A DNA stretch of 64,000 nt from positions 39,024 to 103,023 of the forward strand of contig JBMHCT010000021.1 in the NCBI GenBank assembly GCA_049889775.1, in the 5' to 3' direction. The notes beneath the pieces were generated by a model, which was not told where the DNA came from, did no database searches, and saw only the letters and a list, made by a program, of their open reading frames with translations. Shown one piece after another: positions 1-64,000 of this stretch (its first letter is position 1; each line of letters opens with the position of its first letter). A program made the translations under genes and the position numbers. The stretch comes from Jejuia sp. (lineage in GTDB: Bacteria > Bacteroidota > Bacteroidia > Flavobacteriales > Flavobacteriaceae).

Positions 1-1
1 A

Positions 2-805
2 AAAACACTGGTTGGGTTTCCAGGAACAGATTATGTGTCTTCTGAAAAAATTAGGGCCCAAATCGATAATGGTAACATAAGAGAATTAGGAAAAAATGAA
101 GGCTTGAACACCGAGGTTTTGCTGGAAATAAATCCTGACGTTGTTGTTGCTTTTGGAATTGAAGGCGGCAATCGTTCACTTGAAACCATTCAAAAATCTG
201 GAATTCCAGTAATTTTCAATGGCGACTGGGTAGAAAATTCCCCGCTAGCCAAAGCAGAATGGATAAAGTTTTTTGGTGTACTTTTTAACAAGGAAAAGAA
301 AGCAGATTCTATTTTTAATCAAATTGAAAAAGATTATCTTGAAGCAAAAGCACTTGCCAAAAAAGTAGCATCAAAACCAACCGTTTTAAGTGGAGCAATG
401 CACAGTGATATTTGGTATTTGCCAAATGGCACAAGTACTGAAGCACAACTTTTAAAAGACGCCAACGTCAACTATCTATGGGGTGACACCAAAGGTGCAG
501 GTAGCTTAAAACTAAATTTTGAATCGGTTTTTGTAAAGGCGAAAACTGCTGAAATCTGGTTAAGTCCGTCCAACTATTCAAGTTATGAGAATCTTAAAAA
601 TGGTAACGAAAATCACATACAATTTGATGCATTTCAAAATAAAAACATATTCACATTTAATAACACCATGGGTGCTACAGGTGGTGTAATGTATTATGAA
701 TTGGGCATGACCAGACCAGATTTAGTACTTAAAGATATCATCAAAATTTGTCACCCCGAATTATTAAAGGATTACTCTACTTTTTTCTTTAAACCTTTAC
801 CTTAA
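2..805 (+). CDS. Iron/cobalamin-type ABC transporter substrate-binding protein (5'-truncated by window edge)
   Basis: Frame is open from base 2 (KTLVGFPGTDYVSSEK...). Periplasmic binding protein motifs (LLEINPDVVVAF, GDWVENSPLAKAEWIKFFG). Directly upstream of a FecCD permease and ATPase. Confidence 0.85.
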   Translation, partial: KTLVGFPGTDYVSSEKIRAQIDNGNIRELGKNEGLNTEVLLEINPDVVVAFGIEGGNRSLETIQKSGIPVIFNGDWVENSPLAKAEWIKFFGVLFNKEKKADSIFNQIEKDYLEAKALAKKVASKPTVLSGAMHSDIWYLPNGTSTEAQLLKDANVNYLWGDTKGAGSLKLNFESVFVKAKTAEIWLSPSNYSSYENLKNGNENHIQFDAFQNKNIFTFNNTMGATGGVMYYELGMTRPDLVLKDIIKICHPELLKDYSTFFFKPLP

Positions 806-1837
806 TTGACACATACAAAAACATATCGCACTCAATTTATGGTTCTATTAGCCATTCTGTTGATTTGTTTCTTGGTAAATATTAGTTTAGGTTCAGTATC
901 CATTCCACTAAAAGATATTTTCAATAGCTTAATTGGAAACTCCACCGAACAAGAAACTTGGCAAACCATTATTCAAAATTATCGCTTACCCAAAGCGTTA
1001 ACGGCTATTATTGTAGGTTCAGGATTAGGGATTTCAGGGTTGTTAATGCAGACCCTATTTAGAAATCCATTAGCAGGCCCTTTTGTCTTAGGCATAAGTT
1101 CTGGGGCAAGTTTAGGTGTTGCATTAGTCTTTTTAGGATCTGGTATTTTTGGTGGTGTAATGGCGTCACTTTTCGTTTCAAAATGGGGCATTGTTATTGC
1201 AGCAAGTTTAGGGAGTTTTTTAGTGCTATTGGCAGTTTTAGCTGTATCCGTAAAAGTAAGAGATACAATGGCCATATTAATTATCGGTTTAATGTTTGCA
1301 AGCATTACCTCTGCAATTGTTAGTGTACTGTCCTATTTTGGTTCTGCAGAACAGTTACAACAATATATCTTTTGGGGGTTTGGTAGTTTAGGTAACTTGA
1401 CTTGGCAAGACATCTGGATTTTATTACTAATTTATGGACTAGGGATTTTACTATCGATAGTTTCTTTAAAATCACTAAACACTCTGCTTCTGGGTGAAAA
1501 TTATGCAAAAAGCTTAGGGCTAAATATCAAACAAAGCCGATTTACAATTATAATTGCCACAAGTTTATTAGCTGGCACTATTACTGCCTTTACAGGACCG
1601 ATTGCATTTATCGGTCTAGCAATTCCACATATTACCCGCCAAGTATTTAATACTTCAAATCATAAACTTTTATTGCCAGCGGTATTTTTGTTTGGAGCTA
1701 TCGTAATGTTAATTTGTGATAGTATATCTCAATTACCAAATTCTGATTTCATCTTACCAATAAATGTTATAACGTCGTTGGTTGGCGCCCCAGTGGTGAT
1801 TTGGCTATTAGTTAGAAAACAAAAAATGATATTTTAA
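806..1837 (+). CDS. FecCD/BtuC-family ABC transporter permease
   Basis: Hydrophobic; carries RLPKALTA, QTLFRNPLAGPFVLGISSGA and GPIAFIGLAIPH motifs typical of the family. Confidence 0.92.
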   Translation: MTHTKTYRTQFMVLLAILLICFLVNISLGSVSIPLKDIFNSLIGNSTEQETWQTIIQNYRLPKALTAIIVGSGLGISGLLMQTLFRNPLAGPFVLGISSGASLGVALVFLGSGIFGGVMASLFVSKWGIVIAASLGSFLVLLAVLAVSVKVRDTMAILIIGLMFASITSAIVSVLSYFGSAEQLQQYIFWGFGSLGNLTWQDIWILLLIYGLGILLSIVSLKSLNTLLLGENYAKSLGLNIKQSRFTIIIATSLLAGTITAFTGPIAFIGLAIPHITRQVFNTSNHKLLLPAVFLFGAIVMLICDSISQLPNSDFILPINVITSLVGAPVVIWLLVRKQKMIF

Positions 1838-1847
1838 TAGCTAGAAG

Positions 1848-2642
1848 ATGAAAGAAAAGCAAAAAAATATCGTTTTAAAAACCACCAATTTAGCCATTGG
1901 CTATAGCACTAAAGCGACCAAAACCATTGTAGCTTCAGGTATTGATATTTCTTTAAAAAAAGGAGAGCTTATTGGATTGGCAGGTGCGAATGGTATCGGA
2001 AAATCAACGCTTTTGCGGACACTTACAAAAGTTCAGGATCCATTAGAAGGTGATATTTTTATTAATGAATCCAATTTAAAAAACTATTCTTCTCTCGATT
2101 TAGCCAAGGTATTAAGTTTAGTGCTAACAGAACCAGTGGCTTCAAAAAACTTATCTGTTTTTGAGCTAGTTGCTCTCGGACGTCAACCATATACCAATTG
2201 GATTGGTAATCTTTCAAAAGAAGATATTGACATTACGAATAATGCCATTGCGCAAGTTAATATCGAGCATCTGAAATACAAAAAATGTTTTGAACTCAGT
2301 GATGGGCAATTGCAAAATGTAATGATTGCCCGAGCCTTAGCTCAGGATACGGACATCATTATTTTAGATGAACCGACGACCCATTTGGATATGTACCATA
2401 AAGCCTATATTTTGAAACTGCTTCAAAAACTAGCGAAAGAAACGGGAAAGACCATTCTATTTTCATCACACGAAATAGATTTAGCGATTCAACTTTGTGA
2501 TACTCTCATTGTAATGACTGAAAACGGAGTCGTGGCCGACCAACCATGCAATCTTATTTCCAAAGGTGTTTTTGAACAATTATTCCCAAAGGATTTGATT
2601 GCTTTTGATGAAACAACGGGGAGTTTCAGAGTGAAAAAATAA
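1848..2642 (+). CDS. Iron/cobalamin ABC transporter ATP-binding protein
   Basis: Walker A GANGIGKST, signature LSDGQ, Walker B IIILDEPT. Confidence 0.92.
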   Translation: MKEKQKNIVLKTTNLAIGYSTKATKTIVASGIDISLKKGELIGLAGANGIGKSTLLRTLTKVQDPLEGDIFINESNLKNYSSLDLAKVLSLVLTEPVASKNLSVFELVALGRQPYTNWIGNLSKEDIDITNNAIAQVNIEHLKYKKCFELSDGQLQNVMIARALAQDTDIIILDEPTTHLDMYHKAYILKLLQKLAKETGKTILFSSHEIDLAIQLCDTLIVMTENGVVADQPCNLISKGVFEQLFPKDLIAFDETTGSFRVKK

Positions 2643-2706
2643 TACTTCTTTATAACTCAAATTAATTTGTACTTTCACCTCATTTTTCAATCAGCTTATA
2701 GCATCC

Positions 2707-5121
2707 ATGAAATATATCTTATTAGCAGTTTTACTGCTTTATATTAACACATCTTTTGCCCAAACGGAAATTATCATTACAGGACAAGTTTATGACGAAT
2801 CAACCCAAGAACCACTACCATATTCTAACGTTTCAGTATTAACAAGAGATAATGATATAGTTACTGGAACAATAAGTGATGACTTTGGAGTTTTCGTTAT
2901 TAGAGGTATTGACCAAGGGGATTATACTATCAAAATTTCAAACCTTGGGAATGAAACATTTCTTAAGAATATTTTAATTGGAGAATTAAATAAAAATTAT
3001 GATTTAGGGAAAATATATCTTAAACCATCTTTAACCAATTTAGATGAAGTTACCATCACAGCACAAAAACAGGAAGTATCTAAAAACTTAGATAAAAAAA
3101 CTTTCAATTTAGATAACAATATTGCACAATCTGGGGGTTCTATTATGGATGCTATGAAAGCAATGCCCAGTGTATCTTTTGATCAAAATGGAAAAGTAAT
3201 TTTACGAGGTAGTGACAAAGTAATTGTTTTAATTGACGGGAAACAATCTAGCCTGACAGGGTTCGGGAATCAGAAGGGGCTGGATAACATTCCAGCTTCT
3301 AATATTGAAAGGATTGAAATAATCAACAATCCGTCTGCTAAATATGATGCTAATGGAATGGTGGGAATTATAAATATTGTTTACAAAAAAAACAAACAAG
3401 AAGGGGTAAACGGCAGTATTGGTTTTAATTACGGATTGGGGGCATTATCTAAACGAAGGGCTGATTTACCGACAGATTTAGGCAGCTTCTCGCCTACTCC
3501 AAAGTACATTCCTAGTTTAGATTTAAGTTATAAAAAGAATAAAATTGAGACCTTTTTCCAATCAGAAATTCTATTTCAAGAAAAATTACCCAATAATGAG
3601 TTCACAACACGTTTTTATAATAATGGAGATATAATAGCGTCGCAAGTTGCTGAAAACAGGGAACAAACACATTATATTCTTAAAGGTGGAATAAATTATA
3701 ACATTGATACCAAAAACAGTATTTCCTTTTCTGGTATTTATGATTGGGAGTCTCATGTAGATACATCACAAGTGGCCTATATTAACGAGTTAACAAAACA
3801 AAGAAATAGATATATTACTTGGAATGAAGAGGAAATCACTGGTTTTATAAATTTCATATTAAATTACAAACACAAGTTTAACCAGGCCGGTCATTACATT
3901 GAAACCAGCGTTCAATACTCTAAAGCTTGGGAAGATGAAACCTATTTTATCAATGATAGTTCTTCTGTTAGAACTAATGGAAGAGATATTACAAGCGTAT
4001 TAGGAACTGAACATACAACAAGTATTAAAGTCGACTATGTTAAACCTTTATCTTCAGGGAGATTAGAAAGTGGAGTAAAAATACAATCTAGAAACCTACC
4101 TGTTGATTATGAGCAGATTAGAGGCGATAATTCAATCTTGTATTCCGGTCTAGGAACGTTTTCAAAATGGAAAGAAGATATTTATGCTGGATATTTAGGG
4201 TGGATTCATGAAAAAGAAAAGTATAGTATAGAAGGTGGACTACGAGCTGAATATACCAATGTAAAATATAGTATTGATCCAAATAATACCTATTACAATA
4301 AAAATGATGCCTATGACTATTTTAGGCTATTCCCAAATGTTAGGGTAAGTTATAAATTCAACCCCAAAAACTCTATCTCAATATTTTACAACCAACGTGT
4401 TGACAGGCCAGGAGAGCCACAACTCAGAATATACCCAAAATCTGATGATCAAGAATTAGTTAAAGTTGGTAATCCATATTTGAGACCTCAGTTTACAAAT
4501 TCTGGTGAGATTGGTTATAAAACCAAATGGTCTTCCGGTTCCTTATATTTAGCAGGCTACTACAGAAACATTGAAGACCCGTATAGACGCGTTTTTACAG
4601 AAGATGAAACCATTACTGAATACGATGTGGTATTAAAAAGTTATGCGAATACAGGAAGGGCCACAAATACAGGTTTAGAATTGGTTTTCAATCAAAACAT
4701 AAGTGATTTTTGGAAATTATCTGGAAATATGAATATATACGAAAATAAGATTTTCGATTTCACGGGTACTTTACTTTTCCCAAATGAACATACATTTACA
4801 ATTGACAAATCGGCCGATACAGTTTTTGAAGGAAAACTTATTAATACATTTACTTTACCAAACGACTTTAGACTCCAAGTAACAGGAATTTATATTGGGC
4901 CAAGAAATATTCCTCAGGGAAAAGCCTTTGAGAGAAGCTCAATTGATTTTGGGTTGAATAAAAAATTATGGGAGAAAAAAATGGAATTTAATCTAGCTGT
5001 TACAGATATTTTTAATCGCTATGGAATTAAGGAAGAAAATGACGGTAATGGTTTTAGCTCCCTTTATCAAAACTACTTTGAAACCCAAACCATTCGTGCT
5101 GGTGTTAATTACAAATTCTAA
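2707..5121 (+). CDS. TonB-dependent outer-membrane beta-barrel receptor
   Basis: Signal peptide, N-terminal carboxypeptidase-like domain, plug motif (IERIEIINNPSAKYDANG), C-terminal aromatic NYKF. Confidence 0.85.
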   Translation: MKYILLAVLLLYINTSFAQTEIIITGQVYDESTQEPLPYSNVSVLTRDNDIVTGTISDDFGVFVIRGIDQGDYTIKISNLGNETFLKNILIGELNKNYDLGKIYLKPSLTNLDEVTITAQKQEVSKNLDKKTFNLDNNIAQSGGSIMDAMKAMPSVSFDQNGKVILRGSDKVIVLIDGKQSSLTGFGNQKGLDNIPASNIERIEIINNPSAKYDANGMVGIINIVYKKNKQEGVNGSIGFNYGLGALSKRRADLPTDLGSFSPTPKYIPSLDLSYKKNKIETFFQSEILFQEKLPNNEFTTRFYNNGDIIASQVAENREQTHYILKGGINYNIDTKNSISFSGIYDWESHVDTSQVAYINELTKQRNRYITWNEEEITGFINFILNYKHKFNQAGHYIETSVQYSKAWEDETYFINDSSSVRTNGRDITSVLGTEHTTSIKVDYVKPLSSGRLESGVKIQSRNLPVDYEQIRGDNSILYSGLGTFSKWKEDIYAGYLGWIHEKEKYSIEGGLRAEYTNVKYSIDPNNTYYNKNDAYDYFRLFPNVRVSYKFNPKNSISIFYNQRVDRPGEPQLRIYPKSDDQELVKVGNPYLRPQFTNSGEIGYKTKWSSGSLYLAGYYRNIEDPYRRVFTEDETITEYDVVLKSYANTGRATNTGLELVFNQNISDFWKLSGNMNIYENKIFDFTGTLLFPNEHTFTIDKSADTVFEGKLINTFTLPNDFRLQVTGIYIGPRNIPQGKAFERSSIDFGLNKKLWEKKMEFNLAVTDIFNRYGIKEENDGNGFSSLYQNYFETQTIRAGVNYKF

Positions 5122-5173
5122 AGTTTCTTTTTAAATCAAAAAAATTAACTTTGGATAAACATCCTAATTTTAC

Positions 5174-6493
5174 ATGAACGACAATATCATCATAATTTTG
5201 GCAGCTGTAATTTTTGCTGCAATTGGCTTTTTTTTGGGCAATTATTTTTCAAAACTGAAGAATAAGAGCGAACAAAGTAGCTTAGAAGAACGGCAAAATC
5301 AAATGCAGTTGACTATTGATGAGCTCAAACAAAATCTAAATAAAATTGAACAAGAACGTGAAGAAATACGTCGTGAAAAAGATTTTTTAAATACGGAATT
5401 AGCGAGAAAAAATTCAGAATACGAGAATCTACAAGAGCAAAACTTAAAACGCGATAAAGAACTTGAAGAACGGCAGGAGCAATTACGTAAGGATTTTGAA
5501 TTACTTGCTAATAAAATTCTCGAAGAAAAGTCGAATAAATTTACCGAACAGAATAAGGAAAATATTAAGAATATTTTAAATCCGTTACAGGAGAAAATCC
5601 AAGGCTTTGAGAAAAAGGTTGAAGCATCTCAGAAGGAAAGTATTAGTATGCATTCTGCATTAAAAGAACAGTTATTGGGATTGAAAGACCTCAACCAACA
5701 AATGACCAAGGAAGCCACTAATTTAACCCGCGCTTTGAAAGGCGACAGTAAAATGCAAGGGAATTGGGGCGAATTGGTATTGGAGAGAGTTTTGGAAAAA
5801 TCTGGCTTGGAAAAAGACCGCGAGTATTTTGTACAGCAAAGTTTCACTCGTATTGATAATTCTCGTGTTATGCCTGATGTAGTGCTACATCTTCCTGATG
5901 GTAAAAAGATGATTATTGACTCTAAAGTATCATTAACCGACTACGAGCGGATGGTAAATGCTGATGAAGACAGTAGACCGCAATTTTTGAAAGCCCATGT
6001 AAACTCTATCAGAAAACATGTAGAGCAATTGTCGGCCAAGAATTATCAAGATTTATACGATATAGAGTCTCCTGATTTTGTACTCATGTTTATACCTATT
6101 GAACCAGCTTTTGCTGTTGTTGTGAATGAAGACAACACCATTTACAACAAAGCTTTTGAAAAGAATATTGTCATCGTAACACCTGCTACTCTTTTGGCTA
6201 CACTTCGTACTATAGACACTATGTGGAATAATGAAAAGCAACAACGTAATGCCATTGAAATCGCAAGACAAGCTGGCGCACTTTATGATAAATTTGAAGG
6301 TTTGGTAAGTGATTTGACCGGTGTTGGCAAAAAGATTGATGCTGCTAAAAATGATTATTCTGCCGCTATGAACAAGTTAGTTGACGGACGTGGCAATCTC
6401 ATTACCAGTGTTGAAAAACTTAAAAAAATGGGAGCTAAAGCAAAAAAATCACTTCCTGAAGCTATTATCAAACGTGCTGAAGAGGATATATAG
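5174..6493 (+). CDS. rmuC: DNA recombination protein RmuC
   Basis: N-terminal TM helix, coiled coil, QGNWGELVLERVLE, PDVVLHLP..IIDSKVSL nuclease-like core, SPDFVLMFIPIE. Confidence 0.93.
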   Translation: MNDNIIIILAAVIFAAIGFFLGNYFSKLKNKSEQSSLEERQNQMQLTIDELKQNLNKIEQEREEIRREKDFLNTELARKNSEYENLQEQNLKRDKELEERQEQLRKDFELLANKILEEKSNKFTEQNKENIKNILNPLQEKIQGFEKKVEASQKESISMHSALKEQLLGLKDLNQQMTKEATNLTRALKGDSKMQGNWGELVLERVLEKSGLEKDREYFVQQSFTRIDNSRVMPDVVLHLPDGKKMIIDSKVSLTDYERMVNADEDSRPQFLKAHVNSIRKHVEQLSAKNYQDLYDIESPDFVLMFIPIEPAFAVVVNEDNTIYNKAFEKNIVIVTPATLLATLRTIDTMWNNEKQQRNAIEIARQAGALYDKFEGLVSDLTGVGKKIDAAKNDYSAAMNKLVDGRGNLITSVEKLKKMGAKAKKSLPEAIIKRAEEDI

Positions 6494-6502
6494 CTTTCTA
6501 AT

Positions 6503-6578
6503 TATCACATATTAATGTGATAAATTTGTTTATCATACAAATATGTGATATATTTGTTTATCACATAAATACGTGATA
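6503..6578 (+). promoter_or_regulatory. Three tandem 20-bp palindromic operators (TATCACAT-N4-ATGTGATA, 28-bp period) with two embedded TAnnTTTG -7 elements
   Basis: Copies at 6503-6522, 6531-6550 and 6559-6578. TAAATTTG at 6521-6528 and TATATTTG at 6549-6556. The array fills the rmuC-satD intergenic gap. Confidence 0.8.
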
Positions 6579-6580
6579 TC

Positions 6581-7204
6581 ATGATTACAAGTGTTATTAC
6601 TGGCGACATTATAAAATCTCGAAATCAAAATGATCCAAATATTTGGTTAGATACGCTTAAACAAACTTTATCTAATCTCAGTTCAGAAAAAAAATATTGG
6701 GATATTTATAGAGGAGATAGTTTTCAAATAGAAATAAGAGATTATCTAGCTAGTTTTATTTGTGCCGTTTATTTAAAAGCATGTATTAAATCCATAAAAG
6801 GTCTAGATGTTAGGTTAGCCATAGGAATTGGGGATAAAACTTACAATGGAGAAAAAGTATCAGAATCTACAGGCGAAGCCTTTATACTTTCGGGTGAAAC
6901 CTTGGAATCCTTAAAAAAGGAAAAACAAAATTTAAGAGTACAAACTACAAATTTTGATTTAGATCTAGAATTGAATTTATATTTTAAATTAGCTCTAATA
7001 GCTATGGATAATTGGACGGTAAATACGGCGGAGATTGTAAAATTGAGCATTGAAAACCCAGATGCATTGCAAAGTGAATTAGGGAAAATAATTGGTATAA
7101 ATCAAAACGCCGTGAGTATGCGACAAAAAAGAGCTTATTTAAGTGAAATAAATGAACTAGATTTAATGTACAGGGAAAAAATATATGACCATATAACATT
7201 ATGA
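6581..7204 (+). CDS. SatD-family protein (nucleotide-cyclase/palm-like N-terminus plus C-terminal HTH)
   Basis: ITGDIIKSR, YRGDSFQ and VRLAIGIG motifs; C-terminal QSELGKIIGINQNAVSMRQKRA HTH-like segment. Confidence 0.8.
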   Translation: MITSVITGDIIKSRNQNDPNIWLDTLKQTLSNLSSEKKYWDIYRGDSFQIEIRDYLASFICAVYLKACIKSIKGLDVRLAIGIGDKTYNGEKVSESTGEAFILSGETLESLKKEKQNLRVQTTNFDLDLELNLYFKLALIAMDNWTVNTAEIVKLSIENPDALQSELGKIIGINQNAVSMRQKRAYLSEINELDLMYREKIYDHITL

Positions 7205-7902
7205 TTTTAATAAAACTTCTACTCGCCCATATTCTAGGAGATTTCTTTTTACAACCTACCAAATGGGTAAAAGAGAATGAAAAGAAGAAATTAAAATCGC
7301 CTAAGCTCTATTTACACACTCTAATTCACATTACCATTACAGCCATATTGCTTTGGGATATAGCACTTTGGCCCGTGATTTTAATAATCGGTATGTCGCA
7401 TTTAATTATAGACGGATTAAAGTTGTCTTTTCAAAAGAAAAAAACAAAGCGCAGGTGGTTTTTTATAGATCAGGTATTGCACATTTTAATACTATTTGGA
7501 TGCTATTTCCTTATTGTAAAGAATAAAGCAAAATTCGATTTTACCATTACTGAAAATAACTTATTACTTATTACTTGTTTACTGTATTTAACAATTCCAG
7601 TATCCATAATTATGAAAACCATTTTTTCAAAGTGGAATATTTCCAAACTCACGAAAAACAATCAATCCCTAGAAGATGCTGGCAAATATATTGGTATTTT
7701 AGAGCGCGTTTTAGTGTTTATTTTCATTATTGTTAATCATTGGGAAGCCGTTGGCTTTTTAATTACAGCTAAATCTGTTTTTAGGTTTGGAGATTTAAAA
7801 GAATCTAAAACCAGACAACTCACAGAATACGTTTTAATTGGCACTTTAATTAGCTTTGGAATTGCAATACTAACTGGTATATTGTTTACCACATTAACTT
7901 AA
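7201..7902 (+). CDS. DUF3307-family membrane protein
   Basis: AHILGDFFLQ, HTLIH, HLIID and DQVLH motifs in TM helices; C-terminal GKYIGILER..AKSVFRF; ATGA overlap with satD. Confidence 0.8.
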   Translation: MILIKLLLAHILGDFFLQPTKWVKENEKKKLKSPKLYLHTLIHITITAILLWDIALWPVILIIGMSHLIIDGLKLSFQKKKTKRRWFFIDQVLHILILFGCYFLIVKNKAKFDFTITENNLLLITCLLYLTIPVSIIMKTIFSKWNISKLTKNNQSLEDAGKYIGILERVLVFIFIIVNHWEAVGFLITAKSVFRFGDLKESKTRQLTEYVLIGTLISFGIAILTGILFTTLT

Positions 7903-7906
7903 AACA

Positions 7907-8443
7907 ATGTTCAAGCACCCAACAGAATCTCAAGTTACAATTACTCAATTAATGTTGCCATCACATTCCAACTTTAGTGGAAAAATACATGGAGGACATA
8001 TTTTGAATTTGATGGATCAAATTGCATTTGCTTGTGCCTCTAAACATTCTCAGCATTATTGTGTTACTGCATCGGTAAATAGAGTAGATTTCTTAAATCC
8101 TATTGAAGTTGGTGAATTGGTTACCCTCAAGGCCTCAGTTAATTATACAGGACGAACATCCATGGTTGTTGGGCTACGGGTAGAATCTGAAAACATTCAA
8201 ACAGGTAAAGTAAAGCATTGTAATTCTTCATATTTCACTATGGTCGCCAAGGATGAGAATGGCAATAACGCTAAAGTTCCCGGAATTATTTTAGATTCTG
8301 AGCAAGCTATCAGAAGGTTTTCAAGAAGTATTGTAAGGCAACAACAAGCAAAACACCGCTCTACAAAATTTAACGCTTCGGAGTTTAAAATTGAAGAATA
8401 TTTAGATATTCTTAAAGAACATAATGCTAAAATTGATCTTTAG
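7907..8443 (+). CDS. Acyl-CoA thioesterase (hotdog fold)
   Basis: NFSGKIHGGHILNLMDQIAFACA, VDFLNPIEVGELV, TGRTSMVV. Confidence 0.9.
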   Translation: MFKHPTESQVTITQLMLPSHSNFSGKIHGGHILNLMDQIAFACASKHSQHYCVTASVNRVDFLNPIEVGELVTLKASVNYTGRTSMVVGLRVESENIQTGKVKHCNSSYFTMVAKDENGNNAKVPGIILDSEQAIRRFSRSIVRQQQAKHRSTKFNASEFKIEEYLDILKEHNAKIDL

Positions 8444-8476
8444 CTTTCGGATTCTACTATAATAAATATCAGCAAA

Positions 8477-10690
8477 TTATAGTTTCACAAATTTCTGAAT
8501 TGATTCTGATAAGTGTGTTTTTACTTTCAGAAAGTATAAACCACTTTTAAGGTCTGAAACATTAATCGCATCCTGACGAGGTAATGCTTTTGCCACAACC
8601 AGTTTTCCACTAATATCGTAAACCTCAATTTTATTTATACTAGAATCATCTCTGTTAAAAGAAATATTTAAATAATCTTTAACTGGATTGGGGTAAATAT
8701 TGAAAACCGACTTCAAACTTTGCTCATCTTGAGACAATGTAGCAGAGACATACACGCCATAATCGTCCGCCCTTTGAGCAAAACCAGTACCACAAATTGT
8801 TGGTGGTCCATCCGCTTCCGATACTACTCTCATTCTTAAAAGTTGGTTGACAACTGCATTTGAAGGAGGCGTTACATTAACTGATACAGCATGTGAACCA
8901 GCAGAATTATCAGGAACATTGTCTGTTAAAACCATTTCGTCATCTCCATTACTGTTTGAAGTTTCAAAACTACCATTGTTATCCCAATCAATCCAAACTT
9001 CCAAAAATTGCGATCTTGAATTGATAGAGCTATAGGAAACATTCAAATTATAAGATGCACCCTCGGATAACGCAGTATTGTAAGAGCAGCTAAAGTCTTG
9101 TGTTGCACCAGAAGGGATAAAGGTACTTGTGGTGTTACTAAGAGTATTAAATGAAACATTAGTTACTCCAATACCAAAATTACCGTTACTATTTTGGCTA
9201 CCGAAAGAACAACCTGAAACAGCACCATTACTGACCACAATATAATTTGGCTGAGTTAAATTTGTTGTACCATGAACATTGGTTATAGATAGCGACACAT
9301 TGTAAGTACCGCCGTTGTTAAATATGATTGTTGGATTTTGTTCTGTTGAGGTATATGGTGTGTCTACCCCATTATCAAAACTCCATAAAAACGAAATATC
9401 ATCATAGCCATTATTTGTGTAACTATTTGGAGTACAAGTTGAAGTGTCTGTAAATGTTATAGAACTACCAAGACATGCAGTACTGGACGATGAACTAAAG
9501 GCTACATTGGCTGTTGCAGCTGGCGTTAGCCCAGGACTTGACAAAAAAGAAGACCGTGTTCCATTTAGGGCAGTTAAAGCAACAGCTCTTTGCCCGCCAG
9601 TGAACTCAGTTGGGCAACCTGTATAATCCATATAATTATGCATATGATCTTGGTGTGTGCCAGAATTTCTAGTAAATCCAGTGTCAGGATTTATAATTTC
9701 ATTGAACGTTGCATCACATGTATTAGCATCACTATTATTACAATCAAAATATATTGAATCACCTGAGCCATCTTCAATATCAATAGTCCTAATATGACTT
9801 GGTGTATCTGCAATACCATCGTCACCACATTGATCACCAACGCCATCACTATCAGAATCATCACCATCAAATGTATGCGGCAAATTAAAGGAGTGACCCA
9901 TTTCATGAGCCCATATTGATGAATCTTCATTTAAGAAAGAACATATCAATACCACTGATCCATCATAGGCTTGACCATGTGCGGACGCATAATAGGCGTA
10001 ACCGGCAGTAAAAGAGCCTCCACTAGTACAATTTGCATCATTAATTTCATCAACCAACCAAACATTATAATATTTAGTAGGATCCCAAATACTATACTCT
10101 TTAAGCGAATTTATACCGCCTTGAGAGTCGTAATCTTCAAGCCCTGTACCAGAACTACCAAATTTAACGCCTTCATTGGCATAATCTGTTACACCACTCA
10201 TATCCACTCTATTAATACCATTTGTGCAATTGCCACTTTCATCCTGTACGGCCAGTGCGAACTCAATTTGCATATCTACACCATCTCCATCTCCATTGGA
10301 ACCGCTTACTTTACGCCAGTAATTATTTAAATATTTTATACCAAGCTTTATATTTTCATCTGAAATATTAGTTCCCGAACCAACAGCTTCTCCTTTATGC
10401 ATTACATGTACCACAATAGGTATTTGTGCAATACCATTAGCTAAAACTGACTTTTGAGAAGATACTTTTTGAATTGTACTTAAAGTTTTTTGATGACGGG
10501 ATTTGTACTGAGCATCTGTCCCCATCATCTTTTTATGTTTAAGATCCGTACCACAAAAATCATGATTATAAAGATGGGTATTAGATCTTATAATCTCTTT
10601 TAAATTTTGTCCATAACTGGTATTTAAAGAACACGAAAAGACTAAAATAAAAGCTAAAAAGGTTAAGTAATTTTTCATCTTAAAAAGCAA
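8477..10690 (-). CDS. T9SS-secreted M43 (pappalysin-like) zinc metalloprotease with PKD and GEVED-like domains
   Basis: HEMGHSFNLPHTFD zinc motif, NYMDY Met-turn, PKD (WSFDNG..STEQNP..GTYNVSL), WIDWDNNGSFE/LRMRV GEVED-like segment, T9SS CTD (IYPNPVKD..GLYFLKV..KFVKL). Confidence 0.85.
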   Translation of the reverse strand: MLFKMKNYLTFLAFILVFSCSLNTSYGQNLKEIIRSNTHLYNHDFCGTDLKHKKMMGTDAQYKSRHQKTLSTIQKVSSQKSVLANGIAQIPIVVHVMHKGEAVGSGTNISDENIKLGIKYLNNYWRKVSGSNGDGDGVDMQIEFALAVQDESGNCTNGINRVDMSGVTDYANEGVKFGSSGTGLEDYDSQGGINSLKEYSIWDPTKYYNVWLVDEINDANCTSGGSFTAGYAYYASAHGQAYDGSVVLICSFLNEDSSIWAHEMGHSFNLPHTFDGDDSDSDGVGDQCGDDGIADTPSHIRTIDIEDGSGDSIYFDCNNSDANTCDATFNEIINPDTGFTRNSGTHQDHMHNYMDYTGCPTEFTGGQRAVALTALNGTRSSFLSSPGLTPAATANVAFSSSSSTACLGSSITFTDTSTCTPNSYTNNGYDDISFLWSFDNGVDTPYTSTEQNPTIIFNNGGTYNVSLSITNVHGTTNLTQPNYIVVSNGAVSGCSFGSQNSNGNFGIGVTNVSFNTLSNTTSTFIPSGATQDFSCSYNTALSEGASYNLNVSYSSINSRSQFLEVWIDWDNNGSFETSNSNGDDEMVLTDNVPDNSAGSHAVSVNVTPPSNAVVNQLLRMRVVSEADGPPTICGTGFAQRADDYGVYVSATLSQDEQSLKSVFNIYPNPVKDYLNISFNRDDSSINKIEVYDISGKLVVAKALPRQDAINVSDLKSGLYFLKVKTHLSESIQKFVKL

Positions 10691-10923
10691 AGTTTAGGTT
10701 ATTTGGGTACGCTAATATAGCTTTTTATTGTAAATTACCGATAAAACAACCTATTTTAACGATGAAATACATTAATATAGCAGTTCGCTTAGTTATTCTT
10801 AAACACCTTTTAACTCGAAAAAATAAATGGAAAATATATTTTTGGTAACAAACAGTACTGAACAATAAGACAATAATGTATTAATAGGTCTTTTTTAAGC
10901 AATTGTTATAACGGACAGATAAT

Positions 10924-11535
10924 TTACGACTTTATAAATCGCTTGGTTATATGTGCATCCTTTGCTGAAATCTTTATTAAATAAATTCCTGGACTTAAAT
11001 TAGAAACACTTAGAACACTAGATCTTTGTTCTAATTTGGCTTGCTTTACTTTGTTTCCTAGCACGTTAAATATTTCATACCTAAGTTTATTAACATTAAT
11101 AGGCATATTTATATGTAATTCATTTTTAACTGGATTTGGATAAAGAGATATATTATTAAATACATCAAAAGTTTCTGTACTTAATGTACCATCGGCCACC
11201 ACAGTAATAGTACCAAACATATTGCCAGAATGTGGCGTACACACAAATGTTGTGGTCCCCTCTTGATTAAATGTATAACTAAAATTAATCCCCAGATTAC
11301 TTGTTAGTGAACTGGCGAAGGTTTCGGTGCCTCCTGTTGCAACAACATTGTGCGTTCCAGTGGCGTACCAGTTCCATTGTACAGTATCGCCAACTTCTAT
11401 GGTCCTAGCGGTATTAGCATTACCAAACGCGGTAGGTGTAGAATTAAAGCTCCAATCTACTGTGATGGTTTGCGTAGTTTGAGAAAAGCCTAGGGAAGTG
11501 ACCAAAAGACATAGAAAAAGTAATTGTTTTACCAT
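10924..11535 (-). CDS. T9SS-secreted cupredoxin (plastocyanin-like) protein
   Basis: VGDTVQWNW..THNVV and FVCTPHSGNMFGTITV give a His/Cys/His/Met type-1 Cu ligand pattern; T9SS CTD (LYPNPVKN..GIYLIKI..RFIKS). Confidence 0.75.
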   Translation of the reverse strand: MVKQLLFLCLLVTSLGFSQTTQTITVDWSFNSTPTAFGNANTARTIEVGDTVQWNWYATGTHNVVATGGTETFASSLTSNLGINFSYTFNQEGTTTFVCTPHSGNMFGTITVVADGTLSTETFDVFNNISLYPNPVKNELHINMPINVNKLRYEIFNVLGNKVKQAKLEQRSSVLSVSNLSPGIYLIKISAKDAHITKRFIKS

Positions 11536-11600
11536 AGCATAATTTTTACACTAAGTTATAAAATTATATAACACAATCATTTAGTAGCTATAACTAAAAC

Positions 11601-11641
11601 AAAAAAATCTCTCTTAGAATTATAATTCTAAGAGAGATTTT
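11601..11641 (-). terminator. Rho-independent terminator of carB
   Basis: Perfect 17-bp stem AAAATCTCTCTTAGAAT-TATA-ATTCTAAGAGAGATTTT, with a T-run on the minus strand. Confidence 0.85.
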
Positions 11642-11665
11642 ACAAATTGGGCGATTTGAGTTTAA

Positions 11666-14518
11666 TTATTTACTCAAATACATTTTTCGTCTTGAATATA
11701 AATCGTAAAATTCATCATCTTTCAAGCTATCTATAAATAAAATACTTTCACCTGTACTCTTCATCTCTGGCCCTAAAGTTTTATCTACATTAGGGAATTT
11801 ATTAAAAGAGAACACAGGTTGCTTAATGGCATAACCTTCTAGTTGAGGATTGAAATTAAAGTCCTTAACTTTATTCTCACCCAACATCAATTTCGTTGCG
11901 TAGTTTACATAAGGCTCTCCATATGCCTTTGCTATGAACGGTACTGTTCTAGATGCTCTTGGATTTGCTTCAATGATATAAACTTTATCATCTTTTATGG
12001 CGAATTGAATATTGATTAATCCAACGGTATTTAATGCCAAAGCAATTTTTTTGGTGTGATCTTTTATTTGTTGCATTACAAACTCACCAAGGTTAAATGG
12101 AGGCAGCGTTGAATTACTATCACCTGAGTGGATACCACAAGGCTCAATATGTTCCATGATTCCAATGATATACACTTCTTCACCGTCACAAATCGCATCT
12201 GCTTCAGCTTCGATCGCACCTTCTAAATAGTGGTCTAATAACAATTTGTTATTCGGAATCTTATTTAAAAGATCAATTACATGTTCTTCCAATTCTTTTT
12301 CGTTGATGACAATTTTCATGCCTTGTCCACCAAGTACATAAGACGGTCTTACCAAAATTGGGAAATCTAATTCTTTCGCCACAGCTATTGCTTCATCAGC
12401 AGTTTCGGCAGTATCAAACTGTGGGTAAGGAATGTTATTTTCTTTTAATAATGTAGAAAAACTACCTCTATCTTCGGCTAAATCTAAAGATTCGAAGCTA
12501 GTTCCTATAATTTTAACACCGTAACGTGATAATTTTTCAGCCAGCTTTAAAGCAGTTTGTCCACCTAACTGAACAATAACACCTTCTGGTTTTTCATGCT
12601 TGATGATGTCATAAATATGTTCCCAAAATACTGGTTCAAAATATAATTTATCAGCAGTATCAAAATCTGTGGAAACCGTTTCAGGATTACAGTTAATCAT
12701 GATCGTTTCATACCCACATTCTTTAGCAGCATAAACCCCATGCACACAACAATAATCGAACTCAATACCTTGTCCGATACGGTTTGGTCCAGAACCTAGT
12801 ACTATTATTTTCTTTTTATCTGTAACTACACTTTCATTATCAGAATAACGCTTACCATCAGCAGTTTCCATATCACTTTCAAATGTAGAATAGTAATAAG
12901 GTGTCTTCGCTTCAAATTCGGCAGCACACGTATCCACCAATTTGTAAACACGGTTTATACCTAGTTCTTCTCTTTTAGAATATACTTGACTTTCTAAACA
13001 TCCAAGCATATGTGCAATCTGTCTATCTCCATATCCTTTTTGCTTAGCTTCAAGTAGTAATTCCTTATCAATAGTATCAATATTGAATGTAGAAATTTCT
13101 TTTTCTAAGAAATATAGCTCTTCATATTGTTTTAAGAACCACATATCAATCTTAGTAATTTCGAAAATTCTGCTTAATGGAATACCCATTTTTATCGCAT
13201 CGTAAATGGTAAATACACGATCCCAAGAAGCATGGGTCAACTTCTCAATTACTTCATCGTAATTTGTATTCTCTTTACCATCTGCACCAAGCCCATTACG
13301 CTTAATCTCAAGGGATTGCGTTGCTTTATGCAAAGCTTCTTGGAAAGAACGTCCAATACCCATCACCTCACCAACAGCTTTCATTTGAAGTCCTAAAGTT
13401 CTATCAGATCCCTCAAACTTATCAAAATTCCAACGTGGTATTTTTACAATAACATAATCTAAAGTTGGTTCAAATAATGCAGATGTTGACTTCGTAATTT
13501 GGTTACTCAATTCATCCAAACTATAACCCAAAGCCAATTTTGCAGCAATTTTTGCAATTGGATATCCTGTTGCCTTACTTGCCAATGCTGAAGAACGGGA
13601 TACACGTGGATTAATCTCAATAGCGATAATCTCTTCTTTATCATCAGGACTTACCGCAAATTGCACATTACATCCACCTGCAAAATCACCAATACTACGC
13701 ATCATATGTATTGCCATATCACGCATTTTTTGGTAGGTCCTATCACTTAATGTCATAGCTGGAGCCACAGTAATAGAATCTCCTGTATGGATTCCCATCG
13801 GATCCATATTTTCAATAGAACAGATAATTACCACATTACCATTGGAATCTCTAAGTAGCTCTAACTCATATTCTTTCCAACCTAAAAGGGCTTTATCAAT
13901 CATTACTTCATGAATAGGAGAAATCTCCAATCCACGACGCAATAATTTATCAAAATCCTTTTCATCATAAACAATAGCAGCTCCAGCTCCACCAAGAGTA
14001 AACGAAGAACGAATACATAAAGGGAAACCAAACTCTTGCGCAATTTCCTTTCCTTTTAAAAAAGAAGAAGCTGTAGCTTGTGGCGCCATACCAACACCTA
14101 TTTCCCCCATTAATTCTCTAAACTGCTCTCTATCTTCTGTAATATTAATGGCATCAATATTAACACCAATCATATCTACTCCAAAATCTTCCCAAATACC
14201 TTTTTCATCAGCCTCAATAGCCAAATTTAAGGCAGTTTGCCCACCCATGGTTGGTAAAACCGCATCAATTTGAGGATGCTCCTTCAAAATCTTAACAATA
14301 GATTTTGTGTTTAATGGTAATAAATATACATGATCCGCCATGGAAGGGTCGGTCATGATAGTTGCAGGGTTAGAATTGATTAATATGGTTTCAATGCCAT
14401 CTTCTCTTAAAGATCGTAGAGCTTGGGAACCAGAATAATCAAATTCACATGCTTGACCAATAATGATGGGACCAGAACCAATAATTAGGATAGACTTTAG
14501 TTTAGGATTTTTCGGCAT
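11666..14518 (-). CDS. carB: Carbamoyl-phosphate synthase large subunit
   Basis: Duplicated ATP-grasp halves (IGSGPIIIGQACEFDYSG; LGSGPNRIGQGIEFDYCC). At 950 aa it ends without a MGS domain. Confidence 0.97.
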   Translation of the reverse strand: MPKNPKLKSILIIGSGPIIIGQACEFDYSGSQALRSLREDGIETILINSNPATIMTDPSMADHVYLLPLNTKSIVKILKEHPQIDAVLPTMGGQTALNLAIEADEKGIWEDFGVDMIGVNIDAINITEDREQFRELMGEIGVGMAPQATASSFLKGKEIAQEFGFPLCIRSSFTLGGAGAAIVYDEKDFDKLLRRGLEISPIHEVMIDKALLGWKEYELELLRDSNGNVVIICSIENMDPMGIHTGDSITVAPAMTLSDRTYQKMRDMAIHMMRSIGDFAGGCNVQFAVSPDDKEEIIAIEINPRVSRSSALASKATGYPIAKIAAKLALGYSLDELSNQITKSTSALFEPTLDYVIVKIPRWNFDKFEGSDRTLGLQMKAVGEVMGIGRSFQEALHKATQSLEIKRNGLGADGKENTNYDEVIEKLTHASWDRVFTIYDAIKMGIPLSRIFEITKIDMWFLKQYEELYFLEKEISTFNIDTIDKELLLEAKQKGYGDRQIAHMLGCLESQVYSKREELGINRVYKLVDTCAAEFEAKTPYYYSTFESDMETADGKRYSDNESVVTDKKKIIVLGSGPNRIGQGIEFDYCCVHGVYAAKECGYETIMINCNPETVSTDFDTADKLYFEPVFWEHIYDIIKHEKPEGVIVQLGGQTALKLAEKLSRYGVKIIGTSFESLDLAEDRGSFSTLLKENNIPYPQFDTAETADEAIAVAKELDFPILVRPSYVLGGQGMKIVINEKELEEHVIDLLNKIPNNKLLLDHYLEGAIEAEADAICDGEEVYIIGIMEHIEPCGIHSGDSNSTLPPFNLGEFVMQQIKDHTKKIALALNTVGLINIQFAIKDDKVYIIEANPRASRTVPFIAKAYGEPYVNYATKLMLGENKVKDFNFNPQLEGYAIKQPVFSFNKFPNVDKTLGPEMKSTGESILFIDSLKDDEFYDLYSRRKMYLSK

Positions 14519-14580
14519 TTTTTTTACTCTCTTCTAGTTTTTATAAATCGGTTTGCTAAATTATGTAATAACAAAACATA

Positions 14581-14611
14581 AAAAAAGGCGTTACGCTTAA
14601 GCAACACCTTT
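14581..14611 (-). terminator. Terminator downstream of rpmH
   Basis: Minus strand AAAGGTGTT-loop-AACGCCTTTTTTT. Confidence 0.7.
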
Positions 14612-14634
14612 AAAATATCAACAATTGTTAATCA

Positions 14635-14796
14635 TTATTTTTTATGTCTAGATTCAGATGACACAGACAATTTCTTTCTTCCTTTAGCTCTTCTTCTAGC
14701 AAGCACTTTTCTACCATTAGCAGAAGCCATTCTTTCTCTAAAACCGTGCTTGTTTCTTCTTTTTCTTTTAGAAGGCTGAAACGTTCTTTTACTCAT
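14635..14796 (-). CDS. rpmH: 50S ribosomal protein L34 (missing from the ORF track, 53 aa)
   Basis: Manual translation: [53 protein letters not shown]. Confidence 0.97.
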
Positions 14797-14863
14797 CGTC
14801 TTATATCTTTAAATACTATTGTATGTTTTCTGGATTTTTTTGACCCTTCGCCAAAACTGGGGG

Positions 14864-14871
14864 CAAATATA
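14864..14871 (-). promoter_or_regulatory. Bacteroidota -7 promoter element for rpmH
   Basis: TATATTTG on the minus strand, about 70 bp upstream of the ATG. Confidence 0.6.
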
Positions 14872-15008
14872 CAAAGCTTTTTCGTTTCACAAACCTATTT
14901 TAAAAATATTTTTTCCATAAAAATTTAGTTTCTTTGCACTTCAAATAAAAAAAGAGCAATTTCCCTAAGAAATGTGCCAAAAATTCAAAATAGAAAATCT
15001 AAAATACA

Positions 15009-15587
15009 ATGTTCAATAAGATTATAAAACTGATTTTAGCTGCTGGAATTTTAGCCTACGCCATATATCAATTTACCGAAGGCAATATAGGTAACGGCAT
15101 ATCTTTAATATTATTAGCTGGTGTTTTTGTATTTCTTTATTTTAAGAACGAGTTTATTCTGCTTTCTTTTTTAAGACTGCGTAAACAAGATTTTGACGGT
15201 GCAAAAAAGTGGTTAGATAAAATTAAAAACCCAGAGGCAGCTTTAGTAAAAAAACAACAGGGCTATTATAATTATTTGCACGGTATTATGACGATGCAAG
15301 ATAATATGAACGAATCTGAAAAATACTTCAAAAAAGCAGTGTCTTTAGGATTATCTATGAAACACGATCTGGCTATGGCCAAATTAAATTTGGCGGGAAT
15401 CGCATTTTCAAAACGCCGCAAGCGAGAAGCTCAACAATTATTAACCGAAGCTCAAAAACTGGATAAACATGGTATGCTTACAGATCAAATAAAAATGATG
15501 AAGCAAAACATGAAACAAGCTGTTGGCCCTAACCAACATTTTGGCGCAGGCGGTTCTTTACGCTCTCAAAAAAGAAGAAGTAGATAA
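15009..15587 (+). CDS. Conserved membrane-anchored TPR-like protein
   Basis: Two N-terminal TM helices followed by helical repeats (SEKYFKKAVSLG, AMAKLNLAGIAF, AQQLLTEAQKLD). Confidence 0.7.
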   Translation: MFNKIIKLILAAGILAYAIYQFTEGNIGNGISLILLAGVFVFLYFKNEFILLSFLRLRKQDFDGAKKWLDKIKNPEAALVKKQQGYYNYLHGIMTMQDNMNESEKYFKKAVSLGLSMKHDLAMAKLNLAGIAFSKRRKREAQQLLTEAQKLDKHGMLTDQIKMMKQNMKQAVGPNQHFGAGGSLRSQKRRSR

Positions 15588-15598
15588 TATTTTTATTT

Positions 15599-15686
15599 GG
15601 GCGTTACCCACAAGGGGTCGGGCTTTCACTACTCAATCCCTCCTTCGTCGGGGATTTCAAACATACCGTTCAATCCCTAACGCGGG
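15599..15686 (+). repeat. Dispersed MITE-like element, family A (GGGCGTTACCC...GGGTCGGGCTTT...CAATCCCTAACGC), copy 1
   Basis: Same termini recur at 39255-39388 (+), 42891-42982 (-) and 51692-51803 (-). Confidence 0.85.
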
Positions 15687-15717
15687 TTTATCTGATGGAT
15701 TTATCACTTAAAACTAG

Positions 15718-16155
15718 CTACTTTTCAATTTTTTCACCCAATTCAATTTCAGAATTAATGGCTAATAAATCTTTCAGGAATACCTTTCCATTTTCTGGGG
15801 ATATTATTACACTGTCATATTTCCCGTAATTAATCTCGATTCTGTCTAATGAGGCAGCAGGTGTAGGATAAGCAATAATTGAATGATATTTTCTGATCGA
15901 TTTAATTTCATCAATATTTATATCCTTATTGTAAAGGAAACCAATTCTTATTTTCAATAATTTATCTTGAATAAAATATCTAATCGATAGAATAACATAA
16001 CAAATAAAAACAAAAACTGAACCAAGGAAACATGTGTAGACTAGTATTTGAATCAGTGGCTTATTACTGATTATAAAAGAGCCAAGAGGCAAACTAAATA
16101 AAAGGAAAATAGTAAGATAAAACCCATATTCTATTTTAGATTTGTAAACCTTCAA
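15718..16155 (-). CDS. Bacterial PH-domain membrane protein
   Basis: Two N-terminal TM helices, then INIDEIKSIRK..PAASLDRIEINYGKYDSVIISPE; TTG start. Confidence 0.65.
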   Translation of the reverse strand: MKVYKSKIEYGFYLTIFLLFSLPLGSFIISNKPLIQILVYTCFLGSVFVFICYVILSIRYFIQDKLLKIRIGFLYNKDINIDEIKSIRKYHSIIAYPTPAASLDRIEINYGKYDSVIISPENGKVFLKDLLAINSEIELGEKIEK

Positions 16156-16163
16156 TCTAACAT

Positions 16164-17087
16164 CTAATTATAATACCCTTTCTCAGGAATTTCTATAAAG
16201 TATTTTTTTCTAGACTTATTATTCAAATGAGGCTCACGTAACCAAGGGTTATGAATCTTTAAAATTTTATAGTTAATTCCAAACTTTTCAGCAAAATTGG
16301 TAAAATCTGTCACTGCAGTATCTACCTCAACTTTAAAAGTGGGAATGTGCGTATATAAATCTTTATCTCTAAAGTTAAAACCATATTTGTTTGGATGAGA
16401 TAGAATTTCCTTTAGCGCTACTATCCTAAATACATAACGTCCTGTTTCTTCACCCAGTAATAAATCATAATAATCGGAAACATTTTGCTCCTTCAATCGT
16501 CTTGAAACTCCAGCATTACCTGTATTATAGGCAGCAGCTGCTAGCGTCCAAGACCCAAGTTCTTCTTTAGCCTTTAATAAATATTTACAAGCCACTTCTG
16601 TAGCCATTTCTAAATGATAACGTTCATCAACATTTGTATTCACTTCTAAGCCATTTTCACGCCCTGTGGCTTTCATTATTTGCCAAACACCTCTGGCGCC
16701 AGCAGGAGAAACAGCATTCGTCAATCCACTTTCAATTACCGCCAAATACTTAAAATCATCTGGCACACCATGTTTTGCCAATATCGGTTCAATTACGGGA
16801 AAATATTTTCTGGCACGCTTAAACATTAACAACCCATTAGACTGCCAATAGGTATTTACCAACAATTCTCTGTCCATTCGTTCTAGAATATCAGGATTTT
16901 CTAGCGGCATTGCTTCACCAGCGAAAGAGAGATGCTCTGGAACCTGTAAAGCATAAACGTTATAATCATTGATTAATTTCTTTTCGAAATTTTCATCAGT
17001 AGGCGCATCTTGGAGGGCATAAATAAAAAGTAAACATAAACTTAATAATCCCACAAACGCCAATAGCTTCTGTATTGTCTTCATCAT
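16164..17087 (-). CDS. Lytic transglycosylase (MltD-like, SLT domain)
   Basis: KYLAVIESGL (catalytic Glu), GVWQIMKATG, AAAAYNTG, ETGRYVFR. Confidence 0.9.
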   Translation of the reverse strand: MMKTIQKLLAFVGLLSLCLLFIYALQDAPTDENFEKKLINDYNVYALQVPEHLSFAGEAMPLENPDILERMDRELLVNTYWQSNGLLMFKRARKYFPVIEPILAKHGVPDDFKYLAVIESGLTNAVSPAGARGVWQIMKATGRENGLEVNTNVDERYHLEMATEVACKYLLKAKEELGSWTLAAAAYNTGNAGVSRRLKEQNVSDYYDLLLGEETGRYVFRIVALKEILSHPNKYGFNFRDKDLYTHIPTFKVEVDTAVTDFTNFAEKFGINYKILKIHNPWLREPHLNNKSRKKYFIEIPEKGYYN

Positions 17088-17118
17088 TAATAAGTTTGAG
17101 ATAAAGGTAAACTATTTT

Positions 17119-17784
17119 TCAATTTTCTAAAATTATACTAGGTAAATTCTCGTTAAACCACTTGTATTTGTAGAGAATCATGGCGTGTGTTCCATTTTTC
17201 ACAATGATACAATTATCTATATTTTTAATGGGAAACACACTATCATCATCTCCATGTACATGTATAATATCTGGGTTATAATCCTCTTGACTCCAATTTA
17301 GCATACTTTCAATTGCCCAATCTAGATACTGCTGGTCGCTAACAGATAAATACATCTTGTATAAATTCAACCGTTTTTTAATCTTATCACCATAAGCGTA
17401 TTTAGCCAACAAATCTATTCTACTCGCCAAATTAGTGGGGAGTAATTTGTAAATTTTAGTAGACTTAGCAAGTTGCATGGGCGTTGGTAACTCATTTTTA
17501 GATTTCACACTCGAGACGATAATGAGCTTTTTTACCGAAATGTATTTGCTCATTTCCTGTACCAACACTCCACCAAAAGACACTCCCAAAAGCACAATAT
17601 CTTTATGTTTGATTTCTTTGGTCATTCGCAAAGCATAATGACTCAAAGTCTCATTCCTCTCTGGTAAAAACCACTCTAATTTATGTATTTCAAATTGGTC
17701 TTTAGGTAATGAAATATGCTCAAAAATTAGCGGACTCGCAGCCATTCCTGGTATTAAATATACGTGTATTATGTCTTGACTCAT
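17119..17784 (-). CDS. Alpha/beta hydrolase
   Basis: LIPGMAA, nucleophile elbow GVSFGG, HVHGDDDSVFP, GTHAM. Confidence 0.85.
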   Translation of the reverse strand: MSQDIIHVYLIPGMAASPLIFEHISLPKDQFEIHKLEWFLPERNETLSHYALRMTKEIKHKDIVLLGVSFGGVLVQEMSKYISVKKLIIVSSVKSKNELPTPMQLAKSTKIYKLLPTNLASRIDLLAKYAYGDKIKKRLNLYKMYLSVSDQQYLDWAIESMLNWSQEDYNPDIIHVHGDDDSVFPIKNIDNCIIVKNGTHAMILYKYKWFNENLPSIILEN

Positions 17785-17909
17785 AAGGTTTTAACCTTCA
17801 AATCACTTTAGTAGGTGGATTTTTTTTCGTACTTTTGCACAAAGTTATAGAAATAGTATCCACTATTCTACTACAACTCTTCTTAAAATTAAATATTTAA
17901 AACATAACT

Positions 17910-18206
17910 ATGGTTGAAGCTGCTGAATTAATTGACAATGATTTTTTACGTCAATTTGAACTAAAAATGGATGGCCATTTGGCAAAAATTGAATACTCCC
18001 TACAAGAACGAAAAATCTTTTTAACGAAGTTGATTATTCCAGAAGAGATTAATAATGACAAATTTAAAAAAGAGTTTATTGCTGCTGTGTTTGAACAAAT
18101 TCAGGACAGAAATTTAAGCGTAATGCCTACAAGTCCAGCAATTGCAAAGTTTGTAAGAAGCAACCGAAAGTATAAAAGAATGTTACCTGTTGGGGTGAGA
18201 ATCTAA
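17910..18206 (+). CDS. Small GNAT-like (YjdJ-type) N-acetyltransferase
   Basis: RQFELKMDGHLAKIEY..IFLTKL..VMPTSPAIAKFV pattern; TACTTTTG -7 element at 17830-17837. Confidence 0.7.
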   Translation: MVEAAELIDNDFLRQFELKMDGHLAKIEYSLQERKIFLTKLIIPEEINNDKFKKEFIAAVFEQIQDRNLSVMPTSPAIAKFVRSNRKYKRMLPVGVRI

Positions 18207-18226
18207 AAGACAGATTTTAAAAATGT

Positions 18227-18261
18227 AAAAACCGAAATCAGTGATGGTTTCGGTTTTTTTT
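18227..18261. terminator. Bidirectional terminator between the GNAT gene and mtaB
   Basis: AAAAACCGAAA...TTTCGGTTTTTTT hairpin with A/T runs on both sides. Confidence 0.8.
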
Positions 18262-18270
18262 ATCGAAAAA

Positions 18271-19617
18271 TTAATTGGAATGCGATCCTAAAACCAGTTC
18301 AGGATGACGCACAAACTCAAACCTCACCAATCCATCTTCATCAATTTTGGTAAGTTCAACTTCACGTAAGGTATTAACCAACTCAGGATTCCAAGGCGCT
18401 TTAACTTTAACGTAGTTTTCAGTGAATCCGTGAATATAGCCTTCTTTGTTTTCACTTTCAAAAAGAACGATTCTTTTAGTACCTAACTGACTTTCGTAGA
18501 ACGCACGTCTCTTCTTTACAGATAAGCCTCGTAACATTTTACTGCGTTTACTTCTCACATTATTTGGCACTACACCATCCATTTCTGCTGCCTCTGTATT
18601 ATCCCTCTCAGAGTAAGTAAATACATGTAAATAAGAAATATCCAGTTCATTCAAGAAATTGTAAGTCTCTAAAAAGTGTTCCTCGGTTTCTCCTGGAAAT
18701 CCAACAATTACATCAACACCAATGCATGCGTGTGGCATCATTTCTTTAATTTTTGAAACACGATCTACATACAATTCTCGCATGTAACGACGCTTCATTT
18801 TTTTGAGAATAGCGTTACTCCCTGATTGTAATGGCACATGAAAATGAGGCACGAAAGCTCTAGACCTCGAGACTAAATCAATAGTTTCATTTTTTAATAA
18901 ATTGGGCTCAATTGACGAAATTCGCAAACGCTCAATACCTTCAACTTTATCCAACTCAGTAACCAAATCTAAAAAGGTATGTTCGTGTTTCTTGTTACCA
19001 AATTCACCTTTACCATAATCGCCAATATTTACACCAGTCAATACAATTTCTTTAATATTCTGTTTTGAAATTTCTCGAGCATTTTTCAAAACATTCTCCA
19101 TAGTATCACTGCGTGAAATACCACGAGCTAAAGGAATTGTGCAATACGTACATTTATAATCACAACCATCTTGAACTTTCAAAAAGGCCCGTGTTCTATC
19201 ACCTATTGAGTAAGAACCCACATAAAAATCGGCATCTTCTATTTCGCAGGAGTACACTTCACCAAAATCGTTTTTTGTAAGATCGTTTAAGTAGTCGGTT
19301 ATTTTAAACTTTTCAGTAGCACCTAGCACTAAATCAACCCCATTAACATCGGCCAACTCTTGTGGCTTTAATTGTGCGTAACACCCAACAGCAGCAACAA
19401 ATGCTTCAGGATTTGTTTTTTGCGCTTGTTTTACAATGGTTTTAAAACGTTTGTCCGCATTTTCAGTTACCGAACAGGTGTTAATCACATATATATCCGC
19501 ACTTTCAGAAAAATCTACACGATCAAAACCTTCATTAACAAAACTTCGAGCAATAGTGGAAGTTTCCGAAAAATTCAGTTTGCAACCTAAAGTGAAAAAT
19601 GCGACTTTTTTGTTCAT
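18271..19617 (-). CDS. mtaB: tRNA methylthiotransferase MtaB
   Basis: UPF0004 N-terminus (FFTLGCKLNFSET, INTCSVT), radical-SAM CDYKCTYC, TRAM-like C-terminus. Confidence 0.93.
   Translation of the reverse strand: MNKKVAFFTLGCKLNFSETSTIARSFVNEGFDRVDFSESADIYVINTCSVTENADKRFKTIVKQAQKTNPEAFVAAVGCYAQLKPQELADVNGVDLVLGATEKFKITDYLNDLTKNDFGEVYSCEIEDADFYVGSYSIGDRTRAFLKVQDGCDYKCTYCTIPLARGISRSDTMENVLKNAREISKQNIKEIVLTGVNIGDYGKGEFGNKKHEHTFLDLVTELDKVEGIERLRISSIEPNLLKNETIDLVSRSRAFVPHFHVPLQSGSNAILKKMKRRYMRELYVDRVSKIKEMMPHACIGVDVIVGFPGETEEHFLETYNFLNELDISYLHVFTYSERDNTEAAEMDGVVPNNVRSKRSKMLRGLSVKKRRAFYESQLGTKRIVLFESENKEGYIHGFTENYVKVKAPWNPELVNTLREVELTKIDEDGLVRFEFVRHPELVLGSHSN
18284..18308 (-). repeat. REP-like hairpin, family B (GTCATCCTGAACTGGTTTTAGGATC), translated as the mtaB C-terminus
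   Basis: Matches copies at 19628, 34171, 40763 and 40809; encodes RHPELVLGS. Confidence 0.8.
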
Positions 19618-19627
19618 TCCTTATATT

Positions 19628-19653
19628 GTCATTCTGAACTTGTTTCAGAATCT
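19628..19653 (+). repeat. REP-like hairpin, family B (GTCATTCTGAACTTGTTTCAGAATCT)
   Basis: Lies 10 bp upstream of the mtaB start; same family as 40763-40787. Confidence 0.8.
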
Positions 19654-19751
19654 TTTAAAACTTACTTTTACCTTTTAACTTTTGAAACTCTTCGACTGTT
19701 CTTAGAGTGATAACCCAATAAAAGACTGCAAAGCTACAACTAAATATCAAA

Positions 19752-21380
19752 ATGATAAAGCGCATTTCGCAACATTTAATTCACTATTTTTCAATTAGTT
19801 GTCTTACATTTTTGATTTTTTCCTGCGGCAGCGATAAAAATAAAAAAAGAGATCATTTAGTATTCCGATATAACGAACACGCCAATATTAATACTCTAGA
19901 CCCAGCATTTTCAAGAACTTTACAAGATGTTTCAGTTACCAATCAATTATTTAATGGTTTGGTTCAGCTAGATGATCAACTAAATATTTTACCCTGTATT
20001 GCTAAAGATTGGCGTATTTCAGAAGATGGCAAAATATATACGTTTCACCTGCGCAATGACATCTATTTCCATAAACACCATCTTTTCGGAAAAGATTCTA
20101 CCAGATCTGTTGTTGCCAATGATTTTACCTATAGTTTAAATCGTTTACGGGATGAAAAACTGGCAGCTCCAGGTGGCTGGGTTTTAAACAAGGTAGATGA
20201 TTTTAGGGCAACTAACGATACTATTTTTGAAATTTCGTTAAAACAACCTTTCCCTGCCTTTATTGGACTGTTAACCATGAAGTATTGTTCGGTAGTTCCT
20301 AAGGAAATAGTAAAACATTACGGTTCTGAATTTCGTTCAAACCCTATTGGTACTGGCCCATTTAAATTTAAACGTTGGGAAGAAAATGTAAAATTGGTAT
20401 TTAGAAAGAATGAAAACTATTTTGAGACTGATGAAAACGGGCAGCAACTTCCCTATTTGGAAGCCATAGCATTAACCTTTTTACCTGATAAACAAAGTGA
20501 ATTTTTACAATTTGCCCAAGGAAATATTGATTATCTGCAAAGTTTAGACGCCTCCTATAAGGACGAATTGCTCACTGCGGATGGAAAGTTAAGAGAAAAA
20601 TACACGGAGAACGTAAACATAACAACAGGCCCGTATTTAAACTCTGAATACTTAGGGTTTTATTTGGATTCCCAAACACCTGAAATCCAATCGAAATTGA
20701 TTAGGCAAGCCATAAATTATGGATTTGATAGACAAAAGATGATGGTGTATTTAAGGAATGGCATTGGTAGTCCCGCCAACGGAGGTTTTATTCCTATTGG
20801 TTTGCCCGGGCACAGTAAAACTATTGGGTATGACTATCAACCAGAAAAAGCCAAACAACTTATTGAGCAATTTAAAACCGAAAGTGGTATTGAAAACCCA
20901 GAAATTACTTTGGTAACATCCAGCAATTATTTAAGTTTTTGTGAATTTATTCAACGTGAGCTGGAAAAAGCAGGACTAACTATTAATGTTGATGTGATGC
21001 CGGAAGCTACCCTACGTGCTTCGCGATCTCATGGAAAAGTAGATATGTTTAGAAGTTCTTGGGTAGCAGATTATATGGATGCTGAAAATTACTTATCGAT
21101 TTTTTACAGTAAAAATTTTGCACCCGATGGCTCTAATTATTTTCATTTTAAAAATAAAACAGTAGACAGTTTGTATAATAAGGCCTTTACAATTTTCAAT
21201 ATTGAGAAACGAAAGCATCTATACACTACCATAGATTCTTTAGCCATGGAAAATGCTATAATGGTACCTCTGTTTTATGATGAAGTAGTGCGTTTTACTA
21301 GAAAAAATGTTGAAGGTTTAGGGATTAACCCTATTAATATTTTGGACCTCAGGCGTGTAAAAAAGTCTATTTTGGACTAA
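19752..21380 (+). CDS. Family-5 (OppA/DppA-like) ABC substrate-binding lipoprotein
   Basis: Lipobox IFSC, TLDPAF, LFNGLVQLD, NPIGTGPFKF. Confidence 0.88.
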   Translation: MIKRISQHLIHYFSISCLTFLIFSCGSDKNKKRDHLVFRYNEHANINTLDPAFSRTLQDVSVTNQLFNGLVQLDDQLNILPCIAKDWRISEDGKIYTFHLRNDIYFHKHHLFGKDSTRSVVANDFTYSLNRLRDEKLAAPGGWVLNKVDDFRATNDTIFEISLKQPFPAFIGLLTMKYCSVVPKEIVKHYGSEFRSNPIGTGPFKFKRWEENVKLVFRKNENYFETDENGQQLPYLEAIALTFLPDKQSEFLQFAQGNIDYLQSLDASYKDELLTADGKLREKYTENVNITTGPYLNSEYLGFYLDSQTPEIQSKLIRQAINYGFDRQKMMVYLRNGIGSPANGGFIPIGLPGHSKTIGYDYQPEKAKQLIEQFKTESGIENPEITLVTSSNYLSFCEFIQRELEKAGLTINVDVMPEATLRASRSHGKVDMFRSSWVADYMDAENYLSIFYSKNFAPDGSNYFHFKNKTVDSLYNKAFTIFNIEKRKHLYTTIDSLAMENAIMVPLFYDEVVRFTRKNVEGLGINPINILDLRRVKKSILD

Positions 21381-22278
21381 AATAATAAATATCATCATCT
21401 CCCTTTCCACCACTGCGTTTTGACACTAATAATCCAGATTTCTCATCTGAAAATAATACATATGAAAAATCATCCAGAACACTATTTATAGGTCTAGGGA
21501 GCTTTTCAGCTTTTAAAAAAGCACCAGTGGAATCTATTTCACTTTTATAAATATCATAACCTCCAAAACCGTTTCTTCTATCAGAAGAAAAGTAAAGCGC
21601 ATCATCAGTTATTATCGGAAACATCTCGCGACTGTATGAGTTCACCTTATACCCCAAATTAACAGGATCGCTAAATGTATTGTCTCCAAGAACATCTACT
21701 TTAAAAATGTCTGAACCACCTTTTGTAGACTGCCTACCTCCTTTAATATTCGCCGTAAAATAAAGAGTTTTGCCATCAATACTCAATGCTGGATGTCCGT
21801 AAGAAAATTTAGGTTGGCAAAAGGATAACACCTTAAAGTTTGTAAAGCCAACACCGTTTTTAAATTCACCAACTTCTAAATGAAAATTAGCTTTATTAAA
21901 CTTTCCTTTCGGCATAGTTTTACTGCTGTAGGTGGTCATAATATATATCTTATTGCCATCAGCACTTATTGCAGCACTTGTTATGGAACCTAAACCAGCT
22001 AAGGGATCAATCTTTATCTCTTCAACACCATATATTTGTCCTTGATTGTCCATTTTTCCTTTATAGATTGAAAGCACCCCTTCGCCACTAAAAGCTACTT
22101 TTACCTTGCCGTTCTTTTTAAGTTTATAAGATGTGAAAATGACTTGATTGCCTGAAACTGGCATCACACCAAAATGAGGATATTCAGTATTGATATCGAG
22201 GTTTTTTATATCAATATCAAATTCTTGAGCAAGACCAACAAAACTGAGAAGCAGAAAGGTTAATAGCTGTAGTTTCAA
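21367..22278 (-). CDS. PD40/TolB-like beta-propeller protein
   Basis: GHPALSIDGKTLYF, GGSDIF, LYFSSDRRNGFGGYDIY repeats; signal peptide. Confidence 0.75.
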   Translation of the reverse strand: MKLQLLTFLLLSFVGLAQEFDIDIKNLDINTEYPHFGVMPVSGNQVIFTSYKLKKNGKVKVAFSGEGVLSIYKGKMDNQGQIYGVEEIKIDPLAGLGSITSAAISADGNKIYIMTTYSSKTMPKGKFNKANFHLEVGEFKNGVGFTNFKVLSFCQPKFSYGHPALSIDGKTLYFTANIKGGRQSTKGGSDIFKVDVLGDNTFSDPVNLGYKVNSYSREMFPIITDDALYFSSDRRNGFGGYDIYKSEIDSTGAFLKAEKLPRPINSVLDDFSYVLFSDEKSGLLVSKRSGGKGDDDIYYFSPK

Positions 22279-22337
22279 AATTCTAATACTTGAATTTCAA
22301 ATATACAAATCTTTAAAAATTAGAGAGTTAAGAATCG

Positions 22338-23513
22338 TTATTCTCTTCGATATTTTTTTGTTTCCTCAAAAACATACTCTAAAATTGCTTTATCTTCATC
22401 TGAAAAATCAATATTTCTTCTTTTCATTACGATTTCCACAACTTCAAAAGCTTTTTTGGTTAAATATGCTTTAAAACCACTGTTACCTCCCCAACTAAAA
22501 CTGGGTACAAAATTTCTTGGAAAACCACTACCAAAAATATTTGCACTTACACCAACTACGGTTCCCGTATTAAACATGGTATTTATCCCACATTTACTGT
22601 GATCTCCCATCATTAATCCACAAAACTGCAAGCCTGTTTTTGCAAAACCTTCGGTTTGGTAATCCCACAGGCGTACTTCGGCATAATTATTTTTAAGATT
22701 GGAGTTATTGGTGTCAGCTCCAAGGTTACACCATTCGCCTAACACAGAATTTCCTAAAAATCCATCATGCCCCTTATTGGAATATCCAAAAATCACTGAA
22801 TTATTGACTTCACCACCAACTTTGGAATGCGGGCCAATGGTTGTGGGCCCATAAATTTTTGCACTCAATTTTACAGTTGCACCATCGCACAATGCAAAAG
22901 GACCGCGAATGACAGCGCCTTCCATTATTTCGGCATCCTTACCAATGTAAATAGGGCCTTTACTGGCGTTAAGTGTTGTAAATTCGAGGCTTGCGCCTTC
23001 TTCTAAAAAGATATTTTCAGGAGCAATTACATTATTACTTGAAGGAATAGGTTGCGATTTTCTATCCTTTGTTATCAATTGAAAATCTTCAATTAGCGCC
23101 ACTCCATTTTTTGAAAAAATATCCCAAGTATTTTCAATTTTTAAAACCTCTGCCGAAAATTCAATACCATCAAAAGATTCAAAATCTATATGTTCCTCCC
23201 CTTCTTGTGCATAAAAAGCTATGACGTCTTCATCCTTAAAAATAGCTTGATTATGCCCTAAACTCTTAATAGTTTCTACCAACTGTAAATTAGGCAAATA
23301 CGAAGCATTAATCATTATATTTTTTGGCAGTTCTACCATTGGGTATTTTTCAGAAAGGTAGTCTTCTGTAATTGTAGTGGTAGTCGTCTTTAAATAACTT
23401 TCCCATTTTTCCCTTATAGTTAAAATACCTATACGAATATCGGCTACAGGTCTTGTGTAGGTAAAAGGCAGTAAATTATTGCGCGAAGGCCCGTCAAAGA
23501 GAATATAATTCAT
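22338..23513 (-). CDS. GlmU-like putative sugar nucleotidyltransferase with left-handed beta-helix
   Basis: LLPFTYTRPVADIRIGILTIREKW; hexapeptide repeats; HDGFLGNSVLGEWCNLGA. Confidence 0.85.
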   Translation of the reverse strand: MNYILFDGPSRNNLLPFTYTRPVADIRIGILTIREKWESYLKTTTTTITEDYLSEKYPMVELPKNIMINASYLPNLQLVETIKSLGHNQAIFKDEDVIAFYAQEGEEHIDFESFDGIEFSAEVLKIENTWDIFSKNGVALIEDFQLITKDRKSQPIPSSNNVIAPENIFLEEGASLEFTTLNASKGPIYIGKDAEIMEGAVIRGPFALCDGATVKLSAKIYGPTTIGPHSKVGGEVNNSVIFGYSNKGHDGFLGNSVLGEWCNLGADTNNSNLKNNYAEVRLWDYQTEGFAKTGLQFCGLMMGDHSKCGINTMFNTGTVVGVSANIFGSGFPRNFVPSFSWGGNSGFKAYLTKKAFEVVEIVMKRRNIDFSDEDKAILEYVFEETKKYRRE

Positions 23514-23605
23514 AATTAAGTTCTAAGTTTAAAGTTCTAAGTTTAAAGTTGCTCACTCAAAACCTAAAATTATAAGCAGCATTATCATTCCAATGGAGTA
23601 AAAAT

Positions 23606-23636
23606 AAAAAAGCCTCTCTACAGTAGAAAGGCTTTT
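23606..23636 (-). terminator. Terminator downstream of rpmE2
   Basis: AAAAAAGCCTCTCTAC-AGTAGAAAGGCTTTT hairpin. Confidence 0.7.
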
Positions 23637-23655
23637 CAAAAATATTTGAGTTAGT

Positions 23656-23907
23656 TTACTTTTTAAACTTTGCGTATTTATTTTTGAATTTATCAATACG
23701 ACCAGCAGTATCTACCAATTTAGACTTACCAGTATAGTATGGGTGCGATGTTCTTGAAATTTCCATTTTTACAAGTGGGTATTCAACACCGTCAACTTCT
23801 AACGTTTCATTTGTCGCCGCAGTAGATTTTGTCAAAAACACATCATCATTAGACATATCTTTAAACGCTACTAATCTATAATTTTCTGGATGTATACCTT
23901 TTTTCAT
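23656..23907 (-). CDS. rpmE2: 50S ribosomal protein L31 type B
   Basis: MKKGIHPENYRLVAFKD..SHPYYTGK; no CxxC motif. TAAATTTG -7 element at 23943-23950 (-). Confidence 0.96.
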   Translation of the reverse strand: MKKGIHPENYRLVAFKDMSNDDVFLTKSTAATNETLEVDGVEYPLVKMEISRTSHPYYTGKSKLVDTAGRIDKFKNKYAKFKK

Positions 23908-24064
23908 CGCCTTACGCTTTAAATCTTAATTTTTTAGAGGTGCAAATTTAAGTAATTTTTGGTAATCTACAATTAGTTTTTAATATTTTTTAATTTAGTT
24001 TGCAAATGTAACGTTTTGTTATATTTGTTAACTAATAGGCCATATAACCAAAAATTCAAAAAAT

Positions 24065-24577
24065 ATGGAAACCAATCAACAAACACCAGGCAAATTTTCT
24101 GTTAATTATGGGCTTATTTTAGGCATTATTATGATCGTTATTAGTGTAGTAATGTATGCTACAGGTATGATGCTTGAAGGAAAGCAATGGCCTATGTTTA
24201 TTTACTACATTATTTTCCCTGTATTTGTAATATACACTATTAACAAGTACAAAAAACATAATGCGAATACACTTAAACTTGGTGAGGCTTTAAAAGTCGG
24301 TGTCTCGGTAGCTGTAGTAAGTGCCGTTGTTTATGGATTGTATAATATCTTATTTAATTACTTAATAGATCCGGAATTTATCGATAAGATGATGGATGTA
24401 ACTCGAGAAAAGTTATACGAGAATGAAAAAATGACAGAAGAAATGATTGATAAGAGTATGGAAATGGCTAGAAAATTTTCTCACCCACTTATTGGTAGTG
24501 CAATGTGGATTGGATTAAGTGCATTATTTGGGCTTATTTACTCACTTATCGGTGGATTAGTAATGAAAAATGAATAA
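24065..24577 (+). CDS. DUF4199-like membrane protein
   Basis: Four TM helices; YLIDPEFIDKM motif; TATATTTG at 24020-24027. Confidence 0.7.
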   Translation: METNQQTPGKFSVNYGLILGIIMIVISVVMYATGMMLEGKQWPMFIYYIIFPVFVIYTINKYKKHNANTLKLGEALKVGVSVAVVSAVVYGLYNILFNYLIDPEFIDKMMDVTREKLYENEKMTEEMIDKSMEMARKFSHPLIGSAMWIGLSALFGLIYSLIGGLVMKNE

Positions 24578-24583
24578 CTATCA

Positions 24584-25528
24584 ATGAACATATCTGTAGT
24601 TATCCCACTACTTAACGAAGAAGAATCTTTAATAGAATTACATGATTGGATTGCAAAAGTTATGCAGTCCAATCATTTTTCTTATGAAATCATTTTTATT
24701 GATGATGGCAGTACAGATAACTCTTGGAATGTGATTAAAGCCATATCGAAAGAAAATAATAACGTAAAAGGCATACAGTTTTTAAGAAATTTTGGAAAAT
24801 CTCAGGCACTTCATGCTGGTTTTGAAAAAGCACAAGGTGATATTGTAATTACAATGGATGCCGATTTGCAAGACAACCCAGATGAAATTCCTGAACTCTT
24901 CAGCATGATAACCACAGAAGGCTATGATTTGGTTTCTGGCTGGAAAAAAAAGCGGTATGATTCCGTAATTACAAAAAATATACCTTCAAAACTCTTTAAT
25001 TGGGCAGCAAAAAAAACATCAGGTGTAAAGCTTCATGATTTTAATTGCGGACTAAAATCTTACCGTAAAGCAGTTATAAAAAATATTGATGTTAATGGCG
25101 AAATGCATCGGTACATTCCGGTTCTGGCTAAAAACGCAGGTTTTAGTAATATTGGAGAAAAAGTTGTGAAACACCAAGCTAGAAAATACGGTGAAACCAA
25201 ATTTGGGATAGACCGATTTATTAATGGTTTTTTAGATTTGATAACAATATGGTTTCTTTCACGCTTTGGCAGGAGACCCATGCATCTGTTCGGCGCTTTA
25301 GGCGTTTTAATGTTCATCATTGGTTTTGGTTTTGCTTTTTATTTAGGTGTTGATAAACTCTTTATAAATCCGACTGGAAGATTAATTACTGAGCGACCAC
25401 AATTTTTTATCGCTCTTGCTACCATGATTATTGGTACACAGTTTTTTGTTGCCGGATTTTTGGGTGAGATTATTCTAAGAAATCGGCCTGATAAAAAACG
25501 ATATTTGGTAAAAGACACTATTGCCTAA
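24584..25528 (+). CDS. GT2 glycosyltransferase (ArnC/DPM-like)
   Basis: ISVVIPLLNEEES, IDDGSTD, TMDADLQDNP, two C-terminal TM helices. Confidence 0.92.
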   Translation: MNISVVIPLLNEEESLIELHDWIAKVMQSNHFSYEIIFIDDGSTDNSWNVIKAISKENNNVKGIQFLRNFGKSQALHAGFEKAQGDIVITMDADLQDNPDEIPELFSMITTEGYDLVSGWKKKRYDSVITKNIPSKLFNWAAKKTSGVKLHDFNCGLKSYRKAVIKNIDVNGEMHRYIPVLAKNAGFSNIGEKVVKHQARKYGETKFGIDRFINGFLDLITIWFLSRFGRRPMHLFGALGVLMFIIGFGFAFYLGVDKLFINPTGRLITERPQFFIALATMIIGTQFFVAGFLGEIILRNRPDKKRYLVKDTIA

Positions 25529-25654
25529 ACTCTTTGTATAGTAATTCGTTGACTTCAGCTAAAAAGTTTGCGCTATAATTTAATTTTAAAATAATTTGCA
25601 CCAGCAATAAAACAACGGCGAAATCCTTACTTTTGTCGTATTAAATTCAATAAA

Positions 25655-27385
25655 ATGATACATATAGATCCTGCGATTTTAGAACGTATTAACGCTTGGT
25701 TAACTCCTACTTTTGATGCCGAAACACAACAAACCATAAAAGATAGTATTGCAAACAATCCAGAAGATATTCAGGAAAGTTTTTATAAAGATTTAGAGTT
25801 TGGCACTGGTGGCATGCGTGGGGTTATGGGTGTTGGCACCAACAGAATTAATAAATATACACTTGGCAAAAGTACGCAAGGGCTTTCTCAATATTTAAAA
25901 GATCAATTTCCTAATGAAACGCCAAAGGCTGTTATTGCTTACGATTGTAGATATAACAGTAAAACATTGGCCAAAGTTGTTGCAGATGTCTTTTCTGCAA
26001 ACGGCATTCAAGTGTATCTATTTGAAGATTTAAGACCTACACCAGAATTATCTTTTGCTGTTAGACACCTAAACTGTAATTGTGGTATTGTGTTAACAGC
26101 TTCTCACAACCCACCTGAGTATAATGGATATAAGGTATACTGGCAGGATGGCGGACAATTAGTGCCTCCGCATGACGCTGCTTTGATAAATGTGATTAAT
26201 AATGTAGCATACACCGATATAAAATTTGAAGCAAATGAGGAATTGATTACTTCTATTGCCAAAGATGTGGATGATGTATTTATTGATGCTTCGGTTGAAA
26301 ATGGCTCTGTTGGAGCAACCCAAGAAGCCAAAGATGATTTAAAAATTGTATTTACATCGCTTCATGGCACTTCAATTACTGCAGTACCTGAAACGTTAAA
26401 ACGTGCTGGTTATAAAAATGTTCATATCGTTGAAGAACAACGGGAACCAGATGGTGGATTTCCAACTGTAAAATCACCCAATCCTGAAGAACCTGCGGCT
26501 TTAAAAATGGCTCTTGAATTGGCTGATGAAGTTGGTGCTGACATTGTTATTGGTACAGATCCTGATTGTGATAGATTAGGTGTTGCTGTAAGAAATACAA
26601 GTGGTGAACTTCAATTGCTTAATGGAAATCAAACCATGGTGATGATGGTTGATTTTCTTTTGAAAAAATGGAAATCTGAAGATAAAATAAAAGGAAAAGA
26701 ATTTATCGCCACAACTATTGTATCTACACCAATGCTTAACAAACTTGCAGAAGCTTATAACGTGGATAACAAAATAGTGTTAACTGGCTTTAAATGGATT
26801 GCAAAACTTATCAAAGACTTCCCTGAGTTAGATTTTATTGGTGGTGGTGAAGAGAGTTTCGGTTTTATGGTAGGCGATTTTGTTCGTGATAAAGATGCTG
26901 TAACTTCCACCCTTTTAGCATGTGAAATTGCAGCAATTACCAAAGCGAATGGCAGTTCTTTCTTTGAAGAATTAATAAAATTGTATTTAGAACACGGATG
27001 CTACAAAGAAAAGTTAGTATCCCTTACTAAAAAAGGTATTGAAGGTGCACAAGAAATTAAGCAAATGATGATTGATGCGCGCCAAAATCCACTAACCGTA
27101 GTTAATGGCAGTAAAGTAGTTAAAATTGAAGATTACGAATCGGCTACATCTAAGAATTTAATTACTGGAGAGGAAACCGCTTTAGATATTCCAAAATCCA
27201 ACGTCATCATCTATTATACCGAAGATGGGAGTCAAGTAGCATTAAGACCGAGTGGTACAGAGCCTAAGATTAAATTTTATGTTAGTGTAAATGCTAGATT
27301 AGATGATGCTTCAAATTTTGGAACTTTAGAAGCGGAGTTAGATTCTAAAACAGAAACGATCTTGAAGGCCATGAACCTTATCTAA
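25655..27385 (+). CDS. Phospho-sugar mutase (phosphoglucomutase/phosphomannomutase)
   Basis: TASHNP phosphoserine loop, DPDCDR metal loop, GEES, RPSGTEPKIK. Confidence 0.95.
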   Translation: MIHIDPAILERINAWLTPTFDAETQQTIKDSIANNPEDIQESFYKDLEFGTGGMRGVMGVGTNRINKYTLGKSTQGLSQYLKDQFPNETPKAVIAYDCRYNSKTLAKVVADVFSANGIQVYLFEDLRPTPELSFAVRHLNCNCGIVLTASHNPPEYNGYKVYWQDGGQLVPPHDAALINVINNVAYTDIKFEANEELITSIAKDVDDVFIDASVENGSVGATQEAKDDLKIVFTSLHGTSITAVPETLKRAGYKNVHIVEEQREPDGGFPTVKSPNPEEPAALKMALELADEVGADIVIGTDPDCDRLGVAVRNTSGELQLLNGNQTMVMMVDFLLKKWKSEDKIKGKEFIATTIVSTPMLNKLAEAYNVDNKIVLTGFKWIAKLIKDFPELDFIGGGEESFGFMVGDFVRDKDAVTSTLLACEIAAITKANGSSFFEELIKLYLEHGCYKEKLVSLTKKGIEGAQEIKQMMIDARQNPLTVVNGSKVVKIEDYESATSKNLITGEETALDIPKSNVIIYYTEDGSQVALRPSGTEPKIKFYVSVNARLDDASNFGTLEAELDSKTETILKAMNLI

Positions 27386-29221
27386 ATGAGTCATTTCAAA
27401 AATATTTTAAGCTACGCAAAACCATATAAGCGTTTTGCCATTGGACACATTATTTCTAATGTGTTTTTTGCTTTATTTGGTACATTATCATTTATCTCAT
27501 TAAGCCCTATGCTTAAAGTGATTTTTAATGTTGAAGAGGTTATTCCTAAAACAAAACCAACCTATCAAGGCTTAAGTAAAATAGATGAATTTCTAGGAAA
27601 TTATCTTAATTACGAAATGCATCAATTTACAGGCGGCGATAAGAGTAAAGCATTAATGTTTACCATCGGCCTAATTGTAATAATGTTCCTATTAAAAAAT
27701 CTTTCAGGGTATCTTGCGAATTATTTTTTGGTGTTTTTGCGAAATGGTGTTATTCGTGATATTAGAAATAAGGTGTATAAAAAAACCATGGAACTACCAT
27801 TGTCATTCTTTTCAGAACAAAGAAAAGGCGATATTTTGGCGAGGGTAACGGGCGACGTACAAGATTTACAATACTCGTTTCTCTCAGTCCTAGAGCTAAT
27901 TGTGCGTGAACCGTTGACCATTATATTCACCATTATAGCAATGATATATATAAGTCCGCAACTTACACTTTTTGTATTCATTTTTATTCCCATTATGGGA
28001 TTTGTGATATCTAGAATTGGCAAAAGTTTAAAACGTAAATCAGACCGTGTTCAAAAAGAACAAGGCATGTTTTTATCGACATTAGAAGAAACATTAACTG
28101 GCTTAAGGATTATTAAAGGGTTTAGTGCTGAAGATAAATTTAATTCAACCTTTAAAGAGTCTACCAATAGGTTTTATAACTTTTCAAATAAATTATTAAA
28201 TCGTCAAAACCTAGCGTCTCCTGCAAGCGAGTTTCTAGGTATTTGTATGATTTCGGTGATATTATGGTACGGTGGTAATTTGGTGTTGAACAACGATAGT
28301 AATTTGGCGCTTGATGGCAGTCAGTTTTTGATTTACATGGGGCTCGCTTATAATATACTTACACCGGCAAAAGCTATTTCACGAGGATTATACAATATTA
28401 AAAAAGGAGGTGCTGCTGCAGAACGTATTCAAGAAATTATTGATATGCCGAATCCTCTCAAGGATAAAACAGATGCTATTGTAAAAGAAGGTTTCAGTTC
28501 TCAAATAGAATTTAAAAATATCTGGTTTAAGTATCAAGATGAATACGTGCTAAAAGATTTTAGCTTAACCATCCCAAAAGGTAAAACTGTTGCTTTGGTA
28601 GGACAATCTGGAAGCGGAAAATCTACAATTGCAAATCTTATTACTCGATTTTATGATGTTAATAAAGGGGAAATTCTTTTAGATGATATAAATATTAAAG
28701 ATTTAACAACAAATTCATTAAGACAACATTTGGGTATAGTAACCCAAGATGCCATTCTATTTAATGAAAGCATTAAAAACAACTTAAAACTAGGAAATGA
28801 AAATGCCACAGACGAAGAAGTTATTGAAGCTTTAAAAGTGGCTAACGCCTGGGAGTTTGTAAAAGACCTTGATGGTGTTTTAGATTTCAACATTGGTGAT
28901 GCTGGAATTAAAGTCTCAGGTGGACAAAAACAAAGACTTAGTATTGCGAGAGCCGTCTTAAAAAGCCCACCAATAATGGTATTAGACGAAGCTACTTCCG
29001 CACTTGATACAGAAAGCGAGCGATTAGTGCAAGTTGCCCTAGAAAACATGATGAAAAACAGAACATCCATTGTCATTGCCCATAGGCTATCAACTATTCA
29101 AAATGCCGATGAAATAGTTGTCTTAAGTAAGGGGGAAATCGTGGAAAAAGGGAAACACAAAGACCTGATGGCTAAAAAAGGTGCCTATCAAAAACTTGTG
29201 GAGATGCAAAGTTTTGAATAA
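27386..29221 (+). CDS. MsbA-like ABC exporter (TMD+NBD)
   Basis: TM domain, GQSGSGKST, VSGGQKQRLSIARA, VLDEATSALD, IAHRLSTI. Confidence 0.92.
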   Translation: MSHFKNILSYAKPYKRFAIGHIISNVFFALFGTLSFISLSPMLKVIFNVEEVIPKTKPTYQGLSKIDEFLGNYLNYEMHQFTGGDKSKALMFTIGLIVIMFLLKNLSGYLANYFLVFLRNGVIRDIRNKVYKKTMELPLSFFSEQRKGDILARVTGDVQDLQYSFLSVLELIVREPLTIIFTIIAMIYISPQLTLFVFIFIPIMGFVISRIGKSLKRKSDRVQKEQGMFLSTLEETLTGLRIIKGFSAEDKFNSTFKESTNRFYNFSNKLLNRQNLASPASEFLGICMISVILWYGGNLVLNNDSNLALDGSQFLIYMGLAYNILTPAKAISRGLYNIKKGGAAAERIQEIIDMPNPLKDKTDAIVKEGFSSQIEFKNIWFKYQDEYVLKDFSLTIPKGKTVALVGQSGSGKSTIANLITRFYDVNKGEILLDDINIKDLTTNSLRQHLGIVTQDAILFNESIKNNLKLGNENATDEEVIEALKVANAWEFVKDLDGVLDFNIGDAGIKVSGGQKQRLSIARAVLKSPPIMVLDEATSALDTESERLVQVALENMMKNRTSIVIAHRLSTIQNADEIVVLSKGEIVEKGKHKDLMAKKGAYQKLVEMQSFE

Positions 29222-29253
29222 ATCTTCTGAAAACATTTTGGTATAAAAAGAAA

Positions 29254-29283
29254 AAAGGATAGTGATTTGGGCAACTATCCTTT
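29254..29283. terminator. Bidirectional terminator between the ABC exporter and serpin genes
   Basis: AAAGGATAGT-loop-ACTATCCTTT flanked by A/T runs. Confidence 0.7.
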
Positions 29284-29427
29284 CTTTGTTCATGCTAGAC
29301 TTGGGGACGACTAACATTTATAAGTAGGTTTCTGATACAAACATATGCCAAATCTTGATACAAACCAAGAAAAAAATGTTTTTTATCGTATTTTTTTGTA
29401 TTTCGTCGATTAATAGTAGTTATATTA

Positions 29428-30669
29428 TCAAATAGAAGGGTCTCCCATATGACCTATAAAACAGATAGCCCCAGTATATTTTTCTTTGATTAAGTATAAA
29501 AAAGGTCGGCTACCTCTAAATCTAGGGCGAGCAGATGTAACACCTGAACCTATTATTGCAGCTGCAGCTTCTGTCCCTTCTTCATTTACTTCAATAAATG
29601 TTTTTTGACGAATTTTAGATATAGAAATACTGCTATTAATATTGCTAAAATCTGCTTCAGAACCAAAAATAGAAAGTCCTAAAGATTCCAAAGCTATTTT
29701 TAAATCAATATCATATTCTGTTCTAAATCTAGGTAAATAGACCTCCAAATCCTCGTATATTGCCCCCTCTTCTTCAATTTGCGCAAGAAAGTCTACACTC
29801 AAATTATTAATAATATCAGAAGTGATATAGTTTCCATTAGGCATTAGTAAAACCATTTCAAATCGTTCTTCTTCATAAGGCAATATGATAGAACTAAACT
29901 GATCATTACTAAACCAATGAATATCCTCTTTCATTTTCATCATCATTACCTTTTTCGTGTCACCATCATAAGGAAAAAAAGAAGCTTCACGGGTTAAATT
30001 ACTATTAAATGTGTACTTCCATACAGATTTAAAATAAATTGCATTAAGTAAAGCCATTACAGTATTTACACTTAATCCGTCTGCTATGTCATCAATCTTC
30101 CCGTTTGTGTTTTCGCTTGCCCAACTATTTATTTTGTCCTTAGCAATTTGAGATCCAAAATTTACATTCTCAACTGTACTATTATAAAATATTCTATTAA
30201 CATCCAGAAAATCATCTTGAACTGGGAAGCCTTCCTGTACCCAAATTGAGTTGGCTAGATTAAAAGAAGTCCCATCACTTTTAGTCGTCAATGTATCTAT
30301 TAACAACTTATTATAAATATTCATATCTAAAGTTGAAGTACCATTACCTATAACATCCTCAAAAGTAGTTTTCGTCTCGCCAGCAGCACCATTACTCAGC
30401 ATTCCTAAACCCATTGAGACGCTTAAAGGAGAAATCATGTAGTTCACTTTTGCTTCATCTTGAGCTACGGCTCTGAAAAGATCGAAAGCAAAATTATTAT
30501 TATCGGTAACAAAAGCTTGAGCTTCTGGTGTTTTAAGATTTGTATCTATAATCAGCTCATCCAATTCATTTGAATCTGATGAATCTGATGGAAGTTCTAC
30601 AGGCTCAATTGCATTGCAAGAAAACACAAATATGCCAATACCTAGTAAGCAAAGTTTAGTAAAGTTCAT
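29428..30669 (-). CDS. Serpin-family lipoprotein
   Basis: Lipobox VFSC, NYMISPLSV, NAIYFKSVW, hinge VNEEGTEAAAA, RPFLYLIKE. Confidence 0.92.
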   Translation of the reverse strand: MNFTKLCLLGIGIFVFSCNAIEPVELPSDSSDSNELDELIIDTNLKTPEAQAFVTDNNNFAFDLFRAVAQDEAKVNYMISPLSVSMGLGMLSNGAAGETKTTFEDVIGNGTSTLDMNIYNKLLIDTLTTKSDGTSFNLANSIWVQEGFPVQDDFLDVNRIFYNSTVENVNFGSQIAKDKINSWASENTNGKIDDIADGLSVNTVMALLNAIYFKSVWKYTFNSNLTREASFFPYDGDTKKVMMMKMKEDIHWFSNDQFSSIILPYEEERFEMVLLMPNGNYITSDIINNLSVDFLAQIEEEGAIYEDLEVYLPRFRTEYDIDLKIALESLGLSIFGSEADFSNINSSISISKIRQKTFIEVNEEGTEAAAAIIGSGVTSARPRFRGSRPFLYLIKEKYTGAICFIGHMGDPSI

Positions 30670-30731
30670 TTTAAATAATTTTACATAAATATACGAAAAT
30701 TAATACGTTTTATTTTGTACAAGTAGGTATT

Positions 30732-30758
30732 AAACCTTTTAGTATTTTTAAAGTCCAA
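30732..30758 (+). promoter_or_regulatory. Putative ECF-sigma promoter AAACC-N16-GTC (copy 1, upstream of ECF-1)
   Basis: TAAACCTTTT..AGTCCAATA; repeated with identical spacing at 31316-31339. Confidence 0.65.
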
Positions 30759-30774
30759 TAGAAAACGTCATTTT

Positions 30775-31317
30775 TTGACCGACGAAGCGCAATTAGTAAA
30801 ACAATTACAGTCTCCAAATCAAAGAGAAAAAGCCTTTAGAGAATTGATTACACTCTACAAGGAGCGTTTGTATTGGCATATTCGCAATATTGTAAAGTCA
30901 CATGATGATGCTGATGATGCGCTTCAAAATACATTTATTAAAGTTTACAAAAACATTCATAACTTTAAGGGAGATAGCAAATTATTTTCATGGATGTATC
31001 GTATTGCCACTAATGAATCCATTACACTTTTAAATAAGAATGCAAAACGCCTGCAAATTACTAGTGAAGAAGTACAACATTTGGCTATAAACAACTTAAC
31101 TTCCGATGTGTATTTTGAAGGTGAAGCGATTCAACTTAAATTGCAAAAAGCAATTGCAACATTACCAGAAAAACAACAATTGGTGTTTAACATGAAATAC
31201 TTTGAAGAACTAAAGTATAAAGATATCTCAGAAATTTTAGAGACTAGTGAAGGTGCTCTTAAAGCATCATACCATATTGCTGTGAAAAAAATTGAGGCCT
31301 ATTTAATTGATAATTAA
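30775..31317 (+). CDS. ECF RNA polymerase sigma factor (ECF-1)
   Basis: DADDALQNTFIKVY, FSWMYRIATN (region 2); LPEKQQLVF..YKDISEIL (region 4). Confidence 0.93.
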   Translation: MTDEAQLVKQLQSPNQREKAFRELITLYKERLYWHIRNIVKSHDDADDALQNTFIKVYKNIHNFKGDSKLFSWMYRIATNESITLLNKNAKRLQITSEEVQHLAINNLTSDVYFEGEAIQLKLQKAIATLPEKQQLVFNMKYFEELKYKDISEILETSEGALKASYHIAVKKIEAYLIDN

Positions 31318-31342
31318 ACCTTTTTGAAAAGTTAGAGTCAAA
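31316..31342 (+). promoter_or_regulatory. Putative ECF-sigma promoter AAACC-N16-GTC (copy 2, upstream of the anti-sigma gene)
   Basis: TAAACCTTTTT..AGTCAAAATA begins at the ECF-1 stop codon. Confidence 0.65.
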
Positions 31343-31350
31343 ATAAAGAC

Positions 31351-31857
31351 ATGAAAAATAAAAAGTTACATAGCATAAAAACTACCGGGTTTAAAACACC
31401 TAAAGGATATTTTGACAGTTTTGACGAACAACTTCTTCAAAAAATGAATATCGAAAGCAAATTGAATAAAACAATTTCAAGTGGTTTTAAAACGCCTGAA
31501 AATTATTTTGAAGGACTTGAAGAACGACTAATCAAGCAAGTATCCGAAGAAAAAAGCGCCAAAGTTATTTCTTTGTTTAGTAGAAAGAGTTTGGTCTACG
31601 CCTCTAGTATTGCGGCGACTGTTTTACTCCTTATCAGTTTATCGGTATTTAATAATACACCTGAATTTGATGATTTAGAAACGCAAACCGTTGAAAATTA
31701 TATTATTGATGAAAACTTTAGTTCTTATGAAATTGCTGCCTTAATTGACCAAGAGGATTTGAATGAAACTAATTTTGTAAATCATAATTTTGATGAAGAA
31801 GTCATTGCAGACTATTTATTAGAACATGCAGATATTGAATCCCTAATGATAGAATAA
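31351..31857 (+). CDS. Putative anti-sigma factor
   Basis: Two FKTP(K/E)(G/N)YF repeats, one TM helix, acidic C-terminus; directly follows the ECF gene. Confidence 0.65.
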   Translation: MKNKKLHSIKTTGFKTPKGYFDSFDEQLLQKMNIESKLNKTISSGFKTPENYFEGLEERLIKQVSEEKSAKVISLFSRKSLVYASSIAATVLLLISLSVFNNTPEFDDLETQTVENYIIDENFSSYEIAALIDQEDLNETNFVNHNFDEEVIADYLLEHADIESLMIE

Positions 31858-31859
31858 TT

Positions 31860-32300
31860 ATGAAAAAGATACTACTTATAGCGACTGTTTTACTATCTAT
31901 TACAGTAGCAGCACAACAAGACCGATGGGAAAAAATTAAAGCCCTAAAAGTTGCTTTTATTACTGAAGCTTTAGACCTAAGTGAAAAAGAGTCTCAAGAA
32001 TTTTGGCCTATTTATAATGAATTTGAAGAAGCCTCGAACAAAATACGACATCAAGAAATGCGGGCGATTCGCAATGAAATTAGAGAAAACGCCGAAGGCC
32101 TTACAGACGAAAAAGCACTTGAATTGATTAAAAAATTTAATGCCGCCGAAGAGCGCATGTACGCTTTAAGAAAAGAATTTTCTAAGAAAGTATTAACTAT
32201 TATTCCAGCAAAAAAAATTATAAAACTTAAATTAGTGGAAGAAGATTTTAAACGGAAAATGCTAAAAGAATTTCAAAAACGTAAAAAAGAAAGAGGTTAA
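31860..32300 (+). CDS. Spy/CpxP-like periplasmic protein
   Basis: Signal peptide; KIKALKVAFITEALDLSEKESQEFWPIYNEF helical pattern. Confidence 0.7.
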   Translation: MKKILLIATVLLSITVAAQQDRWEKIKALKVAFITEALDLSEKESQEFWPIYNEFEEASNKIRHQEMRAIRNEIRENAEGLTDEKALELIKKFNAAEERMYALRKEFSKKVLTIIPAKKIIKLKLVEEDFKRKMLKEFQKRKKERG

Positions 32301-32313
32301 ACACCTCTTTTTT
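32291..32313. terminator. Terminator between convergent genes
   Basis: AAGAGG-TTAAACA-CCTCTTTTTTT. Confidence 0.6.
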
Positions 32314-33405
32314 TTATTCTCTAAACGTTAGTTTTGCGACTCTTCCGTATCCGGCTGCATAGGCCGTAGAATCATTTAAAAATCTTAAAGTAAAAAAACC
32401 TTCTTCGCTTAAATGTTTCCATGAATTCCCTGAATCATTGCTATAATCTATACCTTTAAAGCCAATAGCAACCAAAGCCTTTCCTTTACTATTTGGAACG
32501 TATTGCACACAACTTCTATACCCTGGGTTTTCATTTTGTGCAACCAATTCCCAAGTTTTTCCGCCATCACTAGTTCTTATCTTATTTGCAGCGTTATCAT
32601 CAGCTTTTGTATAATCACCACCTATCGCAAACCCATTAAGTTCATCATAAAAATCAATAGAATACATACCCGTTGTTTCTTTCCCTTGAATAATTGGCGT
32701 TTCGTAAACCTCCCAAGTTTCGCCTTTGTCGGGAGAGTATAAAATTCTACTAGCCTTTCCGCCAGTAGCTACCCAAGTATGATCTCCAACAATAGCAATA
32801 TTGGTATCACTCGCCGCAAAAGCTGCTTCTCCTTCAAGGGCTTTTGGTAAATCTTCACAAGACAATTTAACCCAAGAGTTGCCTCCATCTCTGGTAATAA
32901 TAATGCTCATGCAGTCTTCCGTTGGATCTCCAATGGCAATACCCTCTTCGTCATTCCAAAACTCCATGGAATCGTAAAAGGCTTTTGGGTGGATTTCCTT
33001 GTAAACAGTATCGAGAGACTCATGTGCCGCTCGAAGAAGATAAGCTGGACTTCCAATAGTCAATCCAAACTCTCCATTTTTAGTTGTCGCAACCGCTCTA
33101 TAATTCAATTCTATATTAACGCCTTTCATCTTCTCAAAATAGCCATATACTTTACTGCTATTCGACTTCTTATCTCCGTTAATACCTTCAATAATTAATC
33201 CTCCTTCCCCAACTGAACTCAAAAAAATGCATCCCTCATCATTTTTCAATAATTCCAAAGCCCTCACATTCAATAATGAATCTGTAATAAGTTCTTCAAT
33301 TTCAACTTTAGTAAAATCTTTTGGGATAAAACTAACCTCTTTTTTACATGATAAAAACAAAAGAATGACTACCAGAAATAATAATCTAAATTTCATACAA
33401 CTCAA
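32314..33405 (-). CDS. BNR/YCF48-like beta-propeller lipoprotein
   Basis: Asp-box repeats (TRDGGNSW, SPDKGETW, TSDGGKTW, SNDSGNSW); AFAASDT motif. Confidence 0.85.
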   Translation of the reverse strand: MSCMKFRLLFLVVILLFLSCKKEVSFIPKDFTKVEIEELITDSLLNVRALELLKNDEGCIFLSSVGEGGLIIEGINGDKKSNSSKVYGYFEKMKGVNIELNYRAVATTKNGEFGLTIGSPAYLLRAAHESLDTVYKEIHPKAFYDSMEFWNDEEGIAIGDPTEDCMSIIITRDGGNSWVKLSCEDLPKALEGEAAFAASDTNIAIVGDHTWVATGGKASRILYSPDKGETWEVYETPIIQGKETTGMYSIDFYDELNGFAIGGDYTKADDNAANKIRTSDGGKTWELVAQNENPGYRSCVQYVPNSKGKALVAIGFKGIDYSNDSGNSWKHLSEEGFFTLRFLNDSTAYAAGYGRVAKLTFRE

Positions 33406-33471
33406 TTTTTATAAAAATAAAAAAGCTTCGCGAACTACCACGAAGCCTTCAAAAAAAACTATCAATCAAAT

Positions 33472-34218
33472 TTACACTTCACGTTTCAAAATTTCAATAT
33501 GGCGCTTTAAACGCTCTACATCAATTTCGATAGTGCCATTGTAAACACCACGAATGTATCCCGACTTATCTACCAGAATAAAATTTTCAGTATGAATAAA
33601 ATTGCTTTCATCTTGGGTTTTGATGAAATCTTCATCAGCAAAATAGCCATGTCTTGCTATGTCGTAAAGTTTATCTTTATCACCTGTTACTAAATGCCAT
33701 TTGTTAGCATCTACATTATGTTTTTGGGCATAGTTTTGTAAAACTGGAATAGAGTCTTTCCATGGCATGACCGTATGCGAAAGTAAAATGATATCATGGT
33801 CTGTTCTATAGGTTTCTTGAATCGCCTCCATGTTTTTAGTAAGCTTTGGACAAATACCAGGACAACTTGTAAAAAAGAAATCGGCAATATATATTTTACC
33901 CTTTAGGGTAGCATTGGTAACAGCTTGACCATTTTGATTGGTAAAGGTAAACTCTGGGATTTTGTGTTTTGGCGTATTCCATTGCGGTGTAAAATCTGCA
34001 GAATTAAAGTAGGGTAATTTGGTGATTTCCGCAGAAATTGTAGTCTCGTTTGATTGATTTTTACAACTTAAAACACTAAAATAGATCAGAAATAAGAAAG
34101 CAAGAATTCTAACTATAATTCCACCAAGGGTAGGAATAATTACTAATGACCTATCTATATTTATTTTATGAGATACTGAATCAAGTTCAGTATGACATTT
34201 TTTATTACTTAATTTCAT
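33472..34218 (-). CDS. SCO1/SenC-family copper chaperone lipoprotein (start uncertain)
   Basis: DFFFTSCPGICP (CxxxC) and FIHTENF (His ligand); lipobox VLSC lies unusually far from the only upstream ATG (34218). Confidence 0.88.
   Translation of the reverse strand: MKLSNKKCHTELDSVSHKINIDRSLVIIPTLGGIIVRILAFLFLIYFSVLSCKNQSNETTISAEITKLPYFNSADFTPQWNTPKHKIPEFTFTNQNGQAVTNATLKGKIYIADFFFTSCPGICPKLTKNMEAIQETYRTDHDIILLSHTVMPWKDSIPVLQNYAQKHNVDANKWHLVTGDKDKLYDIARHGYFADEDFIKTQDESNFIHTENFILVDKSGYIRGVYNGTIEIDVERLKRHIEILKREV
34171..34196 (-). repeat. REP-like hairpin, family B, in frame in the SCO N-terminal extension
   Basis: AGATACTGAATCAAGTTCAGTATGAC; encodes CHTELDSVS on the minus strand. Confidence 0.75.
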
Positions 34219-34774
34219 CTTTGTCAACAGTTACGATGTAACATTTTTTAAGACCAATTAAACCAAAACGCTCCCCATTCACAACTTCATAATTGGCCTT
34301 AATATTCCCGTTATGTTTCCATAATTTTTGTGTCCCCAACTCCTTACCATTTTCAAAATTAAAAGCTTTAAGTGGTTGCCCCGACTCGCACCATTCATTC
34401 ATAACTCCATGGTGCTCTCCTTTTTCATTAAAATGGTATTCAAACTTTAAATTTCTATTTGGCCACCAAGACCTATGGATTCCTGTTTTATAGCCTTCAA
34501 CATAAAAGCGTTCTAAAAGTTGATCACCTGTTTTATACCAACGTATTTCTTGCCCGTGTTTTTTACCGCTCTTATACTCAATTTGAGATAGTTTTTCCCC
34601 AGTATCATAATTTGAGATTACTACGCCATCAAATTCATAACCTTGATAAAGCAAAATACCATTATGTAATGTCAGCCCTTCATCTAATGTATCCACAGTT
34701 TGGATATCAGAATTGGAATTACAATCCAAAAGTAATATTGCCAAAAGTGCGATATATAAAACACTCAACTTCAT
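34205..34774 (-). CDS. MORN-variant repeat (YwqK-like) lipoprotein
   Basis: Repeats such as YKSGKKHGQEIRWY and FENGKELGTQKLW; lipobox-like LLDC. Confidence 0.75.
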   Translation of the reverse strand: MKLSVLYIALLAILLLDCNSNSDIQTVDTLDEGLTLHNGILLYQGYEFDGVVISNYDTGEKLSQIEYKSGKKHGQEIRWYKTGDQLLERFYVEGYKTGIHRSWWPNRNLKFEYHFNEKGEHHGVMNEWCESGQPLKAFNFENGKELGTQKLWKHNGNIKANYEVVNGERFGLIGLKKCYIVTVDKDEIK

Positions 34775-35569
34775 TTATTGTGAAATGTTTCCAGGATTAC
34801 CGAAGTAACCATTTCCATTAAGGTAAGGGTCTTCACTCGTAATATGATAGTGATAAATTCCATTTGGGAAATCTGTATTGGCATGCGTATGACCATGATA
34901 AACATCTAAATCATCATTGGTAACTACCTCTCCATTTTCCATAGGCCCATACACTGGAAATCCATCTGACAAGAGTCCTAAAAAAGCATCGTCTCCAAAC
35001 GTTTCCGTAAGAAAGGTTGGTTCAATATGATAATGGTAATTATCACGTCCCGCAGGATGCCCTAAGTACTGATCAAAAGAATCAATCTCGTTGGTTAGCG
35101 GTGAACCACCCGCAGCGTATTGATTAAAAAATATCACACCATTTCGTGCAATACCAATCGGCCCCATTCCTGTGGCTTCTTTATTGTTAGCTTCCGATGG
35201 ATTTAACGTCATGGTAAACACTATATTTTGTTCACTTATTCTATTAGGGTTGATTCTAAAATTTGAATTTGTACCATTATATGGTGTATATAGCGGATTA
35301 TCTGTTGGCCAATACGGACTCTCGTGATTTGGTAAATCTGTAGTTGTAAAAGTAACAGTGTTACCATTTACGGCGTAAGTTAGTCCTGTACCTTCAAACT
35401 TTGATAAAATACCACTAATATCGTAATTGGTTTCCGTTGGCTGTTCTGTTTCTTCTTCCTCTTCTTCCTGAACCATTACATCATCGCTACTTTTGCTGCA
35501 AGCGCTTAAAAAAAATACGATTAGTAAAACGTTAAGATAATAGATAAAATTTGGTGCTAATTTTTTCAT
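34775..35569 (-). CDS. YHYH-domain lipoprotein 1
   Basis: Lipobox LSAC, LPNH, GH..NYHYH, DGFPVYGP, HGH..YHYH. Confidence 0.85.
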   Translation of the reverse strand: MKKLAPNFIYYLNVLLIVFFLSACSKSSDDVMVQEEEEEETEQPTETNYDISGILSKFEGTGLTYAVNGNTVTFTTTDLPNHESPYWPTDNPLYTPYNGTNSNFRINPNRISEQNIVFTMTLNPSEANNKEATGMGPIGIARNGVIFFNQYAAGGSPLTNEIDSFDQYLGHPAGRDNYHYHIEPTFLTETFGDDAFLGLLSDGFPVYGPMENGEVVTNDDLDVYHGHTHANTDFPNGIYHYHITSEDPYLNGNGYFGNPGNISQ

Positions 35570-35745
35570 GATTACTTTTTATAAATTCTTCAATGATCCA
35601 AACTCTGCTCTTAAAACTTACTTTGTTAAACACATATAAATCATAATAACATTTAATTTCAAGATCGTTACGGTTAATACAATAAGTATGTAACCTAGTT
35701 TACTTCGCTTAGTTTCCATGGGACATTCGATTTGGTTTATGATTT

Positions 35746-35774
35746 TAGATGCGTCTTTTTAAAAAAACTTGCGC
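35746..35774 (-). promoter_or_regulatory. Putative ECF-2 promoter GCAAG-N15-GCATC (copy upstream of YHYH-1)
   Basis: Minus strand GCGCAAGTTTTTTTAAAAAGACGCATCTA; one of four copies with identical spacing. Confidence 0.75.
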
Positions 35775-35789
35775 ACTACAATTAAAAAA

Positions 35790-36914
35790 TCATTCTCTTC
35801 TTCGTTGTCCAAGATTTGGGGGTTGCATCTGCTGTAATTCCAACTCAATTATAAACCCATCATTATTCTTGTCCACATCACCAAATCTTGAAGCCAAAGG
35901 CCCTCTTGCCTCTGATTTAGAAATTTTTCCATCATTATTGTTGTCCATATTCTCCATTAACTGCGTTAGTGTTGGCCTACCTCTTCTTTCGTTTGTTGAA
36001 ACTTCTCCCATTAAACATCTACTAACATAAGGAAATTCATCAGTAACTAAGTAAATATAATTTCCATCTAAATTAATACCGTTACATTCGTCTAAATCTC
36101 CCGAACCTTCAACAAACTCAAAATCAGATGTATATGTGCCATCATGATGTCCTCCAATTGAAATATCTCTAGAACTGCGTCTTGTTTCGTAAGTACAATC
36201 TTCTCCTTCTCTATTTCCTCCCAATAATTTATAACTTGGTTTGTACATACCACTTTTAGAATAGTATATAGGAAAACCATCAAGGGCAAACCCAACATGC
36301 ACCAAATCTTCACCAGTATCAAAACTCTCTACTACAGATGTTGGTGTTCCATGATAATGATAAGCTCCCGAAGGTTGCACATGCGCATTGTTAAAATCTA
36401 AACCCAGATTAATCATATTCTGAAACGCTTCAACTCTATAGTTCTCACCGGTATCACACTCCACAACCTCAGCAGTTCCAGGTTCAAACTTTACGCCATT
36501 TAAAGCTACTCCTGGTTCTCTAACCCAATTTGGCACTCCAATATATTTCGGATTTAAAGGAAATGAATAGGTTTTATTTTGTGCAGAAATAGTATTTGGA
36601 TTTCCCGGACCTGGAAACTCACCGGTTTCATGATTAGGTAAGGCATTTGTAACCATAGTTCGGACATTACCAGTAATTTTTACTATGGTACGTGTTCCAA
36701 AACCCTTATCTTCAAGCGTATATGCTCCAAAATAATCATTTGTCTCTTTTGAAACCTCAATGCCTTTATGCTTGTGCGAATGAGAATTCCCATCATGGGT
36801 ATGATACTCATCATGATCATGTACGTGTCCATGTGCGCTAGAACTTTTATGCATATGGCATCCCATAAACGTTAATAAGATGGCAAATCCCAAGAGTTCT
36901 ATAATTGTTTTCAT
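35790..36914 (-). CDS. YHYH-domain lipoprotein 2 with His-rich N-terminus and two C-terminal EF-hands
   Basis: Lipobox FMGC; HGHVHDHDEYHTHDGNSHSHKH; AHVQPSGAYHYHG; DGFPIY; DNNNDGKISKSE and DKNNDGFIIELE. Confidence 0.85.
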   Translation of the reverse strand: MKTIIELLGFAILLTFMGCHMHKSSSAHGHVHDHDEYHTHDGNSHSHKHKGIEVSKETNDYFGAYTLEDKGFGTRTIVKITGNVRTMVTNALPNHETGEFPGPGNPNTISAQNKTYSFPLNPKYIGVPNWVREPGVALNGVKFEPGTAEVVECDTGENYRVEAFQNMINLGLDFNNAHVQPSGAYHYHGTPTSVVESFDTGEDLVHVGFALDGFPIYYSKSGMYKPSYKLLGGNREGEDCTYETRRSSRDISIGGHHDGTYTSDFEFVEGSGDLDECNGINLDGNYIYLVTDEFPYVSRCLMGEVSTNERRGRPTLTQLMENMDNNNDGKISKSEARGPLASRFGDVDKNNDGFIIELELQQMQPPNLGQRRRE

Positions 36915-36928
36915 AATGCTATGATTAA

Positions 36929-37480
36929 TTAGTTTCTAGGTTGTTGTGGTCTTCTTCTTTTATTTCTTTCAAAAAATGCCTTTAGCTCCTCAAGACTAAG
37001 TTTTTCATCTTCATTTTTATCAATAACCTTAAATTGTTTTAATAATCGGTTATATTTTTTCAGACTCAATTCCTCTTCAGTTAATACACCATCTTTATCC
37101 TTATCAGCTTTTTTAATTAACTTTTCTAGATCAACATTTTGCGATCTTCTATTCTCAAAGAATAGCTCTAGCTCTTCTAAACCAATAAAGCCATCTTCAT
37201 TTAAATCTATAATATCAAAATCCTCGGCTAACCTCCCCCGTTCTGCCTGTTCAGCTTCTTTTTCACTTATTTTACCATCATCATCTGTATCCAGTCGCTC
37301 TATTATTTGTTCTGCACTTGGGCGTTCTCGTTGCGCATTCCCATTTTGCCCACCAGGGCGTCCCTGTCCGTTTCTTCCTCCCTGTCCACCTGGAGGTTCA
37401 CCCATACCTTGCGCAAAGGTCCCTAAACACAATAACAACGAAAATATGCTGATACTTACTTTTAAATTCTTATGTCTCAT
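36929..37480 (-). CDS. Secreted four-EF-hand calcium-binding protein
   Basis: Signal peptide, G/Q-rich linker, loops DTDDDGKISEKE, DLNEDGFIGLEE, DKDKDGVLTEEE and DKNEDEKLSLEE. Confidence 0.85.
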   Translation of the reverse strand: MRHKNLKVSISIFSLLLCLGTFAQGMGEPPGGQGGRNGQGRPGGQNGNAQRERPSAEQIIERLDTDDDGKISEKEAEQAERGRLAEDFDIIDLNEDGFIGLEELELFFENRRSQNVDLEKLIKKADKDKDGVLTEEELSLKKYNRLLKQFKVIDKNEDEKLSLEELKAFFERNKRRRPQQPRN

Positions 37481-37509
37481 CTTTTAATGTTTTTTTGGAT
37501 TATACCTTT

Positions 37510-37540
37510 TGGATGCTGACTTGAAAAAAAACTTGTGCGC
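37510..37540 (-). promoter_or_regulatory. Putative ECF-2 promoter (copy upstream of the EF-hand gene)
   Basis: Minus strand GCGCACAAGTTTTTTTTCAAGTCAGCATCCA; ACAAG-N15-GCATC. Confidence 0.7.
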
Positions 37541-37567
37541 TCTTGTGTTAAAAAAATCCCAAATAAA

Positions 37568-37592
37568 AAACGCCCTAAATTAGAGCGTTCTT
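37568..37592 (-). terminator. Terminator after the Spy-like gene
   Basis: AACGC(C/T)CTAA-TTAGAGCGTT hairpin with a T-run on the minus strand. Confidence 0.6.
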
Positions 37593-37606
37593 TAAATTAG
37601 TAGTTT

Positions 37607-38170
37607 TTAGTGATGTGGAGGTGGTAAACCATCTCCAGACATATCATTAGGTCTTGGTCTGGGTGGTCTTTCTCCATGTTTTGGCACTTCGTGCGGCATC
37701 CTTTGAGGCCTTCCTTCTATCCTTATTGCGTAATTAATTATTTTACTGAACTTTTCCTTCTGTTTCTCATCGCATAATTTTTGTACCTCTTTAAAATGGT
37801 GAAAAGTTAAAATATCTTTTTGCTTTTCTTTTTCACCAATTAAATTAGCTAAAGAATCAATAGTATTAGCACTAAAATAATTATCTGACAAACCATTATA
37901 CAAAGCATCTTTCAACTCACGTATACCATCCAAAACCTCTCTCATTGCAGGTCGATTAGCTTTAGTCAACGCCCTGTATTTTTCTTTTTGTAACTCATTA
38001 AAATCTAACTCCTTAACCAAAAAATGCTCCGACCGTTTATGCTTTTTACTATTTTGATTTTCGCTATTATAAATAGGCTTTTCTCTATTTCCTAAATAAT
38101 TATATAAGAAGAAACAATTCACTATAATTAAGAAAATAAGTAATACATATAAGATTAAATTTTTATTCAC
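37607..38170 (-). CDS. Spy/CpxP-like (periplasmic heavy-metal-sensor type) protein
   Basis: N-terminal TM/signal, FLVKELDFNELQKEKY, HFKEVQKLCDEKQKEKF, Pro/His-rich tail. Confidence 0.7.
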   Translation of the reverse strand: MNKNLILYVLLIFLIIVNCFFLYNYLGNREKPIYNSENQNSKKHKRSEHFLVKELDFNELQKEKYRALTKANRPAMREVLDGIRELKDALYNGLSDNYFSANTIDSLANLIGEKEKQKDILTFHHFKEVQKLCDEKQKEKFSKIINYAIRIEGRPQRMPHEVPKHGERPPRPRPNDMSGDGLPPPHH

Positions 38171-38176
38171 GATGAT

Positions 38177-38497
38177 CTAATTTAAAATTGATTTATACTC
38201 ATAACTGCTGGACAAACCATATGATTCAGCAAACTCAGTAACGTCTTCATCATAGGTAGATGTTGCCTCTAACTTGGTAAAAGCTATCACGTTTAAAATG
38301 ATTACACAAGCCAAAATAGCCAATTGCAATTTCGGCGTAAACCAAGACCACACCGTTTGCATTTTCTCCTCTTTTTCGGCAAACAAAATATTCATTGTTT
38401 TATCCTTAAAAAACGGAGACACAGTAACAGTTTCCATATTGTCCAAGACGTTTAGGGTCTCGTCAATTTCTTTTTGTAGGTTGCTATTTATATCCAT
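38177..38497 (-). CDS. Putative anti-sigma factor
   Basis: VSPFFKDKTM motif, single TM helix, directly downstream of ECF-2. Confidence 0.6.
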   Translation of the reverse strand: MDINSNLQKEIDETLNVLDNMETVTVSPFFKDKTMNILFAEKEEKMQTVWSWFTPKLQLAILACVIILNVIAFTKLEATSTYDEDVTEFAESYGLSSSYEYKSILN

Positions 38498-38507
38498 ATC
38501 AAATATT

Positions 38508-38536
38508 TAGATGCACAAAACTTCAAAAACTTGCGC
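38508..38536 (-). promoter_or_regulatory. Putative ECF-2 promoter (copy between the sigma and anti-sigma genes)
   Basis: Minus strand GCGCAAGTTTTTGAAGTTTTGTGCATCTA, starting at the ECF-2 stop codon. Confidence 0.75.
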
Positions 38537-39114
38537 TACTTATCATTTTTATAAAAATTTTCTAAAAGCTTCTGTAAATTCTTTTTTGCTCGAAACATTA
38601 GAGATTCTACCGAAGACACGCTTTTATCGATAATATCACTAATTTCCTGATAACTTTTCCCGTCTACTTTATGTAATGTAAACACCACTTTTTGTGCCTC
38701 GGGCAATTGATTAATTGCGTAAAACAGCGCCTCGCTCTTCTCTTTATTCTCCAAAATAATCCCGGGATGGTTCATCTCGGTAAAATAGTCGGTTTTATCC
38801 ACTGGAACCTCATTCCCCAAAATCGATTGCATAAAACCAAACCGTTTTTTTGTATTGCGTTTCCTAATAAATTCCAAACATTTATTGGTAGTAATTCGGT
38901 AAATCCAAGTAGATAATTTCGAGTTCCCCTTAAACTTCCCAATACTATTAAACACTTCTACAAATACCTCTTGCGCAATATCCTCGGCATCCTCTTTGTT
39001 GGGAACGAAGGATATGCAAGTAGCAAAAACTTTCTGCTGAAAATCATCCAACAACTTCCCATACGCACTCGCGTTATGGTTTTTAAGTCCCGCTATAAAT
39101 TCGTTTTCTGTCAA
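38536..39114 (-). CDS. ECF RNA polymerase sigma factor (ECF-2)
   Basis: DAEDIAQEVFVEVF, LSTWIYRITTN, LPEAQKVVFTL..SYQEIS; TTG start. Confidence 0.93.
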   Translation of the reverse strand: MTENEFIAGLKNHNASAYGKLLDDFQQKVFATCISFVPNKEDAEDIAQEVFVEVFNSIGKFKGNSKLSTWIYRITTNKCLEFIRKRNTKKRFGFMQSILGNEVPVDKTDYFTEMNHPGIILENKEKSEALFYAINQLPEAQKVVFTLHKVDGKSYQEISDIIDKSVSSVESLMFRAKKNLQKLLENFYKNDK

Positions 39115-39131
39115 ATATTAAAATTAAACTC

Positions 39132-39156
39132 AGATTCCCGCCTCCGCGAGAATGAC
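39132..39156 (-). repeat. REP-like hairpin AGATTCCCGCCTCCGCGAGAATGAC in the ECF-2 leader
   Basis: Same AGAT...TGAC frame as family B but a different GC-rich stem. Confidence 0.6.
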
Positions 39157-39206
39157 AATTTCAATCGAAACATCAAAGCTACGCTTTGATGAAAGCTTTT
39201 TCAGTT

Positions 39207-39235
39207 TAGATGCTTTAAAAATTTGAAACTTGCGC
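39207..39235 (-). promoter_or_regulatory. Putative ECF-2 autoregulatory promoter
   Basis: Minus strand GCGCAAGTTTCAAATTTTTAAAGCATCTA; GCAAG-N15-GCATC. Confidence 0.75.
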
Positions 39236-39254
39236 TGTTTTGAAATATTTTTTT

Positions 39255-39388
39255 GGACGTTACCCTCTCGGGTCGGGCTTTACTCATTGGTTCATATTTC
39301 AAATTAATGAAATCGTGAATGTAAACATTTCACTACTCAATCCCTCCTATCGTCGGGGATTTCAAACATACCGTTCAATCCCTAACGC
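39255..39388 (+). repeat. MITE-like element family A, copy 2 (with ~47-bp internal insert)
   Basis: GGACGTTACCC..GGGTCGGGCTTT and the same internal TTTCACTACTCAATCCCTCC..CAATCCCTAACGC as copy 1. Confidence 0.85.
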
Positions 39389-39538
39389 ACTTCTCCACTA
39401 GCTTCCGTGGCCAACCAAAAATAAAACCACATTAGCAAACAAAAAGCAATGTAATCAATAAAACTCAACATTTTAAACAATTAAACAAATCCACAATTCC
39501 ACATTTTAAACGTACCTTTGCCCCCTCAATAAAACAAA

Positions 39539-40756
39539 ATGCGATTACACAAAAACCTCTGCTTCGCCGTAATAGACGGATTGACACAAATCTTCAACGA
39601 AGCTCAATATGCCGATAAAGTAATTCAACAATTACTAAAACGTGATAAACGTTGGGGTGCACGCGACAGAGGTTTCGTAGCAGAAACCACATACGACATC
39701 GTTCGCTGGAAGCGCTTATACGGTGAAATAGCAGAAGTAAAAGCACCTTTTGATCGTGATAATCTCTGGCGCATGTTTGCCGTTTGGGCAACTTTAAAAG
39801 GTATTAAATTACCAGACTGGAAATACTTTGAAGGTACACCAACCCGAAAAATAAAAGGTCGTTTTGACGAGCTCTCAAAAATTAGAAAATTTAGAGAATC
39901 TATTCCAGACTGGATTGATAATGTTGGTTTAGAGGAGTTAGGCGAAACCAAATGGACCCAAGAAATCGCCATGCAAAACGAGCAGGCAGATGTGATTTTG
40001 AGAGTTAACTCCCTAAAAACCACAAAGGATGAACTACAAAATATCCTTGCTGATCAAAACAACATCCAAACCGAATTTATCAAAGGCTATCCATCGGCAT
40101 TAAAACTTATCGAACGCGCCAATGTATTCGTTACCGATGCTTTTAAAAACGGACTTTTTGAAGTTCAGGACGCTTCCTCTCAACTAGTAGCAGAATTTTT
40201 AGACGTAGCTTCTGGAATGAAAGTGGTCGATGCTTGTGCTGGTGCTGGTGGTAAAACATTGCACATAGCTTCTTTAATGCAAAACAAAGGGCAAATTGTG
40301 GCGATGGACATCTATGAAAGCAAGCTCAAAAAACTAAAAGTAAGAGCACGCCGAAATGGGGTTCATAATGTAGATTTGAAAGTGATTGATTCTACAAAAC
40401 CCATAAAAAAGCTTCATAATAAAGCAGACCGTGTTTTGATTGATGCGCCTTGTTCAGGTTTAGGAGTATTGCGACGAAACCCAGATGCCAAATGGAAATT
40501 AGAACCAGCGTTTTTAGATAGAATTAAAGGCGTACAACAAGACGTATTACAACAATATTCTAAAATGGTAAAACCCGGTGGTAAATTGGTTTATGCTACG
40601 TGCTCCGTACTACCATCTGAAAATCAAAATCAAATAGAAACCTTTTTAAAATCAGAAGCTGGCACCAATTTTGAGTTTGTTCAAGACAAAAAAATATTAG
40701 CACATGAATATGGTTTTGATGGATTTTACATGGCTCTATTGGAAAGAAAAGGCTAG
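39539..40756 (+). CDS. RsmB/NOP-family RNA m5C methyltransferase
   Basis: FEVQDASSQ, DACAGAGGKT, DAPCSGLG, YATCS; TACCTTTG at 39513-39520. Confidence 0.93.
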   Translation: MRLHKNLCFAVIDGLTQIFNEAQYADKVIQQLLKRDKRWGARDRGFVAETTYDIVRWKRLYGEIAEVKAPFDRDNLWRMFAVWATLKGIKLPDWKYFEGTPTRKIKGRFDELSKIRKFRESIPDWIDNVGLEELGETKWTQEIAMQNEQADVILRVNSLKTTKDELQNILADQNNIQTEFIKGYPSALKLIERANVFVTDAFKNGLFEVQDASSQLVAEFLDVASGMKVVDACAGAGGKTLHIASLMQNKGQIVAMDIYESKLKKLKVRARRNGVHNVDLKVIDSTKPIKKLHNKADRVLIDAPCSGLGVLRRNPDAKWKLEPAFLDRIKGVQQDVLQQYSKMVKPGGKLVYATCSVLPSENQNQIETFLKSEAGTNFEFVQDKKILAHEYGFDGFYMALLERKG

Positions 40757-40762
40757 TTTCCT

Positions 40763-40834
40763 GTCTTCTGAACTGGTTTCAGAATCTTTTAATCTTCATC
40801 AATAGATAAGAACCTGAAACAAGTTCAGGTTGAC
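40763..40834. repeat. REPIN-like doublet of family B hairpins
   Basis: GTCTTCTGAACTGGTTTCAGAATCT (40763-40787) and the inverted AGAACCTGAAACAAGTTCAGGTTGAC (40809-40834). Confidence 0.85.
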
Positions 40835-40868
40835 AAAGCATGACAAAAAATATCGGTATTTTTAAATC

Positions 40869-41732
40869 ATGAACGCCGGTTTTAAAACATACCTTTCAGA
40901 TTTACTAAATGAATCCATTTTAGGTATTAATTCTATTTCTGGCGGTGACATCTCCAAAGCCTATAAAATCTCAACAACAAACTCTGATTACTTTCTAAAA
41001 ATTAACAATGCTCAAAATGCGCTAACAATGTTTCAAACAGAAGCCTATGGTTTACAAACTATTGGCAAAACATGCACCATAAAAACACCCGAAGTCATTG
41101 CTTATGATATGTTTGAAGATTCTGCATTTTTGTTATTGGAATTTATAGAATCGAAATCACCAACATCCGAAGGTTTTAGACTACTTGCAACGCAATTAGC
41201 GCAATTACATCAATGTACTTCTGAAAGTTTTGGTTTGGATAAAGACAACTTTATCGGACGTTTACCACAACCCAACAAACAACACAAAACTTGGACGGAT
41301 TTTTACACTTGCGAACGCTTGCAACTACAGCTGGAAATGGCAAAACAAAAAGGCTTTCTACAAGAATTTGAATTTCCAAGTACAGAACTCATAAAAAATC
41401 GATTACAACCATTGTTTAAAAACATAAAACCATCTTTATTGCATGGTGATTTATGGAGTGGTAATTACTTAATTTCAAAAGATGGTGAACCATATTTAAT
41501 TGATCCCGCAGTGTATTACGGCCATAGTGAAGTTGATATTGCTATAAGCAAACTTTTTGGCGGTTTTGGCGAAACGTTTTATGAGGCTTATTGGTCAATA
41601 TTACCTCCTGATGAGCATACTTCGGCAAGAATTGATATTTACCAACTGTATTATTTACTAGTGCACTTAAATATGTTTGGGCGGTCTTATTATGGGTCGG
41701 TAAGCTCAATTTTAAAAAGGTACTTCGCTTGA
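40869..41732 (+). CDS. Fructosamine kinase family protein
   Basis: ISGGDIS, YFLKIN, PSLLHGDLWSGN, IDPAVYYGHSEVDIA. Confidence 0.92.
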   Translation: MNAGFKTYLSDLLNESILGINSISGGDISKAYKISTTNSDYFLKINNAQNALTMFQTEAYGLQTIGKTCTIKTPEVIAYDMFEDSAFLLLEFIESKSPTSEGFRLLATQLAQLHQCTSESFGLDKDNFIGRLPQPNKQHKTWTDFYTCERLQLQLEMAKQKGFLQEFEFPSTELIKNRLQPLFKNIKPSLLHGDLWSGNYLISKDGEPYLIDPAVYYGHSEVDIAISKLFGGFGETFYEAYWSILPPDEHTSARIDIYQLYYLLVHLNMFGRSYYGSVSSILKRYFA

Positions 41733-41809
41733 CTTTGTAAAATTTTTCTTCTACCTTCGTTTACCGGCGGATATAAGCCATTATACAACGGCGCATATCC
41801 GAAATCACG
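41729..41809 (+). mobile_element. Cassette platform, left arm A1: promoter (TTG-N20-TACCTTCG) plus left part of an attC-like hairpin
   Basis: 79/81 bp identical to 51314-51394; similarity ends sharply after GAAATCACG. Confidence 0.75.
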
Positions 41810-42830
41810 TTAGGTGCAATTTCAACCAACCCAAATGAACATCGTTAGAACATTTATTCACACAAATAGAGACATTCACGGAAAAGATTGTATTTCTGAA
41901 TTTTTACTACCAAATATTGCCGAGAATAAACCAAACTTTATTGGAATGACTTCAGGTAAATCTTATGATTTAGGCTTGATTGTTGGAACGAGCAGAAAAT
42001 GGGATGAGAACATTCTTTTTAACGAATTTAAGAAAGTTAAAAGTGTTGGACTTTTTGGGAGAAAACGAAAAAAGCAGATTCTAAAAACCTACATCTCACA
42101 AATACCAAAATTAAGAGAAGAATATCCTGACTCAATTGTTGAACTTGACAACGAATTAAGTTTGGTAAGAGTGGAATCCCGAACCGAATTTCTAAACCGA
42201 ACCAAACCGAAACCAAAATCTATTTCTAAAAAAGTTAAGGATAATTACTTGAATTTAGCTCAAGCTTGTCTGAATGAAGAACAGTTATCTGAATTCCAAT
42301 CTTTTATAAAAAATCTAAAGGACTATAATGGACATTGGAAATATGGAACAACTCTGAATTTCGTAAATGAGTTTTTAAACCAAAAGAAGATTTTTCTCTT
42401 TCTGGTTTTGGACTGGAAAGCTGGAATAGCAGATTTAAACTGGATTTTGAATTTAGCATTTGAAAAAAACTTTAATCAAAAAATTGAACTTCCAAGTACT
42501 GATAATTATCCAGAAAGAGCATCTGTTTCTTATGACAACGTGTTTTACGATTATAAAAAAGTATTAAATAAGTCGGATTTTGATATAACAATTATAGATA
42601 CAGATAGTGACCAATATGTACTTTTATTACACAAATTGTCTGAAAAAGATAATGTTTCGGAATCAATAGCTGGAATTGAATTTAAGGAAATGAAAATAAA
42701 CTGCACCTAACAATGTATAACCGCAATTACGGCGGATTCGACTACGTCCGAATCCACTCGGAATTGCTAAATACAGTGCTTAACCGTAAACCCTAACTTT
42801 AAACCCGTAACGGACGGTTATACGAGACCG
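41809..42830 (+). mobile_element. Integron-like gene cassette (single ORF plus attC-like site)
   Basis: Starts G|TTAGGTGCA (GTTRRRY). The ORF stop lies in the perfectly complementary inverse core TGCACCTAAC (42702-42711). Inner arms GTATAACCG (42715-42723) and CGGTTATAC (42815-42823). Confidence 0.75.
41835..42710 (+). CDS. Hypothetical cassette protein (C-terminal region resembles DUF6630, LDWK...DTDSDQY)
   Basis: Open frame; likely start ATG 41835 (the track start at 41814 lies inside the core site). Domain call is from memory of the motif only. Confidence 0.6.
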   Translation: MNIVRTFIHTNRDIHGKDCISEFLLPNIAENKPNFIGMTSGKSYDLGLIVGTSRKWDENILFNEFKKVKSVGLFGRKRKKQILKTYISQIPKLREEYPDSIVELDNELSLVRVESRTEFLNRTKPKPKSISKKVKDNYLNLAQACLNEEQLSEFQSFIKNLKDYNGHWKYGTTLNFVNEFLNQKKIFLFLVLDWKAGIADLNWILNLAFEKNFNQKIELPSTDNYPERASVSYDNVFYDYKKVLNKSDFDITIIDTDSDQYVLLLHKLSEKDNVSESIAGIEFKEMKINCT

Positions 42831-42949
42831 GTTAAACGAACCTAAAAAAAGACCCAATAAGTAGATTGAGGGCCATAGCTGGCAAACACGCCCGCGTTAG
42901 GGATTGCAGAGGAAAGCCCACAGCGCAGCTAAAGCGGAGCGAGGACTTG
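42831..42949 (+). mobile_element. Cassette platform, right arm B1
   Basis: About 88% identical by manual alignment to 51628-51747, beginning GT(T/G)AAACGAACCT. Confidence 0.75.
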
Positions 42950-42982
42950 GAAAGGAAAGCCCGACCCTTTAGGGTAACGCCC
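42891..42982 (-). repeat. MITE-like element family A, copy 3
   Basis: GCGTTAGGGATTG...AAAGCCCGACCC..GGGTAACGCCC, the reverse complement of the family termini. Confidence 0.85.
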
Positions 42983-43020
42983 AAAGTAGATAATTTGAAC
43001 TCTGTAATTTTACAGCTTGC

Positions 43021-45030
43021 CTAATCTAAATACGAAAACGCATCAATTGTTACGGGCCCTACAGGATTACCTTTATAATGTTTACCGGTAGCTTTAAGCT
43101 CTAATTTATGAAGCCCTAAAGGCAAAACTTCGGTTTGATAAATTACAGAATCGTGCAAGGGGTTCTTAAAATAGCAATCTATATTTTCAACATAAACATC
43201 ATCAATATAAACCTCGAAACCACCCATGTTTTTACTGATTAAACCATAGCAGCGGGCTTGTGTTCCGTTAAAGAAAAATGTTGCTGATGCGCCTTTTTGA
43301 GAGGTAACTTGTTCGCTACCTAAATAAATATCTTGCCCTTCTTTGTTTGCATTCCAATTACCCTTATAAACAATAGTGTAATGGTTATCGTCTACTTTAT
43401 TCCAAAAACTCGTGTTGGTATCAGAAATACGAACTTCATAAACGCCTTCAACATCTTTAATTGGAATATTAATCTTAGAAATTTCATAAGGCTTTAAGGC
43501 TGGTATTTTGAGTTGTTTTATAACCTGCCACTCCTCGTTGGCATAAGTATAGACTTTTAAAACGACTGGATTAGAAGGCTTTAGTCCAAAATTTTCTACC
43601 TGAGTTTTCAAAATACCTTCTTCAATTTTTATAGGCAGTGTAACCAATGCAGCAGGGTCTTCTTTATACTGCGGAAGTAAGGCATAGCCATACAGCATAT
43701 TACCTGAGTTTGTTTCTCCTAAAAGTTTTAAATCATAATTTGAAGTGTTCAATTTTGTTCCATGCCAATTGAAAGTCAATATCAAATCTCCATTAAGTTC
43801 TTCGGAAGTAGAAACCACCGCACCTCCTCCGTAATTGACCACCTCGGAGCCTCCTAATCGCAAAGATTCAATATTAACATCTTTAGTAGGATTGAATCCT
43901 TTTTCAGCTTTAATCCTAATGTTTACATTTTTTGTGTTTTCTGTGATATTATCAGTATTTATCACTTCAATTAAACGTTCGGTAACCAATGGCAAAATCA
44001 CATGTTTTGAACTGTGATTGTCATTACCCAAATCTTCTTTTTTCTCAACATCAATTACTGCTAAGGATAAATGGGTAGCCCTTCCATATTCATCTTGTTG
44101 CACTTTGGGGCGTTCAAATTTGGTCCAAGTATTTGTAGTGCCATCAGTGTACCTAAAAACCGTTTTATCATAAGGTTCCCCAGGTTCAATTTTCCAGTTA
44201 ATGCCATCTAGTGAGCGCATATAGACTGATTTTTTATCTACCGCATGATTAAACACCACATGGTACTGGTGACGACTTTTCCAAATAACTGGGTCTTCGG
44301 GATAACCGCTGTATCTATCATAATTTCTAACGGAAATGATTTCATAAGGCCCAAGTAAACCTGTTTTAGAAATCATGACATCACCACGTTTTGTAAAAAA
44401 CATAAAACTACCATCTGCTCTTTGAAGCCCTGTTAAATTTGTGTTTAAATGCGATAAACCTTTATGCCTTCGTTTATCAATCTTAATTTTACCTAAAAAT
44501 TGCCAAGGTCCGTCAAGAGTTTCAGAAGTATAAACTCCTCCTTTACTTACATGCAACATGTACGCACCATTGTTTAACTGAACGACTTCAGGGTTATGTG
44601 CTTCTTTAAGGGCTATACCTGTAACTTTATATGGACCAATTGGATTTTTAGAAACTGCGTGGGCCACTTCAGATTTTGGCCAACCCCAATGTCCTTTTTC
44701 CTCAGGCCATCGGGCAACATTAATATGGTATTTATCGTCCTTTCCTAACATAGGGTTTCCGCCCCAGTAACTCCAATCATTAGACTCTAAACCATTATTT
44801 ATATCTCGTGGTAAAACGTCATCTGTTCCCCAAATACCTTTTGAAGTTAGTTTTTTTATGATAGGCATTGGTTTGATGATATCCTTAAACTGTCCGCCAA
44901 ATACCAGTTTCTTATCATCTTTTTGAGCATATACTGAAAAATGCAGAACTAAAAGCAATGAAAGGCACGCTAAAATTCCATTACTCAATTTAGTGTTAAT
45001 TACTTCATTTTCTGTAATTTTTACTTTCAT
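43021..45030 (-). CDS. Secreted glycoside hydrolase, GH43-like five-bladed propeller with C-terminal beta-sandwich modules
   Basis: Signal peptide; WSYWGGNP..HAVSKNPIGPY, HNPEV, EDPVIW, ERPKV motifs. Family not firmly assignable. Confidence 0.6.
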   Translation of the reverse strand: MKVKITENEVINTKLSNGILACLSLLLVLHFSVYAQKDDKKLVFGGQFKDIIKPMPIIKKLTSKGIWGTDDVLPRDINNGLESNDWSYWGGNPMLGKDDKYHINVARWPEEKGHWGWPKSEVAHAVSKNPIGPYKVTGIALKEAHNPEVVQLNNGAYMLHVSKGGVYTSETLDGPWQFLGKIKIDKRRHKGLSHLNTNLTGLQRADGSFMFFTKRGDVMISKTGLLGPYEIISVRNYDRYSGYPEDPVIWKSRHQYHVVFNHAVDKKSVYMRSLDGINWKIEPGEPYDKTVFRYTDGTTNTWTKFERPKVQQDEYGRATHLSLAVIDVEKKEDLGNDNHSSKHVILPLVTERLIEVINTDNITENTKNVNIRIKAEKGFNPTKDVNIESLRLGGSEVVNYGGGAVVSTSEELNGDLILTFNWHGTKLNTSNYDLKLLGETNSGNMLYGYALLPQYKEDPAALVTLPIKIEEGILKTQVENFGLKPSNPVVLKVYTYANEEWQVIKQLKIPALKPYEISKINIPIKDVEGVYEVRISDTNTSFWNKVDDNHYTIVYKGNWNANKEGQDIYLGSEQVTSQKGASATFFFNGTQARCYGLISKNMGGFEVYIDDVYVENIDCYFKNPLHDSVIYQTEVLPLGLHKLELKATGKHYKGNPVGPVTIDAFSYLD

Positions 45031-45035
45031 ATGTG

Positions 45036-46688
45036 TTATTTGTATGTTTCAACTATTGCTTTTATTCTCGGAAACTCCTCATCTGTGTCTCCAACTTCTT
45101 CTCTAATTCTGAAAAGTTCAGTTTTCAGTTCACTTATAATATCTGAATATTTAGGGTTTTCGAATTGATTTACCATTTCATTAGGGTCTTTTTCTAAATC
45201 GTAAAATTCCCATGCTGCAGGTGTATCATGCCAATAACGGTTGCCATTTTTATCTTCAACTATTTGATTGTTATGAATGTTAGTATAATCAGCACCATAA
45301 AAGAAAATAAGCTTGTATTTTTTTGTTCTGATGCCAAAATGTGCTGGATTATTATGTTTGTGCGCCATGTGCATCCAATATCTGTAATAGGTTGCTTTAC
45401 GCCAATCTTTAGGTTCCCTTTCGCCTTTTAAGGCATCCACAAAACTTTCTCCCTGCATGTACTCTGGCTTTTCTATTCCTGCCAACCCAAGCAATGTAGG
45501 GGCATAATCTGTATTGTTAATCAACCAATTGTTTCGTGTACCAGAATTTATCATTTTTGGATAATGAACAATTAATGGCATTTTAATAGATTCCTCATAC
45601 ATCCAACGTTTATCAATAAAATCATGTTCACCAAGAAACATCCCTTGGTCACTGGTATATACAATGATGGTATTTTCCATTAAATTATTTTGTTCTAAAT
45701 AATTTAAAATGCGTTGTAAGTTATCATCAATTCCTTTTACACACCTTAAATATTCCTTTAAATACAATTGATACACTTGATGTGTGATTTCCTTATCTGA
45801 TAATCCTTCTGTGTTTATTTTCTTTTTTCTTTTGTAGATTTGACTTAAACTTCGTTTTTTACCTGAATTTGGAGAAATAGTGGAACCTATTTCATCTATA
45901 AGTGTATCATCTTTACCTCTCGTAGCTATAGAACCAAAATGTTTTTCGGGTTGACGATATAGGTTTTGTGGTTCTGGTATCTCAACATCTTTTAAATAAT
46001 CTTTATATCTATCTGCATAAACAAACATATCGTGTGGCGCCTTAAAATGATGCATCAAAAAAAACGGTTTCGTTTTTTCTCGCTTATTTTCTAACCAATC
46101 TAAAGATATATCCGTCAACACATCAGAAGAATGTCCTTTTGTATCAATTACTTCAATTTCCTTTTCTAAAGTACTATCAAAACGCACATTTCGTTTTTCC
46201 CCTTCTTCGCTAACATGAATTACGGGGTTTATGTAGCTGCCTTGTCCAGCGATAACCGCAAAATAATCGGCATATTTAGGCGAATAACGTAAATGCCATT
46301 TCCCAACAACAGCTGTAGTATAGCCAGATTGCTGTATTTCCTGAAGTAAATAATGTTTTTCACCTGGTAATCCCGTATACAAATCGTACGCCTTATTAAC
46401 GTGCGAATATTGTCCTGTCATTATTGTAGCACGACTGGGGGTACAAATGGAATTAGTGCAAAATACATTATCAAAAACCATCGCTTTTTTGGCTAGTTTA
46501 TCTAGGTTTGGTGTAGGATTAAGTGTAGCTAATCTTCCACCATAAACTCCAATAGCACGATCGCAATGGTCATCTGCCATGATATATATGATATTTGGCC
46601 TTTCTTGACTATTCGTATTTAAAACGGTTAATAGAGAGGTGAAAATCAAAGCTAATTTCCAATATGTCTTGAAGCTTATTATTGCCAT
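45036..46688 (-). CDS. Cys-type (S1) sulfatase 1
   Basis: PNIIYIMADDH, CTPSRATIMTG, GKWH, YTSDQG, KRWMYEES. Confidence 0.93.
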   Translation of the reverse strand: MAIISFKTYWKLALIFTSLLTVLNTNSQERPNIIYIMADDHCDRAIGVYGGRLATLNPTPNLDKLAKKAMVFDNVFCTNSICTPSRATIMTGQYSHVNKAYDLYTGLPGEKHYLLQEIQQSGYTTAVVGKWHLRYSPKYADYFAVIAGQGSYINPVIHVSEEGEKRNVRFDSTLEKEIEVIDTKGHSSDVLTDISLDWLENKREKTKPFFLMHHFKAPHDMFVYADRYKDYLKDVEIPEPQNLYRQPEKHFGSIATRGKDDTLIDEIGSTISPNSGKKRSLSQIYKRKKKINTEGLSDKEITHQVYQLYLKEYLRCVKGIDDNLQRILNYLEQNNLMENTIIVYTSDQGMFLGEHDFIDKRWMYEESIKMPLIVHYPKMINSGTRNNWLINNTDYAPTLLGLAGIEKPEYMQGESFVDALKGEREPKDWRKATYYRYWMHMAHKHNNPAHFGIRTKKYKLIFFYGADYTNIHNNQIVEDKNGNRYWHDTPAAWEFYDLEKDPNEMVNQFENPKYSDIISELKTELFRIREEVGDTDEEFPRIKAIVETYK

Positions 46689-48139
46689 TTTGTAGTATTC
46701 AAAAGTTCAGTAAGCCTTTCAATCTTATCCGACTCTTCTACAAGAAGATTTTTTTCTTCGAAAGGATCCTCCTCCAAATTAAATAATGCAGTTGGAGCAT
46801 TTCTTTTAAAAATAAGCTTCCATTCCTTATCACGAATGGCAAACTGCCCTGTTGAAGACTGCATTACTAAAGATTGACGCACCGTCTTTTGTTCTAAAAG
46901 CGTTGGTAAAATATTACAACTATCTTCTCCTCCTTTGGTTTCTGGTTCAATTTGTAACAATTCAGAAAACGTGTTGTAAAAATCTAACAAACACACCAAA
47001 TTATCATTCTTCTGGCCTCCTTGAATTCGGGATGGCCACCTTACTATTAATGGCACACGATGTCCACCTTCAAAAGTTCCGCCTTTAAACCCTCTTAGGT
47101 TTCCGCAACTTTTATGTTCATAGGTTTTGCCATCGTCACTGGTTTTTGTTGCTCCATTGTCACTAGTTACGATTAGTATTGTATTTTCATCAATATTAAG
47201 ATGATCTAAAGTCTTCATAATTTGCCCCACGGTCCAGTCAAACTCGGCAACCATATCACCACGCTCACCAGCTTCACTTTTTCCTTTTATAAAATCTGGT
47301 GGTGTGCATGGTCTATGTGGTGAAACCGTTGGAAGATATAAAAAGAAAGGCTGTTCAGGATTTTTCGCTACAGAATTTTCAATAAAATTAATAGCTTTTG
47401 TAGTTAAATCTGGTCCCACTTTTCTAGAATCCCAATCTTTTATCATCCAACCCTCGTGTACCTCAACAGCAGAAACATCTGGATGAAGTGTATCTTTTGC
47501 TTTTCGCCAAATATTTGGAATACCCACCGTATAATCGTTTTCTATATAACAGAAAGGCTCCATGTTATGGCCTGCGGCCGAAAGAAAAGCATAATCAAAA
47601 CCCAAATAGTTAGGCCCATTATGAATTGCTGTATTAAAATCTACATCTCTTGTTCCTTTGGCTCCTTTTTCATGATGTGTTTTAGGTTTTACAAAATCAA
47701 TATCTATTTTTCGTGAGAAATTCATTCCCAAATGCCATTTGCCAACAACTCCAGTAGTATAACCTGCTTTTTGAAAAATATCAGCCAAAGTTGTTTCATC
47801 TTTATGAATTAAAGGATCATCATATCCAGACCACGACACCTTTTTCTTTAAACGACTTCTCCACGCATAACGCCCTGTAAGTAATGCATAACGAGAAGGC
47901 GTACAAACGGATGATGCTGTATGCGCATCTGTAAATAACATACCTTGTTCACTCAAAGCATCCATATTTGGCGTGGGAATTTTAGATTCTGGATTGTAAC
48001 ATTTTGGATCCCCATAACCCATATCGTCCGCCATAATAATAATGACATTGGACTGGCTGCTTTCAGTGTTTTGAGCATTAACCGATAGACTCAAAGTAAA
48101 AACTAAAGCATTAACACCCCAAAAAAAACTATATTTCAT
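46679..48139 (-). CDS. Cys-type (S1) arylsulfatase-like sulfatase 2
   Basis: NVIIIMADDMG, CTPSRYALLTG, GKWHLG, TSDNG, GGHRVP. Confidence 0.93.
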   Translation of the reverse strand: MKYSFFWGVNALVFTLSLSVNAQNTESSQSNVIIIMADDMGYGDPKCYNPESKIPTPNMDALSEQGMLFTDAHTASSVCTPSRYALLTGRYAWRSRLKKKVSWSGYDDPLIHKDETTLADIFQKAGYTTGVVGKWHLGMNFSRKIDIDFVKPKTHHEKGAKGTRDVDFNTAIHNGPNYLGFDYAFLSAAGHNMEPFCYIENDYTVGIPNIWRKAKDTLHPDVSAVEVHEGWMIKDWDSRKVGPDLTTKAINFIENSVAKNPEQPFFLYLPTVSPHRPCTPPDFIKGKSEAGERGDMVAEFDWTVGQIMKTLDHLNIDENTILIVTSDNGATKTSDDGKTYEHKSCGNLRGFKGGTFEGGHRVPLIVRWPSRIQGGQKNDNLVCLLDFYNTFSELLQIEPETKGGEDSCNILPTLLEQKTVRQSLVMQSSTGQFAIRDKEWKLIFKRNAPTALFNLEEDPFEEKNLLVEESDKIERLTELLNTTKWQ

Positions 48140-48140
48140 T

Positions 48141-49703
48141 TTACTCGTTTTTAAGCTTTTTTAATTGCAAATCCCGTTCTTTATTTGCCTTATTATATGT
48201 TGATTTTAAATTACTAGAATTTACATTTTCCACCTGATAATTTGGATTTATAATTGGTAATTCTGCCTGCATCTTATTAAGCTCCAGGTCAAGTTTTAAT
48301 GCCAAATTCTCAATTAATTTTGGTTTTTTATTTGACAAATCGTTTTGCTCATAAGGATCATTCTTTAAATTAAATAGTAAATATTTACCAGCTTCATCAT
48401 TATAAAAGTGAATCAGTTTATAATCGTCTTCAATAATTGATGAATATGGACTTGTACTGCCTGTGTAATGCGGAAAATGAAACACCAAACACCTTTGAGC
48501 ATGGTTTGGTTTTTTGTTTAAAATATTTAGAAAACTTTCACCGTCACTATGTTGTTCTGGGATTAATTCCACACCTGCAATTTCCAAAAAAGTAGGATAA
48601 AAATCCATTCCAACAATACGCTGATTTGCTATTTGATTTGGAGCTACAACCTTAGGCCATTTCACTATTAATGGAACACGCATTGCGGCTTCAAATGCAT
48701 AGCTTTTACCACCTAGTAATGGATAATTTGATGTATTTCGATTCAAGCCTCCGTTATCCGATGTAAAAACAACTATTGTGTTTTCATCCAACCCTAATTG
48801 TTTCAACTTTTCGTTTAATCTCCCAATACTTTCATCAACCGACGCCAACATTGCTGCATATTCGGGATTATCCTGGTCTGTTGTTGTTTTATTTTTGAAA
48901 TGGCCAACTAATTCTGGTTTTGCCTGAATTGGATTATGCACCAAATAGTGTGACAGTACCGCTAAAAATGGTTTATCATTATTTCGTTCAATAAAACTGA
49001 TACATTTATTGGTTAATACATCTGCAATATATTGATCATCTTCTATATGCTGTAAACCAACACCATAAGACTTGAATGTTTTGCCCCAGTGGCCAGAAAC
49101 TGCTGTTGGTACGTGTTTATTTCTATAGCCTATTGCAACATCAAAACCTCTATTTTCAGGGATGTAATCTGGATGGATACCACAATGCCACTTCCCAAAA
49201 AACCCGGTGGCATATCCATTATCTTTTAAAACATGAGCGAAAAACACTTCGTTTTTTGGAATATTGTGTCTGTGCAATGCTTCATAATATTGATTATTGT
49301 TGCCTCCATCTCGTTTTTTACTAACCTCATATAATCTATCGTCTGGAGCAGCTTTCCCATTAAAAACAGTTGTGAATTTTGTTCTAGCAGGGTTTTTTCC
49401 AGTAAAAATTGCACCGCGTGAAGGTGCGCATACGGGAGCTGCAGAATAAGCTTTTGTAAAACGCATGCCTTCATTTGCCATTTTATCGATATTTGGCGTT
49501 TCGTAATAAGCGCTTCCTGAACAACTCATATCCTTCCAACCCATGTCATCAATAATAACCAAAACAATATTGGGTTTATCTTGAGCATAAACTACCAAGG
49601 TGCACAAGATTAAGAACAAACGCATACACAAATCCGTAAGTCTTTTTAGCATCCTTTTATTGAAAAAGTGAGAATTATATTTAGTTTGGTTCTTTATAAT
49701 CAT
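48141..49703 (-). CDS. Cys-type (S1) sulfatase 3
   Basis: PNIVLVIIDDMG, CAPSRGAIFTG, GKWH, TSDNGG. The real start is probably downstream of the track start. Confidence 0.93.
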   Translation of the reverse strand: MIIKNQTKYNSHFFNKRMLKRLTDLCMRLFLILCTLVVYAQDKPNIVLVIIDDMGWKDMSCSGSAYYETPNIDKMANEGMRFTKAYSAAPVCAPSRGAIFTGKNPARTKFTTVFNGKAAPDDRLYEVSKKRDGGNNNQYYEALHRHNIPKNEVFFAHVLKDNGYATGFFGKWHCGIHPDYIPENRGFDVAIGYRNKHVPTAVSGHWGKTFKSYGVGLQHIEDDQYIADVLTNKCISFIERNNDKPFLAVLSHYLVHNPIQAKPELVGHFKNKTTTDQDNPEYAAMLASVDESIGRLNEKLKQLGLDENTIVVFTSDNGGLNRNTSNYPLLGGKSYAFEAAMRVPLIVKWPKVVAPNQIANQRIVGMDFYPTFLEIAGVELIPEQHSDGESFLNILNKKPNHAQRCLVFHFPHYTGSTSPYSSIIEDDYKLIHFYNDEAGKYLLFNLKNDPYEQNDLSNKKPKLIENLALKLDLELNKMQAELPIINPNYQVENVNSSNLKSTYNKANKERDLQLKKLKNE

Positions 49704-51123
49704 TTCCTTTTTTACTGTTCTCCACAGAATTGAGCCACTCAGAAAGTTCTTGTTTCATCTTTTTAGCAATTTCGGGAAGTTCTTTTATAATGTTTTGCTT
49801 TTCAGACGCATCATTAATTAGATCGTACAGCTCAAAGTCTTTTCCATTGTTAATACTAATCAATTTATATTGATTATCAGCCCAAGATTGTTGTCCTCTA
49901 AATATAAAACCAATTGGCTTGGTTCGTTCTATATCCTGTCCTTTTAGCGCAGGTAATATGCTCATACCATCTATAGGGCGATTATCAGGGAAATCTAATT
50001 GTAGAATATCAAGTATTGTTGGCAAGTAATCGCTTGTAACAGTAGGTTTATCTATTCGTTTTCCTGCTGCAAAATGATTGTTCGATACCGCAAATGCAGG
50101 AACTCTTAAACCACCCTCATACAAACTTCTTTTTCGGCCTTTAAAAATACCTGCACTACCTGGTGTTTTGTTTTCTGGACCATTATCACTACAATACATC
50201 AAAATAGTATTATCTGCTATTCCTCGAGCTTCTAGCGTTTTCCAAAGTCTGCCAATTTGTTCATCCATCGCGGTAATTGCTCCATAATATAATTGTTTTT
50301 CTAAATCCAAATCTTTGTAATAACTACGGTGAATAGTATCGGTAACTACAGGCAAATGCGGACTATGAAACCATATCGTTGTAAAAAATGGTTTGTTTTC
50401 TTTGTTAGTGTTTTCAATAAATGGGAGTAAGCGATCCATTATAATTTTGGAATCGTCACCATCTAGATTCTTCGTAATCTTTTCATTTTCTCCGACCCAA
50501 TACGCTGTTCCATAAGGCTTAGTTGCACTGCTATCTTTAACAGCTTTCCACCCAAACCGTTTACTTTCGCCTTCTCCAAACTCGGCAGGAAACACCATAG
50601 GATCATATGTTGGCACTTTAGATTCTGTACTAAAAAACACATCATACCCATGCTCTGTAGGTAAATTAAAATCTGAAATAAACTTTTCTTTTCCGCCTCT
50701 ATTGGCATCAGGTTCGGTTTTAGACAGCGTACCTAAATGCCATTTCCCAAAATGCCCTGTGGCATAACCTTGTGCCTTTAAAAGTTCAGGAATTGTTATT
50801 TCTCCTTTTTTTAGATGCCCAACATTAGCACTTGGAATATTTGTCCGCAAAGGATGTCGTCCTGTAAGTACACTTGCCCTAGTTGGCGAGCACACCGCAG
50901 ATGCTGAATAAAAACGATCTAGAATCACGCCTTTAGAAGCTAAGAAATCCATATTAGGTGTCTGAACCACAGAATTACCATTGAAACCAGTATCATACCA
51001 ACCATGATCGTCGGACATGATTAAAATGATATTGGGTTTCTCTTGCTCTCTTTCATTTTTATTTGACATACAAGTGTATTGTAAACAAATAAAAAGGCTT
51101 ACCATGACTTTGGTGAAATTCAT
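49681..51123 (-). CDS. Cys-type (S1) sulfatase 4
   Basis: PNIILIMSDDHG, CSPTRASVLTG, GKWHLG, SDNGP, LYEGGLRVP. Confidence 0.93.
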   Translation of the reverse strand: MNFTKVMVSLFICLQYTCMSNKNEREQEKPNIILIMSDDHGWYDTGFNGNSVVQTPNMDFLASKGVILDRFYSASAVCSPTRASVLTGRHPLRTNIPSANVGHLKKGEITIPELLKAQGYATGHFGKWHLGTLSKTEPDANRGGKEKFISDFNLPTEHGYDVFFSTESKVPTYDPMVFPAEFGEGESKRFGWKAVKDSSATKPYGTAYWVGENEKITKNLDGDDSKIIMDRLLPFIENTNKENKPFFTTIWFHSPHLPVVTDTIHRSYYKDLDLEKQLYYGAITAMDEQIGRLWKTLEARGIADNTILMYCSDNGPENKTPGSAGIFKGRKRSLYEGGLRVPAFAVSNNHFAAGKRIDKPTVTSDYLPTILDILQLDFPDNRPIDGMSILPALKGQDIERTKPIGFIFRGQQSWADNQYKLISINNGKDFELYDLINDASEKQNIIKELPEIAKKMKQELSEWLNSVENSKKGNDYKEPN

Positions 51124-51313
51124 GCTTTAGTTTTAGTTCGGCTTATTGAAAAAGCTATTTAGTTAGCGCTTACAAGTTAAGAAATATGGAGTATGCATAT
51201 TGCTTATATATTGGCAATATAACATCAAAAAAGCATAACAAATCGTTTATAATTTTAGAAACCCCATTGTACTTAAAACAAGGTTATGTGTTCAATCCAG
51301 ATTTACGTTTTGT

Positions 51314-51394
51314 TTGACTTTGTAAAATTTTTCTTCTACCTTCGTTTACCAGCGGATATAAGCCATTATTCAACGGCGCATATCCGAAATCACG
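51314..51394 (+). mobile_element. Cassette platform, left arm A2
   Basis: 79/81 bp identical to 41729-41809. Confidence 0.75.
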
Positions 51395-51627
51395 ATGGTA
51401 TGTAATTAACTGCGGCACGTGGAACCCGCGTTTTGCAAACGCTCCCATTCCACTAATTACATACCATCGTCCACTGTTTGTTGCACCCCTAGCCAATTAT
51501 TAGTACTTTTAATCGAGTCCACGTGAACTCCACAGTAACTAACTACACACATCAGCGTGTATAGCGAATGGGGCGCAACAATGGCTACCCAGTGGGGCGC
51601 GCCCCACTACGCCATACACAGTGGACG
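51395..51627 (+). mobile_element. ORF-less palindromic insert with attC-like structure
   Basis: 17-bp perfect inverted repeat 51392-51408/51454-51470; arms GTGTATAGCG and CGCCATACAC; CGTCCACTGT (51468-51477) is complementary to ACAGTGGACG (51618-51627). Confidence 0.6.
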
Positions 51628-51747
51628 GTGAAACGAACCTCAAAAATAGACTTAATACGTACATTGAAGGCCATAGCAAGCAAATACGCACGCGTTAAGG
51701 ATTGCAGAGGAAAGCCCACAGCGTAGCTAAAGCGGAGCGAGGACTTG
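51628..51747 (+). mobile_element. Cassette platform, right arm B2
   Basis: About 88% identical to 42831-42949. Confidence 0.75.
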
Positions 51748-51803
51748 TAACCCTTCGACTTCGCTCAGGATAAACTCCAAGCCCAACCCTTTAAGGGACG
51801 CCC
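51692..51803 (-). repeat. MITE-like element family A, copy 4, with nested REP (CCCTTCGACTTCGCTCAGGAT, 51751-51771)
   Basis: Degenerate termini GCGTTAAGGATTG and GGGACGCCC; extra hairpin relative to copy 3. Confidence 0.8.
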
Positions 51804-52032
51804 AATAAACGTATCAAAATCTCTAAGGTTAAGACTATTAATTCTTCAATATTCAATTCATTTTTTTGCTAAAACATTGAAGTTGCAAGGCTTGATATGG
51901 CAAATAGGTAATAGTTTTACATTGGTAACCTTTTTTTAACAATTAGGTTTATTTTTGCTAACATAGCCAAAAAGAGACAATAGCTCATTTTAATGGCGGT
52001 TGTTTACTTAATAACACCAACTTACAGAGAAT

Positions 52033-54654
52033 ATGATTCAAAAAGGTACAGAAGCACAACGGTTGGCAACTCCTAAAAGCAATGAAAACTGGAAAAAATG
52101 GGGGCCATATCTAGCAGATAGACAATGGGGAACAGTTCGTGAAGATTACAGTTTACATGGCGAATCTTGGGAATTTATAGATCATGAAAAAGCCCGTAGC
52201 AACGCCTTTAGATGGGGTGAAGAAGGGATTGCTGGTTTTACCGATATAAGAGAAATTTTATGTTTAGCACCTGCATTTTGGAACGGTAATGATACTATTT
52301 TAAAGGAGCGTTTATTTGGACTAACCAATAACCAGGGCAATCATGGTGAAGATGTTAAAGAATTATATTTTCATCAAGTATCGTCTCCCACACATTCTTA
52401 CAACAAATTTTTATATAAATACCCTCAAGCTGCCTTTCCATATGGCGAATTGGTGCACCGAAATCAAATTGGTAGAGAGCATTTTGAATATGAATTATTA
52501 GATACCGATGCCTTTAAAAACAATGCCTATTTTGATTGTTTTATAGAATATGCTAAAGCGGATGTTGACGATATTTTAATGAAGGTTACTATTGTAAATA
52601 GAGGTGATAAAATGGCTGATATTCATGTATTACCTCATTTATGGTTTAGAAATTTTTGGAAACACAACAAGCGCCATTCTCGTCCAAAAATAAAATCTAC
52701 ATCTACTTCTTCAGCTTTAACAAGTAGTAAGCGCAACGGCAATTATTATTTTTACAACGATGGCGGCACACAATTGTTTTGTGATAATGAAACCAATAAT
52801 AAACGCATTTACAATTTTAAAAACGACGTACCTTATGTAAAAGATGGAATTAACGAGCATGTTGTTAATAACCAACCTACTGTTAACCCTAAACAAACAG
52901 GATCTAAAATGGCTGTGTGGCATAAACTCTCACTTAAGTCTGGTGAAGAAAAAACGGTTCGCGTACGTCTTAGTAAATCCAAGTTAAAGAATCCTTGGGA
53001 GGATTTTGATACTATTTTCTATAATAGAATTAAGGAATGTGAGGAATTTTATAATGAGACTATTGATGCCAAAGTTCCTGAAGCGCATCAAGCAATAGCT
53101 AAAAATGCTTTTGCTGGTTTACTATGGACAAAGCAATTTTACTATAACGATGTGTTTAAATGGTTATTTGGTGGCCCAGGAGAAAGCAAACCACATAGAC
53201 ACAACATGCGTAATTATAGTTGGCAACATCTTACCAATAGAGATATTATTTCTATGCCAGATAAATGGGAATATCCGTGGTATGCTGCTTGGGATTTGGC
53301 ATTTCATATGGCATCTTTTGTTGAAATTGACCCTGATTTTGCAAAAGACCAAATGCTTTTAGTTCTTAAGGAAAATTACATGCACCCTAATGGACAAATT
53401 CCCGCTTACGAATGGAATTTTAGTGATGTAAATCCGCCTGTACACTCTTACTTTGTTTGGCATGTTTACAATCGCGATAAAACATATACTGGTAAAGGAG
53501 ACACTAAATTCTTAGAAACCGCATTCCAAAAGCTACTCATGAATTTTACTTGGTGGGTAAATCAAAAAGATAAAAATGGAACGGACCTCTTTGAAGGTGG
53601 CTTTTTAGGTTTGGATAACATTGGTGTTTTTGACCGTAACCACATGCCACCAGGTATTAAGCGCATGCAGCAAGCCGATGCCACAAGTTGGATGGCCATG
53701 TTTACATTGAATATGCTTCGCATGTCGTTAGAACTATCTAAAACCAATAGAATCTACGAAGAAGTAGCCGCAAAATTCTTTAGGCATTTCTTAAACATTG
53801 CCTGGGCAATGCATCATATTGGTAAAAAGGACATTTCGCTTTGGGATGATGAAGATAATTTCTATTACGATGTGGTGGAAATGGAATCTGGCGCAACTGA
53901 TAGGCTAAAAGTACGCTCTTTAGTTGGTGTAATACCTATGTTTGCTGTTGAAATAATGCACAAAGATTTATTCGAGGAACTAAAGGAGTTTAGAGTACGA
54001 GCGAACAAAATTATAGAAACACGCCCAGATTTGGCATCCTTAATCACCAAACTAGATAAAACCAATGAAGATGGTAACTATCTTTTTGCTATTATGCGTG
54101 GTTTTAGATTACAACATCTTCTCAAACGCTTATTGGATGAGGATGAATTTTTATCTGATTATGGTATTCGTTCTTTATCAAAATATCACGAAAAGCATCC
54201 TTTTGTTTTTCAACACCATGGTCATCATCAAATCCAGTATGAGTCAGGAGAAAGTCAGTCTAATATGTTTGGTGGTAATTCCAACTGGCGTGGTCCCATA
54301 TGGATTCCTATTAACTACATGATAATACAATCTTTACGAAAATATTATACTTTCTATGGAGACAGATATAAATATGAATTTCCAACAGGCTCTGGTAATA
54401 AACTTAACTTAAAACAAATAGCAAACGAGCTTACAAAACGTTTGGTAAAACTTTTTGAGGCAAATGAAGATGGAAAATTTCAGTACCATGCTGATAATGC
54501 AGATAAGCATTTTACCAAGGATGAGCATTTTAAAAATCTGCACTTATTTTATGAATTTTTTGATGGTGATAATGGAAAAGGTCTAGGCGCATCCCACCAG
54601 ACTGGGTGGACAGCTTTAATAGCCAATTTAATTATGGAAATGGATGAAGATTGA
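52033..54654 (+). CDS. GH63/MGH1-like glucosidase
   Basis: WGPYLADRQWGTVREDYS, MPDKWEYPWYAAWDLAFH, GGFLGLDNIG, FYEFFDGDNGKGLGASHQTGWT. Confidence 0.85.
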   Translation: MIQKGTEAQRLATPKSNENWKKWGPYLADRQWGTVREDYSLHGESWEFIDHEKARSNAFRWGEEGIAGFTDIREILCLAPAFWNGNDTILKERLFGLTNNQGNHGEDVKELYFHQVSSPTHSYNKFLYKYPQAAFPYGELVHRNQIGREHFEYELLDTDAFKNNAYFDCFIEYAKADVDDILMKVTIVNRGDKMADIHVLPHLWFRNFWKHNKRHSRPKIKSTSTSSALTSSKRNGNYYFYNDGGTQLFCDNETNNKRIYNFKNDVPYVKDGINEHVVNNQPTVNPKQTGSKMAVWHKLSLKSGEEKTVRVRLSKSKLKNPWEDFDTIFYNRIKECEEFYNETIDAKVPEAHQAIAKNAFAGLLWTKQFYYNDVFKWLFGGPGESKPHRHNMRNYSWQHLTNRDIISMPDKWEYPWYAAWDLAFHMASFVEIDPDFAKDQMLLVLKENYMHPNGQIPAYEWNFSDVNPPVHSYFVWHVYNRDKTYTGKGDTKFLETAFQKLLMNFTWWVNQKDKNGTDLFEGGFLGLDNIGVFDRNHMPPGIKRMQQADATSWMAMFTLNMLRMSLELSKTNRIYEEVAAKFFRHFLNIAWAMHHIGKKDISLWDDEDNFYYDVVEMESGATDRLKVRSLVGVIPMFAVEIMHKDLFEELKEFRVRANKIIETRPDLASLITKLDKTNEDGNYLFAIMRGFRLQHLLKRLLDEDEFLSDYGIRSLSKYHEKHPFVFQHHGHHQIQYESGESQSNMFGGNSNWRGPIWIPINYMIIQSLRKYYTFYGDRYKYEFPTGSGNKLNLKQIANELTKRLVKLFEANEDGKFQYHADNADKHFTKDEHFKNLHLFYEFFDGDNGKGLGASHQTGWTALIANLIMEMDED

Positions 54655-54776
54655 AGCTAAATCTTATTGTTAAAAATACTGTTGATAACAGCACTTCCTT
54701 TCAATTAAAAAGACCCATTGAATCATCAAAAAAGTGTATTTTTGCATTTTCTTAAACATTTGCAAACTAATACATA

Positions 54777-57700
54777 ATGATTCATTTCTTTGGAAACGTA
54801 ACCAGCAAAGTTTTTGCTGTACAAACAACAGAAGAATTATCAACCGAAACCATCTCGAAATTAACGTGGCTTTTTGGAAACCAGCCTAAAATAGAACAAG
54901 CATCATTGGATGCTTTTTTTGTTGGTCCGCGTGCCGCAATGATAACGCCTTGGAGTACCAATGCAGTGGAAATCACGCAAAACATGGGGGTTTCTGGTAT
55001 TATTAGAATTGAAGAGTTTGAAGCAGTTGCTGAAGATTTCAAAGATTTTGACCCAATGATTTCAGAGAAATTTAATGGGTTACACCAAGAATCGTTTACC
55101 ATTGATATTACACCCGATCCTATTATTGATATTGAGGATATTGCGGCATATAATGTGCAAGAAGGACTGTCTTTAAGTGATGAAGAAGTTGCATATTTAG
55201 AAGGCGTTTCAAAAAAGATTGGTCGCCCTATGACAGACTCTGAAGTGTTTGGGTTTTCACAGGTGAATAGTGAGCATTGTCGCCATAAGATATTCAATGG
55301 CACGTTTGTAATTGATGGTGAAGAAAAACCAACTTCTTTATTCAAATTAATAAGAAAAACTTCCGAAGAAAACCCTAATGCTATTGTTTCGGCATATAAA
55401 GACAATGTAGCGTTTATTCAAGGGCCAGTTGTGGAGCAATTTGCTCCTAAACGTGCTGATGTTCCAGATTATTACACGACTCAAGATTTTGAATCTGTGA
55501 TTTCAATTAAAGCAGAAACACATAATTTTCCAACCACAGTAGAGCCATTTAATGGTGCAGCAACAGGTTCAGGAGGTGAAATTAGAGATAGGTTAGCAGG
55601 AGGAAAAGGGTCTATTCCGTTAGCTGGAACTGCTGTTTATATGACCTCATATTCGCGATTAGAGGAAAATCGTCCATGGGAAAAAGCGTTTGAAGAACGT
55701 GATTGGTTATACCAAACCCCAATGGATATTTTAATAAAAGCATCTAACGGTGCTTCAGACTTTGGAAATAAGTTTGGTCAACCTTTAATTTGTGGTTCGG
55801 TACTAACGTTTGAGCATGAAGAAGAGGCTCAAAAACTAGGCTTCGACAAGGTTATCATGCTAGCTGGTGGTATTGGTTATGGCAAAAAAGACCAAGCCTT
55901 AAAAGACACGCCTAAAACGGGAGATAAAATCGTTATTCTCGGTGGTGAAAACTACCGCATTGGCATGGGTGGTGCTGCTGTTTCAAGTGCTGACACTGGT
56001 GAATTTGCATCCGGTATTGAATTAAACGCAGTACAACGTTCCAACCCAGAAATGCAAAAGCGTGCTGCTAATGCGGTTCGTGGTATGGTAGAAAGTGAAG
56101 ACAACTTTATTGTCTCTATTCATGACCATGGTGCTGGTGGACACTTAAACTGTTTATCTGAATTGGTAGAAGATACCGGTGGGAAAATCGATTTAGACGC
56201 ACTTCCTGTTGGTGACCCTACCCTATCAGATAAAGAAATTATTGGTAACGAGTCTCAAGAACGTATGGGATTGGTAATTTCTGAAGAACATATTGATACT
56301 CTAAATAAAATAGCGGATAGAGAACGTTCACCAATGTATACTGTTGGTAATGTAACTGGTGATGATAGATTTACGTTCCAATCTAAAACCAAAGGCAATA
56401 CACCAATGGATTTAGCTATGGAAGATATGTTTGGCAGCTCTCCAAAAACGATTATGACTGACAACACAGTTGAACGCAATTATGCTGAAGTAAGCTATAA
56501 TTCTGATGATTTTTACAACTATCTGGATCAAGTATTACAATTAGAAGCGGTTGCTTGTAAAGACTGGTTAACAAACAAAGTAGATCGTTGTGTTGGTGGA
56601 AAAGTGGCCAAACAACAATGCGTAGGGCCATTACAAATCCCATTAAATAATGTGGGGGTTATAGCTTTGGATTATAAAAGCTCTGAAGGTATTGCCACTT
56701 CTATTGGGCACTCACCGATTTCCGCTTTAATAGATCCTGTGGCCGGCAGTAGAAACTCGATTACAGAGGCATTAACGAATATCATTTGGGCACCTTTGAA
56801 AGAAGGCTTAAAAAATGTGTCGTTGTCAGCCAACTGGATGTGGCCTTGTAAAAACGAAGGTGAAGATGCCAGATTATATGATGCTGTACAAGCAGTTTCA
56901 GAATTCTCTATTGATTTAGGCATCAACGTACCTACTGGAAAGGATTCCCTATCCATGAAACAAAAATACCCGAATGGGGATGTTATTTCTCCAGGTACGG
57001 TAATCATTTCTGCAGGAGCCAACTGTAATGACATTAATAAAGTGGTTGAACCTGTTTTAAAGAAAAACGGAGGCGCTATTTATTATATTAATATTTCGCA
57101 AGATGACTTTAAATTAGGTGGTTCTTCATTTGCTCAAATCGTAAATAAGATTGGAAATGAAGCACCAACAGTTAAAGATGCAGGGTATCTGAAAACCGTT
57201 TTCAATACCATTCAGGATTTGATAAGAAACGCGCAAATAGTTGCAGGTCATGATGTGGCTTCTGGTGGATTAATCACTACCCTATTAGAGTTATGTTTTG
57301 CTGATACTAATGTTGGTGCAGAATTAGACTTATCTGATTTAAATGAAAAAGATTCATTCAAGTTATTATTTGCTGAAAATGCTGGCATTGTAATTCAAGC
57401 CAAAGATAATTCTATTGAAAAGGTACTTTCAGAAGCTAATATCAAATTCAACAAAATTGGTTCGGTAACCGAAAGTGATACACTAAGTATTATTAATGGC
57501 TCTGATGTATTCACCATGACCATATCTAGATTAAGAGATGTATGGTACAAAACATCATTCTTATTAGATCAAAAACAAACCGCAAATGGTTTAGCTGAAG
57601 CCCGCTATAATAATTATAAGAATCAGCCTTTACAATATACCTTCCCAGAAAGCTTTACTGGGAAATTAGAAGATATGGTTTCGACTCCGCTCAACCATCA

Positions 57701-58451
57701 AAGACCTAAAGCTGCTATTCTGCGTGAAAAAGGAAGTAATTCTGAACGCGAAATGGCTAACGCTATGTATTTAGCTGGTTTTGATGTGAAAGATGTGCAC
57801 ATGACCGATTTAATTTCTGGTCGTGAAACCTTAGAAGATATTCAGTTCTTAGGTGCCGTTGGTGGGTTCTCAAACTCTGATGTATTAGGTTCTGCCAAAG
57901 GTTGGGCAGGCGTTATAAAATACAATGAAAAAGCAAGACAGGTTATCAAGAACTTCTTCGCTAGAAAGGATACGCTTTCTGTGGGGATTTGTAATGGTTG
58001 CCAGCTTTGGATGGAATTAGATTTGATTAATCCTGACCATAAAATTCATGGTAGAATGCATCATAATGATTCTCATAAACACGAAAGTTCGTTTACTTCG
58101 GTTAAAATCCAAGAGAACAACTCGGTAATGCTATCCTCATTAGCCGGAAGTACTTTAGGGGTTTGGATTTCCCATGGTGAAGGGAAATTTAATTTACCAT
58201 ATGCTGAAGATAAATATAATATTGTTGCTAAATATGGCTATGAAGGTTATCCTCATAATCCCAATGGCTCAGATTTCAATACTGCCATGATGTGTGATAG
58301 CACTGGACGTCATTTAGTAACTATGCCACATATTGAACGCTCAACTTTCCAATGGAATTGGGCAAACTATCCTGACGGCAGAAAAGACGAAGTATCGCCT
58401 TGGTTAGAAGCTTTTGTGAATGCTAGAAAGTGGGTAGAAGGAGGAAATTAA
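54777..58451 (+). CDS. purL: Phosphoribosylformylglycinamidine synthase (large fused type)
   Basis: NSEHCRHKIF, KAETHNFPT, HDHGAGG, glutaminase GICNGCQ, MPHIER. Confidence 0.97.
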   Translation: MIHFFGNVTSKVFAVQTTEELSTETISKLTWLFGNQPKIEQASLDAFFVGPRAAMITPWSTNAVEITQNMGVSGIIRIEEFEAVAEDFKDFDPMISEKFNGLHQESFTIDITPDPIIDIEDIAAYNVQEGLSLSDEEVAYLEGVSKKIGRPMTDSEVFGFSQVNSEHCRHKIFNGTFVIDGEEKPTSLFKLIRKTSEENPNAIVSAYKDNVAFIQGPVVEQFAPKRADVPDYYTTQDFESVISIKAETHNFPTTVEPFNGAATGSGGEIRDRLAGGKGSIPLAGTAVYMTSYSRLEENRPWEKAFEERDWLYQTPMDILIKASNGASDFGNKFGQPLICGSVLTFEHEEEAQKLGFDKVIMLAGGIGYGKKDQALKDTPKTGDKIVILGGENYRIGMGGAAVSSADTGEFASGIELNAVQRSNPEMQKRAANAVRGMVESEDNFIVSIHDHGAGGHLNCLSELVEDTGGKIDLDALPVGDPTLSDKEIIGNESQERMGLVISEEHIDTLNKIADRERSPMYTVGNVTGDDRFTFQSKTKGNTPMDLAMEDMFGSSPKTIMTDNTVERNYAEVSYNSDDFYNYLDQVLQLEAVACKDWLTNKVDRCVGGKVAKQQCVGPLQIPLNNVGVIALDYKSSEGIATSIGHSPISALIDPVAGSRNSITEALTNIIWAPLKEGLKNVSLSANWMWPCKNEGEDARLYDAVQAVSEFSIDLGINVPTGKDSLSMKQKYPNGDVISPGTVIISAGANCNDINKVVEPVLKKNGGAIYYINISQDDFKLGGSSFAQIVNKIGNEAPTVKDAGYLKTVFNTIQDLIRNAQIVAGHDVASGGLITTLLELCFADTNVGAELDLSDLNEKDSFKLLFAENAGIVIQAKDNSIEKVLSEANIKFNKIGSVTESDTLSIINGSDVFTMTISRLRDVWYKTSFLLDQKQTANGLAEARYNNYKNQPLQYTFPESFTGKLEDMVSTPLNHQRPKAAILREKGSNSEREMANAMYLAGFDVKDVHMTDLISGRETLEDIQFLGAVGGFSNSDVLGSAKGWAGVIKYNEKARQVIKNFFARKDTLSVGICNGCQLWMELDLINPDHKIHGRMHHNDSHKHESSFTSVKIQENNSVMLSSLAGSTLGVWISHGEGKFNLPYAEDKYNIVAKYGYEGYPHNPNGSDFNTAMMCDSTGRHLVTMPHIERSTFQWNWANYPDGRKDEVSPWLEAFVNARKWVEGGN
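57675..57698 (+). repeat. REP-like hairpin in frame inside purL (ATGGTT-TCGACTCCGCTC-AACCAT)
   Basis: Core TTCGACT(C/T)CGCTCA is shared with the REP at 51751; encodes MVSTPLNH. Confidence 0.65.
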
Positions 58452-58480
58452 ATTGTTATCAACTGAATATTGAACCAAAA

Positions 58481-58512
58481 AACCCTAAAACACACTACTG
58501 TATTTTAGGGTT
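58481..58512. terminator. Bidirectional terminator between purL and the MFS gene
   Basis: AACCCTAAAA-loop-TTTTAGGGTT. Confidence 0.7.
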
Positions 58513-58570
58513 TAATAACTGCAAAATAATTACTAAATCACCCAAAAGTATTTAGTTGTTCTTTTAAATT

Positions 58571-59848
58571 TTAAGCAAATTTTAGTTTTTCATCCTTCGC
58601 TTTTAATTTTTTTTGGTTCGCAACCGATGCTTTTACCACAACACGTTTCATTAAAACAGATACTATTAAAGCAATCACAAATAATCCTGCAAATACTTTA
58701 AGAGTGGTATCTAAAGAGCCCGTTGCTGTTTTTACCATATCATAAATTGTTGGTCCTACAACACCTGCCAATCCCCATGCCGCTAGTACCATACCGTGGA
58801 TTGCGCCTAATTGCTTTGTCCCGAACAAATCGCCTAGAAATGCTGGTAGTGTCGCAAAACCGCCGCCATACATGGTTATTACTGTAAATAACACAATTAA
58901 AAACAGAAGTTCCATAGAAATTTGTGGTAAGAAATAGAATGCTAAAATCTGAAATCCGAAGAAAATAATATAAGTATTTGCGCGACCTAAATAATCTGAT
59001 AATGTAGACCACATAATTCTTCCTAAACCGTTAAACACACCTATTAAGCCCACTATTCCTGCTGCTTCCATTGGTGTATAGTTTAACTTTTCTTGCATCA
59101 TAGGACTTGCTGCCGAAATAATGGCAATACCGCAAGCAATGTTGATAAACATCATAATCCAGATATAGTAGAATCGTGGTGTTCTCAAAGATTCATTGGC
59201 TGTAATATTTGCCAAGTCTTTTTTAATCGTTTTACCTTCACCTGGTTTAAAACCTTCTGGTAAATAGCCTTCCGGTGGTCTTTCAATATATCTAGCTGAA
59301 GATAAAATCAACACCATATAAATCAATCCTAAAATGTAAAAGGCATTGGAAACACCAACAGCTTCAAAAAGTGATTGCATTACAGGGCCAAATATTAAGG
59401 CTGCAAAACCAAAGCCCATAATTGCCATTCCTGTTGCTAAACCTCTTCTGTCTGGAAACCATTTTACCAATGTACTTACTGGCGTAATGTAACCTAAGCC
59501 TAAACCGATACCGCCAATAACACCATAGCATAAATAAAATAACCATAAGGATTCTAATTGCACTGCCAAACCAGATCCTAGAATACCGATACCATAAAAT
59601 AAACCTGCGGTTGTTCCACTTACTTTTGGCCCTACTTTTTCTACCCATCTTCCTAGGAATGCTGCTGAAAGTCCTAATAATAAAATCGCAATTTTGAATG
59701 CCCATTTTATAACACTGCCATCTACATCAAAAATATCTTTTACGGGGTTGGTCATTACCGAATACGCATAAACCGATCCGATAGAAATATGAATTCCTAC
59801 AGCTGATGCTGCTATAAGCCAACGGTTTTTTAGTTTTTGTGTTTGCAT
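58571..59848 (-). CDS. OFA-family (oxalate/formate antiporter / monocarboxylate) MFS transporter
   Basis: About 12 TM helices; IGSVYAYS, LVKWFPDRRGLATG, YGGGFATLPA. Likely start MQTQKLKNRW at 59848 (track start 59884 overlaps the pflA stop). Confidence 0.85.
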   Translation of the reverse strand: MQTQKLKNRWLIAASAVGIHISIGSVYAYSVMTNPVKDIFDVDGSVIKWAFKIAILLLGLSAAFLGRWVEKVGPKVSGTTAGLFYGIGILGSGLAVQLESLWLFYLCYGVIGGIGLGLGYITPVSTLVKWFPDRRGLATGMAIMGFGFAALIFGPVMQSLFEAVGVSNAFYILGLIYMVLILSSARYIERPPEGYLPEGFKPGEGKTIKKDLANITANESLRTPRFYYIWIMMFINIACGIAIISAASPMMQEKLNYTPMEAAGIVGLIGVFNGLGRIMWSTLSDYLGRANTYIIFFGFQILAFYFLPQISMELLFLIVLFTVITMYGGGFATLPAFLGDLFGTKQLGAIHGMVLAAWGLAGVVGPTIYDMVKTATGSLDTTLKVFAGLFVIALIVSVLMKRVVVKASVANQKKLKAKDEKLKFA

Positions 59849-59883
59849 AATATTTAATTTAGAATTGCGCCCTTGGCAACCCA

Positions 59884-60636
59884 TTAGTTTACTCTTACTT
59901 CTTTAAAGTACTGCTGCAATACCTCTGTCGCAGCATCTATCTCTTCTTTTGTGTTTTCTCTGGCGTCTTTTAAAGGATAATCCCAACCTAAAGCAGCCCA
60001 TTTATGGACACCCAATTTGTGGTAGGGTTGTAATTCAATCTTTTCAATGGTTTGGTAATCTTTAAAATACTCGCCCATTTGGTGCAATAATTCTGGCTTA
60101 TTAGTAATCTCTGGAATTAATACATACCGCAACCACATGGGTTTACCAGAAGCCTCTCTATACTTTGCAAAATTGAATGTGGTTTGATTATTTTTTTGTC
60201 CGGTTATATACTCGTAACCCTCCTCATTCATATGCTTAATATCTAGCATCACTAAATCGGTATAATCATCCAGCAATTCTTCTGTAAAATGGTTAATGAT
60301 TCTACCATTAGTATCAATATTGGTATGAATACCCTCTTCTTTTAAGCGCTTGAAGAAGGGCATCAATTCTTTGGATTGCAATAAAGGTTCTCCTCCTGAA
60401 ACGGTTACACCTCCCTTTTTTCCAAAGTAAGGCTTCTCTTTTACCGCCATTTGCACCAATTCTTCAATATGATACTCTTTACCACCGTGTGTATCTATGG
60501 TATCAGGGTTGTGGCAATACAGGCATTTTAATTTACAGCCTTGTAAAAACACTACCATGCGTATACCAGGACCATCGTGGGTTCCAAAAGATTCAATGGA
60601 ATGTACTCTTAATATATTGTCTTTATGTTCGATGAT
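59884..60636 (-). CDS. pflA: Pyruvate formate-lyase activating enzyme (start codon non-canonical, exact position uncertain)
   Basis: CKLKCLYC radical-SAM motif, GVTVSGGEP. The conserved HSIESFGTHDGPGIR lies upstream of the first ATG (60558). Confidence 0.9.
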   Translation of the reverse strand: MIEHKDNILRVHSIESFGTHDGPGIRMVVFLQGCKLKCLYCHNPDTIDTHGGKEYHIEELVQMAVKEKPYFGKKGGVTVSGGEPLLQSKELMPFFKRLKEEGIHTNIDTNGRIINHFTEELLDDYTDLVMLDIKHMNEEGYEYITGQKNNQTTFNFAKYREASGKPMWLRYVLIPEITNKPELLHQMGEYFKDYQTIEKIELQPYHKLGVHKWAALGWDYPLKDARENTKEEIDAATEVLQQYFKEVRVN

Positions 60637-60653
60637 GTTCTATCTTAAAATTA

Positions 60654-60697
60654 GCATCTGAAAAAAGAAGGTTTTTACGCTTCAGTTTTCAGATGCC
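60654..60697 (-). terminator. Hairpin between pflB and pflA
   Basis: GCATCTGAAAA...TTTTCAGATGC inverted repeat; could be a partial terminator or an mRNA-stabilising stem. Confidence 0.55.
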
Positions 60698-60721
60698 TAC
60701 AAAATATAAATAGAGTTTAGT

Positions 60722-62947
60722 TTAGATTGACTCGTGGAAAGATCTAGTAATTACCTCCATTTGCTGCTCTCGTGTTAAGCGTACAAAATTAACCGCGTAA
60801 CCAGAAACTCTTATTGTTAATTGCGGATACTCTTCTGGGTGCTCCATAGCATCTAATAATGTTTCTCTATCCAAAACATTAATATTAACATGCTGTGCAC
60901 CTTTGGTGAAATATCCATCTAAAATTGTGGTTAGGTTATCAATACGTTCATCTGCATCAGCACCTAAAGATTTTGGTACAATTGAGAACGTATTAGAAAT
61001 TCCATCCTGAGAATCTTTATAATCGATTTTTGCAACTGAATTTAAAGATGCTATAGCGCCATGACTATCTCTACCATGCATTGGGTTTGCGCCTGGAGCA
61101 AATGGTACTCCTTTAGCTCTACCATCAGGAGTTGCACCCGTTTTCTTGCCGTAAACCACATTTGATGTAATGGTTAATACAGACATTGTTGGTTCTGCAT
61201 TTTTATAAACAGGTAGTTTTTTCAATTCATTATTAAAATCAGCTACAGCATTAGCCGCTAAAATATCTACACGATCATCATCATTTCCGTAGCACGGGAA
61301 CTCACCTTCAATTTTGAAATCAACTGTTAAGCCTTCTTCATTTCTAATAGGTTTCACCTTAGCATATTTTATAGCTGACAAAGAATCTGCTACAATTGAT
61401 AACCCAGCAATACCATAAGCAATGTTGATTTCTGGATTCGTATCAATTAATGCCATTTGCGCTTTCTCATAGTAGTACTTATCATGCATATAGTGAATGA
61501 TGTTCATAGAATCATTGTATACGCGAGCTACTTCTTTCATGGCAATTTTGAAGTTTGCCATTACTTTATCAAAATCTAAAACTTCACAAGTACATGGCTC
61601 AATACCTTCAACCATTTGTGTTCCTGTAATTTCGCATTTCCCACCATTTATAGCTAATAATAATGTTTTAGCTAAATTGGTACGCGCACCAAAGAATTGA
61701 ATCGCCTTTCCTAAAGCTTGGTAAGACACACAACATGCAATACCATAATCATCAGAACCTCTATTAGTTCTCATCATCTCATCATTTTCAAATTGAATTG
61801 AAGAGGTATCAATAGCTACTTTAGAACAGAAATCTTTAAAATTTTGTGGTAATTTTTCAGACCAAAGAATCGTCATGTTTGGTTCTGGTGAAGGCCCCAA
61901 ATTATAAAGTGTATTTAAAAAACGGAATGATGTCTTGGTTACCTTAGTTCTTCCATCGGCAAACATACCACCAATAGCTTCTGTTACCCAAGTTGGGTCG
62001 CCAGCAAAAATTTCATCATAAGCACTCATTCGTAAATGACGTACCATACGTAGCTTCATTACAAACTGATCGATAAACTCTTGTGCTTCTGCCTCAGTAA
62101 TTAAACCTTCTTGCAAATCTTCTTCAATGTAAATATCTAAAAATGTAGACACATTACCTAAAGACATTGCAGCACCATCTTGTTCTTTAACTGCAGCTAG
62201 GTAACCCATGTAGGTCCATTGTACAGCTTCTTTAGCGTTTTCAGCAGGACGACTTAAATCTAAAGCGTATTTAGCACCTAATTCAATAATTTCTTTTAAT
62301 GCTTTAATTTGATCTGAAACCTCCTCACGTAAACGAATAACTGCATCTGTCATTGGTCCGCCAATATTGGCTAAATCTTTCTTTTTAGCCTCAATTAAAG
62401 TATCAATACCATAAAGAGCAACACGTCGGTAATCCCCAATTACTCTACCACGAGCATAGTTATCTGGTAAACCTGTTAAAAATCCTAAAGAACGGAACTT
62501 TCTAATTTCTGCATTATAGGCCGAAAATACACCATCATTATGCGTTTTCACATATTTAGAAAACAACTCCGTCAAGCTATCATTTGGCTTTAAACCGTGT
62601 TCTGCCAAAGCTTTTTGTACCACTTTAAAACCACCAAAGGGTTTCATGGTGCGCTTTAAAAGCTCGTCTGTCTGTAAACCTACAATAACCTCATTTTCTT
62701 TATCAATATATCCAGCATTAAATGCCGAAACTGTAGAAATGGTATCAGTATCTAATGCTCTGACGCCATTATTTTGACGCTCTTCCTTGGTAGCCTCTTT
62801 ACAGATATCCCATAATTTTTGGGTCTTAGCCGTTGGTCCTTCCAAAAATTTATACGTTCCATGATAAGGGGTAATGTTGTTGCTAACAAAATCTCTAACA
62901 TCAATCTTATCAATCCAAATTCCGGGTTTAAATTGTTTCACTTCCAT
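60722..62947 (-). CDS. pflB: Pyruvate formate-lyase (formate C-acetyltransferase)
   Basis: [17 protein letters not shown], catalytic IACCVS, glycyl-radical motif TIRVSGYAV. Confidence 0.96.
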
Positions 62948-62997
62948 CTCTATTTGTATTTATATTTTGTAATTTAAAATGTCATTATTTGACAATT

Positions 62998-63041
62998 CAA
63001 AGGTAGAACCCCTTTACGTCTTAAATTATGACATATGTCAT
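62998..63041 (-). promoter_or_regulatory. pflB promoter: -7 TACCTTTG (62998-63005) and upstream palindrome ATGACATATGTCAT (63028-63041)
   Basis: Perfect 14-bp palindrome roughly 41-43 bp upstream of the inferred start site. Confidence 0.6.
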
Positions 63042-63295
63042 TAAACCATTTAAAAAGAGAGATTTGATAATTTGTAAAACACGAATTAGAAACTTATACT
63101 AAATGATATATGTTTTTGAATCTTATTTAATTTTCATTAAAAAAAGCGTTAAAAATTTGATAATTTCAAAATGAAAGGCGATTAATTTTTATAATTTAAT
63201 CTAAAATTGTAAACTCTTTATGACTTTGAAGGTTTTAAACCATTTGGAAATCCTTTTTATTTTCATAATTTGCATCAATACATTTTATATCGCTA

Positions 63296-64000
63296 ATGAA
63301 AGAGATAACACGACTTTTTGACTTCCCATATTATCAATTAGAACATAAGCCAAATAAAGCTGCTTTAGTAACTAAATACAATGGAAAATGGGTAAAAACC
63401 TCTACGCAAGAATATGTAGATAAAGCTAATGCGCTAAGTAGAGCCTTATTAAAATTGGGTGTTAAAAAGAATGATAAGATTGCTGTTATTTCTACCACAA
63501 ATAGGACAGAATGGAATATTGTGGATATTGGTGTGCTACAACTAGGTGCCCAAAACATCCCCATTTATCCCACAATTTCTCCCGAAGATTATGAATATGT
63601 AATAAATCATAGTGAATCTATTTATTGTTTTGTTTCTGATGAAGAAGTGCTTGAAAAAGTAAATAAGATAAAGGCGAACACGGGTATTAAGGAAGTATAC
63701 TCTTTTGATCATATTGATGGATGTAAACATTATTCTGAGTTATTGGAACTTGGTGCAGATACAGAGAACCAAGAAGATGTTGAAGTAAGAAAAGATGAAG
63801 TTACTGCTGATGATTTGGCTACAATAATATACACCTCTGGCACTACGGGAAAACCAAAAGGTGTGATGCTTACACATTGGAACATTACCAGTAATGTTTT
63901 GGATAGTGCAGAAAGAGTACCATTACGCACAGGAGAAACCAAAATATTAAGCTTTCTTCCTATTTGTCATGTTTTTGAACGCGTATTGATTTATATCTAT
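63296..64000 (+). CDS. Long-chain fatty acid--CoA ligase (3'-truncated; absent from the ORF track)
   Basis: Manual translation MKEITRLFDFPYYQL...DLATIIYTSGTTGKPKGVMLTH...SFLPICHVFER; AMP-binding motif. Confidence 0.92.
   Translation, partial: MKEITRLFDFPYYQLEHKPNKAALVTKYNGKWVKTSTQEYVDKANALSRALLKLGVKKNDKIAVISTTNRTEWNIVDIGVLQLGAQNIPIYPTISPEDYEYVINHSESIYCFVSDEEVLEKVNKIKANTGIKEVYSFDHIDGCKHYSELLELGADTENQEDVEVRKDEVTADDLATIIYTSGTTGKPKGVMLTHWNITSNVLDSAERVPLRTGETKILSFLPICHVFERVLIYIY

Follow-up and report, generated by a model that had tools for sequence, protein, structure and literature searches.

Phased palindromes upstream of a satD-like gene as probable operators of the SatD-like family

The region directly upstream of a satD-like gene in the window (the whole 64-kb stretch of DNA analysed here) carries three 20-bp palindromes of the form TATCACAT-N4-ATGTGATA, which start at positions 6503, 6531 and 6559 according to both the sequence and a repeat finder. 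On comparative sequence grounds these sites can be assigned to the SatD-like family, with whose recognition helix they co-evolve. We consider it quite probable that the palindromes are private operators of the SatD-like protein encoded directly downstream, and that this protein controls its own operon through them by promoter occlusion. An earlier note on this DNA had taken the sites to be the protein's own operators, a reading which is supported by the presence of arrays at 109 of 110 orthologous loci, by co-variation with the recognition helix and by the privacy of the array within the genome. An autoregulator with a phased operator array is an already known kind of system, of which the SatD-like protein would be a further case. 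The new features are the 28-bp variant of the array, the Bacteroidota promoter boxes built into it and a two-residue specificity code.

Sequence and geometry of the array

The first site, O1 (6503-6522, TATCACATATTAATGTGATA), is a perfect 8+4+8 palindrome with 0 mismatches. O2 (6531-6550, TATCATACAAATATGTGATA) and O3 (6559-6578, TATCACATAAATACGTGATA) show 2 and 1 mismatches to O1 respectively, in agreement with the slight degeneracy described previously for copies 2 and 3, and none of the three sites is assigned to a strand. The start-to-start distances from O1 to O2 and from O2 to O3 are exactly 28 and 28 bp. O3 ends 2 bp 5' of the ATG at position 6581, and the array takes up 76 bp of the 87-bp gap between rmuC and the satD-like gene. 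The earlier description of three palindromes which have a 28-bp period, end 2 bp before the start codon and fill nearly the whole intergenic region was therefore accurate. The palindromic character of the sites also holds, but the 8-bp arms of copy 1 do not extend to the family, in which symmetry is found only at positions 1-6 and position 8 is merely T/A-rich. O1 matches the family form, tTAT-nnn-n-T-AAAA-A-n-nnn-ATAa.

As 28 bp corresponds to 2.67 helical turns, neighbouring dimers would be located on different faces of the DNA, and the three sites together span 8.0 turns. Side-by-side cooperativity between neighbouring dimers, in its simple form, is not obvious at a separation of 2.67 turns. 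The three units are also direct repeats of one another, with 76-81% identity over a 21-nt unit (repeat finder), as would be produced by neutral tandem duplication of a functionless 28-bp unit. We give this explanation practically no chance, since symmetry is preserved inside each unit and since the architecture and the exact period persist across the phylum where linkers and cores have fully changed.

Candidate promoters within the array

Two candidate promoters on the forward strand are embedded in the array. The -7 box of P1 (TAAATTTG, 6521-6528) fits the Bacteroidota sigma-A consensus with a predicted start at about 6533, and the -7 box of P2 is found at 6549-6556 (TATATTTG). Both are TAnnTTTG boxes in which the leading TA forms the final two bases of an operator (O1 and O2 respectively), which bears out the earlier observation that such elements overlap the operator ends in both linkers. 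The TTTG at 6525-6528, which is part of the P1 box, sits 20 nt 5' of the P2 box to give TTTG-N20-TAtaTTTG, and under the -33/-7 spacing rule of Bacteroidota promoters it could act as the -33 element of P2. On these sequence features P2 is the better candidate promoter and P1 the weaker one. In flavobacteria the -7 element of sigma-A promoters, TAnnTTTG, spans -12 to -5, and 5' UTRs have a median length of 24 nt (PMC9723704). With its box placed at -12 to -5 in this way, P2 would start at about 6561, which is within O3, and would have a 5' UTR of about 20 nt. A sigma-70 promoter and terminator scan of the region returned nothing useful, as expected for Bacteroidota.

In the window, TAnnTTTG occurs at chance frequency (101 found against 102.7 expected), so the promoter reading rests on position and on comparison across loci and not on the motif count. 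We observed TAnnTTTG within 160 bp upstream in 84 of the 110 orthologous loci, compared with 5 of 110 coding control stretches. In these loci we counted 52 -7 boxes that begin at position 19 of an operator, which is the same position as in the window.

Each operator occupies a distinct part of the promoter region. O1 lies in the would-be -33/-7 spacer of the weaker P1 and its terminal TA is the TA of the P1 box, while O2 lies in the spacer from the -33 TTTG to the P2 box and likewise supplies the TA of that box. O3 spans the predicted P2 start site and nearly the entire 5' UTR. Operators placed over spacer, box, start site and leader argue for repression by occlusion, and autorepression of this type is the likely action of the array. 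We infer binding, cooperativity, switch-like behaviour and repression rather than activation from the positions of the sites and their fixed 28-bp phase.

The SatD-like protein could also bind the array and activate transcription, or have a dual role that involves polymerase recruitment or switching between P1 and P2. Three-site arrays such as lambda OR join repression to positive autoregulation, and in 14 of the 84 box-bearing loci no operator was detected over the most proximal box or its spacer or downstream of the box. The array of the Flavobacterium loci is located at -136 to -33, 5' of the proximal TATATTTG box. On the other side, the operators of the window overlie or flank all promoter elements and the predicted start, 54 of the 84 box-bearing loci have an operator over the most proximal box and its spacer, and the essentiality of satD in an S. 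pyogenes Tn-seq experiment (PMC11323703) suits a repressor better. We regard activation as unlikely.

The SatD-like protein and its operon

The satD-like gene (6581-7204, forward strand) encodes a putative regulator of 207 aa. A predicted palm domain, which takes up about residues 1-121 and in which D9, D46 and D76 are conserved, is joined to a C-terminal helix-turn-helix (HTH). The HTH is encoded at 7070-7132 on the forward strand and consists of a helix (residues 164-171), a turn and the recognition helix (residues 175-184, QNAVSMRQKR). A Pfam and NCBIfam search of the ORF gave nothing except a weak Sigma70_r4 match at residues 161-185, and neither the window protein, even at E <= 10, nor the window's whole genome gave any match to PF16264. 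Among orthologues, 24 of 30 match PF16264 at E <= 0.01, the best at 1.9e-12. A profile of the orthologues aligns with a PF16264-positive clade over its full length (hhalign 97.7%, E 1.4e-12, 197 columns). By these comparisons the 207-aa ORF is a divergent member of the SatD family. The gene name satD that had been assigned to it is upheld by the orthologues and by the profile-profile comparison, but not by any Pfam SatD match of the ORF itself.

The AF2/AlphaFold model (pLDDT 95.7, pTM 0.92) shows an N-terminal beta-alpha-beta domain that is followed by helices with the HTH. For the N-terminal domain, Foldseek returned class III adenylyl cyclase 4wp9, GGDEF 6eib, the Cas10 palm and GTP cyclohydrolase III as structural neighbours, where the similarity is weak with a best E of 9e-4 and a TM of about 0.4-0.5. 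Sequence searches gave no family match of the protein to cyclase, GGDEF or Cas10-type palm families. The residues that are invariant in the first 30 orthologues (T7-G8-D9, R44-G45-D46-F48-Q49, D76, R78, G82 and G84) fall on the strands which carry the metal-binding acidic residues in class III cyclases and GGDEF domains, and the modelled palm domain may bind or convert a nucleotide. Other family members match Sigma70_r4 and HTH families. Based on the confident HTH model and on these matches of its relatives, the SatD-like protein is a predicted DNA binder.

Functional reports on SatD in the literature searched are limited to acid tolerance in S. mutans and to S. pyogenes, in which Tn-seq classed satD as an 'essential accessory gene' (PMC11323703). 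By analogy, this essentiality would fit a partner that is harmful. The same literature yielded no study on function or DNA binding of SatD, DUF3307 or PF16264, and ascribed to SatD neither a DNA site nor an operator array nor a part in regulation, in line with the earlier statement that no SatD binding site had been defined. Neither the SatD-like nor the DUF3307 protein matched PADLOC defence models at E <= 0.1.

The DUF3307 membrane protein gene (7201-7902, forward strand; PF11750, E 4.6e-29) starts within the satD-like gene and overlaps its stop by 4 nt. A DUF3307 gene was observed directly 3' of the satD-like gene on the same strand in 109 of the 110 loci, and in 82 of them its start precedes the last base of the satD-like stop codon by 1 or 4 nt. 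The conserved arrangement makes the DUF3307 protein the likely co-regulated cargo of the operon. The pair is present in 37 of the 61 related genomes sampled, and PF16264-positive relatives were found in other classes of the phylum. The upstream neighbour in the window, rmuC (5174-6493, forward strand; PF02646, E 1.2e-105), provides context only. We found rmuC upstream of the satD-like gene in just 62 of the 110 loci; the array goes with satD.

Arrays at orthologous loci

The 110 loci comprise 30 from related genomes and 80 from named genomes of Flavobacteriaceae, Chitinophagaceae, Balneolaceae, Bacteroidales and Cytophagales. Between one and six TAT-N14-ATA palindromes were found upstream of the satD-like gene in 109 of them, so that repeats comparable to those of the window, whose absence would have spoken against the proposal of the earlier note, are present nearly throughout. 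The exception is a Ginsengibacter MAG (L089), where no palindrome array could be detected within the 260 bp scanned upstream. The spacing of adjacent sites is exactly 28 bp in 183 of 219 cases, and in a further 10 it is 56 bp with one site missed between. The linkers were observed to be wholly different in sequence between lineages and constant in length at 8 bp. Since the sequence has changed and the length has been kept, the period is under selection and not merely a heritage of duplication.

The outer TAT and ATA and the A/T-rich centre are constant across the loci, and the inner half-site triplet was found to be lineage-dependent, with CAC, TCC/GCC, CGT/CGC, CGG, TAC, TAG, CTG and TGC as the observed forms. 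CAC is present in the window, in Algibacter and Flavivirga and in some Chitinophagaceae and Bacteroidales, TCC/GCC occurs in most Flavobacteriaceae, TAC is the Flavobacterium form and an asymmetric AGG/CGG is characteristic of Balneola. More distant PF16264-positive clades were found to have inverted repeats of their own upstream, and in one of them the sites are of the form TGAWACA-N8-TGTWTCA and have a 29-bp period in 17 of 17 spacings. Phased arrays are thus, on this comparison, a trait of the SatD family, with a 28-bp period in the clade of the window. The clade with the 29-bp period (L128, L130-L135, L137 and L140) represents another family of the phylum with the helix ..NR.QIWKRRKTL, and its third TGAWACA-N8-TGTWTCA site reaches the start codon.

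We noticed that the two half-sites are not always equivalent. Many TCC loci (L057-L059, L064, L075, L076 and L080) have TATTCC on the left and GGCATA on the right, with T versus G at position 4, and two Balneola loci (L091 and L093) have TATAGG...CCGATA in every copy. This uncompensated asymmetry suggests either that the dimer subunits are non-equivalent or that the -7 box constrains the sequence.

The same asymmetries bear on whether the palindromes might act as RNA, in which case hairpins in the 5' UTR or in read-through transcripts from rmuC would attenuate or weakly terminate transcription or influence RNA stability. As RNA, the region is predicted to fold more stably than its shuffles (-27 versus -16.6 kcal/mol, z = -3.7), although this is expected of any set of inverted repeats. 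A T-rich linker follows each palindrome and there is no other terminator after rmuC, while the terminator scan detected no terminator-like site between rmuC and the array and none in the array itself. In the array sites as a whole, position 7 pairs in only 80 of 282 and the recurrent non-Watson-Crick pairs at position 4 place T opposite C in 43 cases and form a wobble pair in just 2, which suits a protein site and not a stem; the TATTCC...GGCATA and TATAGG...CCGATA asymmetries recur with no compensation. Furthermore, most sites lie 5' of the predicted start, hairpins need no exact 28-bp phase, the array goes with satD and not with rmuC, and co-variation with a protein helix has no explanation at the RNA level. 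A role as RNA is highly improbable on this evidence.

Co-variation of the operator with the recognition helix

The class of the operator was found to follow the helix motif Q175-x176-x177-[VI]-S-x180-R, and the table of residues against triplets is nearly diagonal. With [DE], A and K at positions 176, 177 and 180, the triplet is TCC in 33 of 35 loci, and with N, A and a small or polar residue (M, N, S, T or G) it is CAC in 24 of 27. N, T and [DE] at these positions go with CG[TC] (9 of 10 loci) and S, S and E with CGG (7 of 9). All 11 loci with A, A and R have TAC, and TAG is present in 4 of 4 loci in which Q occupies position 180, whichever residues are found at 176 and 177. In the window protein the specificity positions are N176 and M180, together with A177, and the triplet in the window is CAC. 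Asn commonly prefers A, Asp and Glu prefer C, and Lys and Arg prefer G. The pairings of residue and triplet seen here (Asn with A, Asp/Glu with C and Lys/Arg with G on the other strand) agree with these preferences.

As a control for shared ancestry, all 169 variable columns of the protein were ranked by the information they carry on operator class. The two highest places go to columns 180 and 176, which are separated by one turn of the helix and have a corrected MI of 1.30 and 1.24, compared with 0.79 for the next column; columns 177 and 174 rank fifth and sixth. In addition, 46 phylogenetically independent pairs were drawn from a tree built without the helix columns. Operator class is different in 11 of these pairs, 7 of which show a difference at positions 176/177 too, whereas only 5 of the 35 pairs with the same class do (Fisher one-sided p = 0.003). 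When the pairs were tested for each class on well-supported branches, 2-5 pairs per class were available, a number at which none could reach significance; for TCC, CAC and CG those pairs in which the helix trait differs as well almost always went the predicted way, the opposite being observed in few of 200 random pairings, and TAC was uninformative. The co-variation of the palindromes with recognition-helix residues that the earlier note had put forward as a check has thus been run with a positive outcome, in the MI ranks, in the diagonal table and in the independent pairs.

Exceptions to the code were observed at L036, which has N176 and TCC sites, at L049, which has N176 with three proximal TCC and two distal CAC sites, and at L035 and L097. 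The family is a clear-cut example of joint change in the specificity of a transcription factor and its operator among orthologues. SatD/DUF3307 is a widespread pair, and the DNA site, the 28-bp geometry and the residue-to-base code make SatD a testable regulator. The different classes would also provide a natural series of orthogonal repressor-operator pairs suited to Bacteroidota promoters.

Uniqueness of the array in the genome

In the 64-kb window, O1-O3 are the sole matches to the site at up to 3 mismatches, where 0.6 would be expected. With up to 1 mismatch, sites in the 3.65-Mb genome were found at the satD-like array only. Four further sites appear at 2 mismatches, of which three lie within long ORFs and have G+C-rich centres, and at up to 3 mismatches the genome-wide number of sites is 39 compared with 38 for a control pattern. 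A wider regulon was rejected on these counts, with the 3-mismatch number at the control level and the 2-mismatch sites mostly inside ORFs. No second CAC-type pair at 28-bp spacing is present elsewhere in the 3.65-Mb genome. The sole other 28-bp pair of the generic TAT-N14-ATA form, at C30:75478, was discarded as a low-complexity coincidence in coding sequence. Across 301 Flavobacteriaceae genera, a phased CAC pair was found in 5 genomes, at one place in each, and the control pattern in none; in the genome of the window, for which alone of the five the neighbouring gene was looked at, this place is the satD array. The array is, from these searches, private to the satD-like promoter, as expected for a local autoregulator.

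This privacy also bears on the proposal that the sites are bound by some other regulator whose gene lies elsewhere, with the satD-like operon as part of its regulon. Compatible with such a regulator would be the TATCAC pairs phased at 28 bp that occur in viral contigs away from any satD-like gene, as well as the mixed arrays which include sites off the local helix code. However, there is no second site or array in the genome and thus no regulon, the operator class tracks the recognition-helix residues of the adjacent protein above its other columns, and the array is found upstream of satD in 109 of 110 loci whichever neighbour gene is present. A separate regulator is very unlikely in our view, and the SatD-like protein itself is the favoured occupant of the array.

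Proposed mode of action

In the proposed mechanism, the SatD-like protein would bind each 20-bp palindrome as a dimer, formed presumably through the palm domain, and set one recognition helix on either half-site. Palm domains commonly dimerise, which suits a palindromic site. Residues 176 and 180 (N and M), together with 177, would read the inner triplet CAC while conserved residues of the helix would contact the invariant outer TAT/ATA. With three dimers placed 28 bp apart, the -33/-7 spacer and the two -7 boxes would be covered, as would the start site and the 5' UTR, and occupancy of the array would exclude RNA polymerase and block read-through from rmuC. The satD-like/DUF3307 operon would then be kept low until the protein leaves the DNA, possibly upon binding of a nucleotide-like ligand by the palm domain. 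We infer the dimer stoichiometry and any such ligand from the fold and the symmetry of the site.

Comparison with known systems

The closest functional parallels in layout are HipB of the hipBA operon in E. coli and lambda CI with OR1-OR3. The hipBA system also combines an HTH autoregulator (predicted in the case of the SatD-like protein) with multiple palindromes and a two-gene operon whose second product is, in hipBA, harmful. The operators of hipBA overlap HipB's own promoter. HipB binds cooperatively to four TATCC-N8-GGATA palindromes (PMC3376134). This format of a TAT-core, N8 and a core-ATA is nearly identical to that of the TCC-class sites at SatD-like loci. No homology between the SatD-like protein and HipB was detected, and HipB, a small antitoxin with an Xre-type HTH, binds the toxin as well, whereas the SatD-like protein is a fusion of palm and HTH. 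The partner is also different, being a DUF3307 membrane protein and not a kinase, and the strict 28-bp spacing is unlike that of hipBA.

As in lambda CI with OR1-OR3, where the arrangement gives autoregulation, three related and imperfectly symmetric sites lie over the promoter of the regulator, and specificity classes, the 'immunities' of lambda, differ between relatives. The TATCAC half-site resembles the lambda operators. The lambda sites measure 17 bp, recur about every 23-24 bp and are placed between two promoters that diverge, whereas the SatD-like sites are of 20 bp with a 28-bp period and a single direction of transcription. Lambda CI carries an S24 peptidase-type C-terminal domain and is not homologous to the SatD-like protein, and the satD-like gene, unlike that of CI, is chromosomal and conserved across the phylum.

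The likeness to SatD/SatE of the S. mutans sat operon (PF16264/PF11750) consists of the SatD-like and DUF3307 gene pair and the full-length profile homology, although the protein of the window is too divergent to reach the Pfam model of SatD. Class III cyclases, GGDEF proteins and the minimal Cas10-like palm proteins (mCpol) resemble the protein in the predicted palm fold of its N-terminal domain, in which D9 and D46 are located on the expected strands, at the level of weak structural similarity. An HTH fused to the palm is unusual in those families.

Hybrid arrays, divergence and viral contigs

Hybrid arrays, in which two operator classes are phased together at 28 bp, were observed at twelve loci (L019, L022, L024, L027, L031, L049, L055, L061, L072, L078, L081 and L083) and sit 40-180 bp 5' of the satD-like start. 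At L081, for example, three TCC sites are followed by three CAC sites, and most congeners of the window have one or two distal CAC sites and three proximal TCC sites. The proximal class usually agrees with the helix code, with L049, L036 and L035 as the cases in which it does not. The hybrid loci that came from whole-genome searches (L019-L031) have a single satD-like gene per genome. The simple model leaves two operator classes per array unexplained where there is only one satD-like gene.

The SatD-like protein was also found to diverge faster than its neighbours. Within the genus its identity is 60-69%, compared with mostly 90-96% for RmuC and 72-80% for DUF3307 (L016-L090), and the protein of the window is closer to the CAC-class Algibacter and Flavivirga proteins (72-78%) than to most of its congeners. 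This pattern in the sequences points to either rapid evolution or exchange of alleles that comprise both regulator and operator. An idea that we hold to be improbable is that SatD-operator pairs are fast-diversifying private specificities written in the 176/180 code, that hybrid arrays are traces of switches between them, and that the diversification is driven by invaders through two-site arrays on phages or mobile elements. If this were true, viral arrays could titrate a scarce autorepressor and free the DUF3307 protein for a guard-like or abortive response. As an alternative to titration, phages might borrow the host repressor.

A search of IMG/VR returned TATCAC-N8-GTGATA-N8-TATCAC with a 28-bp period in 15 viral contigs of about 7-8 distinct families (L152-L166). 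No satD-like gene is present at these viral loci. SatD-like genes in viral contigs amount to 4 distant matches with 27-30% identity, none of which is beside a phased pair. Phased pairs of the TCC type, which were found at 28 bp in 51 viral contigs and at 29 bp in 5, were rejected as evidence, with about 40 of the 51 representing one redundant coding sequence. The viral TATCAC pairs are intergenic and several are located between tRNA-His and tRNA-Gln in repeated tRNA-Pro/His/Gln arrays. The same TATCAC pattern was also observed at a 27-bp and at a 29-bp period, in 1 viral contig each.

Follow-up and report, generated by a model that had tools for sequence, protein, structure and literature searches.

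Among the known systems closest to the locus described here are CnrYXH of Cupriavidus metallidurans and the ECF groups ECF281 and ECF290, in which a heavy-metal-resistance protein is encoded at position +2 (PMC7826278). Further comparisons are offered by the mtoX-SCO1/senC-mauG operon, whose enzyme contains copper and calcium, with the copper held by four histidines (PMC5739008); by the MbnP/MbnH pair (7L6G), in which MbnP binds copper via a kynurenine made by MbnH (PMC11951088); and by the oxidase Sco/SCO1/SenC proteins, such as B. subtilis Sco/YpmQ (1XZO, 1ON4). Our literature search found no paper on a YHYH-MORN-SCO system.

We analyzed a 64,000-nucleotide stretch of DNA from Jejuia sp., a marine flavobacterium (the window), in which eight co-oriented ORFs fill the interval 33472-39114 on the minus strand, the strand of every feature given below; families were assigned by Pfam and NCBIfam searches. 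An earlier note had described these eight genes, all of which were present as described, and the set is both real and widely conserved. The interpretation offered there, that the SCO protein may serve His-rich YHYH proteins acting as copper enzymes or calcium-modulated metal sinks, is supported in part: for co-regulation, for co-occurrence, for a SCO apart from cytochrome oxidase and, through genomic context, for copper. We place at about 50% the probability that the YHYH-MORN-SCO cluster makes up the whole local regulon of a single ECF sigma factor and works as an envelope copper module, with YHYH as the client of the SCO. What we computed in this work is how the regulon is built and conserved, how the SCO paralogs are related and which residues are kept, using a synteny set of 80 related loci from approximately 20 genera and a phylum sample of 251 genomes.

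Regulatory genes and promoter motif

The first gene encodes an ECF (group 4) sigma-70 factor of 192 aa (38536..39114; Pfam Sigma70_r2 and Sigma70_r4_2), which matches TIGR02937 at 103.5 bits (cut-off 42.9) and whose orthologs are 70-96% identical across at least 50 loci. Behind it lies a 106-aa protein (38177..38497) that has a single hydrophobic span, LQLAILACVIILNVIAF, and matches no Pfam or NCBIfam family. In 51 loci a protein of this kind, never shorter than 98 or longer than 108 aa, is encoded at position +1 behind sigma, and from this position and size we call it a putative anti-sigma factor. The third gene (37607..38170) encodes a CpxP/Spy/CnrX-like protein that is anchored in the membrane and ends in a Pro-rich tail; it is our candidate for the periplasmic sensor or modulator. 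Its LTXXQ match (E 2e-3) is under the curated cut-off; among orthologs, LTXXQ is found in 26 of 33 and PF13801 Metal_resist in 18 of 33.

These genes share with CnrYXH-type systems an ECF sigma factor, a very small anti-sigma (putative here) that crosses the membrane once and measures about 100 aa, and a periplasmic protein of the CpxP/CnrX (LTXXQ/PF13801) superfamily with a membrane anchor. The order is sigma/anti-sigma/sensor here, compared with cnrY-cnrX-cnrH, and no efflux pump is found among the targets of the cluster. The metal ligands of CnrX are not conserved in the sensor-like protein: just one His is near-invariant among the aligned orthologs, and it is Asn in the copy in the window, so it is doubtful that this protein senses metal directly in the manner of CnrX.

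A 31-nt two-box motif, GCRCAAGTTT-N12-RCATCYAAA, connects these genes with the rest of the cluster. When the 3.65-Mb genome was scanned allowing up to 2 mismatches, there were exactly 4 matches, all within the cluster, on the coding strand and upstream of genes, and the reversed control pattern gave 0 matches in the same 3.65 Mb. A relaxed motif with 12 specified bases again recovered only those 4 sites. The 80 related loci contain 237 forward copies of the motif and one reverse copy, placed ahead of the genes for sigma, anti-sigma, EF-hand proteins, YHYH1, YHYH2 and accessory proteins. Copy 1 (39205..39235; GCGCAAGTTT-N12-GCATCTAAA) is upstream of the sigma gene, a position kept in at least 28 related loci, and implies autoregulation; an autoregulated promoter is likewise a feature of CnrYXH-type systems. 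Copy 2 (38506..38536) falls between the stop codon of sigma and the start of the anti-sigma, and 49 related loci likewise have the motif ahead of their anti-sigma gene. Copy 3 (37508..37538) is upstream of the four-EF-hand gene, and copy 4 (35744..35774) runs into the 3' end of YHYH1 and precedes YHYH2 by 175 nt; in 43 related loci, too, the motif is found before YHYH2. By position and conservation, these four near-identical ECF-type promoters are apparently read by the cluster's own sigma factor. The co-regulation that the earlier note had made a test of its idea is supported by four genome-unique promoter copies and by a motif whose position and strand are kept across genera.

The best explanation of this layout is three transcription units: sigma/anti-sigma/CpxP-CnrX-like, EF4/YHYH1, and YHYH2/MORN/SCO. 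The last is closed by an intrinsic terminator (33421..33450; a 13-bp stem with a T-run behind it). Inspection by eye suggested another possible terminator, a hairpin and T-run downstream of the LTXXQ gene (37560..37595), which our rule-based terminator scan did not flag. The terminator-like scan also picked out a hairpin of 9 bp within the sigma leader (39171..39191); an overlapping match to the Rfam family FtrB is weak (E 0.059; 30.5 bits, where the gathering score is 66) and probably due to chance.

The SCO gene and its neighbors

YHYH2 (34775..35569) is a lipoprotein of 264 aa with two YHYH motifs (PF14240, 2e-15) and no Cys beyond the lipobox. Immediately after its stop codon comes the start codon of a 189-aa MORN_2-repeat lipoprotein (34205..34774), in which the lipobox C18 and C178 are conserved; its MORN_2 match is 20 bits here (cut-off 29.6) and 50-57 bits in orthologs. 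The end of this gene is overlapped by 14-23 nt by the gene for a SCO1/SenC-family protein (33472..34227; PF02630 2.5e-25, 89 bits). The CPGIC motif and the His of HTENF, which are invariant among 53 sequences, align with the copper ligands of B. subtilis Sco (BsSco 1xzo), and the protein aligns to 4hde as well. Only two start codons are available, TTG at 34227 and ATG at 34218, and because about 35 residues precede the lipobox, lipoprotein status is less certain here than in the orthologs. Of the SCO lipoprotein with intact CxxxC/His that had been proposed, the metal-ligand motif stands and the lipid anchor is the less certain part.

The genome carries three SCO paralogs, one of them in a ctaB-cox cluster on another contig; as had been remarked, no oxidase genes adjoin the cluster. 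All 67 YHYH-linked SCOs, including this one, fall into one clade (support 99/93) that never adjoins cox genes, and the nearest clade is another paralog without cox linkage. Like the oxidase Sco proteins, the SCO of the cluster has a thioredoxin fold, CxxxC, a distal His and a membrane tether in the form of a lipid or signal anchor. It differs from them in belonging to a separate paralog clade, with the oxidase-linked SCO of the genome elsewhere, in agreement with the earlier view that it does not serve cytochrome oxidase. Its proposed YHYH client lacks Cys ligands of the CuA type, as compared with cytochrome c oxidase.

Among the 80 related loci, YHYH2-MORN-SCO is found in 54, the sigma trio in 50, and both in 45. 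In the phylum sample of 251 genomes, a SCO gene lies approximately 1 kb downstream of 14 of 18 short YHYH genes and downstream of none of the long ones. The neighborhood analysis that had been proposed supports the co-occurrence of these genes and corrects the pairing: the SCO goes with the YHYH2 subfamily, which is short and free of Cys, and not, as first suggested, with the His-rich YHYH1.

The YHYH center and the case for copper

In YHYH2 the invariant residues are H82, D166, H171, Y178, H179, Y180, H181, D202 and D222, and across 149 diverse representatives of the family conservation reaches 98-100% at four His, four Asp and four Tyr positions. The predicted fold, a confident model, is all-beta, and we found no relative of it in the PDB. 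The conserved center of four His with Asp and Tyr most likely binds a transition metal, and in our judgement that metal is most likely copper.

Genomic context supplies independent support for the copper idea of the earlier note. In other families of Bacteroidota, homologous sigma/LTXXQ genes are followed by genes for MbnP (PF20243, 1e-41), for a di-heme enzyme of the MbnH family and for a YHYH protein (L100, L103), so that MbnP/MbnH occupies the MORN-SCO slot; YHYH in these loci is a long-type protein exported by way of the type IX secretion system (T9SS). MbnP adjoins YHYH in 5 genomes, and in one flavobacterial locus (L058) an MbnH-like gene lies behind the same promoter motif, directly ahead of YHYH1. 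The pair is absent from the Jejuia sp. cluster, and the sole MbnP of that genome is on another contig. With the mtoX operon the cluster shares an exported enzyme candidate, four conserved His and a dedicated non-oxidase SCO alongside. A MauG-like di-heme enzyme is a partner both in that operon and in the sister clusters of the YHYH system, and calcium is held by MtoX, with EF-hands present on YHYH1. YHYH is unrelated to the SBP56/MtoX fold, with neither a Pfam nor a PDB match between them; a MORN lipoprotein gene separates YHYH2 from SCO; and control is by an ECF sigma factor, compared with an IclR-type regulator for mtoX. From this sequence context, the cluster probably handles copper.

Certain points count against the copper reading. 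Neither His-rich tails nor HxH motifs tell Cu, Zn and Ni apart. The long YHYH genes of one large family have housekeeping surroundings and no copper partner, and the classical copper genes CopA, CusABC, cupredoxin and PCuAC are absent from every locus examined. Published predictions for YHYH are of a three-His zinc site (bioRxiv 10.64898/2026.10.18.759936) or a zinc-dependent hydrolase, the domain being present in phage tail and baseplate proteins (PMC7824862). The latter prediction, together with our structural match to cyanophage YHYH proteins (E 6e-11), favors a general envelope-stress regulon in which the YHYH proteins would be zinc-dependent hydrolases with a polymer of the cell wall or surface as substrate and the SCO a thioredoxin-like thiol-disulfide oxidoreductase, not a copper chaperone, that might for instance act on the C-terminal Cys conserved in the MORN protein. 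The CpxP/Spy chaperone superfamily membership of the third regulatory gene, the single conserved non-lipobox Cys of the MORN protein, the thioredoxin fold of SCO proteins and the weak Redoxin and AhpC-TSA matches of this one all suit that proposal. We nevertheless consider it unlikely: YHYH2 offers an oxidoreductase no Cys, all three SCO copper ligands are invariant, and a zinc hydrolase leaves the linkage of YHYH to copper-binding MbnP and MauG-like enzymes unexplained.

The same linkage can be read another way, as MbnP/MbnH are themselves linked to copper uptake (PMC3621798). YHYH might then be non-enzymatic, capturing copper at the surface like MopE, CorA and MbnP and relaying it through MORN and SCO to oxidases or other cuproproteins under the copper scarcity of seawater. 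The His-rich linkers of YHYH1 are of the capture type, all components are lipoproteins or exported, and the nearest SCO clade is a paralog without cox linkage. Such a relay seems to us quite unlikely, however, as no TonB-dependent or inner-membrane transporter is found in the cluster or behind the motif in any locus, the conservation of four His alongside Asp, Tyr, Arg and Glu suggests a catalytic center more than a transfer site, and a cox-linked SCO already exists in the Jejuia sp. genome.

Under the preferred reading, a regulon with a copper module, we infer the metal, the inducing signal, the function of YHYH, the relation of SCO to YHYH2 and the part played by MORN as follows. The four promoter copies would drive the three transcription units. 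The small membrane anti-sigma and its membrane-anchored CpxP/CnrX-like partner would sense an envelope signal and free the sigma factor, which would then amplify its own operon and induce the exported proteins. The YHYH proteins would be the effectors, the dedicated SCO paralog may load or redox-service the short YHYH2, by analogy with SCO1/SenC serving the copper enzyme MtoX, and the MORN lipoprotein could be an adaptor that aids the SCO.

Conserved core and calcium-related additions

The middle unit encodes a secreted 183-aa protein with four EF-hands (36929..37480; EF-hand_7 66 bits, four canonical DxDxDG-type loops) and the lipoprotein YHYH1 (35790..36914; PF14240 6e-52), which combines a His-rich linker, a YHYH domain and two C-terminal EF-hand loops. 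The His-rich stretch reads HGHVHDHDEYHTHDGNSHSHKH, and 70 of 80 orthologs have an HSH-type His-rich linker with at least 3 His; residues 50-310 of YHYH1 were modeled with AF2 at a pLDDT of 85.4. The earlier note had treated these two proteins as part of the system proper. A six-gene core (sigma, anti-sigma, CpxP/CnrX-like LTXXQ, short YHYH, MORN and SCO) recurs in other Bacteroidota orders and classes, and by this comparison the EF-hand proteins and the His-rich YHYH1 are lineage-specific add-ons of marine Flavobacteriaceae to this older core, under the same regulon.

Accessory genes are frequent in the related loci: CotH (30 loci), VTC and Cthe_2159. Behind the promoter motif in relatives are 48 EF-hand ORFs and 18 CotH ORFs, as well as VTC and Cthe_2159 genes. 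Like the EF-hands, these genes are hard to square with copper handling pure and simple and, with the fusion of YHYH1 to EF-hands, they would suit a surface system centered on calcium or phosphate, built on EF-hands, CotH-type secreted kinases and VTC polyphosphate domains, with YHYH as a calcium-dependent enzyme and the SCO incidental. We regard this as very improbable: neither CotH nor VTC is present in the window, the ancient core of other classes lacks EF-hand, CotH and VTC genes, and the tightest-linked partner is the SCO.

Gene content and promoters of the cluster

Reading of the ORFs, together with Pfam and NCBIfam searches, bore out the earlier note's description of eight minus-strand genes at 33472-39114. 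The sigma gene encodes a 192-aa protein that has only regions sigma-2 and sigma-4, with matches to PF04542 and PF08281, and it is assigned to the ECF sigma factors (group 4) by TIGR02937 (103.5 bits versus a cut-off of 42.9). The next product, a 106-aa protein with a single membrane span, matched no family in Pfam or NCBIfam, and we take it to be the anti-sigma factor on account of its position. The third gene, LTXXQ, encodes a membrane-anchored protein whose only match is a weak one to the LTXXQ (CpxP/Spy) family (E 2e-3, below the cut-off); among 33 orthologues of this gene, 18 match the CnrX family, PF13801, at E <= 0.1, the best at 7e-6.

EF4 encodes a secreted protein with four canonical DxDxDG-type loops (PF13499, 66.2 bits versus a cut-off of 30). 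We considered and rejected lanmodulin (LanM) as an assignment for EF4: NF053806 reached 28.2 bits where its cut-off is 135, and Pro occupies position 2 in none of the loops. The longer of the two YHYH proteins, YHYH1, matches PF14240 at 6e-52 (176.9 bits; cut-off 25) and contains a His-rich linker and two EF-hand loops (PF13202, 26.5 bits versus a cut-off of 25.9), while the short YHYH2 matches PF14240 at 2e-15 (57.7 bits; cut-off 25). PF14240 and the EF-hand were the only families that Pfam matched in the YHYH proteins. For the MORN lipoprotein the MORN_2 score (PF07661) is 20 bits, under the gathering score of 29.6, and orthologues in the same slot score 50-57.6 bits. The SCO protein is a clear member of the SCO1/SenC family (PF02630, 89.4 bits versus a cut-off of 22.8, E 2.5e-25). 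Its CxxxC/His, which the earlier note had called intact, consists of C122, C126 and H212 (CPGIC plus a distal His); these residues show no variation among 53 sequences, and they line up with the copper ligands of B. subtilis Sco.

The closest public relative is a Jejuia MAG in which the gene order is identical and the genes are 81-96% identical, except for LTXXQ (37607-38170), whose product has 52% tblastn identity to the Jejuia copy. The SCO of the window and that of the Jejuia MAG share approximately 35 extra N-terminal residues before the lipobox (34092-34227). The only start codons available there are a TTG at 34227 and an ATG at 34218; SCO orthologues begin approximately 17-25 residues before the lipobox Cys.

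The regions upstream of the sigma, EF4 and YHYH2 genes have in common a two-box, ECF-type promoter pattern, GCRCAAGTTT-N12-RCATCYAAA, and the remaining one of its four copies falls in the gap that separates the sigma stop codon from the anti-sigma start. One box of this putative ECF promoter is CATCTAAA. With two mismatches allowed, there are exactly four matches in the whole 3.65-Mb assembly, all in the cluster and on the coding strand, and a reversed control pattern gave zero matches in the same assembly. A relaxed motif with 12 specified bases found the same four sites only. In 80 related loci that carry the cluster or parts of it, from approximately 20 genera, the motif occurs 237 times in the forward orientation versus once in reverse, placed upstream of the sigma, anti-sigma, EF-hand, YHYH1, YHYH2 and accessory genes, with the consensus AGCGCAAGTTTTT...gCATCTAAA across relatives. 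Its autoregulatory position and its conservation suggest that the motif is used by the cluster's own sigma factor.

An intrinsic terminator lies 3' of the SCO gene, and a hairpin with a T-run lies 3' of LTXXQ. Given the motif copies and these two elements, the cluster can therefore be read as three putative units: sigma/anti-sigma/LTXXQ, EF4/YHYH1 and YHYH2/MORN/SCO. In all, we consider it very likely (a probability of about 0.9) that the cluster is a real, conserved and self-contained ECF regulon.

The leader from promoter copy 4 to the YHYH2 start (35570-35744) is 175 nt long in the subclade of Jejuia and Algibacter, and often just 15-60 nt in the other subclade. An Rfam search of the leaders returned no riboswitch or known sRNA, its sole match being a sub-threshold one to FtrB, and nothing was found in the YHYH2 leader.

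Conservation of the cluster and its regulatory half

In the sampled marine Flavobacteriaceae the gene order is rsmB, then sigma, anti-sigma, LTXXQ, a variable insert of 0-6 kb, EF4, YHYH1, YHYH2, MORN, SCO and a BNR gene. The association of YHYH, MORN and SCO genes to which the earlier note had drawn attention recurs in other genomes: YHYH2-MORN-SCO is present in 54 of the 80 loci, the sigma trio in 50, and both in 45. Among 251 Bacteroidota genomes sampled, YHYH was found in 33; a SCO gene lies approximately 1 kb downstream of 14 of the 18 short (~260-aa) YHYH genes in this sample, and of none of the long ones. The loci that we fetched from other orders and classes contain sigma, anti-sigma, LTXXQ, one or two copies of YHYH2, MORN and SCO. 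Because it recurs in other orders and classes of Bacteroidota, this six-gene core is old; the EF-hand proteins and YHYH1 joined it later, in marine lineages.

The variable inserts, often behind a copy of the motif, encode CotH kinase-like, DUF6090, DUF6702-like, Cthe_2159 and VTC proteins and, in one locus, an MbnH-family di-heme enzyme. CotH kinase-family proteins are encoded within the cluster in 30 loci, 18 of them behind the ECF motif (e.g. L009:8406-9863, L026:5863-8646 and L012:13653-15965), and some bear a lamin-tail domain and a T9SS sorting tail. CotH is accompanied in a few loci by VTC, the transmembrane protein that goes with it (which we take to be DUF4956) and Cthe_2159. CotH, VTC, this transmembrane protein and Cthe_2159 are all missing from the window and from the Jejuia MAG.

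The regulatory half of the cluster appears to be a new example of the CnrYXH-like kind, in that here too an ECF sigma factor is combined with a tiny putative anti-sigma and with a periplasmic protein that probably belongs to the CpxP/CnrX superfamily. The ECF classification 2.0 includes groups in which the gene at position +2 encodes a heavy-metal-resistance protein (PMC7826278). Unlike CnrX, the CpxP/CnrX-like protein lacks the CnrX-type His/Glu/Met ligand set, and its alignment contains a single near-invariant His. At this site His is present in at least 90% of the aligned sequences (32 orthologues and the LTXXQ2 paralogue) but is replaced by Asn in the window protein, which reads KANRPAMR where the Jejuia copy reads KHHRRMR. 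With the CnrX-type ligands missing and this His lost, the signal may therefore be envelope damage rather than metal. The outputs differ as well: the target of CnrYXH is a metal efflux system, whereas no efflux genes lie behind the motif here or in the 80 loci.

A dedicated SCO, the YHYH family and a possible role of copper

For the effector half, YHYH-MORN-SCO, no counterpart has been described. The genome contains three SCO genes, of which one is in a ctaB-cox3-cox4 cluster and one is beside rseP. A maximum-likelihood tree of 89 SCO domains places all 67 of the YHYH-linked copies in one clade (support 99/93; 98% of bootstrap trees agree), distinct from the oxidase-linked SCOs and the other paralogues that those genomes carry. 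This clade has two subclades, and the window SCO falls in one of them. By its family, the SCO protein is a candidate copper chaperone, which would deliver copper to a client; a purely thiol-redox role on YHYH2 is unlikely, because YHYH2 has no Cys beyond that of the lipobox. To our knowledge, very few SCO clients besides cytochrome oxidase have been described. A SCO clade that is locked to one uncharacterised family across the phylum thus names a concrete candidate client.

The residues that are invariant in both the YHYH1 and YHYH2 types are the His of a PNH motif, one His before the motif, the Y-H-Y-H itself and three Asp. Among 149 diverse YHYH representatives, conservation reaches 98-100% at four His, four Asp and four Tyr, and the Y-H-Y-H motif is conserved to the same degree. 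The family is large (approximately 5,500 clusters at 50% identity among 1.8 billion representative proteins) and has members in cyanophages, giant viruses and diatoms. For the YHYH1 domain, an AF2 model (pLDDT 85.4, pTM 0.85) predicts an all-beta fold with the HxH pair of the motif on a strand. Foldseek comparison of this model with the PDB gave no relative (best E 0.49, TM <= 0.15), and its BFVD hits were all YHYH proteins from cyanophages or giant viruses; searches of the PDB by sequence, whether started from one YHYH protein or from a profile, gave noise only. A model of YHYH2 built from a 66-row alignment had a pLDDT of 50 and was dropped from the fold comparison. Our literature searches, which covered YHYH (PF14240) and ECF factors paired with LTXXQ, turned up no study of the module, and for YHYH only predictions. 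One paper predicts a phage-tail-associated Zn hydrolase (PMC7824862), and another states that neither metal binding nor enzymatic activity has been characterised in the family (bioRxiv 10.64898/2026.10.18.759936).

In operon logic, the nearest system is mtoX-SCO1/senC-mauG, the product of which, the methanethiol oxidase MtoX, is a Cu- and Ca-containing periplasmic oxidase with copper bound by four His (PMC5739008). The likeness is one of logic only: the client there belongs to the SBP56 family, whereas the YHYH proteins are not SBP56 and have no PDB relative by sequence or fold. A further, independent link to copper comes from other Bacteroidota families. There, homologues of the sigma factor (39-44% identity) and of LTXXQ are followed by genes for MbnP (PF20243, 1e-41 and 1e-38), for an MbnH-family di-heme enzyme and for a long, T9SS-secreted YHYH. 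MbnP, which adjoins YHYH in five sampled genomes, binds copper via kynurenine produced by MbnH (PMC11951088). A third variant (L096) contains a sigma gene, small ORFs that are anti-sigma- and LTXXQ-like by eye, YHYH and a DUF6702-like gene. Considering the SCO, MbnP/MbnH and L096 variants together, the regulator and YHYH are therefore constant and the metal-handling partners vary. The ~340-370-aa YHYH gene of one large other Bacteroidota family (L101, L102 and L105) lies between the housekeeping genes frr and pyrH/tsf, and has no sigma, SCO or MbnP neighbour.

We regard copper as the most likely metal; judged from sequence and gene context, there are in our view even odds that this is a copper module in which YHYH and SCO are partners. 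At the sequence level nothing separates Cu from Zn or Ni, no classical copper-homeostasis genes were found in any locus examined, and the copper model leaves the CotH, VTC and EF-hand members unexplained. A bolder proposal, which we consider less likely than not, is that YHYH (PF14240) may be an unrecognised family of extracytoplasmic copper enzymes for whose fold no relative has been solved. Maturation of the His4/Tyr/Asp centre would fall to interchangeable, lineage-specific partners (SCO plus a MORN adaptor in some lineages, MbnP plus a MauG-like di-heme enzyme in others), and the centre might include a protein-derived Tyr or Trp cofactor. If this were true, cyanophage tails, giant viruses and diatoms would all share this catalytic domain. 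As an experimental handle the regulon offers its sigma/anti-sigma switch, four defined candidate promoters and lipoproteins that are small and soluble. These could serve to find out if YHYH proteins contain copper and which role they have at the surface of abundant marine Flavobacteriaceae. Should the metal not be copper, what is left is a cleanly delimited, conserved ECF circuit, useful but ordinary.

Elements flanking the cluster

The gene for a BNR/Ycf48-like lipoprotein (32314-33405) was examined as a possible further member of the regulon. It lies past the terminator and has no promoter motif; it is syntenic, yet persists in loci without YHYH2-MORN-SCO, and was therefore not counted.

After BNR in the sampled marine Flavobacteriaceae comes a second ECF trio, convergent to the cluster. 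In the window this paralogous set (sigma, anti-sigma and an LTXXQ-like gene) occupies 30775-32300 on the plus strand. It has a motif of its own, TAAACCTTT-N12-AGTCNAA, with copies at 30731-30758, before the sigma gene, and at 31315-31342, before the anti-sigma gene; the motif is placed like that of the YHYH cluster and is kept in relatives. Two further exact copies are present elsewhere in the genome (C15:26273 and C43:40608), and thus the regulon of the second trio extends beyond the window.

On the other side of the cluster, between rsmB and the sigma promoter, a GC-rich element of approximately 62 nt (39328-39389) is a dispersed repeat, with at least 25 copies, 78-98% identical, on many contigs.

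Follow-up and report, generated by a model that had tools for sequence, protein, structure and literature searches.

The window (the whole 64,000-nucleotide stretch of DNA analysed here, from Jejuia sp., GCA_049889775.1 JBMHCT010000021.1:39024-103023) carries, between a fructosamine kinase gene (gene A) and a glycoside hydrolase gene (gene B), two copies of a short unit that are each split by an insert and that flank a five-gene operon. We call the unit a platform and its inserts cassettes. Two covariance models were used, R1 for cassette sites and R2 for platforms, and the genome under study is designated G000. In the following list and throughout, R denotes outer and L inner boxes of a site, and a caret marks the crossover point.

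40869..41732, + strand: gene A, fructosamine kinase; flanking context (ORF list; Pfam PF03881, 5.8e-87)
41729..41759, + strand: platform 1, promoter-like part (-33 TTG at 41729-41731, 20-nt spacer, -7 TACCTTCG at 41752-41759)
41756..41809, + strand: platform 1, recombination site, 5' part, comprising R'', hairpin, spacer and G (sequence, covariation)
41810..42830, + strand: cassette 1, 1,021 bp, starting TTAGGTGCA (R1 match of 88.7 bits at 42701-42840)
41835-42710, + strand: cassette 1 ORF, 291 aa, DUF6630 (Pfam PF20335)
42701-42830, + strand: cassette 1 attC-like site (R'' TGCACCTAAC, L'' GTATAACCG, L' CGGTTATAC, spacer, ...ACCG^)
42831..42877, + strand: platform 1, site, 3' part (R' box GGTTAAACGAA, complementary to R'', then A-rich tail)
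42878..42985, + strand: first copy of the Flavo-1-like intergenic repeat, making up the 3' part of arm B (Rfam RF01705, sub-threshold)
43021..51123, - strand: five-gene operon encoding a 669-aa protein of unknown family and four sulfatases (ORF list, Pfam)
51314..51394, + strand: platform 2, head, comprising promoter-like part, R'', hairpin, spacer and G (R2 match of 100 bits at 51309-51396)
51395..51627, + strand: 233-bp cassette, ORF-less, with its own hairpin site (GTGTATAGCG...CGCCATACAC-AGTGGAC-G^)
51628..51675, + strand: platform 2, R' box (GTGAAACGAA) and tail (sequence)
51676..51810, + strand: Flavo-1-like repeat, copy 2, ancestral at this locus
52033..54654, + strand: gene B, GH63-like glycoside hydrolase; flanking context, 3' of platform 2 (ORF list)

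Each copy of the unit consists of two arms. Arm A is found at 41724-41809 and 51309-51394 (86 nt, 95% identical, spaced 9,585 bp apart; 97.5% over 81 nt by BLAST, E = 5e-34), and arm B at 42844-42952 and 51642-51750 (88% identical; 87.8% over 123 nt by BLAST, with starts at 42831 and 51628). Both copies of arm A end in ...CCGAAATCACG, arm B begins with GGTTAAACGAACC in copy 1 and with GGTGAAACGAACC in copy 2, and the inserts at 41810-42830 (1,021 bp) and 51395-51627 (233 bp) bear no relation to each other. These coordinates and alignments confirm the first-pass annotation, which had described two copies of each arm split at one base by unrelated inserts. Rejoining A to B yields a predicted single-stranded DNA fold of -13.9 kcal/mol for the top strand (z -4.0) and -15.4 kcal/mol for the bottom strand (z -4.5), and the uninterrupted A+B sequence occurs naturally in related genomes.

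Arm B had been taken as a whole to be part of the repeated unit, which holds for its first ~50 nt, whereas the remainder is a Flavo-1-like intergenic repeat. The sole Rfam match between 40000 and 53500 was RF01705, with 21.9 bits against a gathering score of 42 (E = 0.91); because this score lies below the gathering score we call the 3' part of arm B only Flavo-1-like, and the same result means that the scanned interval holds no known RNA family. The core motif of the repeat has ~180 matches in G000, and repeat copy 2 is also present upstream of gene B in three genomes that have no platform at this locus (G010, G015 and G009). Within the genus the platform R' box stands at a fixed 51-56 nt upstream of the repeat, and 11 of 12 platform tails are coupled to it. 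A universal coupling was rejected, as only 1 of 9 tails outside the genus shows it; the physical link between platform and repeat that had been proposed is thus real, with a fixed distance in the genus, but limited to few lineages.

Anatomy of platforms and cassettes

Platforms are ~110 nt long and are composed, in order, of a Bacteroidota-type (sigma-A) promoter motif, an R'' box, a hairpin formed by L'' and L', a spacer, an R' box and an A-rich tail. The -7 consensus of sigma-A promoters is TAnnTTTG, located at -12 to -5 (PMC9723704), and the predicted transcription start of platform 1 would fall at ~41764. The promoter-like elements, TTGAnTTTGT and TAnnTTCGTTTA, show no variation among 24 platform copies and are retained in 22 other genera, and their orientation is that of a candidate promoter facing the insertion point, as was originally suggested. 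In platform 1 the -33 box (TTGA, 41729-41732) contains the TGA stop of gene A, which in species lacking this platform stops at the same codon with TAA or TAG. The R'' box, CTTCGTTTAAC or ..ACC, overlaps the -7 box and in platform 1 is TTCGTTTACC (41756-41765); it is followed there by the hairpin CGGATAT...ATATCCG (41768-41801), the spacer AAATCAC (41802-41808) and the pre-crossover G (41809). Across platforms the spacer is 7-8 nt long, unpaired and ends with the letters CG, and the R' box, GTTAAACGAA or GGTAAACGAA, is complementary to R''. The core of the platform is AAC/GTT or ACC/GGT, the short form of an attC-like site, and the folded platform is a shortened form of the ~128-nt hairpin sites that close every cassette.

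The pairing of the platform hairpin covaries, with 93.5% of cells paired and compensatory changes in 6 of 8 pairs, a level reached in 0 of 500 shuffles and far exceeding both shuffled and slid controls. R'' and R' also co-vary with one another: AAC goes with G^TTAAAC in 11/11 copies and ACC or ACT with G^GT(N)AAAC in 12/12, and at locus L042 a 1-nt deletion in R'' is matched by one in R'. The attC-like hairpin geometry that had been read from the two copies is borne out by these patterns. Its crossover at G^GT also stands, this platform subtype reading CG^GT; a crossover at GG^TT was rejected for the subtype, since the left junction of filled sites is CACG^TT and not CACGG^TT. Right junctions were read from individual sites, since an automatic search was too noisy to use.

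Cassettes follow a common grammar, seen in at least 15 independent cassettes. They start TTnnnnnnn and, after the ORF, carry the reverse complement of this start, ending AAC, followed by a hairpin of ~128 nt that runs to ...ACCG^; at least 15 cassettes have at their 3' end the R''-L''...L'-R' arrangement with an AAC/GTT core that defines attC. Compensatory changes were found in 10 of 14 pairs of the cassette-site stem, and R1 aligns weakly to platform hairpins, which indicates homology of the two site types. For some cassettes (L006, L009 and L039) the search, allowing up to two mismatches, yielded no R'' that complements the start. The site of cassette 1 in its circularised form has a predicted fold with z = -5.0; the cassette has a G+C content of 32% vs 34.5% for the genome, and its homologues detectable in 401 genomes number three, all with an R1 site after them and one within an array. 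The 233-bp cassette starts ATGGTATG, has the core GAT instead of GTT, and is present in at least six copies of 97-100% identity, mainly at contig ends. Products of the platform cassettes examined comprise DUF6630, Shedu SduA, ATPases, HNH and HTH proteins, with no recognised immunity family among them.

Distribution, empty sites and cassette replacement

R2 identified 13 platform copies in G000. Of the 18 genomes in the genus, 14 have arm A; across the family, R2 gives matches in 26 of 151 genomes (25 of 150 sampled genera). The R1 cassette-site family is more widespread, with sites in 123 of the 151 family genomes, including 26/26 platform-bearing ones; outside the genus, a same-strand R1 site lies no more than 1.5 kb from 13 of 23 platform loci. 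Degenerate platforms occur in G000 (C5:200335, C32:9658), and one platform is interrupted by an IS110-family element. The use of platform modules as routine array spacers was rejected, as an R2 search of arrays L065, L068, L069 and L070 found no platforms. The idea that the platform is itself an ordinary cassette was likewise discarded: TTGACTTTGT, the complement of its start, fails to match its R'' box, and insertion of a circular "platform cassette" at a secondary site would put the parts in the wrong order. At platform ends, neither terminal inverted repeats nor a target-site duplication was seen when orthologous loci carrying a platform were inspected alongside loci lacking one.

An exact orthologue of platform 2 is empty in G008 (L019; also L108), where it reads ...AAATCACG^GTTAAACGAACC, the 233-bp cassette is missing, and gene B lies 232 nt nearer to the platform; further empty sites are L007, L021, L022, L026, L095, L098 and L103. 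Behind gene A, the platform carries four different cassettes at one junction in G000, G008, G003 and G005, and the gene A locus has no platform in eight other species. At platform 1, G000 and G008 contain unrelated cassettes between flanks that are orthologous on both sides, so that the orthologue of its tail stands behind another cassette in G008. The flanking genes of these two genomes are 91-98% identical, yet the cassette at platform 1 and the occupancy at platform 2 differ. Empty junctions and other inserts at the exact base, on which the first-pass annotation had staked its case, are thus both found in relatives, and its description of a dispersed docking site, opened at one fixed base by differing cassettes, is upheld.

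We consider it likely that mobile gene cassettes dock at the repeated unit and are expressed from it, as part of an integron-like system of Flavobacteriaceae. A circular cassette would recombine with the platform just 3' of CG, perhaps with the sites folded as single strands, to give the product head-CG^TT-cassette...ACCG^(G)TTAAACGAA-tail, and the captured gene would then be transcribed from the putative platform promoter.

Two other readings of the promoter and hairpin bear on this proposal. They might be the 5' end of a mobile unit in which promoter, gene, long site and tail travel jointly and land beside Flavo-1-like repeats. Such a unit would suit the fixed distance between platform and repeat within the genus and the patchy occurrence of platforms at the gene A locus, and a resident site leaves the spread of platforms unexplained. 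Close relatives, however, retain orthologous heads and tails around a cassette that is different or absent, the head R'' pairs and co-varies with the tail rather than with the cassette, homologues of cassette 1 occur in a platform-free array, and the repeat coupling is missing in most other genera, all of which make joint travel a faint prospect. It is also very improbable that promoter and hairpin are chiefly an RNA element, that is, a 5' leader that stabilises or regulates accessory-gene mRNAs, with a complement that forms an mRNA panhandle and an attC likeness that is secondary: there are empty sites without a gene between hairpin and complement, the hairpin has homologues among the sites that follow ORFs at the ends of cassettes and that separate the cassettes of arrays, and the inserts are bounded at one fixed base and bear their own sites. 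On the side of an RNA element are the covariation, which fits an RNA fold as well as a DNA fold, the promoter as the best-conserved part of the platform, a predicted start that puts the hairpin at the extreme 5' end of the transcript, and the loop CATTAAAACG, which is conserved between genera. A leader function could coexist with a DNA role of the platform hairpin.

A candidate recombinase and the sulfatase segment

The platforms in the window had been called integrase-free, which is true locally, but the genome encodes an intact recombinase of the Xer/IntI clade on another contig. This Xer-like tyrosine recombinase (C3:63427-64590, 393 aa, intact frame) has a copy of the 233-bp cassette 54 nt upstream of its gene. 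No G000 protein reaches the cut-off of 265 for IntI (TIGR02249), the best scoring 182 bits. In the C3 recombinase, model positions 180-238 are without a match and, in an alignment, residues ~213-244 of VchIntIA (2a3v) have no counterpart; the protein carries an additional N-terminus of ~110 aa, and its best solved relative is archaeal XerA (4a8e). As it lacks the segment by which IntI reads folded attC, a hairpin substrate is not guaranteed.

A homologue of this recombinase stands at the head of a cassette array in G010, in G017, in G008 and in many further genera. In G010, at least nine R1 sites lie straight downstream of the homologue, and in G017 and G008 the first cassette sits at an attI-like site, divergent from the recombinase orthologue. 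The array heads have this separate attI-like site, ...ATATATA(C/T)GTG^, and the earlier idea that the platform takes the place of attI had to be given up. By coordinates, the recombinase is located ~0.5-15 kb from R1 sites in more than 20 family genomes, and R1 sites tabulated against recombinase presence gave 99/24/6/22 (odds ratio ~15). Within the genus recombinase and platform do not match in every case, G015 having seven platforms and no close homologue and G014 a homologue and no platform; as phyletic matching at this level is imperfect, it was not taken as proof. The G000 recombinase itself appears to be linked to an array, across repeats at contig ends where the sequence is not contiguous. 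The C3 enzyme, whose relatives stand at the heads of arrays made up of sites of this kind, would act on the platforms in trans.

Many orthologues of the G000-type recombinase are pseudogenes and, together with the degenerate and IS110-split platforms, this raises the question of whether the cassettes and platforms of G000 are relics and nothing is mobile today. We think such a fossil state unlikely, given the intact recombinase frame, the near-identity of the 233-bp cassette copies, and the different contents of G000 and G008 platforms between closely similar flanks.

The operon between the two platforms is lineage-specific and was found in only 2 of the 18 genus members; in G010, G015 and G009, ~1-2 kb separates gene A from gene B. 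The position of the copies on either side of it suggests that an 8.6-kb segment may have been captured by platform-to-platform recombination. More broadly, and tentatively, the system could be a distributed integron, in which one Xer-like recombinase without the IntI domain serves an attI-headed array as well as dozens of dispersed promoter-hairpin sites, each expressing one cassette, and in which recombination between sites also moves multi-kb segments such as the four-sulfatase operon as giant cassettes. Segment 42831-51394 indeed has the exact cassette grammar: R' opens it, promoter, R'', hairpin and CG^ close it, and its first bases complement the R'' that it carries. It is also lineage-specific and separates genes that are adjacent elsewhere. 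Against this, the operon is oppositely oriented and far bigger than typical cassettes, and platform, tail and repeat offer ~250-300 nt of homology, from which homologous recombination could equally yield a duplication around the operon; arms A at 97.5% and tails at ~80% identity fit a duplication. The window copies might therefore have arisen by Campbell-style integration of a platform-bearing circle or by segment duplication, with the operon not a site-specifically captured mega-cassette, an origin that we hold to be a real, if not the probable, one.

Relation to integrons and other cassette systems

Among published systems, integrons and the rAID-1 arrays of Bacteroidales come closest to the one described here. 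The prevailing view is that integrons require the IntI-specific domain and barely occur in Bacteroidota. Here cassettes of integron grammar go with a candidate recombinase devoid of that domain, which makes the requirements for recombining folded sites directly testable. It also points to a possible second design, in which many small chromosomal promoter-bearing sites would each hold one swappable gene, often for defence, as opposed to one array behind one promoter. If platform-to-platform recombination moves operons, it would provide marine flavobacteria with an exchange route for polysaccharide-use genes. The R1 and R2 covariance models together are a practical finder for such cassettes.

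Xer-family recombinases are tied to exchangeable gene modules here as in the dif (pdif) modules of Acinetobacter plasmids. Those modules are moved by XerC/XerD at 28-bp double-stranded sites with a 6-bp spacer, unlike the repeats described here, which are separated by 44-130 nt and form covarying hairpins. Integron cassettes reportedly insert at secondary genomic attG sites (Loot and colleagues, 2024), and the cassettes here similarly occur outside the array, are chromosomally scattered and would be serviced in trans; in contrast to the loose short attG motifs, platforms are a conserved, structured, promoter-bearing module of ~110 nt present in 25 genera.

In the same phylum, the rAID-1 (recombinase-associated acquired interbacterial defence) clusters of gut Bacteroidales are described as an XerD-like tyrosine recombinase followed by a co-oriented array, with repetitive intergenic sequences called reminiscent of integrons (Ross et al., bioRxiv 10.1101/471110). 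Its criteria as given there are at least two co-oriented downstream genes, a recombinase more than 44% identical to BF9343_RS08045, and immunity genes of low G+C content (bioRxiv 10.1101/471110). The recombinase-then-array layout recurs in G010 and many family genomes, whereas in G000, G017 and G008 recombinase and array are divergently oriented. The preprint text consulted defines rAID-1 by the immunity-gene arrays behind its recombinase and mentions neither a folded site nor a crossover point, nor docking sites that are dispersed and carry promoters.

Integrons include sedentary chromosomal forms, and integrase-less attC clusters or single sites are known as CALIN (PMC4889954, PMC9024848); Bacteroidota have been reported as nearly integron-free (PMC9024848). 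The present system departs from integrons in its recombinase, which is below the integron-integrase cut-off, without the IntI-specific insertion and extended at its N-terminus, in the strong asymmetry of the unpaired spacer (0-3 nt vs 6-8 nt), and in having many cassettes singly in dispersed promoter-bearing sites, not behind one Pc at attI. As in integrons, cassettes are promoterless and mostly single-gene, end in an imperfect palindrome with outer R boxes, inner L boxes and an AAC...GTT core, cross over before TT, and have a start complementary to their own R''. They likewise form arrays beside a tyrosine recombinase with an attI-like site (G010, G017 and G008), and their content is of the defence type (Shedu SduA, ATPase, HNH). 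The site sequence is uniform within a lineage, at ~128 nt here, as is that of the Vibrio repeats.

A platform duplicated around a sulfatase operon

The duplication of an arm A and an arm B around two unrelated inserts, described in the first-pass annotation of this DNA, was confirmed. One copy stands behind a fructosamine kinase gene (gene A) and the other before a GH63-like glycoside hydrolase gene (gene B). We term the unit a platform: a predicted promoter and short attC-like hairpin site (arm A, the head) followed by the R' box and tail (the start of arm B).

40869-41732, gene A, fructosamine kinase
41724-41809, arm A, copy 1
41810-42830, insert of copy 1 (1,021 bp; cassette 1)
42831, start of arm B, copy 1
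51309-51394, arm A, copy 2
51395-51627, insert of copy 2 (233 bp)
51628, start of arm B, copy 2

The arm A copies are 95% identical over 86 nt (97.5% over 81 nt by BLAST, E = 5e-34; spacing 9,585 bp) and both end in ...ATATCCGAAATCACG, while the arm B copies, 88% identical, begin with GGTTAAACGAACC (copy 1) and GGTGAAACGAACC (copy 2). Arm B did not hold together as one unit: its first ~50 nt belong with arm A, but the remainder is a Flavo-1-like intergenic repeat, scoring 21.9 bits against Rfam Flavo-1 (gathering score 42), whose core motif has about 180 matches in the Jejuia sp. genome (G000). On G000 the window occupies C21:39024-103023. This core lies 51-53 nt past the R' box in 8/8 tails of G000 and 51-56 nt past it in 11/12 platform tails of the genus. 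The proposed coupling of platform and repeat is thus real in this genus, but in other genera the core accompanies only one of nine tails, so it does not define the platform. Upstream of gene B, the repeat also occurs in species without the platform. The TGA stop of gene A (41729-41732) comes from the platform's TTGA; in species lacking the platform, the same codon is TAA or TAG.

Genes A and B lie about 1-2 kb apart in three comparison genomes (G010, G015 and G009); between them in G000 and G008 lie platform 1, a minus-strand operon of five genes (four sulfatases and a 669-aa protein) and platform 2. The first gene of this operon was found only in G000 and G008 among 18 genomes of the genus. 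The segment between the inserts (42831-51394) opens with the R' box and closes with the promoter, R'' box, hairpin and CG/ (a slash marks the break throughout), and so resembles in form a cassette of 8.6 kb with a platform as its site. The locus may accordingly be read as a three-cassette array in one platform, consisting of cassette 1, the sulfatase segment and the 233-bp element. An identical structure would result if homologous recombination had acted on the ~250-300-nt platform-plus-repeat, and either route could equally be its origin.

Platform occupancy, site structure and predicted promoter

Arm A is present in about a dozen copies in G000 (BLAST) and in 14/18 genomes of the genus, with a maximum of 17 copies. 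A covariance model built from 24 copies of arm A (R2) gave 13 matches in G000 and detected platforms in 26/151 genomes sampled across the family (25/150 genera), the richest of which carries at least 29 copies. Empty platforms, suggested on the first pass as a check, were found. The uninterrupted G008 site (extracted as L019 and L108) reads ...CATATCCGAAATCACG/GTTAAACGAACCTCC, with gene B 232 nt nearer than in G000, which identifies it as the orthologue, in empty form, of window copy 2. Further empty platforms occur at loci L007, L021, L022, L026, L095, L098 and L103.

Directly behind gene A, a platform is found in G000, G008, G003 and G005, with a different insert in each at an identical position after the hairpin; it was absent from eight other species examined. 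The flanks of platform 1 are orthologous on both sides between G000 and G008, with the same head and with tails (GTTAAACGAACCTAAAAAAAGACCCAATAAGTAGATTGA in G000) that differ by a few substitutions, and between these flanks lies unrelated DNA: the 1,021-bp DUF6630 cassette in G000 versus a ~1.17-kb cassette in G008. Because the neighbouring genes of the two genomes are 91-98% identical, this cassette turnover is evolutionarily recent.

Other events were also observed at platforms. The loop of the platform 1 hairpin in G008 contains an inserted small palindromic repeat, GCTGAACTTGTTTCAG (L072, about 2025-2060), and the same repeat lies downstream of gene A in G017 (L076), where the platform is absent. 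Platforms can stand in tandem, as at G079:C2:668098-670107, where three heads occur on one strand within 2 kb, one pair separated by only ~260 nt, and a cassette-end site lies among them. IS110/IS1111 elements are known to target attC-type hairpins. At G000:C35:219275-220570 (L007, L010), the -7 box of a platform is interrupted by the gene for an IS110-family transposase (321 aa; PF01548, PF02371), which splits the promoter part off from a hairpin site that is otherwise empty.

The platform site, with the consensus CTTGACTTTGTAAAAATTTTCnnCTAnCTTCGTTTAAC-N3-GGATATAAGCCATTAnnAACGGCGnATATCC-N7-8(..CG)/TTAAACGAAC, is a short member of the cassette-end site family. In its hairpin, 93.5% of cells are paired and 6/8 pairs show changes on both sides, covariation that was reached by 0/500 shuffles and was far lower in slid controls. 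Platform hairpins give weak alignments to R1, the covariance model of the cassette-end site. At the beginning of contig C21, an ordinary cassette ends in a short platform-like hairpin that lacks a promoter. The outer boxes co-vary, R'' ...TTTAAC occurring with G/TTAAAC beyond the cassette (11/11) and ...TTTACC or ...TTTACT with G/GT(N)AAAC (12/12), and in L042 one base has been lost on both sides of this pair. As the window copies are of the ACC type, their crossover is CG/GT, in agreement with the G/GT originally assigned; cassettes contribute CG/TT. The dinucleotide after the break is TT, GT or AT, and the junction data thus place the break at a fixed point relative to the structure, directly 3' of the conserved CG.

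The most conserved platform columns are TTGAnTTTGT and TAnnTTCGTTTA, which are kept across 22 other genera. They fit the flavobacterial sigma-A pattern, which has a -7 box of TAnnTTTG (PMC9723704), with TAnnTTTG at -12 to -5 and TTG 20 nt upstream. The -7 box overlaps the R'' box, and the predicted transcription starts, near 41764 and 51349, fall where the R'' box meets the hairpin. In every platform cassette examined the ORF is co-oriented, except for the ORF-less 233-bp element. Judging from these motifs, the platform may carry an active promoter.

Cassettes, arrays and a tyrosine recombinase

Cassettes start with TT and 7-8 variable nt (at least 15 independent inserts), and the reverse complement of this start, ending in AAC, lies just 3' of the ORF; in cassette 1 the pair is TTAGGTGCA and TGCACCTAAC. 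A long imperfect hairpin opens about 3 nt further on; past its 3' arm come a spacer of 6-7 nt and ...ACCG/, which abuts the platform's (G)TTAAACGAA. These sites are uniform (about 128 nt), with compensatory changes in 10/14 stem pairs (alignment of 13 sites), and the circularised cassette 1 site is predicted to fold closed by its R boxes (z = -5.0). R1 identified 13 sites in G000 and sites in 123/151 family genomes (122/150 genera), with at least 21 per genome in many. The cassette 1 protein is rare (3 matches among 401 genomes), and all three matches are followed by R1 sites, one inside a multi-cassette array in another genus. Platform cassettes of G000 encode DUF6630, an ORC/Cdc6-like ATPase, Shedu SduA, an ABC-type ATPase, an HNH nuclease and HTH proteins. 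A small cassette cluster remote from any platform (G000:C11:331742-333100, L068) contains an R1 site, preceded by a different, shorter hairpin site and followed by a further cassette starting TTAGGCAAA.

The 233-bp element, about 50% G+C versus 34.5% for the genome, has at least six copies in G000 (97-100% identity), always with the bounds G/ATGGTATG...GTGGACG/. Each copy has either a further cassette or a platform tail behind it, which identifies the element as an ORF-less cassette. Most copies lie at contig ends (C3 end, both ends of C36, C21 start, C32 end, C35 end). The element breaks the assembly of an array, and many of the 22 contigs shorter than 8 kb may be pieces of a single cassette array.

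The view of the system as integrase-free holds only locally, since G000 encodes an intact 393-aa tyrosine recombinase (C3:63427-64590; PF00589 and PF13495) of the Xer/IntI clade. It scores 194 bits with XerA, 182 with the integron-integrase model and 175 with XerC, each below the model's own cut-off, and no G000 protein reached the integron-integrase cut-off. Its best solved relative is archaeal XerA, residues 1-118 matched nothing, and a ~32-residue IntI-specific segment of VchIntIA has no counterpart in it. A copy of the 233-bp element, preceded by ...GTTGATATATACGTG/, starts 54 nt upstream of the gene on the opposite strand. An array of at least nine R1 sites stands directly downstream of a recombinase homologue in the complete genome G010, the first cassette starting 65 nt past the stop codon of the homologue. 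The G017 and G008 orthologues (74% and 63% identity) are divergent from the first cassette, which is inserted at ...ATATATGTG/TT and ...ATATATACGTG/TT, respectively, near an inverted repeat, TTTTGTATATCA...TGATATACAAAA.

This repeat, TTTTGTATATCA-N11-17-TGATATACAAAA, is conserved at the recombinase start or array head in three genomes (G000:C3:64480-64570; L069, L070) and may be a binding site for the recombinase or a regulator. In G000 it overlaps the N-terminus of the annotated ORF, so the true start codon may be further downstream. In many genomes (e.g., G002, G004, G008, G025, G057, G080, G114 and G119), orthologues of the G000 type (54-75% identity) are interrupted by 1-4 in-frame stops; the recombinase gene often decays while cassettes persist.

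Judged by coordinates, co-oriented R1 sites lie within about 0.5-15 kb of a recombinase in more than 20 further family genomes. Among the 151 genomes, 99 have both sites and recombinase, 24 sites only, six recombinase only and 22 neither, giving an odds ratio of about 15 from raw counts that ignore kinship and genome size. All 26 platform-bearing genomes contain R1 sites. The platform had been proposed to take the place of attI; R2 found none inside the cassette arrays scanned, which makes the platform an extra type of site rather than attI.

Comparison with known systems

The evidence for platform anatomy, and the comparative evidence, is strong; the acting enzyme, the form of its substrate and promoter activity are what we infer. 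In our literature search, neither the flavobacterial sites nor docking sites that carry a promoter were found described, and IntegronFinder surveys describe Bacteroidetes as nearly devoid of integrons (PMC9024848). The cassette/platform system works like an integron; it is not filed as a classical one because its recombinase fails the defining integrase test. Within the phylum, the closest system in print is rAID-1 of Bacteroidales, in which a XerD-like recombinase is accompanied by a co-oriented array with repeats between the genes that are described as "reminiscent of integrons" (bioRxiv 10.1101/471110).

Follow-up and report, generated by a model that had tools for sequence, protein, structure and literature searches.

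Positions 41810–42831 of the window, by which we mean the whole stretch of 64,000 nucleotides of Jejuia sp. DNA analysed here, very probably represent a genuine mobile cassette, part of an integron-like site-specific recombination system. It consists of an apparently promoterless reading frame and an attC site, and its most plausible origin is entry into a short attC-like platform at G|TT (the bar marks the crossover). We put the probability of this explanation at close to nine in ten. The integron-like reading was already proposed in a preliminary description of the window, and it is supported by the presence of the attC family elsewhere, patchy distribution, exact boundaries and the lack of synteny with the fructosamine kinase gene.

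Boundaries of the cassette and its attC site

According to the preliminary description, the insert starts at G|TTAGGTGCA and the stop codon of its reading frame lies inside the exact complement of this start. Both features are present (Table 1). The extent given there, 41809–42837, has to be changed to 41810–42831 according to the recombination point. In a repeat search of the window, the boundary repeat grew to 14 nt, of which 13 are complementary. The cassette start matches the reverse complement of its own R'' at 10 out of 10 positions, and after circularisation there would be no mismatch between R' G|TTAGGTGCA and R'' TGCACCTAAC, as had been claimed. The junction of the excised circle is predicted to read ...GAGACCG|TTAGGTGCA..., i.e., ...CGGTTATACGAGACCG|TTAGGTGCAATTT. 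The G+C content is 32.1% for the cassette, 29.9% for its reading frame and 34.5% for the genome.

Table 1. Coordinates of the cassette, its attC site and the two platforms in the window
Feature	Position	Strand	Description
Platform left arm	41729–41809	+	short attC-like landing pad; repeated in the genome
Stop codon of the fructosamine kinase gene	41730–41732		TGA, within the platform left arm
Platform R''-like box	41756–41764		TTCGTTTAC
Platform L'' box	41768–41774		CGGATAT
Platform L' box	41795–41801		ATATCCG
Platform spacer			AAATCAC, then crossover G at 41809
Boundary repeat, cassette start	41809–41818		G|TTAGGTGCA
Cassette's own R' box	41809–41815		GTTAGGT
Gene cassette	41810–42831	+	1,022 bp, from TT of G|TTAGGTGCA to G of G|TTAAAC
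Cargo ORF	41835–42710	+	291 aa, two domains
Boundary repeat, exact complement	42702–42711		TGCACCTAAC
Cassette attC	42705–42837	+	133 nt; full-length alignment with five other attCs and covariance model
R'' box	42705–42711		ACCTAAC, then spacer AAT
Stop codon of the cargo ORF	42708–42710		TAA, within TGCACCTAAC
L'' arm	42715–42723		GTATAACCG
Internal hairpin	42735–42756		GGATTCG-ACTACGTC-CGAATCC
L' arm	42815–42823		CGGTTATAC
Spacer	42824–42830		GAGACCG, precedes R'
R' box	42831–42837		G|TTAAAC (GTTAAAC), hybrid: TTAAAC is platform sequence
Platform right arm	42832–42852	+	TTAAACGAACCTAAAAAAAGA
Second platform left arm	51315–51394	+	split at the same G, here by another insert
Multi-copy non-coding element	51395–51627	+	about 233 nt; occupies the second platform
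Second platform right arm	from 51628		GTGAAACGAACCT, after the 233-nt element

The boundary repeat alone proves nothing, because 10-nt GTT...AAC inverted repeats are not rare in this AT-rich window: 13 such pairs at distances of 300–3000 nt were counted against 8.8 expected from first-order Markov simulations. Such a chance-level number agrees with there being no cassette, but just a gene with a fortuitous inverted repeat and a terminator-like palindrome, or an element of the MITE or IS type. The repeat is lifted above chance by the covariance-model match of the attC (105.4 bits, E 1.2e-21 genome-wide), by the fold of the reconstituted circular attC (z = -4.9) and by comparative evidence. Against a score of this order, breakpoints that are identical in four genomic contexts and a start/R'' rule shared by 59 cassettes, this reading without a cassette has a next to negligible probability. 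The MITE/IS variant was rejected because there is no transposase, no target-site duplication and the architecture is one-sided, with a palindrome outside the boundary repeat on one side only, as expected of an attC.

The element of about 130 bp reported in the preliminary description, with its inner arms, internal hairpin and GAGACCG end, was located in full. It has an R'' box of the RYYYAAC type at the 5' end and an R' box of the GTTRRRY type at the 3' end, a G|TT crossover with the cassette start complementary to its own R'', and an imperfect L''/L' hairpin conserved in structure over sequence. A pattern search for attC sites (AAC...GTT plus an 8-nt stem) had far too little specificity in DNA this rich in AT and was replaced by a covariance model. 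In an independent RNAalifold run on six sites, 6/13 pairs had compensatory changes, and such changes are present in the L stem. In an alignment of 62 sites, itself fitted to the covariance model, 94.9% of the cells were paired (23–49% in slid controls), 10 of the 13 pairs were compensatory and 152 cells were changed on both sides, which none of 500 shuffles reached.

The L stem of the attC consensus contains unpaired positions, and the spacers are unpaired and asymmetric, 3 nt vs 7 nt. Classical attC spacers are 5–6 nt long. The folding energies of the two attC strands are nearly equal (-28.0 vs -27.4), and the minimum-free-energy fold of the site in situ favours internal hairpins over the long L stem. 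Rfam gave no family at the gathering score in the whole window or in the recombinase locus discussed below. The attC and the GC-rich repeat are both absent from the curated RNA families.

Landing platform and related cassettes

Judged by its sequence, the place that the cassette occupies is not plain chromosome but a second short attC-like site. The left arm of this platform includes a conserved 5' extension, TTGACTTTGTAAAATTTTTCTTCTA, and TAAACGAA of the right arm pairs with TTCGTTTA of the left arm, the two arms having been recovered as an inverted repeat. The cassette interrupts the platform at its G|TT. When joined, the flanks form a hairpin with an 8-bp R box, the bottom strand of which folds at -15.5 kcal/mol (z -3.9) and the top strand less well, at -12.0 kcal/mol. 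Presumably, the cassette entered by recombination at this G|TT, directly behind the fructosamine kinase gene, and the insertion would have split the platform into the two arms listed in Table 1. The empty platform is predicted to read ...AAATCACG|TTAAACGAACC, also written ...CCGAAATCACG|TTAAACGAACCT.

The platform is a repeated element. At least 11 left arms were found in the genome, every one continuing after ...G into an insert that starts with TT, and one platform is uninterrupted (C35:220482-220575). Most copies are occupied, by one or two different cassettes. This right arm also stands behind six other cassette/attC ends in the genome; a loose scan for the right-arm motif had given 211 mostly spurious matches and was tightened afterwards. 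The window itself contains a second platform, occupied by a non-coding element. The platform copies evidently act as secondary landing pads.

In three congeners (G004, G010 and G009) the platform is located behind the same kinase gene, each time with a different cassette, and in eight congeners it is absent from this place. The gene is thus not syntenically conserved next to the fructosamine kinase gene; such conservation was the observation named beforehand as incompatible with a cassette. The orthologous platform locus is kept in four species, and since different cassettes occupy it among congeners, their turnover must be recent on the species scale.

The attC family was expected to occur elsewhere in the genome, especially in arrays. 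The covariance model found 10 occurrences in the genome under study and matches in 167 out of 201 Flavobacteriaceae genomes (83%). By this measure the attC system is nearly universal in the family. Five complete relatives contain attC arrays with 8–21 sites per 19.5 kb. In the 59 array cassettes of these genomes, an average of 9.2/10 positions agree between the start (the G and the following 9 nt) and the reverse complement of the R'' of the same cassette; for non-cognate start/R'' pairs the figure is 5.5/10.

The cargo gene has the patchy distribution predicted for it, as it is missing from 16 of the 17 same-genus genomes and is found elsewhere in three unrelated genomic contexts. The same cassette is present in a metagenome contig (L013) as cassette C of a four-cassette array, in Olleya (L011) within a platform and in W. 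maritima (L010) without an attC. DNA identity to these copies is 93.8%, 74% and 89.8%, respectively (blastn), and in all three the homology sets in at cassette base 1, immediately behind G|.

Recombinases associated with the attC family

IntI is the defining feature of integrons, and hardly any integrons are reported from Bacteroidota by surveys that start from it (PMC9024848). A canonical IntI reaching the TIGR02249 cut-off was found neither in the genome under study, which is 99.9% complete, nor in 301 genomes of Flavobacteriaceae. In G121, G261, G244, G080 and G169 the array starts directly after the gene of a 376–394 aa recombinase; in 5/5 array-bearing complete genomes examined, no more than a few dozen bases separate the array start from the stop codon of such an Xer-like gene. 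Almost no attC sites are located upstream of the recombinase gene in relatives, the arrays being downstream. The array-heading recombinase passes the XerA-like model NF040815 (220.6 and 238.6 bits, cut-off 220) and stays below the IntI model TIGR02249 (213.4 and 203.4 bits, cut-off 265). Where VchIntIA (2a3v) has a region of 60 residues with the IntI-specific additional domain, this recombinase has 17, and at its N-terminus it carries a further domain of about 100 aa. By these comparisons the recombinase of this cassette system is not a canonical integron integrase with the IntI-specific additional domain, the type of enzyme that recombines cassettes of integrons in the strict sense.

An ordinary cassette could also have been moved in trans by a canonical IntI from an unsampled replicon or another organism, its Xer-like neighbours being coincidental. 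The sites would allow this, as they fit the tested classical attC rules (RYYYAAC/GTTRRRY, G|TT crossover, imperfect hairpin), but this origin is very improbable given the lack of IntI in the genomes searched and the five arrays that all start at an Xer-like recombinase gene. The output of IntegronFinder 2.0 for Bacteroidetes, only In0 and one complete integron (Salinibacter), also speaks against it (PMC9024848).

For the proposed cassette system, the catalyst would be a XerA-like tyrosine recombinase devoid of the IntI-specific domain, and its substrate may be a folded single strand, as in integrons. The candidate in the genome under study is encoded on contig C3 beside an attI-like site. It is 34–46% identical to the array-heading recombinases, and its gene is turned towards TTGATATAYAC repeats and a junction of the crossover type, ACGTG|. 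The homologue in Winogradskyella sp. R77965 (76% identity) faces ...TTTACGTG|TTAACTACA, and a cassette with the same attC family comes next. The role that we infer for the C3 recombinase is read from this one relative and one assembly-broken junction. The break of contig C3 is caused by the 233-nt repeat. The C3 gene is not adjacent to the window cassette. A location beside rRNA genes was suspected, as homologues are often found near contig ends, and was rejected when no rRNA was found.

The cassette might be real and yet a stranded relic, inserted long ago and immobile now, with the C3 enzyme being a conserved chromosomal Xer-like protein that has another job. The 355-aa recombinase is indeed 62–78% identical and of constant length across many genera, lies among housekeeping genes in R77965 and is rather distant from the array-heading enzymes; the attC has already been lost from the W. 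maritima copy. We consider a relic unlikely, as R' and R'' continue to match in full (10/10), the attC keeps a score of 105 bits and the locus holds different cassettes in four congeners. The high DNA identity to the copy in the unrelated metagenomic array and the attI-like junction and cassette in front of the R77965 recombinase also argue against it.

Extending the mobile-cassette reading, we tentatively propose a "distributed integron" in Flavobacteriaceae, in which an Xer-type recombinase, having lost the IntI domain or never possessed it, would move attC cassettes both into its own array and into repeated hairpin platforms at the 3' ends of ordinary genes of the chromosome. The platforms would be one- or two-slot expression sites, the content of which turns over between species. 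We give this extension slightly less than an even chance.

The closest known systems are chromosomal integrons and the rAID-1 arrays of Bacteroidales. Sedentary chromosomal integrons (IntI, attI, attC; e.g., the Vibrio superintegron with its repeats of about 125 nt) resemble the present system in the apparently promoterless ORF followed by an imperfect palindrome of about 130 nt, in the R boxes and the crossover between G and TT, in the complementarity of the cassette start to its own R'' and in a structure conserved more than the sequence. The arrays of the relatives are likewise long, unidirectional and mixed in cargo. The differences are that the recombinase here lacks the IntI additional domain and has the N-terminal extension, that in several genera the array is downstream of the recombinase gene and co-oriented with it, that the attC sites form a separate sequence family, and that the window cassette lies outside the arrays, in a dispersed repeated platform.

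With its attC and a place in the chromosome far from an integrase gene, the cassette also resembles CALINs and single attC sites lacking an integrase (PMC9024848), as well as attG-type insertions of cassettes outside integrons (attG is named in PMC12901181). The target here differs from a plain GTT-containing site: it is a hairpin platform, conserved and about 100 nt long, of which there are at least 11 copies. Different cassettes have used it again at one and the same base, and it is found at an orthologous locus in four species.

The cassette obeys integron rules base for base, yet only Xer-like recombinases are associated with its attC family. If these enzymes do the job, IntI as a marker misses a reservoir of mobile genes in marine bacteria that is both large and important ecologically, and the landing pads offer a route for cassette spread and expression behind housekeeping genes, unlike the single-array model. 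If the "distributed integron" proves true, the IntI additional domain would be dispensable for folded-strand cassette recombination, and integron-type gene capture would be much more common among Bacteroidota than present tools indicate.

Cargo protein and the rAID-1 arrays

The ATG of the cargo gene is located 25 nt after the cassette start, in agreement with the approximately 25 bp previously given. A sigma-70 promoter and terminator scan gave nothing above chance, the sigma-70 model not being that of Bacteroidota promoters. Transcripts could come in from the kinase gene, or else from a stretch of the platform's left arm that resembles a promoter of the Bacteroidota type. The extended R'' box supplies the final codons together with the stop (…INCT*), and the …KINCT ends are conserved in the alignment.

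The N-terminal domain of the protein (about residues 1–120) also makes up whole homologues, about 110 aa long. DUF6630, to which a resemblance had been noted, forms the C-terminal domain (about residues 130–285); Pfam (PF20335) matches residues 157–280 with 39.8 bits (cut-off 27, E 7.4e-10). The AF2 model has a pLDDT of 84.2 and a pTM of 0.70, and the fold search proposed for this protein, run with Foldseek against the PDB, gave nothing below E 0.4. PHROGs and NCBIfam gave no match to the cargo, and the PADLOC matches, to DruE and Cas6, all stayed below the threshold. In a set of 38 multidomain DUF6630 proteins, Imm5, Imm49 and SUKH-1 (3/38) were the only partners that could be recognised, with the exception of one marginal TctB hit (E 9e-4). 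This weakly suggests that the cargo may be an orphan immunity protein against an interbacterial toxin and makes it a candidate member of a new immunity-protein family.

Orphan immunity genes are the cargo of rAID-1, or recombinase-associated acquired interbacterial defence, of gut Bacteroidales (Ross et al., 2019, bioRxiv 10.1101/471110; PMC12247911). A XerD-family tyrosine recombinase is followed there by co-oriented short low-GC genes, with repetitive intergenic motifs "reminiscent of integrons" in the authors' words; one mark of membership is a recombinase at least 44% identical to BF9343_RS08045 (10.1101/471110). The Flavobacteriaceae system is similar in belonging to Bacteroidota, in having an Xer-type recombinase at the head of co-directional genes and in the possible immunity cargo, given the immunity domains fused to DUF6630. 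Unlike it, rAID-1 is described for the order Bacteroidales only, and its sites and crossover are left undefined in 10.1101/471110 and PMC12247911. If Xer-like enzymes move the cassettes studied here, the rAID-1 arrays, which are poorly understood, gain a concrete, testable mechanism.

The cargo of the Flavobacteriaceae arrays is far broader than that of rAID-1: 75 array ORFs of relatives have mixed functions, including hydrolases, cyclases and TA genes, and are not mainly immunity genes. The gene order of rAID-1, a 5' XerD-like recombinase gene and at least two co-directional genes, does not apply to the window cassette, which is solitary and far from a recombinase gene, and is found in all five arrays that start at a recombinase gene.

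Cassette ends and the attC family

Every motif listed in the preliminary description was found in its place when the window sequence was checked (see table). The inverted repeat at the boundaries can be extended to 13/14 nt. In this AT-rich window 10-nt GTT...AAC inverted repeats at such spacing form 13 pairs against 8.8 expected, so the boundary repeat alone is not unusual and the case for a cassette rests on further tests.

Features of the cassette, its landing site and neighbouring repeats (window positions unless another contig of the same genome is named)
Feature	Position	Remark
Platform left arm	41729-41809	81 nt; repeated at 51315-51394
Platform conserved 5' extension	41729-41759	cTTG, 20 nt, then TACCTTCG
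Cassette start, G|TTAGGTGCA	41809-41818	
Cassette ORF	41835-42710	291 aa; ATG 25 nt past the cassette start
Exact complement of the cassette start, TGCACCTAAC	42702-42711	contains the stop codon TAA (42708-42710)
attC inner arms, GTATAACCG / CGGTTATAC	42715-42723 / 42815-42823	
Small internal hairpin	42735-42756	
GAGACCG	42824-42830	GTTAAAC directly after
GC-rich REP-like element, ~100 nt	42888-42985 and 51654-51770	~50 copies genome-wide
669-aa ORF	43021-45030 (-)	convergent with the cassette; no Pfam match at E 0.01
Non-coding element, ~233 nt	51395-51627; C21:3-234, C3:64645-end, C32:134828-end, both ends of C36, end of C35	at least six copies

Because integron crossover falls between G and TT, the six bases that open a cassette are the final six of its own R' box. 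The start of a cassette is thus complementary to the R'' box that the same cassette carries at its end. Among 59 cassettes from five arrays, the start (G plus 9 nt) agrees with the reverse complement of the cassette's own extended R'' at a mean of 9.2/10 positions, compared with 5.5/10 for non-cognate start/R'' pairs. The window cassette scores 10/10, and the fold of its circularised attC is closed by a 14-bp R stem (z = -4.9).

The ~130-nt element of the cassette aligns over its full length with five sites: a metagenome contig has three of them, Olleya one and its own genome another. That genome is a draft of 3.65 Mb in 47 contigs with 34.5% G+C, and its protein homologues point to Winogradskyella and relatives. 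The inner stem of these sites shows compensatory changes. A covariance model made from the six sites, the window element included, gives the window attC 105 bits (E 1.2e-21). The preliminary description had proposed looking for this attC family elsewhere, and the model locates nine further sites in the same genome and matches in 167 of 201 Flavobacteriaceae genomes; five complete genomes of that family have arrays, with 8-21 sites per 19.5 kb. Across 62 attC sites, in an alignment fitted to the model, 94.9% of stem cells are paired and compensatory changes are seen in 10 of 13 pairs; shuffles and slid controls all stay far from these values. The 130-nt element is one member of a large recombination-site family.

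The platform landing pad and associated repeats

The left arm of the platform recurs at at least nine genomic places besides the two in the window. Its homology has a constant start, TTGA(C/T)TTTG, and a constant end, ...CACG; in occupied platforms TT comes next, followed by unrelated sequence. The right-flank bases, TTAAACGAACCT..., are found after six other cassette ends in the genome. At C35:220482-220575 the two arms are contiguous, and this is an empty platform site. When the window flanks are joined, they fold into a hairpin in which a spacer separates an 8-bp R box (TTCGTTTA/TAAACGAA) from the L stem (CGGATAT/ATATCCG). Short sites of this type give weak covariance-model matches. From the repeated arms, the empty copy and the hairpin of the joined flanks it follows that the window cassette entered a short attC-like platform by recombination at the platform's G|TT.

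Conserved synteny of the cassette gene with the fructosamine kinase gene would have spoken against a mobile cassette. The gene is not syntenic, since three congeners (G004, G010 and G009) carry a platform holding three other cassettes behind the orthologous kinase gene, and eight have no platform there. In all four platform-bearing genomes (window 41727-41732; loci L037, L044 and L045) the kinase stop codon is the TGA contained in the platform's first bases, with one or two added codons before it; kinase genes without a platform end in TAA, TAG or TGA straight after ...YF. It looks as if the platform inserted at the original stop codon or took its place.

The platform's conserved 5' extension resembles the Bacteroidota -33/-7 promoter consensus (TTTG / TAnnTTTG) and could drive the cassette. 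The same platform bases form the R'' stem, which is another possible cause of their conservation.

The 233-nt element begins with ATGGTATGTAATTA (a 75-nt hairpin) and ends with ...ACAGTGGACG. The crossover G of an attC, a platform or an attI-like site always stands immediately before it, and TT-starting cassettes or the platform right arm come after it. Its first bases are AT, not TT, and contigs break within it. Its behaviour is that of a cassette lacking an ORF or of a site-specific parasite of recombination sites. C14 (3.4 kb), C36 (2.5 kb), the start of C21 and the end of C32 consist of single cassettes with attCs or this element as boundaries; the assembly has probably broken up the genome's main cassette array.

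The REP-like element has the form CGCGTTAGGGATTG...GAAAGCCCGACCC...GGGTAACGCCC, has no Rfam match and is found ~50 nt 3' of all platform right arms that were examined. Relatives without the platform (loci L038 and L039) also have it behind the kinase gene.

The recombinase and related systems

No match reached the integron-integrase cut-off in this genome or in 301 Flavobacteriaceae genomes. Each array of the five complete genomes starts no more than a few dozen bases from the stop codon of a gene for a 376-394-aa tyrosine recombinase and is co-directional with it. The array-heading recombinases score above the cut-off of the XerA-like model NF040815 (220.6 and 238.6 bits against 220) and below that of the IntI model TIGR02249 (213.4 and 203.4 bits against 265). 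They have 17 residues in the region of the IntI-specific additional domain, versus 60 in VchIntIA (2a3v), and an extra N-terminal domain of ~100 aa.

A 355-aa homologue (34-46% identity to these enzymes; 183 bits on the IntI model) is encoded at the end of contig C3 of this genome. Upstream of its gene, reading outward, are three or four TTGATATAYAC repeats and then ...ACGTG|, after which the 233-nt element follows and the assembly breaks. In Winogradskyella sp. R77965, a 76%-identical recombinase gene faces ...TTTACGTG|TTAACTACA, and the attC of the cassette next to that junction begins with GTAGTTAAC (51 bits on the covariance model). We read these repeats and the junction as a putative attI-like site, the array and the recombinase gene being divergent as in the classical arrangement; this would link the enzyme to the cassettes.

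By mechanism, the nearest system is the chromosomal integron, whose cargo is mixed like that of the relatives' arrays (hydrolases, cyclases and AbiEii-type TA genes, among others). Strict integron membership fails on one tested defining feature, the IntI integrase. Among described systems with a Xer-type enzyme, rAID-1 of gut Bacteroidales comes closest; the authors who described it called its intergenic repeats 'reminiscent of integrons', with sites and crossover undefined there (10.1101/471110; PMC12247911). For Bacteroidetes, IntegronFinder 2.0 gave only In0 and one complete integron (PMC9024848). In an incomplete coverage of the literature, which makes this absence of evidence only, we found no paper on such arrays in Flavobacteriaceae. 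What is new here is that landing pads are dispersed and reused and that the recombinase setting is of Xer type.

Overall, the analysis confirms the observation and supports reading it as a cassette, with a probability of about 0.88; which enzyme mobilises the cassette, which strand it uses, how the cassette is expressed and what its cargo does are inferred from sequence.

Sites of ~53 nt and ~130-196 nt occur side by side in the same arrays of relatives (loci L031, L034, L030, L032 and L035), and two DDE transposase genes are located within these arrays.

Copies of the cassette and its cargo

The cassette protein has 15 close homologues and is missing from 16 of 17 same-genus genomes, which is the patchy distribution that the preliminary description had proposed to look for. 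The copy on the metagenome contig (92% aa and 93.8% DNA identity) is cassette 3 in a four-cassette array in which each cassette has matched ends (TTGTAGCAA/TTGCTACAAC, TTGTGCAAC/GTTGCACAAC and TTAGGTGCA/TGCACCTAAC). The Olleya copy (68% aa), like the window copy, is flanked by the halves of a short hairpin site, and that of W. maritima (88% aa) has lost its attC. In all three, DNA homology with the window starts at cassette base 1. The conserved C-terminus of the protein, ...KINCT*, is encoded by the R'' box.

The 291-aa protein consists of two domains. The N-terminal one also occurs as standalone proteins of ~110 aa; the C-terminal one matches Pfam DUF6630, which is found alone or after varied N-termini. 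Imm5, Imm49 and SUKH-1 are immunity protein families of polymorphic toxins, and they are the only recognisable partners in 38 multidomain DUF6630 proteins, besides a marginal TctB match (E 9e-4). In one fusion protein (P0020), Imm49 is followed by a homologue of the entire 291-aa protein. The AlphaFold model is confident (pLDDT 84, pTM 0.70) and has no match in the PDB. Given the immunity-domain fusions, we tentatively take an 'orphan immunity protein' to be the likeliest cargo role, at roughly one chance in three.
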